Source: Podarcis melisellensis
Lineage: Eukaryota
Reading direction: 5' to 3' (one strand)
Assembly (NCBI GenBank): GCA_964234715.1
Contig: OZ174283.1
Length of the DNA stretch: 64,000 nucleotides
In this document: positions 1-64,000 of the stretch, piece after piece
How positions within the stretch are numbered: position 1 is the stretch's first letter
How the letters are laid out: each line of letters starts with the position of its first letter
Notes under the pieces: model-generated
The model's database searches: none
What the model saw: the letters and a program-made list of their open reading frames with translations, nothing else
Told to the model about the DNA's origin: nothing
Program-made: the position numbers and the translations under genes

Positions 1-529
1 TGGTGGTACATTTATTCTGTTTTATTAGTCATTCTGCCGTGCTTTCCTATTGCTGTTGGGAGGAGCTATAGTGCAACAACAGTTAAGATGAAAAGTTACA
101 GGATTTTAGCAGGAAGTTACAAACTATGCACTGATTGAACGTGAAGCAGTATGACTGCCCCAAGAGTTTTGCAGGTGCAAACATCATTGAAAGTGGGATT
201 GTATATGACTCCCCCAATAACACAAATCACCATGAATGTGCAATATATACCCAGAAGCAGTATTCACGCCTCTCTTCAAGAAGTCTCCACAGTTCTCCAC
301 GACATATTGTTGTGAGCAGGGTTTTTCACCTCTGACAAATACGGAAGTTCAGAAAAGAGAAAGGCTTATTTGTGTTGATGAGGAGATACACCTAATGAGA
401 TTGCCCAGCAATCTCACACCTCTCATTGAATCTGTATGCATACTTAAGGTACATATGTAAGAGGCAAATTTATATTTATGTTTCGGGAATGATTTGTGTT
501 ATGTAGCTGTATTGTTTCATACTTTCTGG

Positions 530-650
530 ATCATAGAGTTGGGAGGGATCATCTAATCCAACCCCCTTCAATGCAGGAATATTTTGCCCAATGTGGGGTT
601 TGAAATCACAACCCTGAGATTAAGAGTCTCATGCTTTACCAGCTGGGCTA
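530..650 (-). mobile_element. tRNA-Lys(CUU)-derived SINE with CR1-type 3' tail
   Basis: Minus strand reads TAGCCCAGCTGGTAAAGCATGAGACTCTTAATCTCAGGGTTG...CCCCACATTGGGC, then GGGTTGGATTAGATGATCC...AACTCTATGA (CR1-like end). Confidence 0.8.
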
Positions 651-980
651 TATGAAGTAGTTGTGTTCTGTGTTTTAAAACAAGCACTGCTAGGAGTTGT
701 TTCTTTTTGTTTTCCAATGTATTTCTTATCAACAGAAATTTGATGTGGCATGAGTAAATTTATATTCTGAAAGTGTGGCCCAGAGGGTGGGGGTAAATGA
801 TAATAGATAATACAGGTAATACAGGTCTGCCACTGGGGCTACTATCATGTCATGGAAACATGTTATGGAAACTCATATTTGGGCTGCCAAGATGTGGGTG
901 ACTGGGTAAGCTGTTTTTGAATGTAGAAAGGTGGCTAGGGTATGTGCACCAATGGAGAAAAGGGAGACTGAAGTAGTATA

Positions 981-1214
981 CAGTGGTACCTCAGGTTACG
1001 TACTTAATTCATTCCGGAGGTCCGTTCTTAACCTGAAACTGTTCTTAATGTGAAGCACCGCTTAAGCTAATGGGGCCTCCGGCTGCTGCTACCGTGCGAT
1101 TTCTGTTCTCATCCTGAAGCAAAGTTCTTAACCCGAGGTACTATTTCTGGGTTAGCGGAGTCTGTAACCTGAAGCGTATGTAACCTGAAGGGTATGTAAC
1201 CCGAGGTACCACTG
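981..1214. mobile_element. Tc1/mariner-superfamily (Tigger/pogo-like) MITE
   Basis: TIRs CAGTGGTACCTC / GAGGTACCACTG; TA on both sides; same family as 62271-62482. Confidence 0.9.
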
Positions 1215-4200
1215 TACTCAAAATGTCCCACTGAATTAAATGAGATAAACATACACAGAACAGGGCATGGGGTGTCATAAACTTAAAATATGGTTCTGAT
1301 AATTCTTCTTTGTTACCATCATAAAAGTTAATGGAACAGAGCTACATTTGTTGAGGTAGTTTTTAAAGCATCTACACATGTGGAGTATTGGAGTGTGTGT
1401 GTGCATTGATATTTTCAGCTGCTAGTGAGGCAGCTTTGGAGAAACCAATGGTATTTACAATGTGGATCAATGGGGAACTGAAATTCTCACCCATACCTTT
1501 AAGCACCAAGTTGGAGTGTGTTTTGGTGCTGCTGTGAATATATTGCTGCTCTTGGATGGGCACAGGCTGTTGATATCAGTAGGGGCAACTATCAGCAACC
1601 ATGCACTTGCACGAATGTTCCCACTGGCTCGTAAAGATGCAGACAAGAATTCCCTCCCTCCATCACTACACAGTGGTTTTTTAAAGCAAACCAGCTTATT
1701 CTTATTGGACAAACTTAAAAGGTACCAGTTCTGTAAAAAACCTCCAGTGATCTACTAGCTAACTTCAAAAATTCATTTGACAGTTTTAGCATTTTTGGAA
1801 GTAAGGAAAGAAGGTGATCCTGATATCAGAGGAATATTATTAGGTATGGACTTTACTCTTTTGGGATGGGGGGGGAGAAGGATAGTTCTGTAATACTTTT
1901 GTTTTTCTGCCAAGAAGAAAGCTGGAATTTATCAGCTTCGCTGTACAAATGGCAGGATGCCACTTAGACAGGGAAAATTGATTTTCTGGACAAGAAGGTT
2001 TACCTTTAAATAATTTGACTCCTACATTTGCTAGTGGCAGGAAAGGGAAAATGATTGGGCATCCTGGCAAAATCACCTCAGAATCTGTCCCATCATTTTC
2101 TCTCCTCCTCTTTCCCACCTGCCCCTTGTTACATTTGAGACACATCAAGTGACTAACACTCTTCCAAGCAGCAGCAGAAGAGGAACAGAAAAATCTCTCT
2201 GGCATGTCTTGTGCCTCTGATGTTTATATACATCCAATAGCATAGTCAGCCCTTTAACAGTAAAAGGCTGAAGAATCCAGTGACTAACTGCAAATGTAAC
2301 TAAATTTACACACTGTGAGCACCTTGGACCATAAAAGATAAATATAAACCTTTATGGGGCTTTTCGAAATTCATAGAATGGTGTACATATTTTACTCAGA
2401 ACAAACTCTTTGAAATTAAGGAACATGGCTAAGTTAGGCCCGTTTATTTCAGTGAATCTACTTTAAGTAAATCAATCATTCCTATGCATATATTATATTT
2501 TTGAGGGCTAAACTTAGTTATAAGTTTCTATACCTCCCTTTAAGAACAGTTGCTTGCTATAAGCCCAATAAAGGTGAGGAAATTACATCTTTGTACTTTG
2601 CCTAAATCAGTGAGCTTAAGGACTTCATTCTTAGCCACGTGCACTTTCCCATTTTACAGATTGGCAAAGAAGAAAGCTGAAACCATGTTGCCCATGTACC
2701 CTTGGTTTCCAGCTACATCATGAGTCAATAGTGGTTGCTCCTTGCTGCCCTCCATAGGCAGCAAGGAGGTTCAGGCAGGGGAAAGCCAGGATTTATGAGC
2801 CAAAAATCCTGGCAATGTTCCCCAGTGGGGTCTAGGGAGCTCAATACATGTGCCACTCAAGCGCGTGTCTGCCAACTTGAAAGGCAGAGCGTGTGTGACC
2901 TAGGAGTGTGTCCCTGCCACGGATGAGCCTCTGTCTCTGGCATGATTTGTGGTTGGTTCCTCCATAATTTGGACAATTAGCATTAATCAAGAGGCGCTCC
3001 TGGACCGATATATGCTAATAGGCTGCAATCAGTCAGCTGCCGAAAGGAATGGGCTTGGCTCTTTGAAGGTAATGTTTTCTTTGAAGCTTGAGAATAATTA
3101 CAACAGCTGGGAAAGGAAGGGGGAGGACAAGATGTTTTGTGCTTTCATATGGTTTTAAAATGGTATCCTTTTTTCCTGTCCTCCCCTGCAAAATGAAAGA
3201 CACGTGTGTAGCCGCTGTTATGTTATTATGTTTGTTACTTTGGAAAAGAGGAAGGAGGCTTTCGATTTATGCTCAACAAAGAATTTAACAAGGTTTTGCT
3301 ATGCCCTCCCCCCTCAACTGAGGCTGACTGGACTTTATTTAAAATTATTCCTGGACTGGACTAGGAGCTGTTGCTGCAATGAAAAAAGAATTAACTGCTG
3401 CCGCACAGATCTGGCAGAGAGGCTGAATTTGAGAAAATAACTTGGTTTTAACTGTGTGCCGAGGAAGAACTCCAGAGCGGAATTTTAATGACAGAGTTTG
3501 GATACACATTCTGTGAGTTATTTGTGGCCACAGCTCGTATGCTAGTCGCTAAACAGCAGAAAGAATGTGACCCTGCAAAGAACTGCACAATGGAAGATAG
3601 TAATTGATTTTCCCAGCACACCAGATCTGGAACAACAATATAAATGAAGGAGTACACGCAGCTGGAAGAATGGTTTAATGGCAAGTGAAGGTTGTCAGCT
3701 GGACCGTAAATAAGAAATGATGCAGCAATGTGAGGAAATGATGGTCATTTGTTTGGAACAGGAGCGGGAAACCTATTTTAAGAAATTGTATTAAATTAAA
3801 TTGGTTTGATTTGCAATAATTTTGAAAATTAATAAAAATAATTTGGGGGGAAAGTCCATGTTCGCTCCCTTCTCTTCCCCCATAGCATATTGCCAACTCT
3901 CGTATTTGCTGTCTTTTATTAATTGAAATGTTGATAACAATCCCCCTCCCTTAATATATAATTGTGAGCAGTATAATTATATTTTACTTTTTCAATTGTA
4001 TAATTATATTTTATTTTTAAACTTCCCTAAAAACTGATGCTGTAGAGGGCAACATCAAAACCTTTTCATAAAACCAGTAAACTAAATAAAAATAAAATTA
4101 TAGTACATTAAAGGTAGTTTAATGTACACTCAAGGTAGTTGCTAAGTTTGCTTCTGCGGTTGATTCACCTCAGTGCTAGTGTTCCTCATATATCAGAGAT

Positions 4201-7200
4201 AGGATGGCATCTGCATATTTCCAGATCACGGCTTTGGAAGGGGGGGGGTGTATAATAGAGAGAGGAAAGTAGGCCTATTCACTTTTGCCCTGTTGCCAAG
4301 AAAGATGTAAGTGGAGGGAGAGATTGTGCCAGACCTGCTTCATCTTCTATGTGATAGCCCTTCAGATACTTGAAGACTGAAGAAGTCTTTGCAGTTGTGA
4401 GCATCAAACTGAAATTCAGGGAGCCAGGCCTGGTGCCAGACTTTGAGGTCAGGTCCAATTCCGGTCATTTGTTATCCCTTCTCTTAACCCTGCCCGCTTC
4501 TTGGTCACCCTCAAGCATGACCAAGATACACTGAGGTTTTTCATAGATAATAGCCCCAGTGCCTTTGAACAGAATCAAGCAGCTTTAATTTAAGTAGTAT
4601 GTGTGCATTTCATGTATGTAATGTGTGTCCTTTGCAAAACAAAAAAACTCGGGGTTTGGGTTACATGAGGAGCCTACAATACACAATTTCCTAACATACT
4701 GTTGATAAAACGAATATTATATCAAGAATTTTGAGTCTTAATTTATAATGCATCTAACTGTGATAGTTCTTAGGAAAATCAGCAGCTATTGTTATAAGGG
4801 AATCATTTGAACCAATTGCCTCCCAATGTCTGGTTAACAACATATACCATCCCCGAATTAAGTTTCAGTTTCTACAATGTGTAAATAACAAAATCTTTGA
4901 AACTTCATCAGTGTGCTCCTCATTTCACCAGAACTAGTTGAATCTTGCCTCTGCAGTTGAGGCTATATTGGAAAAAACTTAATCAGATTTTGCCTTCTTT
5001 TACAGGAAATAAATGAATGTCTAAAAAAACAACTTTTGCACCAATATAAAACCCACAAATTAGATTTCCTGCAGGGGCGAACTTTTTCAAAATAGATACA
5101 CATTTTCCACAGAGACCAATCCTACATTTTTTGTCTTCCCTTTGATTGGCTTTCCCCCCTCATAATAGTATGAAGTTCTCAAGGGTAAGAAGAAAAGCAG
5201 ATACTTGCCATTACGAGGATAAAACTCCTGCCAGTAAAAATCAGGTTTTGAAAGCAGAAACATTAGTAGTTTGATGTGCAGTGGGTTTGGGGTTGTGTTT
5301 TTTTTGTCACTGCAAATCACAAGGGAAAGGGGAAAAGGCCAATCTGCCTCCTCTAATAGCTGGTGTTGGTTTTGGATGTTATGTGTTGCTCCTTTGATAG
5401 CTCTCACATGCATATAACCTGTTATCAGTCTGTTGTAATTATGATGTATCATCTTCATGATTTGCCTCTTTGCAGCCTAATATATTATGATAGCTAAAGT
5501 GAGTTGCTCTGTTTATAATTGGATGGCTGCTATTGATATGGGTAATGGATCTCTCCTGTGAAATGCAAACAGCAGCTAGATGCTCAGCATGGAGGTAAAT
5601 TAAGTACCTGAGCTACCTGGGAATCAGCAGGTAGGCCTCATGACTTAGTATAGGGATGTATTTTTTCTGGTATCTCAGCACATCTCTAATTGCAATTATA
5701 TTTCATGCCCACCTTGTCAAAGTTCTTGTAGGAAGGTTGTATGTATAAGTCGTTTAAATACAAGTATAAAAGCAAGTGAGGATGCAAGGTTTTTCTGAAG
5801 ACCTAGATGTCATTAAACAAGCAAGACTTCATAGAGGCATATCTACTAATTTTACTACCCACACACATGGAGAGAGAGGGAGAGAGAGAATAAAACCCAC
5901 AGATTTACTGAACTTAAAAATATAGCACCCTTTCACCACATCACTACAATTTTGTTGCTTAAAATGGTGCAATGAAAATGGCTAAATACACAAAGTAACA
6001 CAATTGCAACCAACAGCTAGAAAAGCATCACCATTCAGATTAGATTTCCTGCCACCACGTTCCTGTGTCAGTTTGTGTGAATCAGATCTTGGAATATTTC
6101 TAGATCTGGAAACAGAATATACATTCTTTAGAGTAAGATGCACTCTTATTAAAACTACGACACACCGCTTTATCAGTGACATGTCATGCCTGATCTTATG
6201 TAAGTTTAGCTCGTAATCAATAGCATTAATACATCGTTGGACATAAAACACTGGGGCAGGTAGGGGGAAAAGAAAGAAATACTGAAAGCAGGTTTCCACA
6301 TAGTACATTGATTTTTGTTTTCTTTGTGTAAACCCAAACATAGTAGTAATGTGTGGAGTTGGTAAAATATTGATTTGATTTCCTGGTTTTTAGTTCACTT
6401 GGGTTTGAGGTTGACAAGGGCAGTTATGTTCTGTAATTATCAGTCATCATACTTGTCTAGGCAGTGATGTCCACAAAACACTTACCAGATTTATTACATT
6501 GCTCTAAACACCTTTCACAATGAGCAAGAGAGAAGGAAATACTAAGGAAATACATTTTCTCAGTGTCCCTAAGTAATGAGATTTTTAAAATAAAATAAAG
6601 ATGCCTTGAGCTAAATTTGCTGATTACCATAATCTTTTAAAACAATTTTGGTTGGTATCAGCTAATCCTGGCATGGATATTGAGGAGCAGTCCATCAAAA
6701 CATTTCAAATCCCACCCCCTTGTCACATCCTTCTGGTGGCATGTCTTTCAGTAGCTACAGGCAGGTAATATATCTAAAACCAAATAATCTTTTACCATAT
6801 GATGATAACTTCTAGTTTGAAGTGAACCAGATCTAGTAACATGATTAAAATTGAGAGTGTGCAAAATAAAATCATCCTGAGCTTCAACTTAGATTTTACT
6901 AAAGGATTACTACTGGTAATTTATGAGAATAAAATTCAGTTCCATATAATTGAGCTTAATTTTATCACTGTTCTCCTCAAAATATGGGAGAAACTATAAT
7001 TTTCACCTGGAAATCTACGGCATTTTTGTGTTGTAGGTTACTTCAGTGCTGAACTTTCATTTAGGAGTAATCACTTGAAATAACTTGCTGTGATGATAGA
7101 GACATGCAGTTCACCAATTACAATTAAACCATGTGAACCATATGTTTCATAAGTGCAGTGGGCTTTGAAACTTTCAAAAGGTTTTACATTAAATTACACT

Positions 7201-7529
7201 GTGATTTCATTTTGCCTGGATTTTTTTATTCTACTTTAGAAAGCTAAAAGGTTTTTAAGTGAAGACTTTAGAACATTTTATTTATTTATTTTATTTAAAA
7301 ACCCTTATACTTTACCTTTCCTCAGTAAGCCCAAAGCAGCTAACAATAACTTAAAACAGATGGACAACTATAAATACAGAAAAATATTAATAAAGCAATA
7401 ACATAGCAGTGGCGAAAGATGGGTACAAACCATCAGAAATAATTTAACTATAGCAATTGACACCACTTTTTTAAAAAACGCATAAAAAACCATAAAGCTT
7501 CCAAAACTTAAAATGGAAGGTTTTGGATT

Positions 7530-7930
7530 TCCTACAAAAGAAGACTGCCTCCAAACATTGGTCCACAGTCTTCACTGTCTCCCTAGGATGAGATGGGTAT
7601 ATTTGCATACTGACAAATTTGAATGACATATCTCTGGATGACCCCGAGTCAGGATGGCTGTCCATCAACAGATAAAGCCGTCTGCATATTGATGACAGCC
7701 CAGCCCAAAGTTCCAGACAATCTGGGCTGGGGAAAGAATTGTGCCCTGCGGCACTCCACACACCAAGGAATGCCGCAGCGACAACTCCCTAGCACCACCC
7801 TCTGTTCCAACCTGAGATAAAGGAGCGTAGCCATTGTCGGGCTGTGCCCTGAATCCCCACGTCGGCAAAGCAGTGGTCCAAAAGTTCATAACCATGTCAA
7901 AGGCTGCTGACAAATCTAGAAGATGCCATG
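7530..7930 (-). mobile_element. L2-clade LINE RT fragment (degraded)
   Basis: Translated remnants LLDLSAAFD, CGVPQGTILSP, CHQYAD. Confidence 0.8.
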
Positions 7931-8719
7931 ACATATATAAAATATAATGCACACATGAAACTAAAATTGGTATCTTTGGAGAAAGAAAAATGGCAACTAT
8001 TCATCAACCCTCCCCCTGCCCCCGCAAACACACACACATTCCATATTGAGCAGGGAGGTACATACACATGCCTACCTGCCTCCAAAATTTTCTCAGGTAT
8101 TTTAGTCCCTCTTTGTATCTCACTACCCCCACAAAAGAAATTATCTCATTACTGTTAATTATCTCATTATTGTTGAGATTGCACGTTTTCAATTGTCATG
8201 AGATAGAGATAACCTTTAATCAGACTTTCTCATCAAATATTTTTCTGATTTTAATTTTTAACTATGAATTTTCACTTACTTGAAGCCATTTCACTACAAA
8301 GCTATTTTGTTGTCCATCCTTTACTATGGTAAATATAGAGCATTATGTATTTTTTTACAATGTGTTACAGTTGATGTCCTAACAGAATATCAAAGGATGC
8401 AGCTGCAGTGTTGATTTTAAAAGCCCTGGCACACTTGTCACCAGTATGCTGGTGTTTAAAATCCACTTTTATCAAGAGACTACATTATTAACCTAATTTA
8501 ATTGGCATGCTTGTGCTAGCACTTAACAATAGATTCAAGGATTTTTGGCGGGGCGGGGGTGTTGTGAGAAGACATTTGTTGGTCAGATGCCTAAATATGC
8601 CTGTTCCTGCAATTTATAACTCACAGGTATTTGGTTTATAACTGTGTAGGAGGAACCATATGGACATACAATATAATTTTTTATTATTATGCAAATTGCC
8701 ACAGTAACTCATGAGAAAG

Positions 8720-8843
8720 GGTGGTCATAGCTCAGTGGTAGTAGGTAGGCCTGTGAAATACCCCTGACTGAAAGCCTGGAGACAGTCGGTGTGGACAGTA
8801 TTCAGTTTGATGGACCCATGGTCTGACTCAACATCAGGCAGCT
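8720..8843 (+). mobile_element. Degraded Squam3-like tRNA-derived SINE
   Basis: TAGCTCAGTGGTAG A-box and 3' motif GATGGACCCATGGTCTGACTCA...AGGCAGCT; similar 3' ends near 32680-32727 and 58265-58370. Confidence 0.6.
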
Positions 8844-8859
8844 AGTACCTGCTTATTAA

Positions 8860-9218
8860 GGGATGCGGGTGGCGCTGTGGTCTAAACCACTGAGCCTAGG
8901 GCTTGCCAATCAGATGGTCAGCGGTTCAAATCCTTGCGACAGGGTGAGCTCCCGTTGCTCGGTCCCTGCTTCTGCCAACCTAGCAGTTCGAAAGCACATC
9001 AAGTGTAAGTAGATAAATGGGTACCGCTCTGGCGGGAAGGTAAACGGCGTTTCCGTGCGCTGCTAAGGTTCACCAGAAGAGGCTTAGTCATGCTGGCCAC
9101 ATGACCCGGAAGCTGTCTGCAAACAAACGCTGGCTCTTTCGGCCTATAGAGCGAATTGAGCACTGTAACCCCAGAGTCATCCGCGACTGGACCTAACGGT
9201 CAGGGGTCCCTTTACCTT
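8860..9218 (+). mobile_element. Sauria SINE
   Basis: GGGATGCGGGTGGCGCTGTGG head with A/B boxes; (ACCTTT)n tail; 14-bp TSD TACCTGCTTATTAA. Confidence 0.93.
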
Positions 9219-10483
9219 TACCTGCTTATTAACTCACTTGCATTATCAATATAAATATCAACAGTCCCTTTCCAGTAGAAGGTCATCCATAGGAGGAACC
9301 AAGACCAGTTCCATGCCAAAGCTAGGCCTGTATCTAGACCAAAATATGTCAAGATAATCAGTTTCCTTGAAAAGTGCCCTGCACCTTGCACCCCACAAAA
9401 GGAGGTACAGGCCTGCCTCTCTGCTACAGGTAGTTAGCCTACCTAGAAGCTTTGATTACCATAGAAGGGGTTGCTTTGGGGAAGTAAGCCAGAATAAAAG
9501 CGCATGTCAAACACACTTTGGATCTCTTCCTTCTCCTTTGTAAAGGTGCCCACCTTGGACACTGAAGTGTATGTGAGTTAACATACTTTGTTATATAGCT
9601 TTTGTAATAGGGATCCTGTTTTTCTAATAAAAGCTTTTCTTACTTCATTTGATGCATTTGACTGAAATCACTGACAAAATAACTCTGTCTCCTACAACCA
9701 TAACATTTTGGCCTGTTTGGAGTGGTTTTGATGGAGGCCTCTCTTGACAGGAGCTTCATAATTAATTTGGTCCATCAGGTACTCCATAGAGAATACAGCT
9801 GCAAATTCTCCTTCAGTGTGCATATGCACGCACATATACGTGAAAGGCTCTCTGTACTGCAGGTGGTCCAAAATAAGGGAAAGACAGACATTTAAATAAT
9901 AATGTTGTCCTTCCTTGAGCAAGCACAATCTCTTCACATTATTGTCAATACAAGTGGAATTGCTTTCCTATATGTTAAAGTAAATAACTTATATACTTTC
10001 ATTTAAGTATTCACCTCATTTATTAGGATAAAATCTTCTGTCTGGGTTAGCTGGCATGGAGCTTTACTGAAATGCTACTAAGAATTGGTAAGGAATTTGG
10101 CCTTGACTCATGCTAATTTAAACAATATATTCCACATTTTACGGTCCCTTTTTAATAACATTGTTATTAAAGATTCTTTTAAAATAGTATTCTTGTTTTG
10201 AATTAAGCTGGAACAATGGTATACAAACTGTATGTTTTCTTGCATTCTTGGTTCTTTTCTGTGATATGATTCGAAAAGCTGTATTGCACAATTAATTTTT
10301 TGCGTCTCATACAACATAGCCACTGGAAGTATTACAGACTGTACAATATTTTGACTTCAATCAGTTTAATTAATGCCAAGTTGAGTTGGAAAGGGTAAAG
10401 GCACAGTACCTTGATTATCATGTATATATTTTGAACAGGTGCCCATAGATTATATCAGAGGGAGGACAGTTCTTTAATGTTAC

Positions 10484-11250
10484 TGTCACGGCCACCCAGG
10501 ACGGGTCCCAGCTCACAAGAGACCTCACTCCGTTGCAGCTTATTTACAGGAAAAGTTTATTGAAGATTTCTGCTTCTCATACAGTTCAGCATTGTGGCCG
10601 TACGTCTGCCACGTTAGACCGCTGAAGTCCCCTCTGACTCCTCCCCTCTTCCGCACCAACTTAATAGCCTGGCTCTAGACCACCTCTTCCTCTCCTTTCT
10701 TTTCCGCAGGGTCTTCCTGCCCCCCTGGGTTCCCTCTCTCCGTGACTCGCCTGAGGCTGAATCCTCTGCCGCCTCTTCCCCCCTCTTTCTGGCTTTAGGG
10801 CCGGGCTCCTCCCCTGAGCTCTCTCCACTTCCGCGCGCCTCTACGTTTGAACTTGGCGCGCGTACGTTGCTGCTGACCTTTCTTTCGACCGCTACACCAC
10901 CCCCTGTTCTGCTCTCCACCCTTTCCGGCTGAACACCCTGCTCCAACCCCCTCTCTCTGTTCTCTCCTAACCCTGCTCCCTCCGAGAGGCTGACGACTCC
11001 ACCCCCTTTACTCCGTTCCGGCTGAGACGTCTCTTGCTTCCTCTGTCTTCCACTGGGCTCCTCTCCGCTTCTCCCTTCTCCTCCCCTTTGCTTGATTAAG
11101 GTAACCCCCTTTTGAGAATCCTCTGACTCGCTGCTCAGACTCGTGGATTCCCTCAGAATTCCGTCATCTTCTTCCTCATCCTTCTGCCCCTCCTCCCACT
11201 CGCTCTCCGTCTCCTCTGTCATCTCCTCCTCTCTCCCAGAAACCCTGACA
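10484..11250 (-). repeat. 3' LTR (767 bp)
   Basis: Preceded on the minus strand by the PPT; contains AATAAA (plus-strand tttatt, 10556-10561). Confidence 0.97.
10556..10561 (-). terminator. Polyadenylation signal AATAAA in R of the 3' LTR
   Basis: Plus-strand tttatt, about 53 nt after the pol stop; copy at 16283-16288 in the 5' LTR. Confidence 0.75.
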
Positions 11251-14200
11251 TCCATCCCCCCCTCGAAGCCCCCCCTTCCCCCCTCCCGCTCGCCGGGGAC
11301 CGGTTGTGGAAACTGCGGCTCTTCGGGGGTAGGCTCAGGATACAGGTCGTCTACGTCAATGTTCTCTGCTGGCAGTTCTGTGTATGTGTATTCGAAGTCG
11401 GGTTCTTCCCCCAAATGCTTCTCAGTCTCTGCTTCCATCGCTACTTCCTCCGGTGCTGCCCGCCAAGGACCTATCAGCCACCTCTTACGCCATTCCTCCT
11501 CTGGCTGCTCCTCCCACCAATAAGGGGTTTCCGTGTCCACCCCCGAGCACGATCCCCTGGGCGGGCTTGATGCTGGTGTTCTTTCCTCGGGGGAAGAGAA
11601 ACCCCTGAACGTGCTATCTGACAATGTGGGTGTGAAAAGCCAGTCATCAAAGTACTCAGCTGGCATGGGTCTATGTGGGAAAAGTGCATGGAACTCGTCT
11701 TTCAAAAGGGGTTCGTCTAACTCGTAGCCTGGCACCCAACTATTAGCAGCGGCTGGTGTGCCCTCCCTGGCGAGAAAATATTCAACTCCCTCCTCCCCCC
11801 ATCTCGAGTCCAGTATCTCTGTGACCTCGTTAAGAGGTTCTGGTCTTGGCGATTCCCCCCCCTCAGGCGCCCTCCTACGTGGCTCTGGGGGTGCTCCTGA
11901 CTCTTGAAACCTGTGTGGGGTTTTGTAGGGAGTGAGCACCGACCTATGAAAGACCGGGTGCACCCTGGAACCTTCCGGAAGGGCTAGACGAAAAGCCACC
12001 GGATTGATCTTAGCCTCAACTTGATATGGCCCTAGCTGCCTGTGTCCTAACTTCTTCTTGGCCAATGACCTGGCCGGCATCGCGTGGGCTGCTAACCACA
12101 CCCAGTCCCCAACCTGGATGTCCTCTCCCGCCCTCCTGTGCTTATCGGCCTGCACCTTATACGCCTGTTTCGCCAGCTCCAAATGTCTCCGCAGCTCCTC
12201 GTGCACCTCTTGCAACTCCGCTGCAAACTGGTCGGCATCTTGAGGCCCCCCCCCTCCTGGTGCCGCAAATCTCGGGAAGGTTCTGGGATGACGGCCATTG
12301 TTCGCGAAGAAAGGCGTCACCCCGGTGGATGCGTGTTTCGTGTTGTTGTAGGCGAATTCAGCCATCGGTAGATAGTCCACCCACGCCGCAGGTCGCTGGT
12401 TGGCGTAGCACCGCAGGTACTGCTGCATGATCGCGTTGACCCTCTCCGCTTGACCGTTGGTTTGTGGATGCCGCGCCGATGTCAGGTTGATTTTGACGTG
12501 CAAGATGCCCAGAAGCTTTCGCCAGAAAGTGGAAACAAACTGGCGCCCCCTGTCGGACAAGACGGACTGCGGAAGTCCATGCACTCTGAAGACGTGATCG
12601 ATGAAGAGCTTTGCGGTCTGTTCTGCCGTCGCCACCTTGGCACAAGGGATGAAGTGCGCCATCTTGGTGAACAAGTCCACCACCACTAACACCGCCGTCT
12701 TACCTCTGGAGCTGGGCAGGTCTGTAACAAAGTCCAACGCTACCCTCTCCCACGGTTGCTGCGGTGTCTCCAGCGGTTCTAGCAATCCCGCCTGCTTCTG
12801 GTGCACTGGTTTGGACCTCTGGCAGATATCACACCTGGCGACGTAGTCCGCCACCTCTCCTCTCATCTGGGGCCACCAAAAGTCTCTAGCCACCAACTCC
12901 ATCGTCTTCTCTTTGCCGAAATGGCCTGCACTAGGGGCGTCATGCAACTGTTGCAGAACCTTGGCTCGAAGATCGTCGGTGGGCACGTAAAGGGCACCCT
13001 TACGAGTCAAAAGTCCATCATGCAATTGAAACTCATCGTTGCGTCGCGACCCTCCGCGTAGCTCCTCCATCTTAGACTGTGCAAACTGATCCCTTTGCAA
13101 CGCGCGTCGCACCGCGTCCAGGTCGACTGCGATGGTAGCGCACGTCCACGCCTGCGGTGCGAAAATGTGCTTTGCTGCGATTGGAGCTGCTTCCTCCAAG
13201 TATTGCGGCTTTCGGGACAGCGCGTCTGCAATAACATTGGAGTCTCCTGGGATGTATTCTATTTTGAAGTCGAAATCCGCAAAGAACTCCGCCCAGCGCA
13301 TGTGTCGCTGGGTCTGCAACTTAGCCGTCCGCCAATACTCTAAGTTCTTGTGATCCGTGCGGACCTGCACCGTGTGCTTGGCTCCTATTAAGAAGTGTCG
13401 CCACGCTTTGAAAGCTGCATGAATGGCCAACAACTCCCTGTCCCATATGGTATAATTGCGCTCCGTCTTGCTGAGCTTCCGGGAGTAGAACGCACCCGGT
13501 CGCCAGTTGCCTTGTGAATCCTCTTGCAAAAGAACGGCCCCAACCGCTCTATCTGACGCATCGGTCTCTACCCGCATGGGTTTGCCGGGATTCACGTGGA
13601 GCAGCTGCTCTTCGGAGGCGAAAAGACCCTTAAGCGTCCGGAAGGACCGCTCCGCTTGTTCGGTCCAGACGAACTTCTTCTTCTTGGAACTGAGGGTGTC
13701 AGTGATCGCCGCCGTCGCGTTTGCAAAACCTTTAATAAACTTGCGGTAAAAATTGGCAAAGCCGATGAACCTCTGGACCTCTTTCCGATTTCGAGGGCTT
13801 TTCCAGTCCAACAGCGCTTGAACCTTAGCCCTGTCCATGGCCAGTCCCTCGTCGGACAACTTGTAGCCAAGGAAATCAACCTCTCTGACATCAAACTGGC
13901 ACTTTTCCAACTTGGCGTACAGCCTGTGTTCCTTCAGCCTCTGCAGGACCTCTCTCACGTCCTTATCGTGATCCTCCGGCGATTCCGAGAAAATCAGGAT
14001 ATCGTCGAGAAAGCAGACACACTTTTTGTAGAGGAGACCTGCTAGCACGTGGTGCATAAATGCTTGAAAAACGTGGCTGCCATTTTGGAGGCCGAAAGGC
14101 ATGACTCTGTATTCGTATGTGCCCAGAGGGGTGAACATGGCGGTCTTCCACTCATCTCCTTTCCGGATGCGGATGAGATTGTAAGCTCCACGTAGGTCCA

Positions 14201-15134
14201 GCTTGGTGAAAATCTTGCCCCTCCTGACGGTCGCTAAAAGGTCGTCAATCTTGGGCATGGGGAAAGCTTTGGGCTTAGTCAAGCTGTTGATGAACCTGTA
14301 ATCCACTATAAGCCTTTTGTGGGGCGTGTCTTTCTTCTTCACAAAGAAAACAGGGCTGCCTCCCGCTGCTTTAGATTCCTGGATGAAACCGCGCTTGAGG
14401 TTATGGTCTATGAACTCCCGAAGCTCTTGCATTTCGTCCTCCGACATGGAGTACAGCTTGGCAGCAGGCAGTTGCGCCCCTGGCACTAAATCAATCGCGC
14501 AGTCGTAAGGTCTGTGAGGCGGCAACTTGTCAGCTTCCTTCTCACAGAAAACCTCCAAGAATTCCTGGTACTTGTGAGGCACTGTTTGCACCATACCCAG
14601 ATGCAACGGCTGCTCAGCTTCTCCTCCCTGATCGGTCTGAAAGCAATGCTGAGCACAATACGACGAACAAAAGTTGATCTGCCTCTGGTACCACGCAACC
14701 GCGGGACTGTGCCTCTCCAGCCAACTCATGCCTAACACGATGGGTGTGTCCGATAAGTGGGTGACATTGAAACTAATAAGCTCTCGATGGTTGCCAATCT
14801 GCATCATCATGGGAGGGGTTTGCTGCACCACTTGCCCCCCCAGCAACCTCCTGCCGTCCACCGTGACCACGTTCAGAGGCGTCGTTGCAGGCAGGAGCGC
14901 CATGTTGTGCTGCTTAACGAACTGCAGTCCCATGAAGTCGGCGTTGCTTCCCGAATCGATCGTTATTGGAACCTCGAGGAGTCTCCCATCAGGCAACTGG
15001 AGTGTCGCTGTGAGCAGAACTGCCGGTTTGGGAGGCAAAGGGTCCACGCTCTGCAGTGATGCTGGGGGCTTGTCTACAGATCCGCCTGGCTGAGCCCCAG
15101 TAGCTCTGCTTCCAGCCAGGCACTGTCGTTTCCC
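10614..15134 (-). CDS. pol: Pol (protease-RT-RNase H-integrase-chromodomain plus long C-terminal tail), expressed as Gag-Pol by -1 frameshift
   Basis: Protease IDSGS (DSG at 14949-14957); RT LDLRGAY...FLDD (14001-14012); RNase H TDASD...RELLAI...TDHKNL...ADALSR; integrase HHCC, D-D-E (DFVTDLP, SDRG, QAERVN) and GPY (12024-12032); chromodomain-like segment 11688-11834; uninterrupted frame, -1 relative to gag. Confidence 0.96.
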   Translation of the reverse strand, partial: GKRQCLAGSRATGAQPGGSVDKPPASLQSVDPLPPKPAVLLTATLQLPDGRLLEVPITIDSGSNADFMGLQFVKQHNMALLPATTPLNVVTVDGRRLLGGQVVQQTPPMMMQIGNHRELISFNVTHLSDTPIVLGMSWLERHSPAVAWYQRQINFCSSYCAQHCFQTDQGGEAEQPLHLGMVQTVPHKYQEFLEVFCEKEADKLPPHRPYDCAIDLVPGAQLPAAKLYSMSEDEMQELREFIDHNLKRGFIQESKAAGGSPVFFVKKKDTPHKRLIVDYRFINSLTKPKAFPMPKIDDLLATVRRGKIFTKLDLRGAYNLIRIRKGDEWKTAMFTPLGTYEYRVMPFGLQNGSHVFQAFMHHVLAGLLYKKCVCFLDDILIFSESPEDHDKDVREVLQRLKEHRLYAKLEKCQFDVREVDFLGYKLSDEGLAMDRAKVQALLDWKSPRNRKEVQRFIGFANFYRKFIKGFANATAAITDTLSSKKKKFVWTEQAERSFRTLKGLFASEEQLLHVNPGKPMRVETDASDRAVGAVLLQEDSQGNWRPGAFYSRKLSKTERNYTIWDRELLAIHAAFKAWRHFLIGAKHTVQVRTDHKNLEYWRTAKLQTQRHMRWAEFFADFDFKIEYIPGDSNVIADALSRKPQYLEEAAPIAAKHIFAPQAWTCATIAVDLDAVRRALQRDQFAQSKMEELRGGSRRNDEFQLHDGLLTRKGALYVPTDDLRAKVLQQLHDAPSAGHFGKEKTMELVARDFWWPQMRGEVADYVARCDICQRSKPVHQKQAGLLEPLETPQQPWERVALDFVTDLPSSRGKTAVLVVVDLFTKMAHFIPCAKVATAEQTAKLFIDHVFRVHGLPQSVLSDRGRQFVSTFWRKLLGILHVKINLTSARHPQTNGQAERVNAIMQQYLRCYANQRPAAWVDYLPMAEFAYNNTKHASTGVTPFFANNGRHPRTFPRFAAPGGGGPQDADQFAAELQEVHEELRRHLELAKQAYKVQADKHRRAGEDIQVGDWVWLAAHAMPARSLAKKKLGHRQLGPYQVEAKINPVAFRLALPEGSRVHPVFHRSVLTPYKTPHRFQESGAPPEPRRRAPEGGESPRPEPLNEVTEILDSRWGEEGVEYFLAREGTPAAANSWVPGYELDEPLLKDEFHALFPHRPMPAEYFDDWLFTPTLSDSTFRGFSSPEERTPASSPPRGSCSGVDTETPYWWEEQPEEEWRKRWLIGPWRAAPEEVAMEAETEKHLGEEPDFEYTYTELPAENIDVDDLYPEPTPEEPQFPQPVPGEREGGRGGFEGGMDVRVSGREEEMTEETESEWEEGQKDEEEDDGILRESTSLSSESEDSQKGVTLIKQRGGEGRSGEEPSGRQRKQETSQPERSKGGGVVSLSEGAGLGENRERGLEQGVQPERVESRTGGGVAVERKVSSNVRAPSSNVEARGSGESSGEEPGPKARKRGEEAAEDSASGESRREGTQGGRKTLRKRKERKRWSRARLLSWCGRGEESEGTSAV
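11251..11264 (-). other. Polypurine tract GAGGGGGGGATGGA
   Basis: Directly abuts the TG of the 3' LTR on the minus strand. Confidence 0.9.
15062..15134 (-). other. Programmed -1 ribosomal frameshift signal (G GGA AAC plus predicted pseudoknot)
   Basis: Slip heptamer at 15128-15134 is in the gag frame; 6-nt spacer; 9-bp stem GCCUGGCUG/CAGCCAGGC (15113-15121 with 15084-15092); loop CUGGGG can pair with CCCCAG near 15062-15067. Confidence 0.88.
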
Positions 15135-16150
15135 TGAAGCTGCTCCCCTGGTTGCACCTCTGCTGTTACAGTTGCCAGCGCTGCAGTGTGCTTCTGGAGC
15201 CTCTGGGGGCACTCTTTCGCCATATGGTGCGCACTGTCACAGATGTAACACTTCCTGGTTCCTCTAGGAGGCTTCGCTTTGGCTGCACCAGGGACAGGGC
15301 TCTGGGACGGCTTCTGAGCCCTAGCACCACCAATCTCCATTGGCTCCTCGCTGTCCTTCCCCATTGGCGAGGGGTGCGCACGGCTGAAGTCCCTGTGCAC
15401 AAAAGGGAGAGTCCTTGCTTGCGCACGCGCTTGGGGCCCGTCCTCCTCGTGCCACGGACGCCCCTCATGTCGAATTCCAATAGCTAAAGCCCGGTGCACC
15501 ACGTCTTCTAGGGTCTGGGGTCTGTCCCCCCTAGCGATCTCATCCTTGATGGGGGGGCTCAATCCCTCCCAAAAAAGATCTCTGACCGGTTTACTGTCCT
15601 TTGGCCAATCTAAGGCGGTGAGCAACGCAAAAAATTTAGAGTGGTATTGGCGCACAGTCGCTTTCCCCTGCCTCAGCCCGTGCATTTGACGGCGCGCAAT
15701 GTCCACATCCACAGAGGATTGAAAACAAGAATCCATCGCTTTGATGAACGCAGTTGAATCGCGACGGGCCGGTCCATCTTCGCGCCACAAATTGCGTAGC
15801 CAAGCCCTGGCCTCCCCATGCAGGTGCGAAACAATGAACCCCACTTTCTCCTCCTCATCTTTAAAATCGTGACGGAGTAAGTGCAGTGCATATACAACGT
15901 CCGCTCTGAAATTGGGATAGTCTTGCAAGTTGCCATTAAAATGCGGAACTAGGGCACCCCCCCTCCGTCCAAGCGCAATGCCCTCCGCTCTGGATCCTGG
16001 GGCCCCCGCCTTGTCCGCGCGCTCCCACCTTGCCTGCAAATCCTGGCACGTCTTCTCCAAGTCGTCATTCTTCTTCTGCGAAGCAATGACTGCCGATGTG
16101 AGAGCGGTAACCTGATTCCGCAATGCAACCAGCTGCTCCTCAGCGCTCAT
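15074..16150 (-). CDS. gag: Gag polyprotein (358 aa from the first ATG after the PBS)
   Basis: ATG at 16150 in the context gcagccATG; N-terminal coiled-coil-like segment; Ty3/PEG10-type capsid motifs (FNGN, KVGFIVSHLHGEARAW, LRQG, EPMEIG); CCHC knuckle CYICDSAHHMAKEC. The ORF-track start at 16255 lies inside the LTR. Confidence 0.95.
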   Translation of the reverse strand: MSAEEQLVALRNQVTALTSAVIASQKKNDDLEKTCQDLQARWERADKAGAPGSRAEGIALGRRGGALVPHFNGNLQDYPNFRADVVYALHLLRHDFKDEEEKVGFIVSHLHGEARAWLRNLWREDGPARRDSTAFIKAMDSCFQSSVDVDIARRQMHGLRQGKATVRQYHSKFFALLTALDWPKDSKPVRDLFWEGLSPPIKDEIARGDRPQTLEDVVHRALAIGIRHEGRPWHEEDGPQARAQARTLPFVHRDFSRAHPSPMGKDSEEPMEIGGARAQKPSQSPVPGAAKAKPPRGTRKCYICDSAHHMAKECPQRLQKHTAALATVTAEVQPGEQLQGNDSAWLEAELLGLSQADL

Positions 16151-16197
16151 GGCTGCTCCCGTTCGTGAGCTTCGCAAAAAAAAATTTTTGCTTTGAG

Positions 16198-16208
16198 AGA
16201 GGGGACTT
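16198..16208 (-). promoter_or_regulatory. Primer binding site of self-priming type (AAGTCCCCTCT)
   Basis: Begins 2 nt after the 5' LTR; lacks the TGG start of a tRNA PBS; exact 11-nt complement of AGAGGGGACTT at 16362-16352 in the LTR. Confidence 0.85.
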
Positions 16209-16210
16209 AC

Positions 16211-16977
16211 TGTCACGGCCACCCAGGACGGGTCCCAGCTCACAAGAGACCTCACTCCGTTGCAGCTTATTTACAGGAAAAGTTTATTGAAGATTTCTGC
16301 TTCTCATACAGTTCAGCATTGTGGCCGTACGTCTGCCACGTTAGACCGCTGAAGTCCCCTCTGACTCCTCCCCTCTTCCGCACCAACTTAATAGCCTGGC
16401 TCTAGACCACCTCTTCCTCTCCTTTCTTTTCCGCAGGGTCTTCCTGCCCCCCTGGGTTCCCTCTCTCCGTGACTCGCCTGAGGCTGAATCCTCTGCCGCC
16501 TCTTCCCCCCTCTTTCTGGCTTTAGGGCCGGGCTCCTCCCCTGAGCTCTCTCCACTTCCGCGCGCCTCTACGTTTGAACTTGGCGCGCGTACGTTGCTGC
16601 TGACCTTTCTTTCGACCGCTACACCACCCCCTGTTCTGCTCTCCACCCTTTCCGGCTGAACACCCTGCTCCAACCCCCTCTCTCTGTTCTCTCCTAACCC
16701 TGCTCCCTCCGAGAGGCTGACGACTCCACCCCCTTTACTCCGTTCCGGCTGAGACGTCTCTTGCTTCCTCTGTCTTCCACTGGGCTCCTCTCCGCTTCTC
16801 CCTTCTCCTCCCCTTTGCTTGATTAAGGTAACCCCCTTTTGAGAATCCTCTGACTCGCTGCTCAGACTCGTGGATTCCCTCAGAATTCCGTCATCTTCTT
16901 CCTCATCCTTCTGCCCCTCCTCCCACTCGCTCTCCGTCTCCTCTGTCATCTCCTCCTCTCTCCCAGAAACCCTGACA
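16211..16977 (-). repeat. 5' LTR (767 bp)
   Basis: Direct repeat of 10484-11250 at offset 5727, no mismatch seen by eye; lies upstream of gag on the minus strand. Confidence 0.97.
16388..16393 (-). promoter_or_regulatory. TATA-like box (TATTAA) of the LTR promoter; predicted TSS about 16362
   Basis: AT-rich hexamer in a purine/GC-rich U3; starts 31 nt upstream of the predicted self-primer 5' end. Confidence 0.7.
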
Positions 16978-17739
16978 GTTACCTTGTCATATGATACCAA
17001 TTATTTTAAGTGTGTGTGACATATAGTTGACACACTGTAAATGGGATGTTGCCTCTCAGCAGGTTTCATTCCTAAACCTGCTGAACTTAAAAGGGGGCGG
17101 GGGGACCTTGTATAGTGAAGAACAATATGCCATAAAAATATTTCCATTCATTAAAGGTATAATCCATTAAAATCATGGTAAGATTTGCCATTTACTTCAG
17201 TGGAATTTGAGTTGCAACCTTACAGTGCAGTCTTCTGTGTTTTACACAGGCGTGCCTTTAAATTCAATGTGATTTATAACTAGGTAAATGCATGTAACTG
17301 GTTGAAATATTTTAGTTTTCCATAATCTGAGCTAATTAGAAAAAGAGAAGCATAAGCTTCAAACGAGGCTCATTGAAACTACATACACATATGTAAATGT
17401 TTGCAACACTTACACAAAGAAATCTTAAATAATCTACAGTTATATTTCTTTTTAATTTGATACTTCAAGCACGCCTCAGGAAAGAATACAGGAAATGTAG
17501 GCAGAAAATCCAGAAGGAATGACCTTTTGATAAAATGAATGTTTACATCAATGCAACATGGATTTTGCAGAGTTAATACTCAGACTTATCAATTAGAAAG
17601 TGTACACTGACTCTCTCTCTCCTCTCTCTCTCTTTAATTGCTTCTAAACACGGAAGGAAGATATCTAGACTGTAATGGTGTAATGGGGTTTAAACATTAC
17701 ACAACTTTGTCAGACTGAAATTATATATATATATATATA

Positions 17740-18093
17740 CAGTGGTGCCCCGCAAGACGAACGCCTCGCAAGACGAAAAACCCGCTAGACGAAAGGGTTT
17801 TCCGTTTTGGAGGCGCTTCGTAAAACGAATTCCCCTATGGGGTTGCTTCGCAAGACGAAAAAAATCTTGCATCCCCCCGCGGGTTTTTTTCGCTTTTTTC
17901 GCCCTTTTCTTAAGCCGCTAAGCCGCTTATCAGCTGTTCTGCTGATAAGCCGCTTAACAGCTGATCGCTGGAAGCCGCTTGACAGCTGTAGCGCTAATCC
18001 GCTAAGCTGTCAATGGGCTTGCTTCGCAAGACGAAAAAACCGATATACGAAGAGCCTCACGGAACGGATTAATTTCGTCTTGCGAGGCACCAC

Positions 18094-18095
<2 letters not shown>
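17740..18095. mobile_element. Tc1/mariner-superfamily MITE between (TA)n tracts
   Basis: TIRs CAGTGGTGCC(C)CGCAAGACGAA / TTCGTCTTGCGAGGCACCACTG; CpG-rich. Confidence 0.88.
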
Positions 18096-18150
<55 letters not shown>

Positions 18151-18165
18151 TGTGTGTGTGTGTGT
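18096..18165. repeat. Compound (TA)n/(GT)n microsatellite
   Basis: Direct inspection. Confidence 0.97.
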
Positions 18166-18414
18166 AAATGGTACCCCCCTGGCCACTTAACAAAACTATT
18201 TTCCCATACACCATGGGTTTCCAGTTCTTTTAAAACTGCACGACATGAAGGAATTCAGTATTATGAACTGCTTCAACATGCAGTGATACAGAAATATATA
18301 CTTCCCCCCCAAATTTCCAGCTATTAAATGTAAAGCTAAGCTGAGATTTCTCATTCCTTTTTCTTTTTTAACATCTGATATTTTTGTTTTTGACAGACAC
18401 ACTTTCAAATCATC

Positions 18415-19065
18415 CTACCTTGCATGAGATGGCACCCCCAGGTTTCTCCATCCTTCACCAGTCGCAGGCTGTGGTTCGGGGGGACGGGTAGCATTGTTAA
18501 TCCGGGAAGATTGATCTTTCAGGGCTCTGCCACCACCATCAATCTCTGGCAATGAATGTGTTGGCCTGGTGTGGGGCACCAAGGAGAGCTTGGCTGTCTG
18601 GCTGGTGTACCAACCATCTAGCACACTGGTGGCCACCCTGTCAGGCCTGCTGGAGGTGGTGGCAGGCTGGGCCTTGGAGTTCCCTAACCTACTGGTTCTG
18701 GGAAACTTCAGCGTTCATGCCGATGCCATCCCCTCCTCTCAGGCTCTGGACCTGGTGTCTTCCATGGCGACATTAGGGCTCTCCCAGTTTGTTTTGGGTC
18801 CCACACATCAAACAGGCCACACGCTGGATCTGATCTTTGGGGCGGGTATAGTGATCATGTCCCCCCTTGTGGAAGTGCCATGGTCTGATCACTACGCTCT
18901 GAAAGCCAGGATTGACTCCCCCCCCCCCCCGCTTGGGTGGCGAACCTATTTGGGCTCGCCCGCAGAGGATGATGGATCCTGATGGATTTCGTCAGGCCTT
19001 GCGGGACCCTGTTCCCCCTGGTGGCTCACTAGATGAGCTTGTCGAGAACTGGAACAACCGGCTCT
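18415..19065 (+). mobile_element. L2-clade LINE APE endonuclease fragment (degraded)
   Basis: Remnants LVYQP, LLVLGNFSVH, GPTHQTGHTLDLIF, WSDHYAL. Confidence 0.85.
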
Positions 19066-20146
19066 GCCCAAAATCACAGTGTTTCAGGTTTTTCTAGTGG
19101 TGATAGCCAATGGAACAGCAACTGGTGATGATGGAATCCCCTCACCAGCATTGCTCCTTTCCCTGGGCAGAGAGAAACCTACATGCCATCCTAAGTTTCC
19201 AAATCTAATGCCAGATTCACTAATGGCCAGTAGTATTTTTATTGAAGGCGTTTTCACACACATTTTCACACATAAGAAGAACTTGCAGGATATCATTGCA
19301 TCAGGGGGGCAAATCTGGATACTGTTGGCTATAACACATGTCAAAATACATGCAAAAATATTTTCGGATTCCTTGATAACTTCCTGTTTTGTACTATGTG
19401 TCTTTCAGAATTCCTCTGTGCCCCACCGGAATACCTTTTGTCATAAGCAGAAAACACAGAAAGTGTTCCAAACAGGAAGAGGTAGGACAAAACTTTCCAT
19501 TTGCTAGATTGATACAAGGCCCATTGTTTTTAGTAACTGTGTTCAAGACAGTACTGTACTAGAAAACCATAGCACACCATTTTGGCTTTGTTTATAAATA
19601 TTTGTCTACTATCTACTTGATTTTCATTTTTAAAATATTTTTTTAAAAATATTTTACTTTTTTCTATCATTTTAAAAAGATGTAATATGTTTAGATTTTC
19701 ATTTTTTAAATAACCATCATTTGCAGAATTTCCTTGCTCACATTCCTTTAGACTGCACCAGTCTGGTATTGGAATAAAATGTACCTCAAAATGTACCAGC
19801 AAGTAAAAAATAATAATTAAATCATGCCAACATTGAGACTTTATCTTCTCCAGTAAGTCATGTAAGTCATTTGGGTGAACAACACCCACAAGGTAAAGTA
19901 CAAAACCCTAGGCAGTATGTGCAGTCTAAATTGACCTGACAGTTTTTTAAACATGAAAATATATTGCTGAAGTATAGAAGTGCAATAATAGTGAGTTATG
20001 GGTACAAGAAGTCTCATGGGCTTATCAGCCATATCACATGTACTTGAGCAGCTATGTACAATCAACACATTTCACAAATGGATTAATTGAAGGACATAAA
20101 ACACATTGTTGCAGTGATTTTCTGATATTGTATCAAACGTATAGAT

Positions 20147-20540
20147 CAGGGGTCCCCAAACTAAGGCCCACGGGCCGGATAAGCCCCGAGGGACTAGGTT
20201 ATCCGGCCCGCAGCAACCCCCGCTGCCCGCTGCGGCCACCCGCTCTTACCAGCACTGTGCTGCGTGGCTGCCCACTTCCAGGTCAGAGGAGCAGCGGAAA
20301 TAGCTTGTGTGCATGCGCAAGCATTATTTGCGCATGCACAAACATTATTTCTGGTGCACATTGGGTCGGAGGAGGCCCATGCAGATGCACACAAGCTATT
20401 TCCGGTGCTCCTCCGACCCGGAAGTGTGCCAGAAATAGTGTGTGTGCACGCATATGGGCACACGCTCCCCGCGTTCCTGCCTGCTGCGTGATCGGTGCAG
20501 GAGACACCGGCCTGAGATGCGGTAAATTTGCTGACCCCTG
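20147..20540. mobile_element. hAT-superfamily MITE
   Basis: TIRs CAGGGGTC / GACCCCTG; perfect 8-bp TSD GTATAGAT (20139-20146, 20541-20548); internal direct and inverted subrepeats. Confidence 0.9.
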
Positions 20541-23500
20541 GTATAGATGACTCTTCCCTTTTTCTTGGTGTCAACAGTGACAAACCCTACCAATGGCTCT
20601 GTGTCTAGACTCACCCAGAGTTTGATCAACTTCAGTGCTAGTTCTACTAGGAAGAGAAATGTATTTTGGAACATGCACATCATTGTGGGTTATTCAATAT
20701 GGGCATTTAAGCAGATATTGCCTACCATATTTGAAAACACAGACACACAATTGACCACTGTTCACACATTCTGAAGTGTATATGAGGACCAGTTCACCAG
20801 CTCATCCACACCACCCTGAGTTTTATTAAAATTAAAAATGATTTCTGGGTTGAAAGTTTAGTCTGAGATCTCTGTGTCATTATGCGTTGAAGGAACAAGA
20901 ATCACTGCCCTTCCTTTCTTTGGAGACTCACGTGTGAAATCTTAAAAACCAAAAATGTTGCTGTGGACATTTCTGGTTTGTGGTCAAGAAACTGCGATTG
21001 GATTTCTGTTTTTATGGTTTCCCCCCGATCTGTCAACTAGCATCAGGTTTGTCATAGCTAATCCATTGGTCAGTAGTGGAGAACTTATCAGTTATATTTC
21101 ATCTATGCGTTGTTACATTTCTCAGCCTCTGTCTGGTCTTTGCATGTTCTTTCTTCCTCACATATATGTATGTATCATTAAAAAATGGTGTTTTGAAATT
21201 GCAATGTAGTCAGAATTTTATGCCATATTTCCATGTTTGAATGGAATATGCTGCCTCATTGGCCATCCTCCTTTGAATAGCACTAATTGCTCATCAGTTG
21301 TAGTATTCTCAAATGGCACAAAACACAGTAGAAGTTTGTTAGCAAACATATCCCACACATAGGGTCAAGTTGGTCTCTTCCATTGGTGATTCATACTGAA
21401 GCTGAATCTTAGGGATTCTTTTGAAGGAGGCTAGTGACATTGTGCTCCAGACATGTTGGGGGAAAGTCTCAACAAATTTTGCAGAAGAGGGGTCATCTAA
21501 AAGGGTTGTCATACTCTTGGGCTGGGATGTTGGGTTTTTAGGGGGGAGAGGGATTGTTGTTGTTATTGATATTAATGTTGTTCAGTCTGGTTGTGTATTT
21601 ATTGATATTTTATTTATTGATGTTTGAGTTATTGTTTATTACTACTTTTGTTATGTGATAACTATGTCTTTTTTAATGTTGTAAGCCACCTTTATCATGG
21701 TTTCAACTATTGAAAGGTGGTATATAAATAAAATGATGTATGTATGTGTGTACCTGCTGAAGTGAGGGTGTATGCAGGTTGCTTGCAAACATGTGCAGAT
21801 CAGCTGAGATTCGAATGACCCCAAAAGCCAGAATAGTATGTTTTGTGTAAAACAATGGCTAAGATGAAAAACCGTTTTGCTGGGTCACAGGTAAGGATCT
21901 AACTGGTGGGAAATGTTACAATAATTCAGGTTTGTCAAGGAGTTTCATGTGATGCTAAGGGAAGTAGTGATCTGTCTATTATGAAAATTGAGAAAATTCT
22001 GGATTCTTAAATCTTCTAAACTCCTTCCTTACATAAAATCATCAGAACAGGCTAAGCACCTGTTGATATTATGAGTAACTAATAACTTTAAACAGCATTT
22101 TTAATCACTTTTTGCCCCTAGCACCCAGTAGTGTAGTGGCAAAATCAGACGTGCAGGGTCCTTTCATGATAGTCACAGTCATACTGCCTTCCAAAATTAT
22201 ACAATAATATTTTAGTTATGCAGATCTACTATTTTCTGTGCATGTACATCAGCGAATTATTTGGAATGTTGTGTTTTCCTTGAAGTTGTATGTAACAAAA
22301 CTTGCATACTATTCTCCTGAAACTGAAGGCCCTTGTGTTTTCAGTATCCCTAAATGCTTCACTTTAGACTCCTCCTCTGCAGTGTTATTTCTGTGCTCCT
22401 TCTGCAGAGTGACCCTCGAAGCCAGTTCTCAGTAGTTGACTCACCTTTCACACTGGCTCCAATCAGCACAAAGAGTGAGAAGACTTCTCAGTGGCTAAAA
22501 AACTCCCCTTTCATGCTGCTTGGGTGGCTCAAGGATGCTGAAGGCTGGGACCCTACATAAGAAAGCTTTGCTAGCAACTTTTCCTCAGCCCTTCTGAAAA
22601 GGGTAGAATTTGAGCTTTCAGTAAATTAATGAGGCAGGCAAATGGCAATTTAAACATTGTTGATGATTATCTGGAATAGGGAGTCATGGAAGACTGACAA
22701 AAAAGTTTCATTCCCCCCCTCCCCGAACTGTCATTGGTGTATTTGACCCCCAGTAAAGAGATTTAAAAGATAATAAATGAACATCTGGTAGTGTGCTGTA
22801 AGGCAGAGAATTGGATGAAGCTGGAAAAAAAATTGATATTACCACCTAGGAATTTTCAGGGTCAAGCTAGACATGAAAGCAGCAGATCTGCTACATTTTT
22901 AAGGGCTAAATAAAGCTCCTGATACACCCTTTTGAGGACAGGGTATGGTTTTAACCCTTTCTCCATACCATTTCACTCATCTGAGTCCCCCCAGCTTCAA
23001 AACAACAGCATTTATAACATGGAGGGAAATATAGGAGGGTCCCTGTATGTTTTGGCCCAAGAGGCAACCATGGAGACTTGGAGTTGTACATGGTTAAACG
23101 CCCCTCGGCTATACCTCAATGAGTTTTCTCAATAGTAGCCAAGATTTCATAAATTCAGAGCTCATGAACCTTGAAAAAAGGATAAATGGGATTTGGTGAG
23201 ACTAACATAGCAGCCACTTTTACCTTTAAAATGAAAAAGTGTGAGGGATTCATTTAAACTGGTTTTTGGGATTTACTAACTCAAAAATGAATTGTACTAG
23301 GAAGCTTTAAAAACTGAGGGCATATAGGGGTTATACGTTCTTATTATTTTCTGTGCAGTAGTATGCAGAAATATATCGTTTAGGGAATAAAAAAATAATC
23401 AGAGTTTATTGAGATGTAGCCCTCCCTACTCTTTCTTCTCATCCCCTTTCCTTTAACGCAGTGGCACACCATACATCCAAACTAGCAAACAACAGCCAGT

Positions 23501-23899
23501 GCAAATAATAGTTTGTTGCATCTAGATAAAACAGCAAATTATGTGTCAAAAATATGTGCACTTGCCTGGAGCTTCAAGAGAGGTGACATGGTAGCCCCGT
23601 CGAGAGCATGTGGCTAAAATTAGAAAAAGAAATAAAAACAACAGGGTTATATTGTAAATGGCCCTGTGATCTTCAGATGAAGGGGTAGAGAAAGGTAATA
23701 AATAATAATAAATTGATCATCATAAAGGGAGAATCCAGTCAGTAGGACTTTGATAGCTAGGAAGACAATAAAATCTATTCTAATTTGTAACCATCTTGAT
23801 AACAATGTCAATTTGTAATTGTCTTGATAACAAGCCAGTGATTAGCAGAAACCATTGTCAAGAATGAGTCCTTCCAGTCTAATATTATTATTTTTTTTA

Positions 23900-25270
23900 A
23901 ATGTTGATGGTGATAATTTAAACTTTTTAATTGCCTTTTACAAATCATCTCAAGGTGAGGTACAAGGTTGCATATGATAATGATAATGTAAAAATACACA
24001 GAAAAAGTCAGAGATTAAAACAGAATAAAAAGCATCCATTCTAATGATCACATCAATAAGTCATTATACAGTCAAGCAACAGCCACTAGTTAAAAGGCCT
24101 CTCCCTTGTAGCTGCCATCCAAGCTGGCAATGGGAAAGCATCCTTCACCACACCTGAGAGAAGCAAGCTAGTTTAGGTGATACAATCCAGGTCATGTGGC
24201 ACACCTGCCTCTGTCATGCAACAGAGGAGAGCTGTGGCTGGGGCTCAGAAGGAATGGGGGCTGCTTCTGTTGCCCACCCTCATCTGCTTGAACTGGCTCA
24301 TTATGACATGCTAGAGGCTACTCTGCCAATCCATCTTCAAAGGCATCCCCACTGCAGCATGAGGTTTCCAGGGCATATACCACTGAATCCAGGATATATG
24401 GGAATAGGTGAGTCATTATCCAAAGCTGTTAGAAGGCACTCCATATCAAGGAGACCATGTACTTCCAATGATAGTAGTAGATCCAAGAGTACTCTGGACC
24501 ATGAAGCTGATCCTTTAAGGGGAGTGTGACCCAACCCAAACTGGCAGAATTTCATGTGTCTGAACTGAGGAATTACTTCCTCTGTTTCTGTATTGTCTGA
24601 GTTTCAGTTTATTGGCGCTCATCTAGTTCATTACTGCAGTCAGACACAAGCTCAGCATGTTCGCTGCTTTACCTATCTGAGATTTACAAGTGAAACAGAG
24701 TTGAGCGTTGTCTGCATATAGATGACAATGCACTCCAAAACTCCAGATGATAAGAATGAACTCAGTACAACCCCCATACTGGAGGTTTCATGGGCTGAGC
24801 CATACCTGCCAGGTACCATCTTCTGGATTAACCCACCCAGGTTGAAGCAAAATAATTGAAAAGCAGTACTTCCCACCCCCTGCTCTGACAACCTACCCAG
24901 AAGTACACCATGATTGATTTTTTTCCCCAAAACTGACAGATCTAGGATGATCAACAGGTCACCATCCCTTCTGTCTCTTTTCCAACATAGCTCATCATAC
25001 AGAGTGATCAAGTGCTAAAGCGGAGGCTAAACTCTGATTAAAAAGGGACCAGAAAGTCATTCTGATTCAAAAGCACCTGGAGTTGGTCAACAACCACCCA
25101 CTCAAAAAGCCCAGGAAGGGACTGTTGCCAACCAGCCTGCAATTATTTGTATTTTGGTTGTGAGGCTGTTAAAAACAGCTTATGAAAGCAGCACAGAGTA
25201 GCTGCCACTTGATGAGAGAAAAAAGGAAGTAGCCTTTGCATACATGTTTATACCATCACACCAAAGGGCT
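23900..25270 (-). mobile_element. Old L2-clade LINE ORF2 3' portion (heavily degraded)
   Basis: Remnants LIILDLSV...INHGVLLGRL and a YAD-like segment (plus-strand tctgcata near 24711); boundaries approximate. Confidence 0.65.
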
Positions 25271-28200
25271 CCATTCACCTACATTATCATTATTAAACTG
25301 AGCTGTAAAAGCTCAGTTTTCTATTTTAAGTTAACTTTCAAAATATGTAAGCAGTTCAGACTTCAGGTTGCTAAGTCACAGAGGAGCAGAGTGTTGCATT
25401 CACCTGCATTAATCACTAGGGGTCTTGTTAATAATTCTCTCAGGCACTAAGTCTTATTTTCTACCACTGGGATCTATGAGAAAAGTGATAACATAGGCCT
25501 TCATGAAAAATAATGTGAGTAATTAATCAAAACCTTGTGAAAGGAAAGGATGGGGGTTTTGAGCATCTTGTATGCAATGCAAGCCATCTGCATTGTTCTG
25601 TATTCCATGTGCAGGAAGAATCAAACCAGTTTAGGAAAAGTGTTTCACCATGATAAATTTTGTCTTTAATCGTGCTTATAAACTTTTGTATAAGTTTATC
25701 CTCATACCAAACTATAAGAAACTCTCATAATTGCACATAATTGTGCCTGGAAAAGAATGGCAAATTAATGACTATACCATCCATTTCCCCTTACATATTT
25801 TACATGCGCTGCAAACCTGTAAATGCTGAGAAAGATACATTATCTATAATTCTCCTTAGGGTAGATTGTCTGCGGTGTGCAAGAGGAGAAGGTGAAGAGC
25901 TCCTATTATTGCTAATAGGTGCTATTGTGGCTAATTTCAGGCACCCTGTACTAGGAACATAATAATTTGTGGGCTTTCTGCCATAAAAATATAACTCTAT
26001 ATGAGATACAAAAGCAGTCCTATTTTCTACTGAAGTGCATTGTTGATAATATTATTTCAGTTCCCTAACATTTGGTCTGGTCTCTATTTGTTTCTTCAGA
26101 GAAACAGCAATCTGTGTGAATACCACTATAATAAAGCATGTCAACCTTTAAGTATCCTCTGTTCAAACTTGTCTTTTGTCAGTTATATGAAAATTGCTCT
26201 TCTCTTGTGGTGAATTTTTCCAGGGTTAGCATTTAGACTTTAATAGCTAATGTATAGACTTGAATGTTCTAGTGCTCCTATGAGAGGCACGTTGAAAGAT
26301 AACTATTCATAACTGTCTATCCTTTTGGGAAAGAGAGGAGGTTCCTTGGATATGCTGTTTCCTAACAAAACCAATACAATCATTTCTTTTCATAAAACGG
26401 AGGAGTAGAAAGTTACCTTACATCTGCCAGGGATAAAGCCATAATATTTTTTCCCCTTGTTAGCATGTGCTGTATGCTTGCCTATGTATGCACTCACTTT
26501 CACAGGTCTCTGTTAAAATGTCAGCTATTGTTAGTGTGGCTAGACTGCAGTTGCTACACTGAGTATATTCTTAGCATCATAAAGTGGAACAAGGCATTGT
26601 ATGGCAATGGTTATTAAGGTATTTAGAAAAAAGTATTTTCTGATTTATAATCTGCAAAATGTTGCTCTGAGTAAAAGCTTTGCTTCTTGAAATCCTTGAC
26701 TTCACGGGCTGGGCAAAAGACAGGTGGGTGTTAAAAGTGCACACCTTTGGCAGGAGCCAACCATAATTTCTGTTAAAGTGTTCAAAAGGGTGGTTTCCAA
26801 GTGCAAAAACATATATACTGGCAACTCATCCACCCTTATACTAGTTCAACACTAACTAAAGTAGAAAAGCATGGTTTAAATCATTTCCTGGATTCTTGAA
26901 TTTTCTTATATTGATGAGGAACAGAATATTTGTAGCAATTTATAGAACCTAGGTTGCATCTTCTGGATGTTTTTATAGCATTGTATATGTGACTTAACAT
27001 ATCAAATAAATCTGTTGTATACGTATTTATTATAACATGCCATGTATAGATTGTGTGTGTGTGTATTCAATATAATTGAATTCAATATAAACTGTGTAAT
27101 GATAGATTTAAAAATTATTATATATAATTTTAAAATCTATCATTACAAAGTTCATATTGAATTACAGTGTGTAGTATTTTATGTCCATGGTATAGTCTTT
27201 TGCGTATGCACTTCCAGTTACAGGAGGATACTTTCATTTGCATATATTTACTCAGAAGTAAGCCATAGTAGTTTCAGTGGCCTGGATCCAGTGATGTACA
27301 AGAAGAACACTTCTACTTGCACAATGCAGGCTTGCCAAATCCCTCCAATTTTCTTGTCTTCCTGTAAGCCTTTTCCTGGAATAGATAACAATAATGGGAC
27401 ACCTTCCAAGTTTAACAAAGAGAAATAGATCTTCTATGGGGAGGGGAGGTTTGCCTGTAACAATTGCAGGATAGAAATCCATCAAGAAAAGCTTTCCCAG
27501 CATGCAGTGCAGTAGAAAGCTTTTGCCTGTTTTGTCTCCTGTTGAAGGTGCAGGATGGCAGAGAAAATGTGGCAACAAAAGATGCAAAGCTGTATCAGAA
27601 GTGACTTGAGAAGCAGGAACATTTTTCATATTTATCACACAGTAGAATTTGAAGCTGTGTTAGGACTCTATCAAATTACTCCTGGCTGTGTATGAGGATG
27701 AGAAATCTACAGTTGCAAAGTGTCTTAGCCATTTGCAGTTTGGGATGAAATGGCTAAGGGCCAAACTAGATACATGAATTGTGTGGCTGCACTTCACACT
27801 TCTAATTTTTTAAAAAAGCAGTTGGGGAAAATAAGATTAGTGCAGGGAGTTTTAATCCCTTCCTCCCCAACTGTGGACCAGACAAAAATAAATAAATCCC
27901 ACTCCTGAAACCACAACCCAGGAAGGGAAATGGCTATAGGTGGGCGATTTTCTTCAGCACCACAGCCAACACATGACTTCATGTGAACATTTCTAAAGAC
28001 CCCTTTCTTACAAAACAAAACAAAAACTATTTCATTTTACTGCATTTCAGGTTGCAATTCCCAACAACATCACTCAAATCTAATCCTTCTTCTGAAAATC
28101 AGATTTAACTATGTGTTATAATGAAAACGGTCATTGTTAAAGTGTCACTGAACATGCATAAAAGGAGAAATATTTTCAAAGAAACAGAAAATGTGAATCC

Positions 28201-28677
28201 TAAAATATTGCAGGCCCAGTTTTAAAAAAATACATATAAATAATAATTTTCAACCTCCAAACAATTTTTCTCTGGTTTTCCGCACACTTATTTAAATATT
28301 GGCATAACCTATAATTTTTTTTAGAGGTGAAGCAAATAATTTAGATATATATATTCATTGTTTCAGCATTGTAGCAATATTCCTTCTAAGAAGTCCCAGT
28401 TAATGTTTTTGTTAATGGACTTACTTTTAAACTTAGTTCTGAAGAGCAAAAATTGTGGCTTCCTAATTTGCTCTGTTACCTCTAATAATATTAACATGCT
28501 ATTTATATGCCAGAGGCTACTCTTTGAAAAACAAACCCTGAACCATTTAGTGTTGTGATTTTTGTATGTGTTTTCATGTAGTCCTCTGGCCTTCATGGCC
28601 TCAGGGAAATAAACTAGTCAGTCTAGAAATCAAGAGTGTCAGTACCTGTGTCCTGAAGCTACTGGGTGAATATATAT

Positions 28678-29088
28678 AAGGTAACTTGCAACTTACGCTT
28701 ATTTAACTTACTCAATCACAGGTCTGCAGGGGAGGGGAATAACCAAATGGAGAGTAGTGGAAACCCAGTCTCCAGTTATTTCCCTACACAAACCTGTGCA
28801 AATCTTCAATTGCAGGCTTACCTGACTTTGGGAAGACTGCACAAGGGCTCTGGCAGCATCCCAGAGCTCTCCTGCCTCCTTCCCAAAGCTGGGTATTCAC
28901 TTACAGGGCCTTGGAGAAGCAGGGGGGAGGCTTTGGGACACTGCCAGAGACTTCATGCCACCTTCTGGAAGCCAGGTAGCCCCCTACCTTGCAGGGGGAC
29001 CAGTTCTGGGGATTCCTGGCTTCATGTGTTTTTGCATATACACGTGGACCCCCGGAACCGAACCCTCACATAAGGTGGGAGTTACCTG
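28678..29088. mobile_element. Degraded Tigger-like MITE
   Basis: Imperfect TIRs AGGTAACTTGCAACTTA / TAAGGTGGGAGTTACCTG|TA; interior aligns by eye with 37300-37612. Confidence 0.65.
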
Positions 29089-32000
29089 TATTGCAAGAAC
29101 TGAGAATTGAACTGTTTGTTCAACATTCTGGGACTCTGTTGAAATAGTTTATAACATCTGTACATTTCATGTACAATAATGAAAGTTATTTTGTTCCAAG
29201 TGTCAGGTTGTGGTAAGTTTGTACTTAAGGTAGAAGCTCTTTTGTAGGAAAGAGTGGAGTGTTTGAAAAAGAAAGACTGTAACAGTCTTTCCCCTTCTAT
29301 ATCAGGATTTGACCCCAGGACCTATACTAGTGTGGTTTAGAACAGGCCAGTTCCTACTTAATGAAGAAGGACAGCAGAAGGCATTTTCATTCATTCTCTC
29401 CTTTGTAGCTAATGGTAGCCTAGTATCCTAGAGAGTTGTCATCCATGTTCCTTAGTCCAATATCAAAACCTGAACCAGAAGTGCAAGTGCAATGCCTCAG
29501 CATACAAGGGGTTAGTGAACAAGGCAGGCCATTGTTTTTTAAAACAACATTACTGCTAGGCTTAAAAACCGTAATGAGAAGGAAGTTGGAAGTTGACGGG
29601 CAAGATGGTCAGCACTTCATGATCTTACTGCTTCTTAGTGGAAATTGAAAAAATGAGAAAGGCACTTGGATGTGTCACTGAACAAAGACACAAAATAGCA
29701 GGGTCAGATGCAGTTACACTTCATTAAGTTGCATTGGTACAACAACAACAAAGTACCACCTTCTTCTGGAACAAAAGAGTATATTCAGGATACACATTGG
29801 TAGCTGAAAAGTTAATTCCTTGATTCGATTAATGTCAAAATAAGAAATCATACAATGAAAAATGGGTTAATGAAAACATGCTGAAATATGTTATTCTAGC
29901 AATTTTATTACAGGCTTAGAGACCTTTACCGGAGCAAATTCTTTCATTTGTTCAGATGTTTTTCAGGGGCTTAGGTTGCTTTTATATTTGCAGAGGTCCC
30001 ATTAAGATCCCACTGGGTATTGGGAAGTGGTCCAAAAACTGCCTCACCATTGAATTCCAAAACTCTGCATGTGTGAGTGTCTTAATGTATGAAGCTGATT
30101 GCAATACTTCAGATGTACTGTATGCAACTCTATTCCAATTTGTTTTTCAACTAAGCATTTGACATGTTACATTGTGTTAAATCCCAGTTTAATGTAAAGT
30201 GACTTCCTGTGTCCGATAAGAAACACATTTTTAAGGGAATGCCAAGTACTCTTATGTTATTTCTATTAAACTGGCAGGCAGTTCCTTCTGTATTTGAAAG
30301 ATTATTTGCCAGAAAGTAGTGCTGGCTCTGTTGATGTAATAAGCATATTCTGGTATGTAATTTCATCTCTTCTAAACAGGACAGCATAGTTACATAATTG
30401 AAAGTGAACATGATGTAAGCAAACATATGAACACACTTCAGAAATGCCTAAAATATAGGGTGAATAATACCACATTCAGAAGCTCAGGAAGTTATTTTTA
30501 GAGACCTACAGTTACCTTATTAAACAAAGGGAAATGGTTTAATCTTCGGAGTAAATACTGTGAATTACATGTAATTTCCCTTAGAGCAAGATATGTTACT
30601 TTGTCTGTCTAGATTCTGCTATGTGTTTTGCACAGGTAATTCCTGACAGTTGCTTCTCTGTGCCATTAAAATATCAATGGCAGTTGGCAGTAAATGAAGG
30701 GGGAGAAAACAGAAATCCACAGAAAAGATTAGTAATATCTAAAAGTGGTTTAGGGTTCCTAGAGGGATTCCTCCCTCTTTTGACAACAAAGTGCACAGGG
30801 CAAGAATATGCATGGCTTACTTTGTCTTCTTATTTCTTTTGATCTGAAAGAACAATCAGATAAGGGTGATTTCTGAAGACAGTTCAGAATGAACAGATTT
30901 CAGTTGCCCCCAGTGATAACCATCATTGTCAACAGGAGGCATTCCAGGTAGTGTCACTAGAGCCTTCAGTGTTCAGAGGCTGAGCATTTTATCTTTTTTA
31001 TTTTTAAAAACTACTGCTGGGAACTCTCTTTATAGCCTGCACTGGCTGATGAGTATTTAGAGGATGAATAAACCTTGAAGGGGAATAAAGCCTGAGCTTC
31101 AGAGACTATCAATGAATACCAGAGGGAGAGAATAATTTAAGGTTAAGGTGGGAAATCTCATACACAGAAAAAAGGCAAAGCCTGTGTCAAGTGGCAGAAT
31201 AAATAATCTAGTGTTATGCAGGACACAAAATATCTTATTCAGGGTTTGGTTGACATTTTTTTGAACCTCTTACTTCAAATTTGAAAGGAAGAAGAAGATG
31301 GGGATTCACTGATAGCGTGATGTTTATCCACATACTTGATGCAGATTGTCAAAGGTCAGAAGAACTGAGAAGATTGAATAGAGAAGGGTGTTACTAGTCA
31401 TAATAGAACCCTCTTATCTTAGCTGTACCAAAGGACTTTCTTGTGCTAGGCATTCATGGTGTAATAAACTGCTCCTCACTTTGTCAAGTCCCAAGTTCTA
31501 TGACACCACCATCTTTATAGTAAGAATAGTAACTAATCTGGAATTGAGCAAGATATTGCAGTACTTATCACTTATTTTGATTTGGCATTGTTTGTTGCTA
31601 CTTCTTTGCAAATCTAATAGAAATGTATAACATAAGAGATTAAATACTGGGGGGGGGGTGTCAGCTCTGTATTCTTCCCAGACTGCAAGGCAAATACTGG
31701 GTGATTTGGATGACATACTCACATTCTAAAATCAGATTGTGCCATTAACAAGTTATCTTGAATGGGATACTAAATACTGTTTTGTCTGTATGCTCAGGTG
31801 CCTCCAAATGCTTAACATTTAAAGCAAGTGCTACATCATCATCATCATCGTCATTATTTTTAAAAATAGTCAAGCCATGATGATCAGGAAAATGCACTAT
31901 GCTTGAGTGGGGAGGAAGTGGAAAAGTGAGGGAATCTTTCATTTTGATGGACAAGTCAATTGTCAATTGAGATATCTCTCTCACCCAGGGAAAAGAGGCT

Positions 32001-32764
32001 GTATCCACAAAAATACACTTGCCATCAACTACTCTTGGGGTAATAGGGTTTGTGTTGTGGGATGATGTTTACCCCATCCATCTTTCCTGGGAAATTTATC
32101 CTCTTAAAAAACACACCCTTCCCCAATGCAGACCACAGGAGTGGAGTTTGCATCTCTACAAATTCCTAGTTTGAGTGAGAAGTAGAATTTTTCTCCCTCT
32201 GCTTGTCAAATTATCAATCTAATGATTAGGAGGGGGTGATTTGCATTCGCATTCAGGGTGCTGGGTTGAGGAGAGAAATTTAAGCCACCAATGTGCTGTG
32301 GTGTTTTGCTTTGTTTTGGTTTTTTGTTGCTGGCAGCACCAGAATTGGTGTATTTCCAGGGGCCAGAAAAAATGGCTTGCAGGTGTGGTTCAGGCCCCTG
32401 GGCTAGGGTTTAGCCAGCCCTGTCTAAAGACTGCAATGGACAGTCAAATGCCAAGCAAGGTCAGCCCTTCTTGTACTGTAATTGGGATAGGGTAAGAAAT
32501 AGAATATAGTTTAACAAGCACTCGGGCCATTTTTGTGGAGGTGAAGTGATTGCCTCCATGCAGTCTCTCACTGCTAAGGTAGCTGTGAATGGCTGAAGGA
32601 ATCTTTGGGACCATTTGGTCTTTGGGTACCCAGCATTGTTTTGTCTCTGGGGCTGGCAGAATATTTAAGCATTTAAGCACAATACTGAGAGGTCCATTGG
32701 TGTGACTCAGTATAAAGCAGCTCCTTATGTTATAAAGATTGTATTGAAGGAGGTTGGTAGGATT

Positions 32765-33490
32765 TGTTGTTGTTGGCATCTGTCTGTCTCAAGAGATAAT
32801 GGAGTGTGCCTCGGGAGGTGAAGTCAAACCACTGGGGAATCACGGCACCTGCTGTTACTTCAGAGATGGTAACTCGTATCTGCTGCCTCCCAAATTGTTT
32901 TTTGCTGAAAGCAGCTCCAAAGTGATATCTCCAGGGTGCAAGCCTGGACTGTGTGTATGGAGGTCCTGGGTTGCCCAGATGACAATATCTCCCTCTCATC
33001 CTCACTGATGTGGCCCAAAAGAAAGCAGAGCAATACATTTTGTACCAGCTTGGCTGAAGGAGTTGCCAGAAGGTGGTGTACAAGAAGGTATCCAACAGCC
33101 TCTGGATTTGTCTAGCCTTTTCTTCTTTCAAAGATGTTTCCATGGGGTTTACTCCTGAAGCTGGTGGGGTTTGTGCCATATGGTGTGTTAGAGGAGGGGT
33201 AGTATCTGTGGTGTGGAGGAAGTCATGCTCCTTCTGGAGTAGTTTGCCCACCTTTGATCCCCACCCTGCAATCCACATGCGACAACAAATAGATGAGGGT
33301 AGCCAATGGATCTCAGACCGTCAGTGAGTTAGGAACTTTCATTGCATGCAAAGATAGGCTCTGGTGGATTGAGCGACGAAACTAGTAGTGAGTCCAGCAA
33401 TAAAGAAGGAGCAGATGGGGCTTGTCAACCTGGGAAGGTAGCCCATCTAGGTGGAGGAAAGCTCTGATCCTAAAATTCTACTGCCTTGTG
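32765..33490 (-). mobile_element. RTE-derived non-autonomous retroposon with inverted 5' part
   Basis: Minus-strand 3' end ...TCTCTTGAGACAGACAGATGCC(AAC)n resembles RTE ends; 32774-33160 is colinear with 38681-38975, while 33183-33490 matches 38981-39366 in reverse. Confidence 0.65.
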
Positions 33491-35672
33491 GCTTGATAGG
33501 ATTAACCACACTGGTGTAGTGGAGTTGGGGCTACCCTGTAACCCTGTAGCAGATCTTTCAGCTGGAGCTGTTGAGTACCTTACTACATAATGCTTTAGAA
33601 AATAAAATATACATACTTATTCAAAATAGAATTTAGTCCAAAAGGTAATTTTAAAAACTACTTCTATCTTAATTTTCTCTCCCCTGGGGGACTAATAATC
33701 ATTAGGAATCTGATTAGTTTATGAACTAAGATACATTTTCATTGAATAATCAGTAGTACTGATACCACTTCTTAATGCTGTTTGCCCACAGGTATTTAGT
33801 CTGGAATCTATTTAAACATGCCACTGTATCTCACTAAATCATGAGTCATTATAGCAGTCTACAACTCCCTGCTGTTCACTATATTAGATGTTAGCGTGAA
33901 AGAAGTATATAGAATAGACTTTGGCTCTGAGAGGCTGGATGGAGGTTTACACTACCATCAGAGTACTGGAGAACTGGAGCATTTTACACTTACCTCTTGC
34001 CCCTAGAGCCACAGTCATGCAGACATATTAAAGTGTAATATCAGTTAGATTGTGTAGTTCATGTGAGACAGTGGTTTAACAACAGATGACAAACTGATCA
34101 ACAGAATCAAAGAGAGACCATTTTAAAGGCACACTCATTTCCTTTAATTGTAGGGAACACTCTCAAACACATATTCACAACCATTACAGTTCTTCTGAAT
34201 GTTTGGCCATATTGCAGTAGTTAAACCTGTAGTATAGCCTATTGCTTAAATTGTTAATATTTATAAGTTTATGAATGTTGCTTATAGTTTCTCCACAGCT
34301 TTTCTAGCCAAGCTGACTAAAATTACCTGCTTTGTTCATAATCTAATTCCTTTGTTGCTTTATTTGAAACATGGCAGAACCACACATGGGCATCAGTGCC
34401 TATACCATGCAATTCCTGTTAAAGGTGTAGAAGAATGTGAGGATGAGAATCTTGACACCTCATGGGAACATGAAGGTGTTGAATTGTATGTACTATACAC
34501 GGTCTGTTGTCAACACCCAGCAATATCCCACATTTAATTGCTTATATTTCTCATATATCACACCTCTGCTCTCAGCTTCATTTATAAATCATTGCAGTGC
34601 TCTCTGAAGGGGTTTCGCTTGTGTGTGTGTTTTCTCTGATTTGCCAGTGCAGAGCCTGCTGTGACATAATATCTTTGTGTGAATTTCCTTTACTGGTGTC
34701 AATTACAGTCTAGAAACATTTTATTACATAAACAGATATGTGAAACAGGATGAGAGGGCAGTGAACTTGCATTCTGCTCAGAAGTCTTTGAGAAGTCTAC
34801 AGGTGTTGATTTTAGACACTTCTTCAAAGATATTGAAGTAGTGCCTTAGTAAGCAGTATTAATAGGAAGAGGCAGATCAAGTTGTACATCCTGAAACACG
34901 AACGTGTATATACATAAACACTACACAATGGACCAATTGTTAAACAAAATGGACCTCTGGCTAGAAGTTAATTTCACTAACGATTCACTGTGTGGATTCA
35001 GAGAAAACAAGTATTTCACAAATTAATTTTATGTCATGGGCTGTTCCAGTGTGGTCTAATTCCATTCACAGAAAGTTGTTTTATTTGATAGAAGTTTCTA
35101 TGAATGGAAGGGGAGGGAAGCTATTTTTTAAAATTCCGGTTTGTTCCCCGGGTGCTACTTTTCATTCTGTTCCAAAGATGCCTCCAACCCTCTGGAGCAG
35201 ATTTAGAAGATACAGAAAAAAGGATATATTGCCTCCCTGATCCTTCTAATCACATAAATCTCTTCTGGGCTTGTTCAGAGAATCCTCTGTGTGCAGAAGG
35301 CTACAATGCAATGTGTTTGCCATGTTGGGGGCCCCAAGTGAAATGTGCTGCTGGTAATTCAGAGGAACCTTGTGCCTCAGGGACAAAACAGGCATGGCAT
35401 TAAGTATGTCAAAGGGGTAATCTTCTCCCAGGTGGACTTAAAGCAGATAGGTAGCATTTTTATGCCCAGATTCCAATGCTTGTTAATTAGATGCAGGTCC
35501 CTCACTTGGCCAGACACCACAGGGAGTAGAGATTCCTGGATCTCTTTGCAGTGACCACAGTGCATCACACGCAGGCTTGCCTTTATTCATTATTTTGAAA
35601 TTTATGTTTCTACATAGTTAGGCTTTACTGGTATGTTTTCTGAAGATGTGAGACAAATTGGAACCCTATATA

Positions 35673-36099
35673 CCATAATTTTCCATGTATAACACGCTCC
35701 CGTTTATAAGATGCTCCCTATTTTGGGGGACTAAAATTAAAGAGCTTTTGGGGGGGAAATTGACCAGAGTTGTTGAGGGTTTTTTTTGGGGGGGGGATGC
35801 CCACGGTTGTTGAGCGATTTTTTTTGGGGGGGGGGAGGAATGCCAAAAATCACTCAACCAACTGAAAAAAGCTAACAATCGCAAGCGACACAAGCCAAAT
35901 TGCAGAAGTAGCAGCCAATCCAAAGCAGCCCTTGCAGCAGACACCATTCACCCACCCAACCACTAGATCCTGCTTGCAGATGCAACCAGTTGCCCGTCCC
36001 CCACTCTGCACTACCCATGTATAAGACAACACCTCCCCCCCCATTTTAAAATTTATTTTGGAGTAAAAAAAACCTCATCTAATACATGGGAAAGTATGG
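35673..36099. mobile_element. Degraded Tc2/pogo-like MITE
   Basis: TA|CCATAATTTTCCATGTAT ... ATACATGGGAAAGTATGG|TA imperfect TIRs. Confidence 0.7.
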
Positions 36100-37299
36100 T
36101 ATGTAAGGACAAGAGATGTAAGGCCTTAGAGATCTAGAGATCTATTATTATATGAAGTGTCAAATGCTTATCCTCAAATAAATTAAGGCATAGCTCAAAA
36201 AGAATGTCTTAGAGCTGTTAAGAATGCTCGCTTGGATTAGTGATGCTTGGATTGGCACAGCAAGGTTTATACATGCTATGGTGAACACAAAAGGATTCAT
36301 CCATGATAATACCAGAAAGAATACCCCAGGAGACAAAATATTTTCTCCTATTTTCCTTTGTAAAATAGACAGAACCCTGACCATTCAAGACTCTTCAAAG
36401 TTTTGGCAAGATAGGTGTGCATTTGATGAATACACAGTGATCATTATGGTGTGTATTGCTGCTATGAGACAGGTGTGTCAGACGCCTTGAGAGAGTAAAG
36501 CTCCTATCTGCACTTGTAAAAGGGGAGAGAGCCCTCTTTCATTTAAAGTATAGAGAACAAAATCCTGGCATACACTTGACATATTAGCCCCATATACTTT
36601 CCATCTCTAGATTTTCCAATACTAAATGTGTGTCAGTGAACTGATCAAAACCCCTTCTTGTTGATATCTTTCTTGATGACTGAAATGCCTATGCATAGTA
36701 TTATTTCTGTATGTAAAGTTATACAGTGTTGACAGATTCTATAGCTCTTCTGTGACATGGTGGCATAAAAACCTTTCTTCCATGACTACCAAAGAAATCA
36801 CTGGGGTTAAATGACAGCGCTCCAAGAGTTATTTGTCTGTCACAGAGAACTGTAAATTGCAGCCTGTCTCCAGGATGGTGTTTAGACACATTCTGAGATT
36901 AATAGTTTTGCATAGATGCTTTGGGTTCCAAGAGATTTTGAGATGAGTTCCATCAAGAAGATCCATCCAATTTGAACTCAAATCAAATGTTTTTGCAAAG
37001 TTTTGGATTCTTGGCAAAGATTAGATTCCAGTTTGTGGACAAAGGCCACGTTATATCTGCTATAAAAATAAAATAAAATAGTTATTTCCAAAACAATATA
37101 CATTTTAAATTGGGATCTTCATTATGTCACAAAGTGTTACGGATTTCTTTTTATTTGTGTACAAGACAATGTCACATACACATAACTTGCATTTTACACT
37201 TATTTTACTTACGTGATTGCAGCTTTGTGCCGGTTGTGGTTAGTAAGTAAGCAAGTGAGTAAATAATTAAATAAAAAGAATGTGGAGGAAATCTACTCT

Positions 37300-37612
37300 C
37301 CATTTATTATCCGCTTCACCCATGCAAAGCTGTGACTGCATCCAAGAACCCTCACACTGCCATCCCAAGCTGGGTAAGTGAGAACCTGGGCGTTGGGGGA
37401 TGGTGCAAACCCTCCCACCTGCTTCCCAAAGCTGGGAAAGAGTTTACTAAACTTTGGGAAGGTGGAGGAAGGGCTCTGGGACACTGCCAGAACCCTCGTG
37501 CCACCTTCCCAAAGCCTCCACCTTGCAGGATGGGAGGTTCTGGAGGTTCCTGACTTTATGCATTTTGTTATTGTCTATGTATGTGAACCCCCAGAACCAA
37601 ACCCTTGTGTAA
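37300..37612. mobile_element. Degraded copy of the 28678-29088 MITE family
   Basis: Shared segments CTTCCCAAAGCTGGG, GGGACACTGCCAGA, CCCCAGAACCAAACCCT. Confidence 0.6.
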
Positions 37613-38674
37613 GATGCTAGTGATGTGTAAGATGCTAGTGATGCTAGTGACCTTAAAAAAAAGTTAAAATAAAACACCTCTTCATCTCTTTGTGTGATGG
37701 TTCTAGGGGTTGCTCGTGCGTAAGCCGGTGCAAACACCTGGCTGTATTGCCTGAGTGAACCTTTCCTGTCCGGACAGCCACTCACCAGTGGCTGTCTCAA
37801 TCGCTGGCAGAATCCGTCAGTGGACGTTTCTTAAACTTCTTCCAGCAAATAAAGTCGCTAAAGCCACTGCATCCTTATTTCACCATTCCTCCTTCCCTAC
37901 CTGTAGTTAATTGAAGACTTGCAGGACAAGCTGAAGAAGGGAGATGAGCTATCCCATGAATTTGTATCTTGAGCAAAGATATAATCATCCAAACCAGGCC
38001 AACAAAGCCCATAAGCACTAATACATCAGAATGTTTTTCTTTCTTAACCAACAAGGTATAGGCATGTTGAATGCATGTTACATAATTCCACACTGAAGAT
38101 CCAGTTAGCACAATCAGTTTTAATTAGATGGCTCTTTCTACACACAATATAAGGCTGTCTCCAATTCTTTATACAAAATTTAAAAACTTTAAAACTGAGC
38201 TTTGTTGAGTACTCACAGTTCTTATTTGCTTGAAATGTAGCATTGGTAATGAGCTTTCCTTAAGTAAAAAATGCAAATCTGATTTTTGCATATATCAGCA
38301 TTAGGTTGCATTTGCTGTTCCATTCAGGCATATCCTACTGTCCAATTAAGATGGGTCAGAATTATTTCTTACAGCTGCTTTATAAAATCCTGCTGATTTG
38401 TAACAGATATTGTAAATCCCTGCTCTAAGACAAAGACCAGACCCTTTAATGCACTCTGTTGCACACATGATCAGAAGCTTCTCTCATCCATTTCAGTGAG
38501 TGGTGCTTCTTGTGCTGTTAATACCTAAGGTAAAGGCAATACCTAGCTGGGTATTAATTATAAATCAATCTGTAACATATCTGAACTGAGCCATTTTCAG
38601 TATTAGTGCTTTAAAATTCACTCTCCTTTCCTTTCTCTTTATGTATAATGTGTCAGATATTAGTGAAAATATGC

Positions 38675-39366
38675 TTTTTTTGGCATTTGTCTATCTCGAG
38701 AGACAATGGGGTTCGCCTCTGACGGTGAAGTCAAACCACTGTGTTAGCAGCAGCAAAGTGACCTTCCCAGGGCACAAGCCTGGGCACTGTGTATGGAGGT
38801 CCTGGGTGGTCCAGATGACAAGACCCCCTCCCCCACTTCAGCCACGCTGATGGGGTCCCAATGAAATCAGAGCAATATGTTTGGCACCAGCTTGACTGTG
38901 GGAGTTGCAAGAAGAAGGCGTACACGGCCCCATCCCACTGCCTTAGGGACTTAATTCCGGATTTGTGTAGGGCTTTACTCCCGCAAGGCAGTAAGGTTTT
39001 AGGATCAGAGTTTTCTTTTTTCCTAGATGAGCCTCATTTGCCCCTCACTTCTCCCTATGGCACGTGCAGAAACCACCTTCTTGACTGTTGGACAGACTAT
39101 TGGTCTCATCCGCTCAATACACTGGAGCCTTTTTTCACATGCAGGGGAAATTCCTAACTCACTCAGGGTTTGAAACCCATCAGCTACTCACACATGGCTT
39201 AGCTGGCCAGTTGAAGCCATTCCCGGGATGTGGCCACTGTCACATGTTGACAGCTTCTAGGAGTCAGAGGTGAGAACTGAGTGCAAGGTGGGGACCAAAG
39301 GTGTTCAAACTACCCCAGATAGAGCATGCCATATTCTCCACCAGAAGTGCTACCTCTCCCCTAACA
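38675..39366 (-). mobile_element. RTE-derived non-autonomous retroposon (second copy)
   Basis: Clear similarity to 32774-33490; short A tail on the minus strand. Confidence 0.65.
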
Positions 39367-39932
39367 CTGCATACACCCCAAATATGCTTTAACATGCTGA
39401 CATAAATAATGTAATGTTATGTATGCCTATGAAGCACACCTGTATTTTTAACAAGAAAAGTCTTAACCCATTACACATAAAAGGCTTCTATAACAAAATG
39501 ATTGACACAGTACAAATCCAATGTATAAACAGATATCACATAAGCTATTGACACATAAATATCTCTATTCAGCTTTTCATTTATTTTCTTGTAACTTCCC
39601 GGCTTGACTGTTGTAATGTGCTTTGTGTGGGGCTTCCATCAATTATGATGTAGCTCTTCTTCTCATGCTGTCAGGAAATAGGAGTATGTGGAGCCTTTTG
39701 TTTCATCAGCTGCTGGAAATGAGCTTTGGGGCCTAGTTCATGGTTCATACAACCATCAATACAAAAAACAGAATTTCAGTCTCTGTGAAACGATTAAAAG
39801 TGAAGGAAAGGAAGACAAGGTAAGAACTGGCTACATTAATACATCTAGCCACCTGTTCTATTTGGTTGGTTCCCTCAGAAAAAATACACAGCAGGATCTG
39901 AACAGACTGATCAGGAAACAGTGTTATAAGTA

Positions 39933-40303
39933 CGGTAACTGTAAAAAGGTAAACGTACCCCTGACCATAAGGTCCAGTCGCAGATGACTCTGGGGTTGAG
40001 CGCTCATCTTGCTCTATAGGCCGAGGGAGCTGGCGTTTATCCGCAGACAGCTTCCGGGTCATGTGGCCAGCATGACTAAGCTGCTTCTGGCAAACCACAG
40101 CAGCGCACGGAAACGCCATTTACCTTCCTGCCAGAGCGGTGCCTATTTATCTACTTGCACTTGATGTGCTTTCAAACTGCTAGGTGGGCAGGAGCTGAGA
40201 CCAAACAACGGGAGCTCACCCCATCGCGGGGATTAGAACTGCCGACCTTCCGATCGGCAAGCCCTAAGCTCAGTGGATTAGACCACAGTGCCACCCGCAT
40301 TCC
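39933..40303 (-). mobile_element. Sauria SINE
   Basis: Reverse complement of the 8860 family; TSD ATAAGTA. Confidence 0.92.
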
Positions 40304-40942
40304 ATAAGTAAATGTAGTACAGTATATTGTTGTTGGAGGAAGACCAAACCATACCCTGAGATGATGGGCTTGTATTCATCAGGTTTTAATGTGAATTTGA
40401 AGACCACAACTGTGGCTAGCCATCATGCATCCCAGTTTCTGGTCTAATCAAGGGGGTAAATCTAAGAAATTGGAAGGCGAGATCAAATGCACACACGGTG
40501 GATTGAGTCAACACAAGGGAAGGATTACTAGTGTGGCCAGTGAGTAGAGGAATTGCAGCTCAAATAAAAGAGCTAATACTCACATGTGTGGACTAGGAAG
40601 ATGTCTAGCTGGGCAGGTAGGCGGACATATTTGTTGTAACAACTTAACAGCTCTCATGTGGCCTTGAAATTCTTGTTACCCTTTATGAGAGCTTCTGGGC
40701 TGTATCTTGCTCTTTCATGCCTCTGAGTCTGAATCATTAAGCTGCTTTAATAAAAAATATCACTTCCTTACTCATCAGTAAGTGCACTTATTGTTGTGTT
40801 TTGGGTGGGAGCGAGGACAGGTATTTCTCCTTACAATGACTTTTCTAACAAACCTTTTATTGAGGTTTTTATTTTATTTTTGTACTTTATATAATTGTAG
40901 GATTTTTTTCTCTCGTAAGTCCCTTTGTTGTTGCTGGTACTT

Positions 40943-41012
40943 AGAATCATAGAATCATAGAGTTGGAAGAGACCACAAGGGCCATCGAGTCCAACCCCCT
41001 GCCAAGCAGGAA
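40943..41012 (-). mobile_element. CR1 LINE extreme 3' end
   Basis: AGAATCATAGAATCATAGAGTTGGAAGAGACC...AGTCCAACCCCCTGC is the reverse of the CR1 (ATTCTATG)n tail and terminal region. Confidence 0.85.
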
Positions 41013-42079
41013 ACAAATAAATTGAATACTTAAAACAAATGTGTGTGTTTGAATAAATGGTGCTAAATTTCATATGCATACAATCATTTGCTACATTTTA
41101 GGATTATCAAACACTTTTTGCAGAAACCTAAATAACTTAAATATTAGATCCAGCAGCAAAATGAGGGCTTCTGCTTCTATTGTATTCTCTCTCGCACTCT
41201 CTATGTTTTTTAAACTGAATAACCATTCCATTTTCCCAGTGTATAGTCTTGAAAGAACAATTCAACATTTGTGTTCTGATTAGGGTATTTGGGAGGAGGA
41301 GTTCTTTACAACATTATCCTATACATGTTTACTCAGAAGTTACCCAGTGAGTTCATTAGTGCTTACTCACAGGTATAGCATCCCAGCCTCAACCAGCATT
41401 GCATTATTCTCTGATGGTGTCCTATGGGAGTGCCTGAAAATATAAGAATCACCTTTGGCATCTAAAGTTTGGCAGAACTAAGGTGCATGGAAAGAGATTA
41501 AGGATGAAGCTCAAGAGCATTGTCCAATTTTGCCCAACCATCCTCTACTATAAGACTTTACTTTTATCTCTTTATTTGTGCTCTGAGCCAAAAAAATTCC
41601 ATCAGCTTCTCAAAATGAGGACTCAATGCACAGATAAAATCTTGGCTGGATGACCGGCTTACATGAACTCCAATCCTTCTTTAGGAACTGTTGGCATACA
41701 TTGATGTGCATGAATTCAGACCTCTTTCTCGTCTGCCTTCTTCATTCTTGTGAGCACTCAGCTTTGCAAATTTACAAATGCAAAGGTGAGTAAATGTTTC
41801 CAGTACTTTATTGAAATGGGATTATAGATGATATACTATTTAACACCAAATCCTACCAATGAATTAACTTGATACAGTACTGTGTTTTTGAGTTGCACTT
41901 TAATGAGATAAACACAGAGCTGATAATTTTGGTTTAATTATTCTGAGAGAGTAAGCAATTTAAAAACAAGCATTCTTGTGGAGTATATGTTAGATGCTTT
42001 AAATGGAAAGCATAACGAGCTTTATACAGAACTGTTAATTTGACTACAGTGGCATATAGAGCACGAGATCAAATATTGA

Positions 42080-42490
42080 ATAAATATGTGGAAGAAAACA
42101 GCAGCTGAATGTAAGGTAGTATAGATTCAGTAAAGCTAGATTTTGCTTGGTTAATCTTTATCAAGAAAATGTGTTTATAGGAAATGCAGATGACCTAACC
42201 TATCAGACCTTCAAAAAACTGTGGTTGACAGGTGAAAGATGACAAAGGATTGTTTTTGAAAATAAACCTTTAGATTACATAGAAGTCATCAGATAAGATT
42301 CTTGGGGATCATGCTTTGGGTCAATTCTATTTAATAAATTTGATGGTTCTCATGAAGGTCCTAATACTGCAGTCCATTGCTAACACAAACCTGGCAGAGA
42401 TGTAAACCACATTGGCAGACAGGTGGTATATAAATAGATAGGGATGGTTAACTGTATGGCCTTATGAACTGGGCTAATAGAAATGTAATT
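42080..42490 (+). mobile_element. Ancient CR1/L3-like RT remnant
   Basis: Nucleotide traces in the expected order of DFSKAFD (gattcagtaaagc), QGS-LG-ILFN (gggatcatgctttgggtcaattctatttaat) and ADDTKL (gctaacacaaacctgg). Confidence 0.45.
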
Positions 42491-43535
42491 AAACTAAATT
42501 AAATAGATTTTTACTAAGGTGAGTTTGATTAATGATTATTATTTTATATTTTTTATTATCTGTTGTCAACTGAGCAAATAAAAATAACAGAGGAGGAAGG
42601 AAACCATTAGTAATAGCCACCAGTGTCATGTGTCTTTAAAGAGAACATGTGTAGCTATATATATAAAACATCTGTAACCATATACATGCCTGCTGGCTTG
42701 GTGCCCCCTGCCTATAATTATAAATAACAATAAGAGGAAAGAATGCTTCTGTGACCAGCATCAGCTGCAGTGCATGCATGTTGACTAAGGTGGTGATGCT
42801 GGGCCTCTTTGGTTGCTGCCACATCATTTGCTGCTCTCGGGGTGGTCCTTTGCCCTGGCCCATGTGGCCCTAGACTTTGACCCAGAGGTCCAGCTCTAGC
42901 TGCTCTTCAGGGAATGATTTAGGTTTTTAAGAATATTTAGCAAGAAGGTAGTAACAAAACAGACTGAAAAGAGTAAAAAATATAGATAGAGACACCAGAA
43001 CTGAAATATATGGTCATATGTATTATGTGACAACATGTATTATGATGATGATATTACCAAATTACAACTTAATTTTGCACATTGTTCAGTTATACATTCC
43101 TTCCCCCAATGAGAAAAGTGGTAGTTCCCACCATTAACAGGCAGTAGCAGGCAGAGGAAAAGTTCACGAGTCTATCATTGTCTGTATGACCCAATTATCT
43201 AGTCATTTGAATTTGCCCTCCTAGACAGGTATGCTTTAAAAAAAAATGCTCTATAGGCTGCTGTCATGTAAAAAATGCTTTAAAATAAATGTGCATTCTT
43301 TGTAGTGTGCCTTGTCTTTGTGGGTACCAGGACTTTTCTACCCCTAGGCAGCATGAAATATCCTGCCTCAGGTAGCTGTTTTCAAGGTACTAGTTTCAGA
43401 TACACTGTTTGTCTTACAGAAATAGTCTCAACATTTCTGCAACACTGATAAGCATGACATTAAACTAGAGAGTTTGGAGAGAGACATTTTCCACAGTTCA
43501 AAGTTTATTGTTAATTGGGTAAATAAGAGGTTACC

Positions 43536-44390
43536 TACTGGCCAAAATATTGGGAAATAATTGAAAAAGTTGGAAACAATTGGAGGTTGCAGAGTATGGA
43601 AAAACTAAAAAACAAGGTGCGAGATTGGTTGCACTATGCACAAATTCAGGAGGTTTTTAAAGGGGATAAAAAGGTTGGGTTCCAGGTGGAAAAATCGAAA
43701 CTAGAGACAGAATTGTTAGAAGCAAAAAATAAATTACTTTCGAGAATGTATAATTTGCTGCTTAAATGGAATACACAGGATGAGACAGTAAAATCCGCCA
43801 TGATAAAGTGGGCGCAGGATATTGGGCACAACATCATGTTTGAGGACTGGGAAAGGTTATGGAACACCGGAATGAAATTTACGGCATGTAGTGCCTTGAA
43901 GGAAAATATTATGAAAATGGTATACCGGTGGTACATGACCCCAGTCAAGCTGGCTAAGATATATCACCTGTCGGATAATAAATGTTGGAAATGTAAGGAG
44001 GCGGAAGGGACATTCTTTCACCTCTGGTGGACTTGCCCAAAAGTGAAGGCCTTCTGGGAGATGATTTACAATGAGTTAAAAAAGGTATTTAGATATACCT
44101 TACCTAAGAAACCGGAGGCCTTTCTCCTGGGCATTGTGGACCAGAAAGTGTTAAAGAAGGATAGAACTTTCTTTATGTATGCTACTACAGCAGCAAGCAT
44201 TTTGATTGCAAAGCATTGGAAGACACAAGATTTACCCACGCTGGAGGAATGGCAGGCGCAGTTGTTGGACTATATGGAACTGGCTGAAATGACTGGCAGA
44301 ATCCGAGACTTGGGAGAAGAAACAATGGAAGAGGACTGGAAAAAATTTAAGGACTATCTGCAAAAACATTATAAGCTGTACGAATGTTAA
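43536..44390 (+). pseudogene. L1 ORF2 C-terminal fragment (zinc-binding region, no RT core)
   Basis: The 267-aa ORF-track protein extends 17 codons upstream to the truncation point; motifs WYMTP, CWKCKEAEGTFFHLWWTCPKVKAFW, IAKHWK. Confidence 0.88.
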
Positions 44391-44772
44391 GAAAATGCAC
44401 TCTTAAGGAAATTCTAGCTTCAGCAATTGTGATGAGTGAAATGAAAATTAAGGTACAAGAAGTTAGAGGTGGTATTATGAAATAACTTTATTGTGTTTAA
44501 CTTAAAACATATAAGAATTGGGACACAACATTTTGAAACTTGGTAACATAATAAAATGAAAGATACAATAAGCTGTGAAATAAGTTAACAAATTGCTGAT
44601 GTTTTGTATTATAAAGAATGCAAGGTCTGGAGGATGTGGGGAAGTCCATTAGATTTGTTGAAAAAAAGAACATGGAAATTTGAAATTTTTTCTATTTATT
44701 TTTCTGTTATCTGTCTTCTATTCTTTTTTTCTGTATTTTATAAACTCAATAAAAATATTATTAAAAAAAAAA
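43536..44772 (+). mobile_element. 5'-truncated L1-clade LINE (ORF2 C-terminus, 3'UTR, polyA)
   Basis: Frame open from the insertion edge to 44390; L1-type cysteine-rich motif CWKC-x8-HLWWTC; AATAAA near 44748 and A-tail; flanked by a 37-bp direct repeat (43499-43535 and 44773-44809). Confidence 0.92.
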
Positions 44773-44799
44773 CAAAGTTTATTGTTAATTGGGTAAATA

Positions 44800-45176
44800 A
44801 GAGGTTACCAACCTTTTTGGGCCTGTGGGCAACTTTGCAATATACACAATATGTACACCACAACTAGGAATGCCATACATCCGGGTTCGCCTGGACACAT
44901 CTGAGAAAAGCTCAGAAAAATGACATCTGGGTGGATTTTTGCTGAATCAGCAAAATGTTCTGGAAACATGTGGCAAGTTGGCCTACTTTTTATAAATAAA
45001 TTCTGAAAAAAATCAAAGGATATTTTTGGAATATGGCAACCCTAACCATAAACTGTTGTAATGGTTGCAATAAAATGTTTCTTTTAAATCTTATTTCGGG
45101 GGTGGAGTGCTGCAAGTTCCAGGGAGAGCTTCTGCAGGCGCATGGGCATCCATGGGTGCTGTGTTAGTGACGCCTG
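44800..45176. mobile_element. Old hAT-like MITE with a nested second MITE (about 44866-45043)
   Basis: Outer ends AGAGGTTACCAACC / GTTAGTGACGCCTG; inner ends TAGGAATGCCATA / TATGGCAACCCTA; degraded. Confidence 0.5.
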
Positions 45177-46208
45177 AGTTAAATTAATACCGATGAGTGC
45201 AGCTTAACATTGATCCACAAAGACAAGGGTTGTACTAGATAAGAATTAGCATAAATTGGGGAAGCTTTGTAACATATAAACATGGGCCTCCAGGGCTTTC
45301 GGTTTCAGATTGTGTGATTTATCAGTTAAGTTATCTGAACAGAGAAGTGTTGGAATTAGATTTGCAGCCAAACCACTTGAGTCACTGTTGCCTTTGAACT
45401 CAACTGGAATATAACACAGCTGTTGCTTTTGTAGCTCTTCACAGTAGGTTTCCTGTGCTGACAAGCTGAACAACTTGTTTTCACCCACAGTGTTCAGAAA
45501 CTTGTAGTAACTTCAGTAGTAGAAAAATTAAATGTGAAAGTAGTGTCATTTAACTTGTGATACTACAGGCCCACATTATCACTGCAGGTTTGGTTTTTTT
45601 AAGCAGAAGTGTGACTTTGCCTGTGCACTTCCGCTTTCCCACTGGAGCTCTTAAGACTAGTTTTGTGTTGATGCTATGCGATAGGACAGGTCGCTTCAAA
45701 AGTATGTAATAAGCTATCGCTGGTTCTTTTTGAGATGTCAGATACCTACTTTATTATAGCAAGAAAATGACAGTCAATTTCAATCAGAATTTATTGCGAA
45801 CATTAAGAGCTGGAAGGACTTTGGCTAATCATTATAATGTCCCCAACAAATGGTAAATGAAAGCATAAGGAAATTGAGTTAACACAAGTTAAAAGTTCAC
45901 ATTCTTACTGAATTATATTAGAAGACCCATGACTTAATTAAATTATCTGAAACTGCTGGTTTCACTTCTCTTATAACAGCACATTTGTATGATAGTTTCC
46001 TGGTAGATGCATAATAGCTTGGTTTATGTACAAAGAATAGATAATGTAGGCTGCAATCCTTCATCCAGTTACCTGAGAGTATGCTCTGTTGAAGCCAATA
46101 CAAGTTACTTTTGAGTTAACATGTATAGGATCATACTGTTAAATCAATTATATAGCTTTCTTCTAAATTTTCGTACGCACAGACCCATATGCACAATTAT
46201 TTTCTATA

Positions 46209-46464
46209 CAGTGGTACCTCGGGATGTGAACGGGATTCATTCTGGAGCCCCGTTCGCATCCCGAACGGAATGCAAGACGCGACAGCGTGTCTGCGTGTGT
46301 GCAGGTCGCGTTTCACCGCTTCCGCCCATGTGTGTGACGTCATTTTGACTGCGCAAGCGCAAGCGGCGAAACCCGGAAGTAACGCGCTCTGTTACTTCCG
46401 GGTTGCCGCGGAGCGCAACCCGAAAATACTTATCCTGAAGTGTATTTATCCCGAGGTATGACTG
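46209..46464. mobile_element. Tc1/mariner-superfamily MITE, related TIRs, different core
   Basis: CAGTGGTACCTCGGGAT...ATCCCGAGGTATGACTG; TA flanks; CpG-rich. Confidence 0.85.
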
Positions 46465-46747
46465 TATTATTTTTGTCCTTGGAGCATTTGCTCCAGACTT
46501 ATCATAATTGAAACTCTGCTCACAGAACATTCCCACTGGAGAAAGGGAGAAGGCATTTTCTCTCTGAACTTTCTTTTGGAGGATTGGGGTTTCTTTGGTT
46601 CATCTTTGCCATTGTACTTTTAATATTTTCCCCAGAATGGCTGGGGAAACCCACCCAGATGGGTGGGGTAAAAATAATAAATTATTATTATTATTATTCC
46701 TCTCTATAGCAGCATCTTTGCTTTTGCTGTTTGCTATAAGCAGTACA

Positions 46748-47109
46748 GGGACGCGGGTGGCGCTGTGGTCTAAACCACTGAGCCTTGGGCTTGCCCGTCA
46801 GAAGGTTGGTGGTTCGAATCCCCGCAACGGGGTGAGCTCCCGTTGCTTGGTCTCAGCTCCTGCCAACCTAGCAGTTCGAAAGCACATCAAATTGTAAGTA
46901 GATAAATAGGTACCGCTCCGGCGGGAAGTTGAACAGCATTTCCGTGCGCTGCTCTGGTTTCACCAGAGCGGCTTAGTCATGCTGGCCACATGACCCGGAA
47001 AAACTGTCTGTGGACAAACGCCAGATCCCTTGGACAGTAAAGCAAGATGAGCACCGCAACCCCAGAGTCGTTCGCGACTGGACTTAACTGTCAGGGGTCC
47101 CTTTACCTT
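46748..47109 (+). mobile_element. Sauria SINE
   Basis: Full head-to-tail match to the 8860 copy; TSD TATAAGCAGTA. Confidence 0.93.
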
Positions 47110-49677
47110 TATAAGCAGTAGAAGCCAGAAAGACTGCCTGACATTTCTCAATGGAGTGTTCTAAAGTTGCCCAATGTGTCAGTGTCTATCTGTGAAGGTA
47201 AGCTGATCTGGAACTGGCCAGTGCATGTCTCAGGACACCCTTGAAGCTGGCTGCGTAGTCATCAAAGAAAGAGTATGATACCAGTGTAACATAGGTAATG
47301 TCCTTTTTGTTACCACAACAAAAAGACTGATGCTCCCAAAGTGCTACCTTTGTGGTAAGGCCTCATATACAAGATTCTCCACTGATACAGTAAGAGTATG
47401 TTTAAAAATTGATTTGACAACTTTCAACTGTCTTTGCTGTCATTTGAGCACTGACATTTCAATAGGATAATATTGTGGAAAGACAAAAGGTAGTAAAGAA
47501 ATAAGCAGCCCCAGTAGCTGCTGTTAAAATTATTTTAAAATCATAGAAAATAAAAATTTTAACCTGGATAGTGTAATTCATTTCATGTTCCTGTAATCTA
47601 AGGTTGCCATGTTCATGGCTGGGGCAGCCCAGTCATATGGGTTGGGTACAAGTAATAATAATAATATTTTGATTTATAATACTTTGCATTCCTGTGTCAT
47701 AACACTGGAATAATTTTTCAGCACTTCCCCCAAAATGCATTAATATAATAAATATATTGCTTAAGAGTCATTTAAAAGCTTCATATGATACAACCATAAA
47801 TTTTGAGTTTTCATTTCTAATTATTTACATTGAAACTGTGGAAGTAACTGTACAGTACAGAAAAGCCTTTTGCTTTTATATAGTCACTAGGAAAACAATT
47901 CTCCAACAAGCTGTAAAATGATATGATTCTAAGCAGTACAGCTACAATCCTACTTTGTCAAAAGGTGAGGTTATATTATGTTTTACTTCCTGGGGAAAAT
48001 ATGAGTAAGCAGAAAAGCAATGTCATCCCCTTTCATCTAACACTTTAAAGTTTAAATGAAGTTATTTTAGAGACCAGCAGAAAAGTAACCTTATTCAGCT
48101 CTAGAAAGCAGTCTGGAACATAAATTTATAATAAAATAGCTTTGCCATTTTTATTTCCTTTTTCTTTTTGGCCATGCTGGTATCTTAACAGTGCTTTCTT
48201 AAGACTAACCCTTATTTAGAAATAAAATAAATGTGTTTTATAAAGAAGTGTGGGCCCCCCACAGACTTGTTTCTAGCAGCTTGTTGCAAAAAAACCCAAA
48301 CCCCACAAAACCTTTTTTCTAACTGCCGGTAAGAAACTAATTCTCATATGAGATGGAATGTTCTGTCCAATCCTGTTTCACAGTAGCTTTGAGTGCTTGA
48401 CTGTACCAGAAAAGAAGGGTATTATTTGATTGTTCATTGTTACCAGCAGAAGGCTTTCAATTGTCTTTAAATAATAATTGTCACAAAACCTTCTATAGCG
48501 TAGTTTCCATTTCGCTTTGATCAGTGTGTATGTAGTGTGTAACATCTGTAATAGTCAATCTTGCAGCCCAATCCTGTGCATGTTTGTTAAACCCCATGAA
48601 GTTCTACAATACTTTCAGATAAGCAGGTATAGCATTGTGGACCTTGATCTCTTGTGTGTTGTGGTCATGGATGTAAAATGATTTCCAGATAGACAAATAG
48701 AATAATGGCAGTCTTATTCTCATTGTGTGTCATTTGAATCGTTCTCGAATAATATTTCTGACACCTTTAAAGAACCAGATTGCAGCAAATGGCTTGGTTT
48801 AAATTCTTATTTTGATATGCACATGCAAATAATCTTGATGCAAAAGTAAAGAATAGGTGGACGGAACAAATAAATTCTTATAGTCTATGGATTACTTACT
48901 GTTATGGTTCAATTTGTTGCATCATATAATGTTTACACTCCCCCCCTAAATATTTATAGTTACATTTTATCAAATAACATTTTTCCATTCCTACATGTTT
49001 ATTCTGCCTTCAGAAAATACAGGGGGAAATGCAAAGAACTTGCTTTTAAAGTATGTGAATATATAAGTAGATTTATTTGTTGATGTGGGACCGCTTTCAT
49101 ATAAAATTTTGAGACACTTGTACATCCTTCCCATGAAGACAGATAAAATCTCATAAATTCTTCAATCAAAACTGAGCAAAGGTTAAAGTCTACGAAAATA
49201 GACAATATTTATGAAAGCCCATAAACAACTTAAAAAACCTTGAGCAACATAAAAATCGCCAGAGCCAATATATAACAGGGTTGGAATTTTCTGGAATAAC
49301 ATTAATTTCTAAGCATTTTGAAAATCTGAATAAAAGTTATTTAAATTCATTAAAGTGACCCATGGAGGCAAAGGGGGTGAAGGAGATAAATGTACATTTT
49401 TATGGGTTCTGCAGTGCTTTGTGGTACTCTGGTACACATACACAAGCAATTGTCCTTTACAGCTTTGCTATAAAGCTGTTGTTTGATTAAGAGGCGTATA
49501 TACCATCTCTTCATTCTCAAGTGTACTTCAAGCTATTCACATTTTCACTGCCGTAATTGTATTGAAATTAATGGTGTTACACAGGGACAACGAAACAAAA
49601 CAAAAAGAAGGAGATATGCAGTGGTGGTCTAGATCCTAAAACGGTATGAAATTGTCTGGCTTTCAACTGCTATTTTT

Positions 49678-49678
49678 C

Positions 49679-49719
<41 letters not shown>
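49678..49719. repeat. (TTA)n microsatellite
   Basis: Direct inspection. Confidence 0.97.
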
Positions 49720-49724
<5 letters not shown>

Positions 49725-51273
49725 GTGCCGTTTTGATTTTCCTCTCCCAAGTGTGAATTCACATGGCTCTTTGCCTGTAAAATGGTTTGTTTCAGCTGGT
49801 CCAACAGAGGTCACATTACCTGCCGTAACCTCCTTGCTTCCTGCTCTGGGCTTTTGCCACATGCGGTTTATAGCATCATAGGTAAAGCAATTGTAACAAA
49901 GATACTGCAACACAGATGTGTTACGATACGTAGCTTATATTAAAGCAATAGGAAATAATATGACAGATTTCTCATTAGTAAAATGTAATAATGGCTTACA
50001 TAAAAATGAGACAGCCTATTAATATTTTCCTTAGATTCACATTTAAAAGAAAAATATTGCTATGACTGTAAGTATCCTTATGATGCATGCAAAGAAATTC
50101 ATTATGCTAAAATGATCTGGCATGCCGAAACTAGCCCGAGCTATATGAAATTTTAAAGATATTGCTGAATACCCATTCTTTAATTTTAGTAAAATAATGA
50201 AAAACATATTTTACTTTAGCTTACAACGCATGTACATGCTAATTGATATGAAACATCTTTTTTTACATATCTATTGCAGCATCTTTCGTGGTATTAAAAA
50301 CCATTTCTCTTTTTTTATATTTAACTTACTTGCAAAACCAATTTGAACATTTCTGTTGCCTACCCATTCACCTACATTTCTGTGACCTGTTTGTTAAAGT
50401 TGGAATTTTTGGAGATTTAAACATTCCTTCCAGCAGGTTACAGCATATTTAAAGTAAATAAAATAGGCATGTTGTCTTTTATGTTAATATAATAGCAAAG
50501 GGATATATCTGGGATAAAGAGCAAAAAAAAGCATGGCATTGGGTAACAGAAAAAAGACAATTACTTTAGGGAATGTAGATCATGCCTCACTTTTACTAGG
50601 ATAAAATAATTGTATTGTAATACTATAAAATAATAGATCCCTACATTGTCCACCAGGAAGAACGGGATGCCCACCAAATACATGATGGAGATACAAGAGG
50701 CAACAGTCCAACACATTTGACACAATTCTTTGTTGCGTTTGTAGATGCTCTCTTCCCATCTGACAGTCTTTCTTTTCTTACAGAAGCAGAGTTTGAAAAC
50801 AATTACAGTCACAGTCACAGTACTTGTGCCTCTAGGTTGTTGTTGATATGTCACATCCCCTCTGTATTCATAAATGGTCATTTATTTATTAAAATTAATT
50901 AATATATAATAAGAAACTGCTACAGTTGGGAACAACTTCAAACTGGAGACATGTTTAAAGCAATCTGGAGTGGTTTTGAACCAGATGACATTTCCTTTAA
51001 ATCATTGCCCACTTGGTGCTTGTGAGAATTGAAAAAAATGCTTTCACTTTTGCCATTTTGAACGCCTCATTTGTTATTTAATATTTTGTTCTTTGCACTT
51101 CCTATAGAAGTTTTCCTGCATGCACAGACTTTTTGGTGCATACACAAAATAGATATTATTTGTGTAATGTTTAGCCCTATTCTATACATGTTTTGTAGGA
51201 AATAAGTTTAATTGAGTTCTGTGTTCTCTTCAAATTAAGTGTGAATAGGATTGCGGTCTAAGATAATTTAAAG

Positions 51274-51436
51274 CAGTGCTTTTTTTCTAAAAAAATGTTT
51301 AGGGGTACTCTCATTTTGACTCAAGAAAAACACCATTTTATAGTTCAAATCAGGAAAAATAAATACAGTAAATGGACAAAAGTACAAAGATTCACAAAAT
51401 GTTTAAGGGTATGCGTACCCCCAGAAAAAAGCACTG
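51274..51436. mobile_element. Short hAT-superfamily MITE
   Basis: TIRs CAGTGCTTTTTT / AAAAAAGCACTG; perfect 8-bp TSD ATTTAAAG. Confidence 0.88.
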
Positions 51437-54400
51437 ATTTAAAGTATGAGTAGAAGTAAAAGTATTTTTGCATGAACAAATTAGAGAGACAGAAAGACAG
51501 ACAGACAGACATAAATATTTAAATGTTCTTATGGAGACCAAGGCTATCAAATACACCTCATCTGCAAGAAAATGAGGCCAGCTATATTTCTATTTATGTA
51601 GAAGTCCCAGGTGACACAAGAGTAGCACCACCTATTTTTTTTGCAAATCAGATGTTACAGGGCTGGCATGCCCCTTCCTGCAGATTCTTCCTTGCTCAGT
51701 TGAACCACTGAGTGAGGTTTTCACATCCTGTTAAAATACATTTATTCCTAACAAGCACACTGCTTGATTGGCACATGCATCTCCACAGTTTCCCATAGTC
51801 TAGGAATACTGAAGAAAATTATTTCTGCATTCATATGTTCGACCTTTTAAACAAACCCACATACCAACAGAACGCAAGCACTTTGTCCCATAATAACTTC
51901 TTAGTTTGTATAATACCAATATGCTCCGGCTGAAGACAATATTAATATTAATGAAAAAATGGAAGTCTGAGATTTAGTGACTCTTCTTCCCTCCCTGCAC
52001 CACCCTTATATTAAATCCATTAGCTGAGTTGAATGCACATTAATAAATAAAAAAAGAAAGTAACTCCCTATTCAGAAACCGATTAACCTGATCTTTGCTA
52101 TACTTACGCCTTCATGTGACCACTATGATGTCTGAAGTTGACCTGTGTGCTGATGTTATCTCAGATGTAACCACTGAGGATTCTTCTTTTTCTCATATGG
52201 AATGTTTGTGATTAAAATTGCTCTGCTTTCGATGGAAAGTGTTATAAATGGATCATAAATGGTACAGCTGTGCCAAGCTTTTTTGTGAATATGATGTTTA
52301 CTAATAGGACTCATTGAAAGGCTCCCAAGTATAAATATATATGAAATAATTTGGCAGAGTCATTAGGGAAATGATTCAGTTTATTGCTTTGTCTTTAAAA
52401 TTGGTACTGTGCAATTTATAAAAGCAATATTGACTCAGAACTCAACCGGTTCCTGGACGAACAGTGGAAAAAATATTTGTAATTATTAAGGGGGAAAATA
52501 ATCCCTGTAGATTAATTTTTTTCTACAGAATTAATAATCTCATGTTCAGGGCTGTACCTTTGGACTCTTAAAATATAACTTGAGATTAAATATTTTAAAC
52601 CCTTGGAGCCATATAGGTCTACTATGACTAGTTTGTTTTTTTTATTTGACAGGTACAAAACTAAGTCCACTTTTCTGTTTGAGTGTTGGGTGTGCATGTA
52701 AAAACTGAAAGTGTATGATCACAAAATGGAAACAGCTACCGGAGTTGCCAATTTTCAACATTCATAGGGATAATAACCTTGTTCCAACCATACTAAAGGG
52801 TAATAACCAGCAACATCAGTTTTCTAGGTCTAGAAAAATATACAAACATAGGTTCCTATATTGGAACTTTCAGTTGTTATGATTAATGGGAGAAAAGTGC
52901 AATGCATATGAGAATAAAACCTATGAATGTCATAAAGTTAAATGTAGGAACAAAGCCACTACAAGCAGAGTCCACTGATAACTAGATCAAACTCAAGTTC
53001 CTTTGTTGTCTTCTGAATAATGGTTACTTCTACACATCCCAGTTGTGTGTATTGTGTACATATATGCAGGATAGCGGCACGTGCATTTTGTGCAGCTTCT
53101 CAAGTTAACTCTCTTCAAATTAGTATTTAGTATTATATATTGATACATTTTCCCAAAACGCTTTCAGACTCTGGAAAGAGAATTCTTTGTTTTCAGGTCC
53201 TACTTGTTTCTTCAGACAGGTTAAGAATGGTTGAGTGGCAAAAAAAAATGTTTTCCCACTACTGTATTTTCTAAATGTCAAACCACTTGCTACAAGTAGG
53301 TGTGTGTAAACATCACCCTGATTTAGAATAAAATCAGAAAAGCCACCACTAGCAGCAAAAGTTTCAGTAGGCTGAGGTTTGGGGCAGAGGATAGCAGCGG
53401 AGAGGAGGTGCTTAATCATTTCCCTGTTGTCTGGTTTTTTTCATTGAATATACCCTTTCTTGAATTGCACTTTCTCCCCCAGGGTTCTGAAAAGCAATTT
53501 TTAGTACACACAAAAAAGACCATGAGGGAAAGGGTGCATCCGTTTCCCAGCCTTCTGAAGAGTAGCCTCCTGAGGTTAAAAGCAAGCAACAAACAAACAA
53601 CCAACAGGGAAGTGTTAGAAACCTGTGCATATAATGTCAAGTTGAGTCTTGGATTTATCAGCAGTTGTCTCTAACCTAGACTGAATAGAATAATCAGTAG
53701 AGACCTATGTCTTAAAATACCTTTACTGGTGCGTAGAAGGCATGGTCCAGCCAAAGTGAAGCATTTTAAAGTCCCCTTACTTTTACTAGGAGAGTTAAGT
53801 GTGAGCTGAATTCTCTATGGTTGAAATTAAAGGTGCTTAAAATGTAGTTGGATCATACTCCATTTCTGTAACCCAGTTTTATGTTACCTATACAGTATTT
53901 GTATTACAGTAATAAAAAAAGGTTATTACACCAATAACAATTCAGCTAGTATTTTGTTTGAGACATAGCTTGCAATAATTTTGTTTTGGCCAGGAGTTAG
54001 TCCATCTATAACACTTGATCCAATCTCTGGGTACTAAAATTAAGATCCAGAGTACACAGAGAAACAAGGAAATGGTGATCGCTGTACGTCCCTTTACTGC
54101 CACCAGAATGTTTGCTGGATCAGACCAAAGGTCAGTTTAGTCAGTCATTCTGTCGAACATCTGTTTGAGCCAAACGTTCTAGGTGCAACTCCACTCAATA
54201 CACGATGGTGATATTCAACCCCTTTTGCAGATACGGCTAGCAAGGTTGCATTGAACACGGTCAAGCTTGTTTATGAGTAATCGTGCATTGGACTGTTCTG
54301 TGTGCAAAACCAATCCTCTGTGTATTTGTCAAGTCATTTTAAAAAAGCCGCTGATCCTAGTTTACTTGCTGTATTATCAACTCTCTGTCATATATAATAT

Positions 54401-54517
54401 ATCTCAAAAATATTGGTCATAGTGCAAAATGTTGTATGTATACATTATGATAGTTCTGATAATCCAAACTATTTCAACATCATTCTATGCACACATTAAA
54501 TATTATGGAACTTAGTG

Positions 54518-54591
54518 GCAGTCCTATACACATTCACTTGGGAATAAGTCCCATTGAACTCAGTGAAGCTTACTTCTGAGTAAACATGTAT
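54518..54591. repeat. Short imperfect-palindromic interspersed repeat (old MITE-like)
   Basis: CCTATACAC...TAAGTCCCATTGAACTCAGTGAAGCTTACTTCTGAGTAAACATGTAT; related copies near 41312-41380 and 59831-59905. Confidence 0.55.
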
Positions 54592-56766
54592 CAGCTTCCA
54601 CAGTAAGCTGTTTAACATCTTTATTTCTTGTACTTGACAGCGTGCCCATCTTAATAACATTCAGCATGAAATACAGTCACCAAGCTGTATGGACATATCA
54701 AAGCTATAGCTTCAGTTTATACACCATTATTCATATGTCTGGCATATGTGCGGAAAGCCCTGTCCCTTATTTCCTGAGCAGAATCACTTCACAAAGCATC
54801 ATTCGATGCATATGAACTGAAAAGTTTTGTGCAACCTAGAGAGAGAATTAATGGAAGCATTTCTGTATGAGCTCAGCCTGATTGCTTAAACTAGTGCTAC
54901 AAAAGGGGCAACAAAGAAGGAATAAATACAATCATAATCAGTTTTGTCCTCATCTTGCACAGGAGCCTCATTTCCAGAGATAAATTAAAGATAATCCCAC
55001 CGCTTGACTCTGCATCTTTTTGCCTAATACAGTACTTCTGCTAATAAGAATCCCCAGTTAAAAAGTTAAAATATAATTATGAATGAAAGAGCAGAGAATT
55101 GTTATTATACATGTTAATCAGTGAGAACAGAGCTCTTGACTCTCTTACTTTGAACAGAGATCTCCCACTGTTTATGCAGAGCCTCCTATCTCCTCTTGAA
55201 GAAAGCCTTTGCCTTCGAGAAAGTGACTTGCTCTCTGTGCCTGCAGCAGTCCCTTCTGCCTTCTGTCAGTAACACCAAGGGAGAGAGGCCCCTTCATATA
55301 ACTTTGGGGAAACTCTGTCTCTTGAAGCTTATTCCTTGCTGTTAAGGACTCATTAGCTATTATAGTACAATTAGGACAATACTTATGTCTGAGCATTTAA
55401 TGGTAATTGACTAGCTAATAATTTGTATTAATGGAAAAAGGACAGAGTGTCTGCTTTGATAGCAGAATAGTTTCTGTTAATCCAGAACATTTATTGCATT
55501 TTTTTTCTCACTGCCACCTTCTTCTTGCCTTCAGTTCTTTGAGTGTTTTGGTTTCGATAGCACATCTTGCTGTATAGCAGTAAGATCCTTCCATGGGGGA
55601 ATATGGCTCCTTACTTAGTGCCCAGAAAATTGCTTGGAATATTTGATGGGATGCCTCAGAGCTGTCCAGGAAGATAAACTACCACCCTGATAAACATGCA
55701 TGACTTCTGCTATCAAGGATGTTTAATAATTTCTAAACCTAATTCTTCACTAACCATAACACGTTGTGCTTTTACTATTTTAAGTAAAATGCTCTGCCCT
55801 TTTTATCATGTCTAACCCCCAGCAAGCCCCCCACCCCACTATGATCCCAATGATTTATTGTACATTACAAATTTAACATTTTAAAGGGAACCACAAAATA
55901 TTATATTAATGTTTCCCTTTTTATTTTGGGATGAGCAGCAAACTCTGGTAAACTATTGGGGAGATCTGATAAAATATCATTGGTTGGCTAACTACACTTG
56001 GCTTTTTTATGTTTGTTTCTTGATGTAATTGTTTCTGATATATAAATATTCTGTTTTTCTGTGCAATTAGGGCACATTTTCCAAACAAAACATATCTGGA
56101 CATTTTAAACTCTGATTAATTTACTTATTTCCATAAACTTTAAGGGCTATGAAGGATAACACTGGCCAAGATCCAGCCTAAATTAAATACTTTGAAGTGT
56201 CATCAATGTATGCTTACATTTCTCAAATTGTGATTCTGGAACTTCAAAGTATTTGGCTTTGACTGGGTTGCATGCATTAATAAGGAGAAATTTAATAAAT
56301 CTTTTTCTTCTTCTACAATGTAAATAATAGTTTCCACCTACTTACCCAAAAAACAACCAGCTAAAGTAGCATAGCTTCTACTACAGAAATTATGTTCATC
56401 TGTGCTCTTTTACTATGTCATTTTAAACGCTAGCTTAAAGTAAACAGGATATGGGTGTGTGTGTGTTATTTTTGCATGGTTTTTTGCAATAAAATGTGTC
56501 CATTATTTATTGCCATGGATTACATTATTTAGCAAAGATGTATCACGAGTATGGGATGATGTGATTTCCTTGTTTGACTGTGAGCAGTACGCATCATTTC
56601 AAGTATATTTACCAAAAAAGTTGCATTGACCACATGCATGTAATCTGTTTACAGTAAGAATCAGAAGGGTAAAAACAAATGCTATGTGTATCATATGAAA
56701 AATATAGCCTTGTGTTTATTTTGCTGTAAGAAAGCTAACCTGGATAACTGTTGAAAATTAATAAAA

Positions 56767-56850
56767 AGTGGGGAGGGAAACTATACAGAAGATGGTTGAA
56801 GTACCCTTAGTGGGGAGGGAAACTATACAGAAGATGGTTGAAGTACCCTT
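56767..56850. repeat. Perfect 42-bp tandem duplication
   Basis: AGTGGGGAGGGAAACTATACAGAAGATGGTTGAAGTACCCTT x2. Confidence 0.95.
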
Positions 56851-56990
56851 GTATTGTACATTGGAAATGAAACATGGGCATAGCCTATGTGCACAAGGAC
56901 GCCATGTCCTGTCTTCTCTCTCTTATAGCACTTAATGCAGCAGCAGCTGTAAGGCTGTACAGCAAAAAGCAGCCTACTATTTCTTGTGAC

Positions 56991-57353
56991 GGGACACAGG
57001 TGGCGCTGTGGGTTAAAGCCTCAGCGCCTAGGACTTGCTGATCGAAAGGTCGGCGGTTCGAATCCCTGCTGCGGGGTGCGCTCCCGCTGCTCGGTCCCAG
57101 CGCCTGCCAACCTAGCAGTTCGAAAGCACCTCCGGGTGCAAGTAGATAAATAGGGACCGCTTACCAGCGGGAAGGTAAACGGCGTTTCCGTGTGCAGCTC
57201 TGGCTCGCCAGAGCAGCGATGTCACACTGGCCACGTGACCCGGAAGTGTCTCCGGACAGCGCTGGCCCCTGGCCTCTTAAGTGAGATGGGCGCACAACCC
57301 CAGAGTCTGTCAAGACTGGCCCGTACGGGCAGGGGTACCTTTACCTTTACCTT
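56991..57353 (+). mobile_element. Sauria SINE (distinct, CpG-rich subfamily)
   Basis: Head GGGACACAGGTGGCGCTGTGG; (ACCTTT)3 tail; TSD TATTTCTTGTGA. Confidence 0.93.
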
Positions 57354-57844
57354 TATTTCTTGTGAAGGTGCAGAAATGTTTCCCTGCAGTCATAGAAATT
57401 CTGTGACATAGTGATTCCCTTCAGTTTTATATTAGTGGATTTGCCCCCCATTGATACAAAGTCTCAGTTCAGTCTAGGAGGAAAATCTAAACAAAATTAA
57501 ACCTAATAATAAATTGTTGCCAAATTTGTGGTGAGAAGGACCTTCATGATTGTTTCACTGTGTTTTAAAAATATTCCTTTTTCATTTCACTTTCTGTCAA
57601 ACCATTCCTGTGGGTGGGTGGGTGGGTGGGTGGTGGGTGTAGGTGTGCACTGTTTTAACTGAATTCTGCAGCATAAGCAATTTACACCTCATTCCTATAA
57701 GACTTTGGTTGGCGTAACTGCCTCTCATTCTCTCGCATGTCATTGTAATGCCAACTGCATTGGTGCTGCATCTGCATAACTGGACTAGGTTACTTGAAAA
57801 AAATATTTGCCTCCACTATTGAGTTAGGGCATTAAGATCAGCAG

Positions 57845-57975
57845 ATAGAAACAAACTTTTTCACTGGTGGCACCAGTATTATGGACTGCCCTCCCTGCTA
57901 AAATTTGAGAGGCCCATCAGTATTGGTGTTTTGCTGATTCTTGAAAACACACCTGTTTTCAAGCATTTCCCTAAA
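57845..57975 (+). mobile_element. L2-like 3' terminal remnant
   Basis: GGTGGCACCAGTATTATGGACTGCCCTCCC...TTGAAAACACACCTGTTT resembles the AP-LWN-LP...LKTHLF end of L2 ORF2. Confidence 0.5.
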
Positions 57976-58264
57976 TTTGAACTTCCTGTTCTAATTAATT
58001 GTTCTTTTAACTTTTAATTATTATGCTTTTCAACAGGCTTGTTTTATTGTAAATATTAACCTTGAGAAGAGTTAGGCTTGGATGATAATTATTTTATTGT
58101 GTATGTATTTCAAGTACATACTGATTTTGTAATTTATATTATTCTAAACTGCTTAGAATAATTCCATCCAAGACTCTTCACTACAACCCTGAGTCAGGCT
58201 TCTACTTGGTGCTTAGGCAGCCTCTGCAACCCTTTCGGTATTTGTGCACCTGTGTCATGTTTAG

Positions 58265-58370
58265 AAGGAGCAGGTAGCAGGTGAAAGACCTCTGCTTGAG
58301 ACCATGGAGAGCTGCTGCTAATCAGAGCAGGTAATGGGCTAGATAGGCATACTCAGGTATAAGGCAGCTT
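58265..58370 (+). mobile_element. Degraded Squam3-like SINE, 3' half
   Basis: AAAGACCTCTGCTTGAGACCATGGAGAGCTGCTGC...TATAAGGCAGCTT. Confidence 0.55.
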
Positions 58371-58649
58371 TTTCTGTATTGTATTGATATGTATAATTAT
58401 CTTCCTGGTGTCCAAAATAATATTTCTTCAAAACATTTTTTTTAAGATTGAAAGGCAAAGAGACATGAAACTGCAGTTTATGACAGTGATTACACATACA
58501 TGCCCACAATCTAAAGATTGTGAATATTAAACATAAGTTTATTTTGGATTATTGGTTCCCAGTCCAAACTGAATGGAAGCTTGTTTCTTCTTGAATGGCC
58601 ATCTGGTTCCTGATTCCGTGTTTTAGAGAAACATAAAAAACTGCAAGGT

Positions 58650-58991
58650 AGACCTGGGTGGCACTGTGGGTTAAACCAATCTTCTGCCGATCAGAACGTC
58701 AATGGTTCGTATCCCCGCGACGGGGTGAGCTCCCGTTGCTCTGTCCCAGCTCCTGCCAACCTAGCAGTTCGAAAGCACATCAAAGTGCAAGTAGATAAAT
58801 AGGTACCGTTCCGGTGGAAAGGTAAACTGCGTTTCTGTGCACTGCTCTGGTTTGCCAGAAGTGGCTTAATCATGCTGGCCACATGACCCGGAAGCTGTAC
58901 GCCGGCTCCCTCAGCCAGTAAAGTGAGATGAGCACCGCAATTCCAGAGTCGGCCATGACTGGACCTAATGGTCAGGGGTCCCTTTACCTTT
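58650..58991 (+). mobile_element. Sauria SINE
   Basis: Same body and GGGGTCCCTTTACCTTT tail; small deletion in the head. Confidence 0.9.
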
Positions 58992-61900
58992 AAAGTCTGT
59001 AAATGAAAGGGTGGGATAAAGGTGCATGGCAACCAGTTAGAGATCTCCCCTAAGAAAGGCTGTTGCTGACAAAGCCTGGAGATACCAGTAAAAATCAGGG
59101 CTTCTTCCACCCAGCTTCTGGGCATTTCAGTTCATTACAGTAAGAAGAAGAGAACAGAAGCACACACGATACAGAATGCGGCTCAGAGTTCCCAACAGAA
59201 GCAGCAGTGGTAGCAGTTTCCATTGGAAGTTGCAGTAAGCAATATCAAGAGAAGAAAGTGGGAGGAAATTATGACCTCAAACCAGGCTTCAACCCAGGCA
59301 AGCCAACTCCTAGGGGCAGAGGTGTTTTCGGACCCCTCAGTATTGGCTGGCAGGGGGCTGGGCCCCCTCAATGTTGAGGAGGCCAAGCGGAGAGCCGGGC
59401 ACAACGTGGTTCAGTGGCTGGTTGCTCCTGAGTGCAAGAGACAAAGCCACCCTGCAACGGACTCTGCACTCGGCCTCCTCCTAGTGATGCCGCATTGCAT
59501 GCCAGGAACATGACATCACACATGCGCAATGTGCGCTAGGCCCACTCAATCTTAGGTGCAAGATGGTGCCTCTTCTTGAATCTATATGGGGTGTGCAGGG
59601 GAAAGCGAGGATCAGTCAATGTATGTTATATGGAAACACTTCTCCAGTGCCCTCTCCTTTTTACCAGGGGGAAAGAGTGATGAGGGAGCAAGGATAAGGG
59701 ATTTGACCTGTTCTATAAACAATTTGAGTATACACAATGTTAGATAAATTATAAAGGATCACATTTTGAACAGCAGAATTGCATGTGATGTGAAGCATTA
59801 TTATTTTAAAAAAGAGATGAGGCTTCAGTGCTCTATGCATTATCTGGGCGTAAGTCCCATCAAAATCAGTGGGATTTACTAGTGAAAAAAACATGCATAG
59901 GATTCCACTCCACGGCTTCTAATAAGTATTGGCACTTACAGCTAGCTTTTAAAAACAAAACAAAACACTGCAGTTCATTTACATTTTCTTTTAAAAGTTT
60001 GGCAGTGAGTAACAGAGGTACAAGTTCTCTGGGCATCTGATAACCTAGAGAAAAATGCTGTAGGAAAAAGAATGGGATTTTATTTATTATCACTGTATCT
60101 AAGGCTATTTGAGGTCTCTTGTCCACTCACAACCATAATTATATCTCATACAGAGCCAATTGTTTCTCTGGAAGAATAATTACAACAGTGAATAATGGGT
60201 TAATATAAAACATAAAGTAGAGTGTTTAGTGGAGGAATTTGAGAACAGATAAGAAATATAGCATCCAACATATTCTTCCATAATTGTACAGTCCTCCAGA
60301 GATAATGGATATCATTATCAACGGCGCCTGCCCTAGGAAACTTGGCAAGGTTATGATTGTTTGTTACAGCTTTGGTTATATTAACATACACATTAATATT
60401 TATAAATATTTGATGTCATGTTAATTTTTCATATAAGATGATTTATGTAATGTTGCTGTGCTCTGTTAGAGGGCATTTACTATAGGCTTCAAAAGGGAAC
60501 TGGATTGATGCATGTTCTTTAAGGGGACTTGACTGTATATTACTGTACATACACACGATGAATCATTCCAGGGGAAAGTGATTCAAAAATAAATTATCTG
60601 AATTGTAGAAAAGCTCCATTAACATTTTAAATAAAACATAATGAAAAAGACCATACTAAAGTATTTCATATGTCTTATTAAATAGCAGGCATTTCTTGTC
60701 AACGACTGAAAGTTTTTATCTGAATAATGTATTCCAAATATTTTATTCCCCTTTTATTTTTTTCCTTTGGTCCACATCCTAAATTAAATTATGATCAAGT
60801 GTGGCTAATTCATATTATGGTGTGATACATAAGTATAAATAGCATATCACCTATTGTTTGAAGTGAATTACTTTCCTCTTTGTATTTTACAAGCAGAATA
60901 ATGTTCACCTCTGTATGTCTCCATGAACCTAAAATGTAGGACTAGAATTGTGATTATTCATAAAACACTTGATGAGTTCAGGTAGTACTACTAGATGAAG
61001 GCTTTCATACAAATATGTGTAGATATTTTAGTTGTCCCATCCCTAACACTCAGGATGGTATCAATTTCCAAAGGATGCTAGAGGTTGGAAGAGATCTGTT
61101 GCTTCAGCAATGAAGCAACTTTGACTGGAAGCTCTTACAGGAATTGGAGAAACTACTAGCTCAGAGTTAGGCTAGGTAAAAAGAGGGTGTTACTCATACT
61201 CATTTCGACTGAACAATTTGTGCATATGTGCTCAGCAGCCAGTCCTGAGCCATGTATCGCCTTGCATAAATCTCTGATTTGCAAATTGCCCACTAATGCA
61301 ATACCAGCATACATGCTGCTTGCTGTCTTACTTGGCCACCCTTAATCAGTGTTGGCTACAGTTCCTAATGGATGGGGGGCATCCTTGGAATTATGCTGAG
61401 TCAAAGATTGTTACTGCCCCTCTTCCCCATTTGCAGAAGCCATTAACGTCCTCTGACAATTGGGTCCATCCTCAGTGCTGGAACATAAAGGATGTATCAT
61501 CCAGTCAGGCCCTGACAATGACAGTGTGGCTGGGTACAAACCCACTCACTCACATCTTCTAATAACCAAAAGCCAACTGGAACGACAATGCAGCATGGGG
61601 GAGAGAGGAGAATGGTGTGCCACCACAGCAAATACTTGAGGACGCCAGCCAGGTTCTACTTATTAGAAGAGGTGAGTGACTGTAGAAAGACACACTTGCT
61701 GCATCCGTGGGATTGCTGACAAATGAAACCAGCTGGGGATTATGAAACTGGAGAGTCACTGAGCATGTCAGCATCAGAGCAGGGTGTTATTTGCTCCCCC
61801 AACCAACCAACCTGCCACTCAGGGCACAAGCCCCCTCTCCCGCCTCCTTCAGAAACTAGCCTAACCAGCACAATATACACAGCTAGATGTAAAATCCTCC

Positions 61901-62270
61901 CCAGCCATTAGTCACACACACCTTTTTATTTTTATTTTCATATTCTTGTGGTGAGGATTTGGAGAAATTTCTTTTATTTTATTGGTGGGACAGTTAATGT
62001 GATAAATATGAGGTGGCAGGGTGTTTGAAAAAGTGGTTAAAAAGCTTTATCACTCCTTCAGGTAGTGGCAAAACAACAATAAGAAGCAACAGAGACTGAT
62101 GTTGTTCCTCAGTGAGAATGTCCCAATACGAATGGGACAACTTTGTTTCATTCCTTCTGGGCTGTTCTCAGTGATGAGTTCTGTGTTGCAATTGTTGAAC
62201 ACTGTATGACCTTTGTTGTTAATTGCAGCTCTGCTGCCACTTAAAGTGGTGACAAAAGTTTTTCCTAGTA

Positions 62271-62482
62271 CAGTGGTACCTCGGGTTAAGAACTTAATTC
62301 GTTCTGGAGGTCCGTTCTAAACCTGAAACTGTTCTTAATCCGAGGTACCACTTTACCTAATGGGGCCTCCTGCTGCCACTGCACCACCGCTGCACGATTT
62401 CTGTTCTCATCCTGAAGCAAAGTTCTTAACCCAAGGTACTATTTCTGCTAACCTGAAGCATCTGTAACCCGAGGTACCACTG
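62271..62482. mobile_element. Tc1/mariner-superfamily MITE (same family as 981-1214)
   Basis: Same TIRs and internal sequence; TA TSD. Confidence 0.9.
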
Positions 62483-64000
62483 TAAAAGAAAGACAGCAAC
62501 CATTTGCCACCCCATATCTATTGTGTTAAGTCATGCACACAGAAACACACACAGAGAAAAATATGAGAAAATTTGCCCAAATATCACAAAAATATTAAGA
62601 GATTGTTTTGCCCACCTGAACCCTGAAATGCAGTAAAGTTTGGGCTGAATACTTTAACCAAGCACTACAATGTACACAAACTTGAAGTTATGTTAATAAG
62701 AATTTTTGCTGTGACATTGCATACCCCAGGGTTAAATAAAAATGGAATTATAATATTCTTCAATTTTGCTTTTTTCTGGTTGTAGAAATAAATGTTGAGT
62801 CTTCATACAGAATGCCAGATAAGGGCTTCACACTTCATAGGAGTAGTTTCCTTGGGGAGGAAAAATCCAAGACAATCTGTGACAATGAGTGTGACTGCCT
62901 GGACACAGCAGTATAACTAAAATGATGGCATGCATCAGTAGGTCTTCTCTGTGGAAACATCAGTGTGGGCACCATGTACAGGGAGACCTTGGCCATTTTT
63001 GATAGACTGGCAAAATGAAGTAAAAAATCAAGTATCCGTGTCTATTTAGTAATAGTTTATATTTAGTAATAGTTTATACACAATATATGTTTCCATTTAA
63101 GTTTATTGGCTGTATGTGGTGGTGGTGATTATTTAATTTTGTTTTTAGAAGACTTTAACAAGGATGAATTAAAAAAAATATGCTGACTTATGCAGCAGCT
63201 GATTCTAAATGAATATTTTAACAAATATTTGATGTAAAAAAAAAAAGCTAGCAAAAGTTCCATTGATTAGATAGGCATGAGAAGCCTGTATCCCACTAAA
63301 TCGTATTCCCTGTCTCTGGTTGTTGAGAAGGAGTGGCAGAATGTTTATGATATTCCCTTTAAGACTGTTCTGAAGGCAGACTGGTCTTGTCACCATCTCA
63401 CCTTTATTCTTGATAAGGAGCAGAGGGAAAATGCCTCATCCCACACTTCCTCTTCCCACTTGCCTGTGCATTCCAACAACAATGGACACTTCACTGAATG
63501 CCTGCAAGTTACAGATATAAGAACGCTGTGTCTTCTCCTTATTGCCCCATAGCTCTCCCTACAAACCACCTTCTCTGTGGTGATGCATTCAAGTTTCCAT
63601 TGTGGTAGCAATAGAAATAGGTCTAAATTCAGTGGCAACTTCATATCTCAGTTGATCCAGAATGAGCCGTGTCTTTGTTAAGAGGTAGGTGATTTGGAAA
63701 ATTTTCTTTTTTCCCCAGTAAATCACAGTGGAGGCATACCTCACAATCCCTGTCTTGAACATGAGGCAAACAGCAGGTAGCTGCAAGGGATGGTTCAGTG
63801 AATATATCCTTCTGCCTTGCCCCACTGGATATTCAGAATAACCAAATAACAGAAGTTCTGAACTTCCTTTCGTAGTTATTTGATTTGTTTCACTAAGAGA
63901 TTATACCCTAACCAAAGGGTATTGAGTTCTCTTCCTTCTCTGTCTCATTTTATAATCCAGCATTGAATCGGCTGTAGGTCAAAATGTAATGGCTGTAGTG

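Follow-up and report, generated by a model that had tools for sequence, protein, structure and literature searches.

A self-priming chromovirus in a lizard genome whose pol frame runs through the U3 of its 3' LTR

The closest described relatives, in layout, of the retrotransposon reported here come from plants. In CRM group A (CRM, Beetle), pol crosses the polypurine tract (PPT) and the 3' LTR encodes the C-terminus of integrase, which is regarded as a targeting domain (PMC3059260, PMC3605345, PMC6317226), and in the beet elements Bingo1-4 and Bingo7, which lie outside the CRM clade, the ORF extends into the LTR with the chromodomain upstream of the PPT (PMC3605345). Protein coding also overlaps U3 promoter DNA in lentiviral nef and MMTV sag (PMC2664473). 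The preliminary description of our lizard element had Ty3/gypsy pol normally ending around the PPT; that read-through of this kind lacks precedent in the group is contradicted by the available text of the papers on CRM group A and Bingo, both of which extend pol into the 3' LTR (PMC3059260, PMC3605345). For vertebrates, the portions available to us of the literature on Sushi-type elements contained no mention of a U3-encoded integrase tail, and the top-ranked results of our search of openly accessible articles included no paper on such a tail in a vertebrate chromovirus.

The element lies in a stretch of 64,000 nucleotides (the window) from Podarcis melisellensis and, judged by its sequence, is an intact, young, self-priming Ty3/gypsy chromovirus, with all of its features on the minus strand. 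Sequence comparison delimited a 5' LTR (16211..16977) and a 3' LTR (10484..11250) of the TG...CA type, 767 bp each and with 0 mismatches over the 766 nt compared, flanked by the TSD GTAAC (16978..16982 at the 5' side, 10479..10483 at the 3' side). Between the LTRs, ORF and domain searches found gag (15074..16150; 358 aa, Ty3 capsid and zinc knuckle), and ORF and homology analyses a pol frame of 1540 codons (10614..15236) with the order PR-RT-RNase H-IN-SH3-chromodomain-tail. The element thus has gag followed by PR-RT-RH-IN, the LTR pair, the TSD and the PPT by which Ty3/gypsy elements are recognized, and the nearest solved relative is Ty3 Gag-Pol (E 6e-137). The sequence GGGAAAC in the gag/pol overlap (15128..15134) is presumably a slippery heptamer, at which a -1 frameshift is predicted. 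Its place among the chromoviruses follows, at the level of domain content, from a chromodomain after the GPY/F (SH3) module at the integrase C-terminus: SH3_Tf2-1 scored above the Pfam cutoff in the window's pol, and the match to Chromo (11688..11831), weak in this copy and below the cutoff (E 0.0095; omega there 0.10), was above it in the relatives P0009, P0010 and P0011. The PBS (16198..16208) is complementary to a self-primer in R (10635-10625), with which it forms an 11-bp helix in the MFE fold, an arrangement that would place the element with the self-priming V-clade or Tf1-sushi group. All 11 pairs were present in 19 family-A 5' LTRs, and primer and PBS covary across families C, E, F and G.

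The main claim of the preliminary description, that the pol frame runs on through the PPT and the whole of U3, was borne out: the minus strand is open from 15236 to 10614, where a TAA (10616-10614) ends it about 19 nt inside R, the start of which is predicted from the position of the self-primer. The ATG at 11255, PKARKR (10799-10782), RKTLRKRKERKR (10718-10683), the TATA-like CTATTAAG (10667-10660) and the self-primer are also where they had been placed. Two details needed correction: the long read-through into the 3' LTR comprises 211 full codons rather than about 212, and AATAAA (10561-10556) does follow the stop, but about 50 nt downstream of it and not immediately. Of the 13 stop triplets in U3 up to the pol stop, the pol frame has 0 and the other two frames 8 and 5, as had been counted. 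The T content of U3 is 11%, and the chance of an open pol frame was 0.0003 by mononucleotide shuffle, 0.0055 under a Markov model of order 1 and 0.013 under one of order 2; the order-2 model gave 0.037 when any of the frames was allowed to be the open one. The same U3 stretch is open in the 5' LTR, without the ATG and without pol upstream. By itself, then, the window's copy is only moderately significant, and the case rests on comparative data.

Of 124 full LTRs from the window's family, A, and its four sister families, B to E, 118 have the pol stop at a common position, and TAA, TAG and TGA are all used at that column; because the queries that retrieved B to E included the U3 peptide, copies with an open frame are favoured among them. 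The preliminary description had proposed to test whether indels in U3 come in multiples of three and whether dN/dS is below 1. Gap runs in U3 were multiples of 3 in 14 of 15 cases, compared with 2 of 14 beyond the stop, and a codon model of 14 natural copies gave a U3 omega of 0.30 (2dlnL 142). By block, the same model gave 0.18 for an acidic segment that includes SSESEDSQ (11106..11249), 0.58 for a variable middle with in-frame indels of 3-93 bp (10890..11105), 0.21 for a basic segment with PKARKR and RKTLRKRKERKRW (10677..10889) and 0.25 for the codons across the TATA-like box and self-primer (10617..10676), as compared with 0.09-0.10 for SH3 and chromodomain, and 0.72 for the acidic, Trp-rich linker before the PPT (11265..11591), which is open and weakly constrained; the value for the end of the IN core was set aside, since one copy there has an upstream part that is off frame. 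In sequence terms, strong constraint is present in only two blocks of the U3 peptide, and its middle tolerates deletions. NG86 omega for the pol frame of U3 was 0.22-0.28 in 10 of 10 family pairs, versus 1.21-1.61 and 0.70-0.97 for the two other frames, and third codon positions were more divergent than first or second in every pair. With substitutions permuted (four pairs), 2.8-6.5 U3 stops were expected (P(0) 0.001-0.05); the linker by itself gives weak evidence of stop avoidance (P 0.03-0.2 for each pair). Promoter DNA (GCGCGCCAAGTTCAAA, the TATA-like box and the self-primer) may account for part of the conservation, and in one U3 block the first, second and third codon positions are all conserved.

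Family A copies are more than 99% identical and therefore count as a single observation. Out-of-frame LTR deletions were found in 2 of 111 of them. For variants within families, N/S was 0.97 when shared against 1.48 for singletons (p 0.01), which points towards selection too, but singletons are biased by score-ranked sampling and we give the comparison no weight. The spread of a 93-bp in-frame deletion was considered as a sign of selection and rejected: about three different backgrounds carry it, private SNPs are common to only two of four copies, and since it recurs through microhomology at a 10-bp repeat it says little about selection.

Two more distant lineages, F and G, were found through integrase homology, at pol identities of about 60% and 50%, respectively. 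Families A to G form a single clade in an RT-IN tree (support 1.0; outgroups unnamed), and in both F and G, pol passes into the LTR in the phase seen in A-E and has a basic block at its end. Omega was 0.44 in F (p 2e-6) and 0.68 in G, where it was not significant (p 0.12); 15 of 60 near-full-length G copies from a score-ranked list had frames stopping at the LTR edge, and at LTR nt 5 there is an in-frame ATG particular to G. The U3 peptides of A-E gave no significant alignment to those of F (hhalign probability 2.4%) or G (below 1%), so only the layout is common to these lineages. When the U3 profiles of P0010 and P0011 were compared as well, no match was significant apart from a weak one of F to P0010 (50%). 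A Pfam search of the U3 peptide returned no match, and an ESM Atlas search with a relative's U3 peptide no usable one. Peptide length ranges from about 100 to 233 aa among lineages, and the hydrophobic fraction in A-E is 0.09-0.14. The preliminary description had spoken of a selected, LTR-encoded, disordered nuclear domain; indels, omega, the three stop codons and the distant lineages uphold "selected", and low complexity stands as well, while "nuclear" and "disordered" come from composition only. An AlphaFold model (4-sequence alignment, mean pLDDT 33.8) was rejected as evidence of disorder, the SH3 and chromodomain having failed in it too.

From these comparisons we think it very probable that the U3 peptide is translated and under selection, and likely, if less securely so, that it is fused to integrase. 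The full mechanism, in which the selected, U3-encoded end of pol would be an integrase tail for nuclear import and chromatin tethering, is one towards which the sequences incline us only slightly. Genomic RNA would begin at the self-primer in R and so contain U3 at the 3' end alone; Gag-Pol would be produced by a -1 frameshift at GGGAAAC, with translation continuing across the PPT and the whole of U3 until the stop in R is reached; and the protease would free an integrase with chromodomain, TIM-like motif, linker and U3 peptide still joined. The last 211 residues of pol would be the end of a long, probably disordered tail, its terminal basic cluster serving as an NLS and/or a nucleosome or DNA anchor, and its acidic, Ser-rich block as a phosphorylatable counter-charge or a histone-binding segment.

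The preliminary description had left a choice between an integrase tail and a stand-alone product of 213 aa, and our comparisons favour the tail. Nef and sag are expressed from spliced mRNA, and an accessory protein of the lizard element, one that counters silencing or acts on the LTR promoter, for instance, could come from the ATG at 11255 on spliced or internally started RNA, or be cut off by the element's protease. We regard such a protein as unlikely, though it has points in its favour: the ATG is present in nearly all A-E junctions, the LTR of G contains an in-frame ATG of its own, the fusion is broken in many G copies, the PBS starts with GTAAGT, which resembles a splice donor, and the retroviral genes are separate U3 genes in the available text of PMC2664473. 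Against it, the ATG lies within the PPT and spacer (11251..11264, in frame as EGGMD), itself constrained as DNA, and is not conserved: F has GTG there, Met is missing from both P0010 and P0011 (the latter a viper protein), and G uses a different ATG, so that comparison of A to G revealed no conserved start codon of the nef/sag kind. In addition, the fast-evolving linker before the PPT is nevertheless open and in phase, and the junction keeps phase in all 29 D copies, in 21 of the 23 A copies that could be scored, in 7 of 11 copies of C and in 5 of 6 of E, which argues for fusion. No splice-like joint to the PPT region was seen among the 15 joints listed out of 22, weak evidence given contigs of uncertain kind. 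Acceptor-like motifs before the PPT are too common to carry weight. Release by the protease may yet occur.

A fused and selected tail could also act on the particle, through RNA chaperoning, condensates or Gag-Pol packaging by its charged blocks. The block-charged peptide, its low hydrophobicity and lineage-variable length, and the lack of positional bias of young family-A copies along chromosomes would all suit such a role, which we rate a little lower even than a separate protein; the tail follows a chromodomain and a TIM-like motif, an HMGN core ends it in one lineage, and the CR motif, which has been studied more than any other pol tail encoded in an LTR, has a targeting role according to the source as available (PMC3059260). 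It is improbable that only openness of the frame matters (a short 3' UTR might guard the RNA from decay), or that promoter elements fix the DNA, with the residues incidental. The omega of linker (0.72) and middle (0.58), the tolerated in-frame deletions, the failure of A-E, F and G peptides to align and the block conserved at all codon positions fit that explanation, yet omega in the acidic and basic blocks is low in the pol frame specifically, with an excess of third-position changes, and a frame-blind constraint on DNA would favour no frame; most ribosomes, moreover, would be expected to stop at gag and leave a long 3' UTR anyway. Chance, i.e., a T-poor, purine-rich strand with few stops and one young master open by luck, would be in keeping with the order-2 Markov values and with family A as one observation, but it is largely refuted, and scarcely credible, given that seven families, the most distant at about 50% pol identity, agree in phase, and given the in-frame indels and the frame-specific omega.

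If the U3 peptide is indeed an integrase tail, what that tail might dock to is hinted at by two motifs. A TIM, as defined in the accessible parts of the sources, is a helix, an acidic or phosphorylatable linker of 8-16 residues and FxGF (PMC9987994, PMC8022399), and a candidate of this pattern, EYFDDWLF-TPTLSDST-FRGF (11598..11657), follows the chromodomain in the window; the helix-linker-FxGF pattern occurs in families A, C, D, E and F as well as in P0010, and FxGF was found in the tail in 3 of 148 search matches screened (P0009, P0010 and the unrelated-looking P0067). The HMGN/Dsup nucleosome-binding motif is given as RRSARLSA (PMC12487698, in part), and RRSARL occurs exactly in the basic block of 15 of 16 G U3 sequences and is absent from A-F, the window's peptide having RWSRARL (KRWSRARL) in its place. 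Together these are hints of chromatin tethering. The more specific idea, that a lineage of squamate self-priming chromoviruses overprinted the whole of U3 with an integrase tail carrying host-like docking motifs for chromatin, namely a LEDGF/HRP2-type TIM and an LTR-encoded basic anchor, with an exact HMGN core in one lineage, is tentative and may well be wrong; if true, retrotransposons would have arrived by a path of their own at the tethering for which lentiviruses use LEDGF, and the plant CR motif would have an animal parallel.

Little is known of nuclear entry and target choice in vertebrate chromoviruses, and the basic block, RRSARL and the FxGF motif are short, testable peptides from a currently amplifying family. 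An LTR promoter that includes a TATA-like box and self-primer evolves here under protein-coding constraint in lineages whose pol identity is no more than 50-60%. Since LTRs count as non-coding in annotation pipelines, U3-encoded tails are truncated or missed. In these lizard genomes, an open frame of at least 200 codons is also present in many 5' and solo LTRs, where host transcripts could capture it.

The comparison with known systems, made from the available parts of the sources, brings out both sides. Sushi elements have, like ours, a vertebrate host, a chromodomain and a self-priming PBS, and their att motifs TGTYANR...CNTNACA fit the LTR ends exactly in B-E, whereas A ends CGTGACA. Nef and sag are separate genes and no extension of pol, and nef covers about half of U3, while the lizard frame extends over both the TATA-like box and the presumed transcription start (PMC2664473). 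The motif that resembles the TIM/IBM of LEDGF and HRP2 partners shares an aromatic helix-like segment, an S/T or acidic linker and FxGF, directly behind the chromodomain in A-F (two copies in F), but it lies upstream of the LTR, outside U3, and in A-E the linker is rich in S/T, not in D/E, and at or below 8-16 residues. With HMGN and Dsup, the likeness is that the U3 peptide of G ends PRRSARL in an arginine-rich, low-complexity tail, unlike the KRWSRARL of the window's family (PMC12487698). No targeting to centromeres or chromosome ends was seen for family A, in an assembly from which satellite regions may be absent: in 100 of 111 matches, those on large contigs other than C19, positions were uniform (KS p 0.33), and 7 of these 100 lay within 2 Mb of an end, against 4.7% expected (p 0.24). 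Bingo is a plant element with a tRNA-Met PBS, and the available text states neither the length nor the function of its extension, nor any test for selection on it (PMC3605345). CRM group A agrees with the lizard element in the extension of pol into the 3' LTR; it differs in that its CR motif replaces the chromodomain, which the lizard element keeps about 150 codons upstream of a tail with no Pfam match, in its tRNA-Met primer, where the lizard PBS pairs with its own R, and in being centromeric, where young lizard copies are evenly spread. The architecture is thus already known from plants, and the lizard element adds a variant to it, not a category.

The minus strand of the window carries an intact LTR retrotransposon (16977-10484), with a flanking GTAAC duplication and paired 767-bp LTRs that have zero mismatches between them. 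Its gag (16150-15074, minus) overlaps a pol frame of 1540 codons (15236-10614, minus) encoding protease, RT, RNase H, integrase, an SH3 module and a weak chromodomain match, which then extends ~350 codons beyond the chromodomain, across the PPT and through 211 codons of the 3' LTR. The preliminary description had reported that pol reads through U3 without a stop, and this was correct, the pol frame containing 0 stops and the other two 8 and 5. The chance of this particular frame being open was 0.0003 to 0.013 under nulls respecting the T-poor composition, and the window sequence by itself provided only modest evidence for a coding U3. The PBS (16208-16198, minus) has an 11-base pairing with the LTR (16362-16352) in the predicted fold, and primer and PBS covary between families; by these features the element is of the self-priming Tf1/sushi type, as characterized in PMC6317226. 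The location of the self-primer in the 3' LTR predicts a transcription start at 10635, which would place the pol stop ~19 nt inside the predicted R. Just past the 5' LTR, overlapping the PBS, is a splice-donor-like GTAAGT (16205-16210, minus), of which GTAAG is retained in families C and E and absent from F and G. Elsewhere in the window there is an open stretch of 287 codons (43527-44390, plus), presumably resembling the zinc-knuckle C terminus of a LINE ORF2, and two sets of dispersed repeats, one (977-1086, 46205-46265, 62267-62376) starting with CAGTGGTACCTC, which we take to resemble Tc1/mariner-type ends, and the other at 8859-9220, 46747-47111 and 58640-58992.

The element's own family (A) is very young, its best 40 LTR matches all being >99% identical. 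A ranking by similarity to integrase comprised 111 copies, and 95 of them had the full 1540-codon frame. All 16 shorter copies were inspected, with deletion lengths taken from BLAST coordinates: six had a break in the pol core, two a single-base indel immediately before the PPT, six in-frame LTR deletions (93 bp in four, 48 and 270 bp) and two out-of-frame LTR deletions (509 and 319 bp). Because of this youth, and because the 93-bp deletion is bounded by 10-bp repeats and arose independently on ~3 backgrounds, family A alone was unable to test selection. One copy (L006/L007, G000:C5:42836910-42838771) has both LTRs intact and its internal sequence almost wholly deleted.

Searches of the same genome with diverged tails produced four sister families, B-E, which differ from A by 23-44% in U3 DNA; since the queries contained U3, there was a bias toward open copies. 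The selection proposed in the preliminary description was borne out in these relatives. The shared stop, a TAA, TAG or TGA depending on the family, was reached in 118 of 124 full-length LTRs of A-E (for some elements both LTRs are counted, and partial matches are excluded). When 98 distinct LTRs were aligned as DNA, 14/15 gap runs in the U3 frame were multiples of three versus 2/14 after the stop, although not all runs are independent events. Pairwise dN/dS in the pol frame was 0.22-0.28 in all 10 family pairs, against 0.70-1.61 in the other frames, and a codon model of 14 natural copies gave 0.30 for U3 (2dlnL 142), with 0.18, 0.58, 0.21 and 0.25 for its successive acidic, middle, basic and TATA/R blocks, against 0.09-0.10 in the SH3 module and chromodomain; in the linker ahead of the PPT it was 0.72. 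At the DNA level, GCGCGCCAA (10853-10861 and 16580-16588, minus) is conserved across families A-E and looks like a possible E2F site. Tail homologues bearing organism names come from Podarcis, which makes a lizard the host.

When 1.84 billion representatives were searched with a profile, relatives were matched through integrase, independent of U3. In P0009, P0010 and a protein of the viper Vipera latastei (P0011), the tail that follows the chromodomain contains a glycine run resembling a PPT, then an acidic part, and it finishes in a basic cluster; in P0010 and P0011 the LTR position of the tail is deduced from the peptide. With P0009 and P0011 as leads, two further genomic lineages were recovered. 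In F (~60% RT-IN identity, 412-bp LTR), the junction was readable in seven elements; all seven cross into the LTR in the same phase, and six of these stop right after the self-primer; omega was 0.44 (p 2e-6), indels were 21 bp within U3 and 1-2 bp after the stop, and P. muralis proteins have the same end. In G (~50% pol identity), six of 12 elements, chosen deliberately to include both kinds, were fused in the same phase, and in the other six the G run had slipped and the frame stopped at the edge of the LTR; in a score-ranked match list 45/60 near-full-length frames were fused and 15/60 ended at the LTR edge; omega was 0.68, not significant. Families A-G form one clade, and 14 outgroup proteins end ~75-135 residues past the SH3 module. 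The three lineages (A-E, F, G) gave no significant alignment of their U3 peptides; they have in common the phase and a basic end, with a strongly acidic start in A-E and G. On these sequence comparisons, the U3-encoded tail is real, under selection and common to a squamate chromovirus clade.

Family G (L147-L152, e.g., G000:C9:8033300-8042200) is a second young family, whose U3 frame ends PRRSARLKA before the TATA-like box and which has a pyrimidine-rich tandem array without AATAAA after the self-primer. Other G copies (L141-L146) have a slipped G run before the PPT, with pol ending at the LTR edge. At the 3' junctions of further copies (L107, L110, L123, L040 and L084), several length changes in the G run before the PPT add up to 0 or 3 bases, so that the frame is preserved; L032, L038 and L039 are simply frame-shifted. 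The insertions L018, L046 and L095, and L020, L023 and L064, are bordered by telomere-type (TTAGGG/CCCTAA) repeats or (AAT)n microsatellites. Gene models P0012, P0015 and P0173, which join the clade's integrase pieces to a vomeronasal receptor, TM9SF2 or a phospholipid ATPase, are probably annotation artefacts.

The U3 peptide is probably a fused integrase tail. Although the linker is almost unconstrained in its evolution, it keeps an open frame and the phase, for which the simplest explanation is that translation has to pass through it on the way to U3. This argues against a separate protein with its own start, as does the replacement of the PPT ATG by GTG in family F. A peptide released by protease is a less likely alternative. 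The stand-alone product from that ATG, which the preliminary description had allowed for, is therefore disfavoured, but is kept alive by family G, which has broken fusions and its own in-frame ATG at LTR nt 5. For the fused tail, a predicted -1 frameshift at GGGAAAC (15134-15128) would yield Gag-Pol, and the integrase derived from it would carry a tail that is long and charged. In its basic block, PKARKR and RKTLRKRKERKRW look like a putative nuclear localisation signal, and the U3 peptide had no match in Pfam or Atlas. The basic block of G contains PRRSARL; RRSARL is the core through which HMGN proteins bind the acidic patch of the nucleosome, according to PMC12487698. A helix-linker-FxGF motif directly follows the chromodomain (11598-11657, minus; also in L155, L158, P0010 and P0170-P0172), occurring in families A-F, with two copies in F and none in G, and hints at a candidate LEDGF/HRP2-binding motif by its match to the TIM of LEDGF/HRP2 partners, as described in PMC9987994 and PMC8022399. 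Both motifs are hints toward chromatin; that these host-like docking motifs are functional is less likely than not. No positional bias of young copies was seen along the chromosomes of this assembly, so any tether would not be centromere-specific as far as the assembly shows. Unlike young A, matches of the older families C-F seemed concentrated on contig C19 and near contig ends, an impression rather than a count; at a guess, this contig could be a sex chromosome that does not recombine.

The element's layout has precedents in plants. According to PMC3059260 and PMC3605345, pol of CRM group A runs into the 3' LTR, where the CR motif is encoded, and several beet Bingo elements also read through into it. 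The window element shares this crossing, but is unlike CRM in its chromodomain, primer and distribution. In host, chromodomain and self-priming it is like the vertebrate V-clade as described in PMC2774666 and PMC3601003, and no report of a U3-encoded tail in that clade was found among the papers listed by the literature searches. The extension of pol into the LTR is a known architecture from plants, and its squamate chromovirus form is new as far as those papers show.

Follow-up and report, generated by a model that had tools for sequence, protein, structure and literature searches.

The Ty3/Gypsy retrotransposon found on the minus strand of the DNA analysed here (one stretch of 64,000 nt, referred to below as the window) very likely primes its minus-strand DNA with its own RNA, the 11 bases at the 5′ end of the transcript folding onto the primer binding site (PBS). 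We assign this reading a probability of about 0.8. Primer and PBS pair over exactly 11 bp, the pairing is maintained by compensatory changes in sister families of lacertid lizards, and distant relatives show the same layout.

The inspection of the window showed the element to have the following parts, listed in the direction of its transcription:

16978..16982, minus strand: upstream copy of the target-site duplication, GTAAC
10484-16977, minus strand: Ty3/Gypsy LTR retrotransposon, 6,494 bp, with gag and pol intact
16211..16977, minus strand: 5′ LTR, 767 bp, TGTCAGG...CGTGACA
15074..16150, minus strand: gag, 358 amino acids plus stop, beginning at the ATG at 16150; Ty3 capsid, Retrotrans_gag and CCHC knuckle
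10614..15212, minus strand, -1 frame relative to gag: pol ORF, with PR, RT, RNase H, IN, a Tf2-1-type SH3 and a long tail
15128..15134, minus strand: slippery heptamer G GGA AAC, whose phase fits a -1 gag-to-pol frameshift, within the 139-nt gag/pol overlap
11251..11264, minus strand: polypurine tract GAGGGGGGGAUGGA, abutting the 3′ LTR
10484..11250, minus strand: 3′ LTR, 767 bp, the first 637 nt of which form the last 212 pol codons
10479..10483, minus strand: downstream copy of the target-site duplication, GTAAC

A repeat search followed by extension showed the 5′ and 3′ LTRs to be 100% identical. The extension covered 771 identical bases, of which the LTR proper (TG..CA) accounts for 767; the extra four are a coincidence between the start of the leader (GTAAG...) and the target duplication (GTAAC). 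The LTR ends fit the terminal consensus of the Sushi clade, TGTYANR...CNTNACA (PMC3601003). Pfam matches in pol were RVP_2, RVT_1, RT_RNaseH, Integrase_H2C2, rve and SH3_Tf2-1, and the domain order PR-RT-RH-IN, together with the Tf2-1-type integrase SH3, is that of the Tf1/sushi group. A chromodomain (PF00385) was not found in the window pol at E<=0.01 in Pfam; Podarcis relatives with 50-63% identity carry one. The closest solved match was PEG10 for gag and Ty3 Gag-Pol for pol. The 90% identity that pol shares with proteins of Podarcis muralis identifies the host as a lacertid lizard; the nearest matches outside reptiles were amphibian, fish and fungal (40-44%), followed by plants (34-36%). 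The element is a Ty3/Gypsy retrotransposon of the Tf1/sushi kind that is intact and was inserted recently in a lacertid genome. This agrees with an earlier reading made from the sequence alone (the sequence-only reading), which had called it an intact amniote element; it may be active at present. No further copies were found in the window. In one organism, 3,848 contigs aligned to the element and 1,712 of them were at least 99% alike, which makes this a very abundant family; contigs of three further organisms also contained it. A search for RNA sequencing runs containing the element found none.

The features that bear on priming lie in the 5′ LTR and just beyond it:

16388..16393, minus strand: TATTAA, starting 31 nt before the primer; the sole TATA-like motif upstream of AATAAA
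16352..16362, minus strand: self-primer AGAGGGGACUU (= AGAGGGGACTT), LTR positions 616-626; the predicted first 11 nt of the RNA and the start of R
16283..16288, minus strand: poly(A) signal (AATAAA), 74 nt downstream of where the primer starts
16209..16210, minus strand: spacer of two bases (GU) separating LTR and PBS; the G of the spacer can pair with RNA base 12 (C), leaving the U bulged
16198..16208, minus strand: primer binding site AAGUCCCCUCU (= AAGTCCCCTCT), 2 nt after the 5′ LTR

The sequence-only reading had reported GT and then an 11-mer, with no TGG, after the 5′ LTR, an exact complement of this 11-mer 31 nt from the start of TATTAA (16393), and mismatches on both sides of the match. 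All of this was found to be correct: AAGTCCCCTCT occupies 16208-16198 and its complement 16362-16352, and the duplex is exactly 11 bp long, with a C.C mismatch at one end and a U.C mismatch at the opposite end. The base preceding the self-primer is C, so the predicted -1/+1 dinucleotide is CA. The 60-nt leader, which runs from the LTR to the gag ATG at 16150, contains no TGG, and no PBS of the tRNA type (a TGG start, pairing with a tRNA 3′ end) lies directly after the LTR. No tRNA genes were found in the window or in the gecko sequence L001 (see below), and a search of Rfam returned chance-level matches only.

Taken by itself, the match in the window is weak. In 20,000 dinucleotide-preserving shuffles of the LTR, which served as the control for chance, 4.8% contained a match of at least 11 nt to a word located 0-6 nt after the LTR (p 0.048), a consequence of the GA-rich LTR and the CT-rich leader. 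Requiring the match to lie about 30 nt after a single TATA-like box, a condition set post hoc, lowers the chance some 70-fold. The significance of the match comes from where it lies (about 11 of the 757 places possible) and most of all from covariation in relatives. None of the 40 best-supported variants listed for the contigs of the four organisms fell in the primer or the PBS; the neighbouring bases 16196, 16336 and 16380 do vary among these contigs.

In the region 15700-17000 of the window, many contigs from all four organisms matched the element only from about 16402-16407 upward. Just below that point their sequence is their own, and TATTAA is replaced by TTAAAC or TTAAGC. These partly matching contigs are sister subfamilies, which have the upstream part of U3 in common with the element and differ in the promoter box and in R/U5.

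A search with gag identified eight relatives, 59-77% identical, on short public contigs. For L008, L010 and L012 (gag identity 59-60%) both the LTR region and the PBS are on the contig, and these were compared with the window element for covariation. L005, L006, L007, L009, L011 and L013 include the PBS side at most and were therefore unscored, and L014 lacks upstream sequence. Positions 1-24 of L010, abutting the LTR, are the remainder of an Illumina adapter and thus an artefact of the assembly. The primers and binding sites of the four lacertid families are:

Window: primer AGAGGGGACTT, PBS AAGTCCCCTCT
L010: primer AGATGGGACTT, PBS AAGTCCCATCT
L008: primer AGATGGAGCTT, PBS AAGCTCCATCT
L012: primer AGACGGAGCTT, PBS AAGCTCCGTCT

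In all four families the PBS is the exact complement of the family's own primer, at homologous places. Three of the 11 pairs have changed on both sides, and all 44 cells of the alignment are paired: at one position G-C, U-A and C-G are all found, and a further two alternate between G-C and A-U. The covariation score was reached by none of 500 shuffles, a value obtained with four sequences only. When the partner was slid by 1-3 columns, pairing fell from 96% to 33-45%. The change on both sides that a primer and its binding site should show across related families, and that the sequence-only reading had proposed to look for, is therefore present in three sister families, and it supports the self-priming interpretation. 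The surroundings of the duplex are also shared: in each of the four families it measures exactly 11 bp, is followed by the spacer GT and has a primer flanked by C on both sides; the PBS follows the primer at a distance of 149-154 nt, and AATAAA follows it at 73-74 nt. The box TATTAA is kept in L008 and replaced by TCTTGAAC in L010 and L012, which makes the promoter argument weaker than the window alone implies.

In two of the contigs that carry the PBS side, L006 (positions 30-42) and L009 (positions 27-39), the last base of the PBS is C instead of T, and in L006 a 3-nt deletion follows immediately. The C would break pair 1 unless the primers of these two copies, which are off the contig, had changed as well.

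The leader RNA was examined for structures around the duplex. Minimum-energy folds contained the full duplex in the four lacertid leaders and in the distant element L003, and eight of its 10 pairs in the gecko element. A consensus fold built from the four lacertid leaders with RNAalifold recovered the primer/PBS helix together with three further structures, given here in window coordinates:

16330..16348, minus strand: predicted short hairpin that follows the primer, invariant and without covariation (alignment columns 15-33)
16321..16329, minus strand: 5′ strand of a long-range helix, located in R, which pairs with the 3′ end of U5
16214..16222, minus strand: 3′ strand of the same helix, at the end of U5, overlapping the end recognised by integrase
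16231..16251, minus strand: U5 hairpin (columns 112-132), with a largely invariant loop and an invariant core GUGAGC

Both the R/U5 helix and the U5 hairpin include pairs changed on both sides (four of nine in the former, two of six in the latter). In Tf1, folding of the RNA places its first 11 bases on the PBS, and cleavage by RNase H falls between bases 11 and 12 (PMC7175516); the predicted R/U5 helix and U5 hairpin resemble the Tf1 structures as reviews describe them.

The same layout was found in three elements that are only distantly related to the window element, and whose primer words are unrelated in sequence:

L003 (pol 49%): primer ACTCTCTTCAA, PBS TTGAAGAGAGT; 11 nt, about 30 nt after TATAAATA; spacer GT
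L002 (pol 51%): primer GAGGCAAACAA, PBS TTGTTTGCCTC; 11 nt, 32 nt after TATTTA; spacer TC
Gekko japonicus element, L001:4792-10625 (pol 44%): primer GTGCTGGCAA, PBS TTGCCAGCAC; 10 nt, about 33 nt after TATATAT; spacer GA

The gecko element (KQ756312.1) is a near-intact Gypsy element with LTRs 99.3% alike, and it lies within a gene model of 47 kb that bears the annotation retrotransposon-like protein 1. The 11-base length occurs in six of the seven elements examined and is also the length proven for Tf1, which suggests that the size of the primer is set by the reverse transcriptase/RNase H itself. In the six elements for which both sides were seen, a pair can form between RNA base 12 and the spacer's first base, leaving the second bulged; this pair is A-U in L002 and C-G in the other five. 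Judged from these sequences, this arrangement may mark the site of the RNase H cut.

Self-priming could also take place with a primer other than the exact 5′ end of the RNA, if transcription started further upstream or if the primer came from the 3′ LTR copy or from another RNA packaged alongside. Two of the sister families lack a conserved TATA-like box, as this would allow, and a copy of the 11-mer always lies close to the RNA's 3′ end as well (element positions 616 and 6343). We nevertheless consider such a primer unlikely: the duplex stops at the predicted +1, with a mismatch beyond it, in all six cases with 11 nt, the -1/+1 dinucleotide is CA in the four lacertid families, and the spacing from TATA to primer is 30-33 nt in the five elements that have the box (window, L008, L002, L003 and gecko). 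Covariation proves pairing, not priming, and the two 11-mers might therefore form a conserved long-range contact serving packaging, dimerisation or translation control, with another primer being used; the flanking helices would suit a structured leader with several roles. The position of the 3′ partner, exactly where a PBS is expected (2 nt after U5), speaks against this, as do the lack of any alternative PBS candidate in the 60-nt leader and the agreement in length and layout with the experimentally proven Tf1 case, so that a contact of this kind is very improbable. Chance complementarity in a GA-rich LTR, with a tRNA or tRNA fragment as the primer, would agree with the shuffle value for the window alone, and is rejected as contradicted by primer/PBS covariation: there are compensatory changes in three sister families, three distant elements share the design, no TGG follows the LTR, and a fixed host tRNA shared by the families is incompatible with a PBS that differs between them and covaries with the LTR.

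Self-priming by the 5′ end of the RNA would proceed as follows. Transcription would start at or very near 16362, at the CA some 31 nt downstream of the TATA-like box. The RNA's initial 11 bases would then fold back over some 150 nt onto the PBS, 2 nt after U5, with the covarying R/U5 helix and the U5 hairpin probably fixing primer and PBS in position. If the Tf1 model applies, cleavage by the element's own RNase H would follow base 11; pol does carry the RNase H domain that such a cut needs. Extension from the 3′ OH so released would run through GU, U5 and R as far as base 12, giving a strong-stop DNA of about 143 nt. If, by analogy with other retroelements, the plus strand copies the attached primer, such copying would tend to make the PBS follow the primer, which would favour concerted change of the two.

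The primer also has a coding role in the 3′ LTR. The pol ORF runs 637 nt into this LTR, through all of U3 and 22 nt of R, and stops 8 nt after the primer copy. This copy (10625..10635, minus strand) lies in codons within ...S-E-G-T-S-A-V-stop, that is, among the last seven pol codons; the sequence-only reading had stated that the primer sequence codes for protein in the 3′ LTR. The part of the pol tail encoded by the LTR was compared over the following segments:

Window, 10614-11250, minus strand
L008:22-667
L010:28-617
L012:1-263

In L008, L010 and L012 the pol frame alone is open through U3, the other frames having 2-7 stops, and the pol stop codon is at the same place in all four families. 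The tail contains the conserved motifs SLSSESEDSQKG, RAPSSN, EPGPKAR and RKRWSKAR..WC. Pairwise dN/dS values of 0.19-0.31, obtained from a protein-guided alignment and possibly somewhat low, indicate that the tail is under purifying selection. The conserved GCGCGCCAAGTTCAAA block and the TATA-like box lie in coding sequence of the 3′ LTR too. Among the families, the codons of the primer changed between GAG, GAU and GAC, between GGG and GGA, and between ACU and GCU, all of them wobble or conservative changes. We lean slightly towards the view that in the lacertid lineage almost all of U3 is coding, so that one stretch of DNA serves as coding sequence, promoter, start site and self-primer, and that the co-evolution of primer and PBS has been channelled into wobble or conservative codon positions.

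Self-priming is not a new mechanism in the Tf1/sushi group, to which the lizard element adds a member. The sequence-only reading had described it as known for Tf1 and proposed for the group, and the literature agrees (PMC7175516, PMC4600332, PMC6317226). It has been implicated from fungi to vertebrates (PMC4600332; PMC6317226). According to PMC6317226, which cites Butler 2001 (J Mol Evol 52:260), self-primers were described in yeast and vertebrate Tf1/sushi elements; the same paper (PMC6317226) places the amniote members Amn-ichi, Amn-ni and Amn-san in the V-clade of GyDB. A broad search of the literature for lizard chromoviruses gave no useful result.

The self-priming of Tf1 and Tf2 of Schizosaccharomyces pombe goes back to Levin 1995 and 1996 and to Lin and Levin 1997 and 1998, as these are cited in PMC7175516 and PMC4600332. 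The lizard element resembles Tf1 and Tf2 in its predicted 11-base primer, taken from the RNA's own beginning, in a PBS that lies beside U5 and lacks complementarity to a tRNA, in additional predicted helices flanking the duplex, and in having both an RNase H domain and a Tf2-1-type integrase SH3. It differs from Tf1, which has one ORF, in having gag and pol linked through a -1 frameshift, and in its amniote host. The primer and PBS words are also unrelated to those of Tf1, whose PBS starts with ATAAC, and the cut and the start site, proven for Tf1, are predicted for the lizard element. For Tj1 of Schizosaccharomyces japonicus (PMC4600332), which like the lizard element has separate gag and pol, self-priming was likewise inferred from complementarity between the PBS and the 5′ LTR. 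In the Tcn1 clade of Cryptococcus and mosses (PMC6317226) it was predicted, in the same manner, from a PBS complementary to the LTR and not to a tRNA; these elements, however, have fungal and plant hosts, and their pol is only distantly related. Sushi-ichi and its relatives, the vertebrate members of the Tf1/sushi group, are, like the lizard element, vertebrate Gypsy elements of the chromovirus type; the LTR ends of the lizard element fit the Sushi consensus, its gag is related to the sushi-derived PEG10/RTL genes, and self-priming was, in the accounts cited above, proposed earlier for this group. Unlike them, the lizard element represents a young, intact and very high-copy lacertid family, Pfam detects no chromodomain in its pol, and the evidence consists of natural covariation across sister families. 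The known view of the mechanism is unchanged by it. What it adds is a well-documented amniote case of Tf1-type self-priming in a very abundant young lizard family, in which natural compensatory mutations supply a type of evidence usually obtained by mutagenesis.
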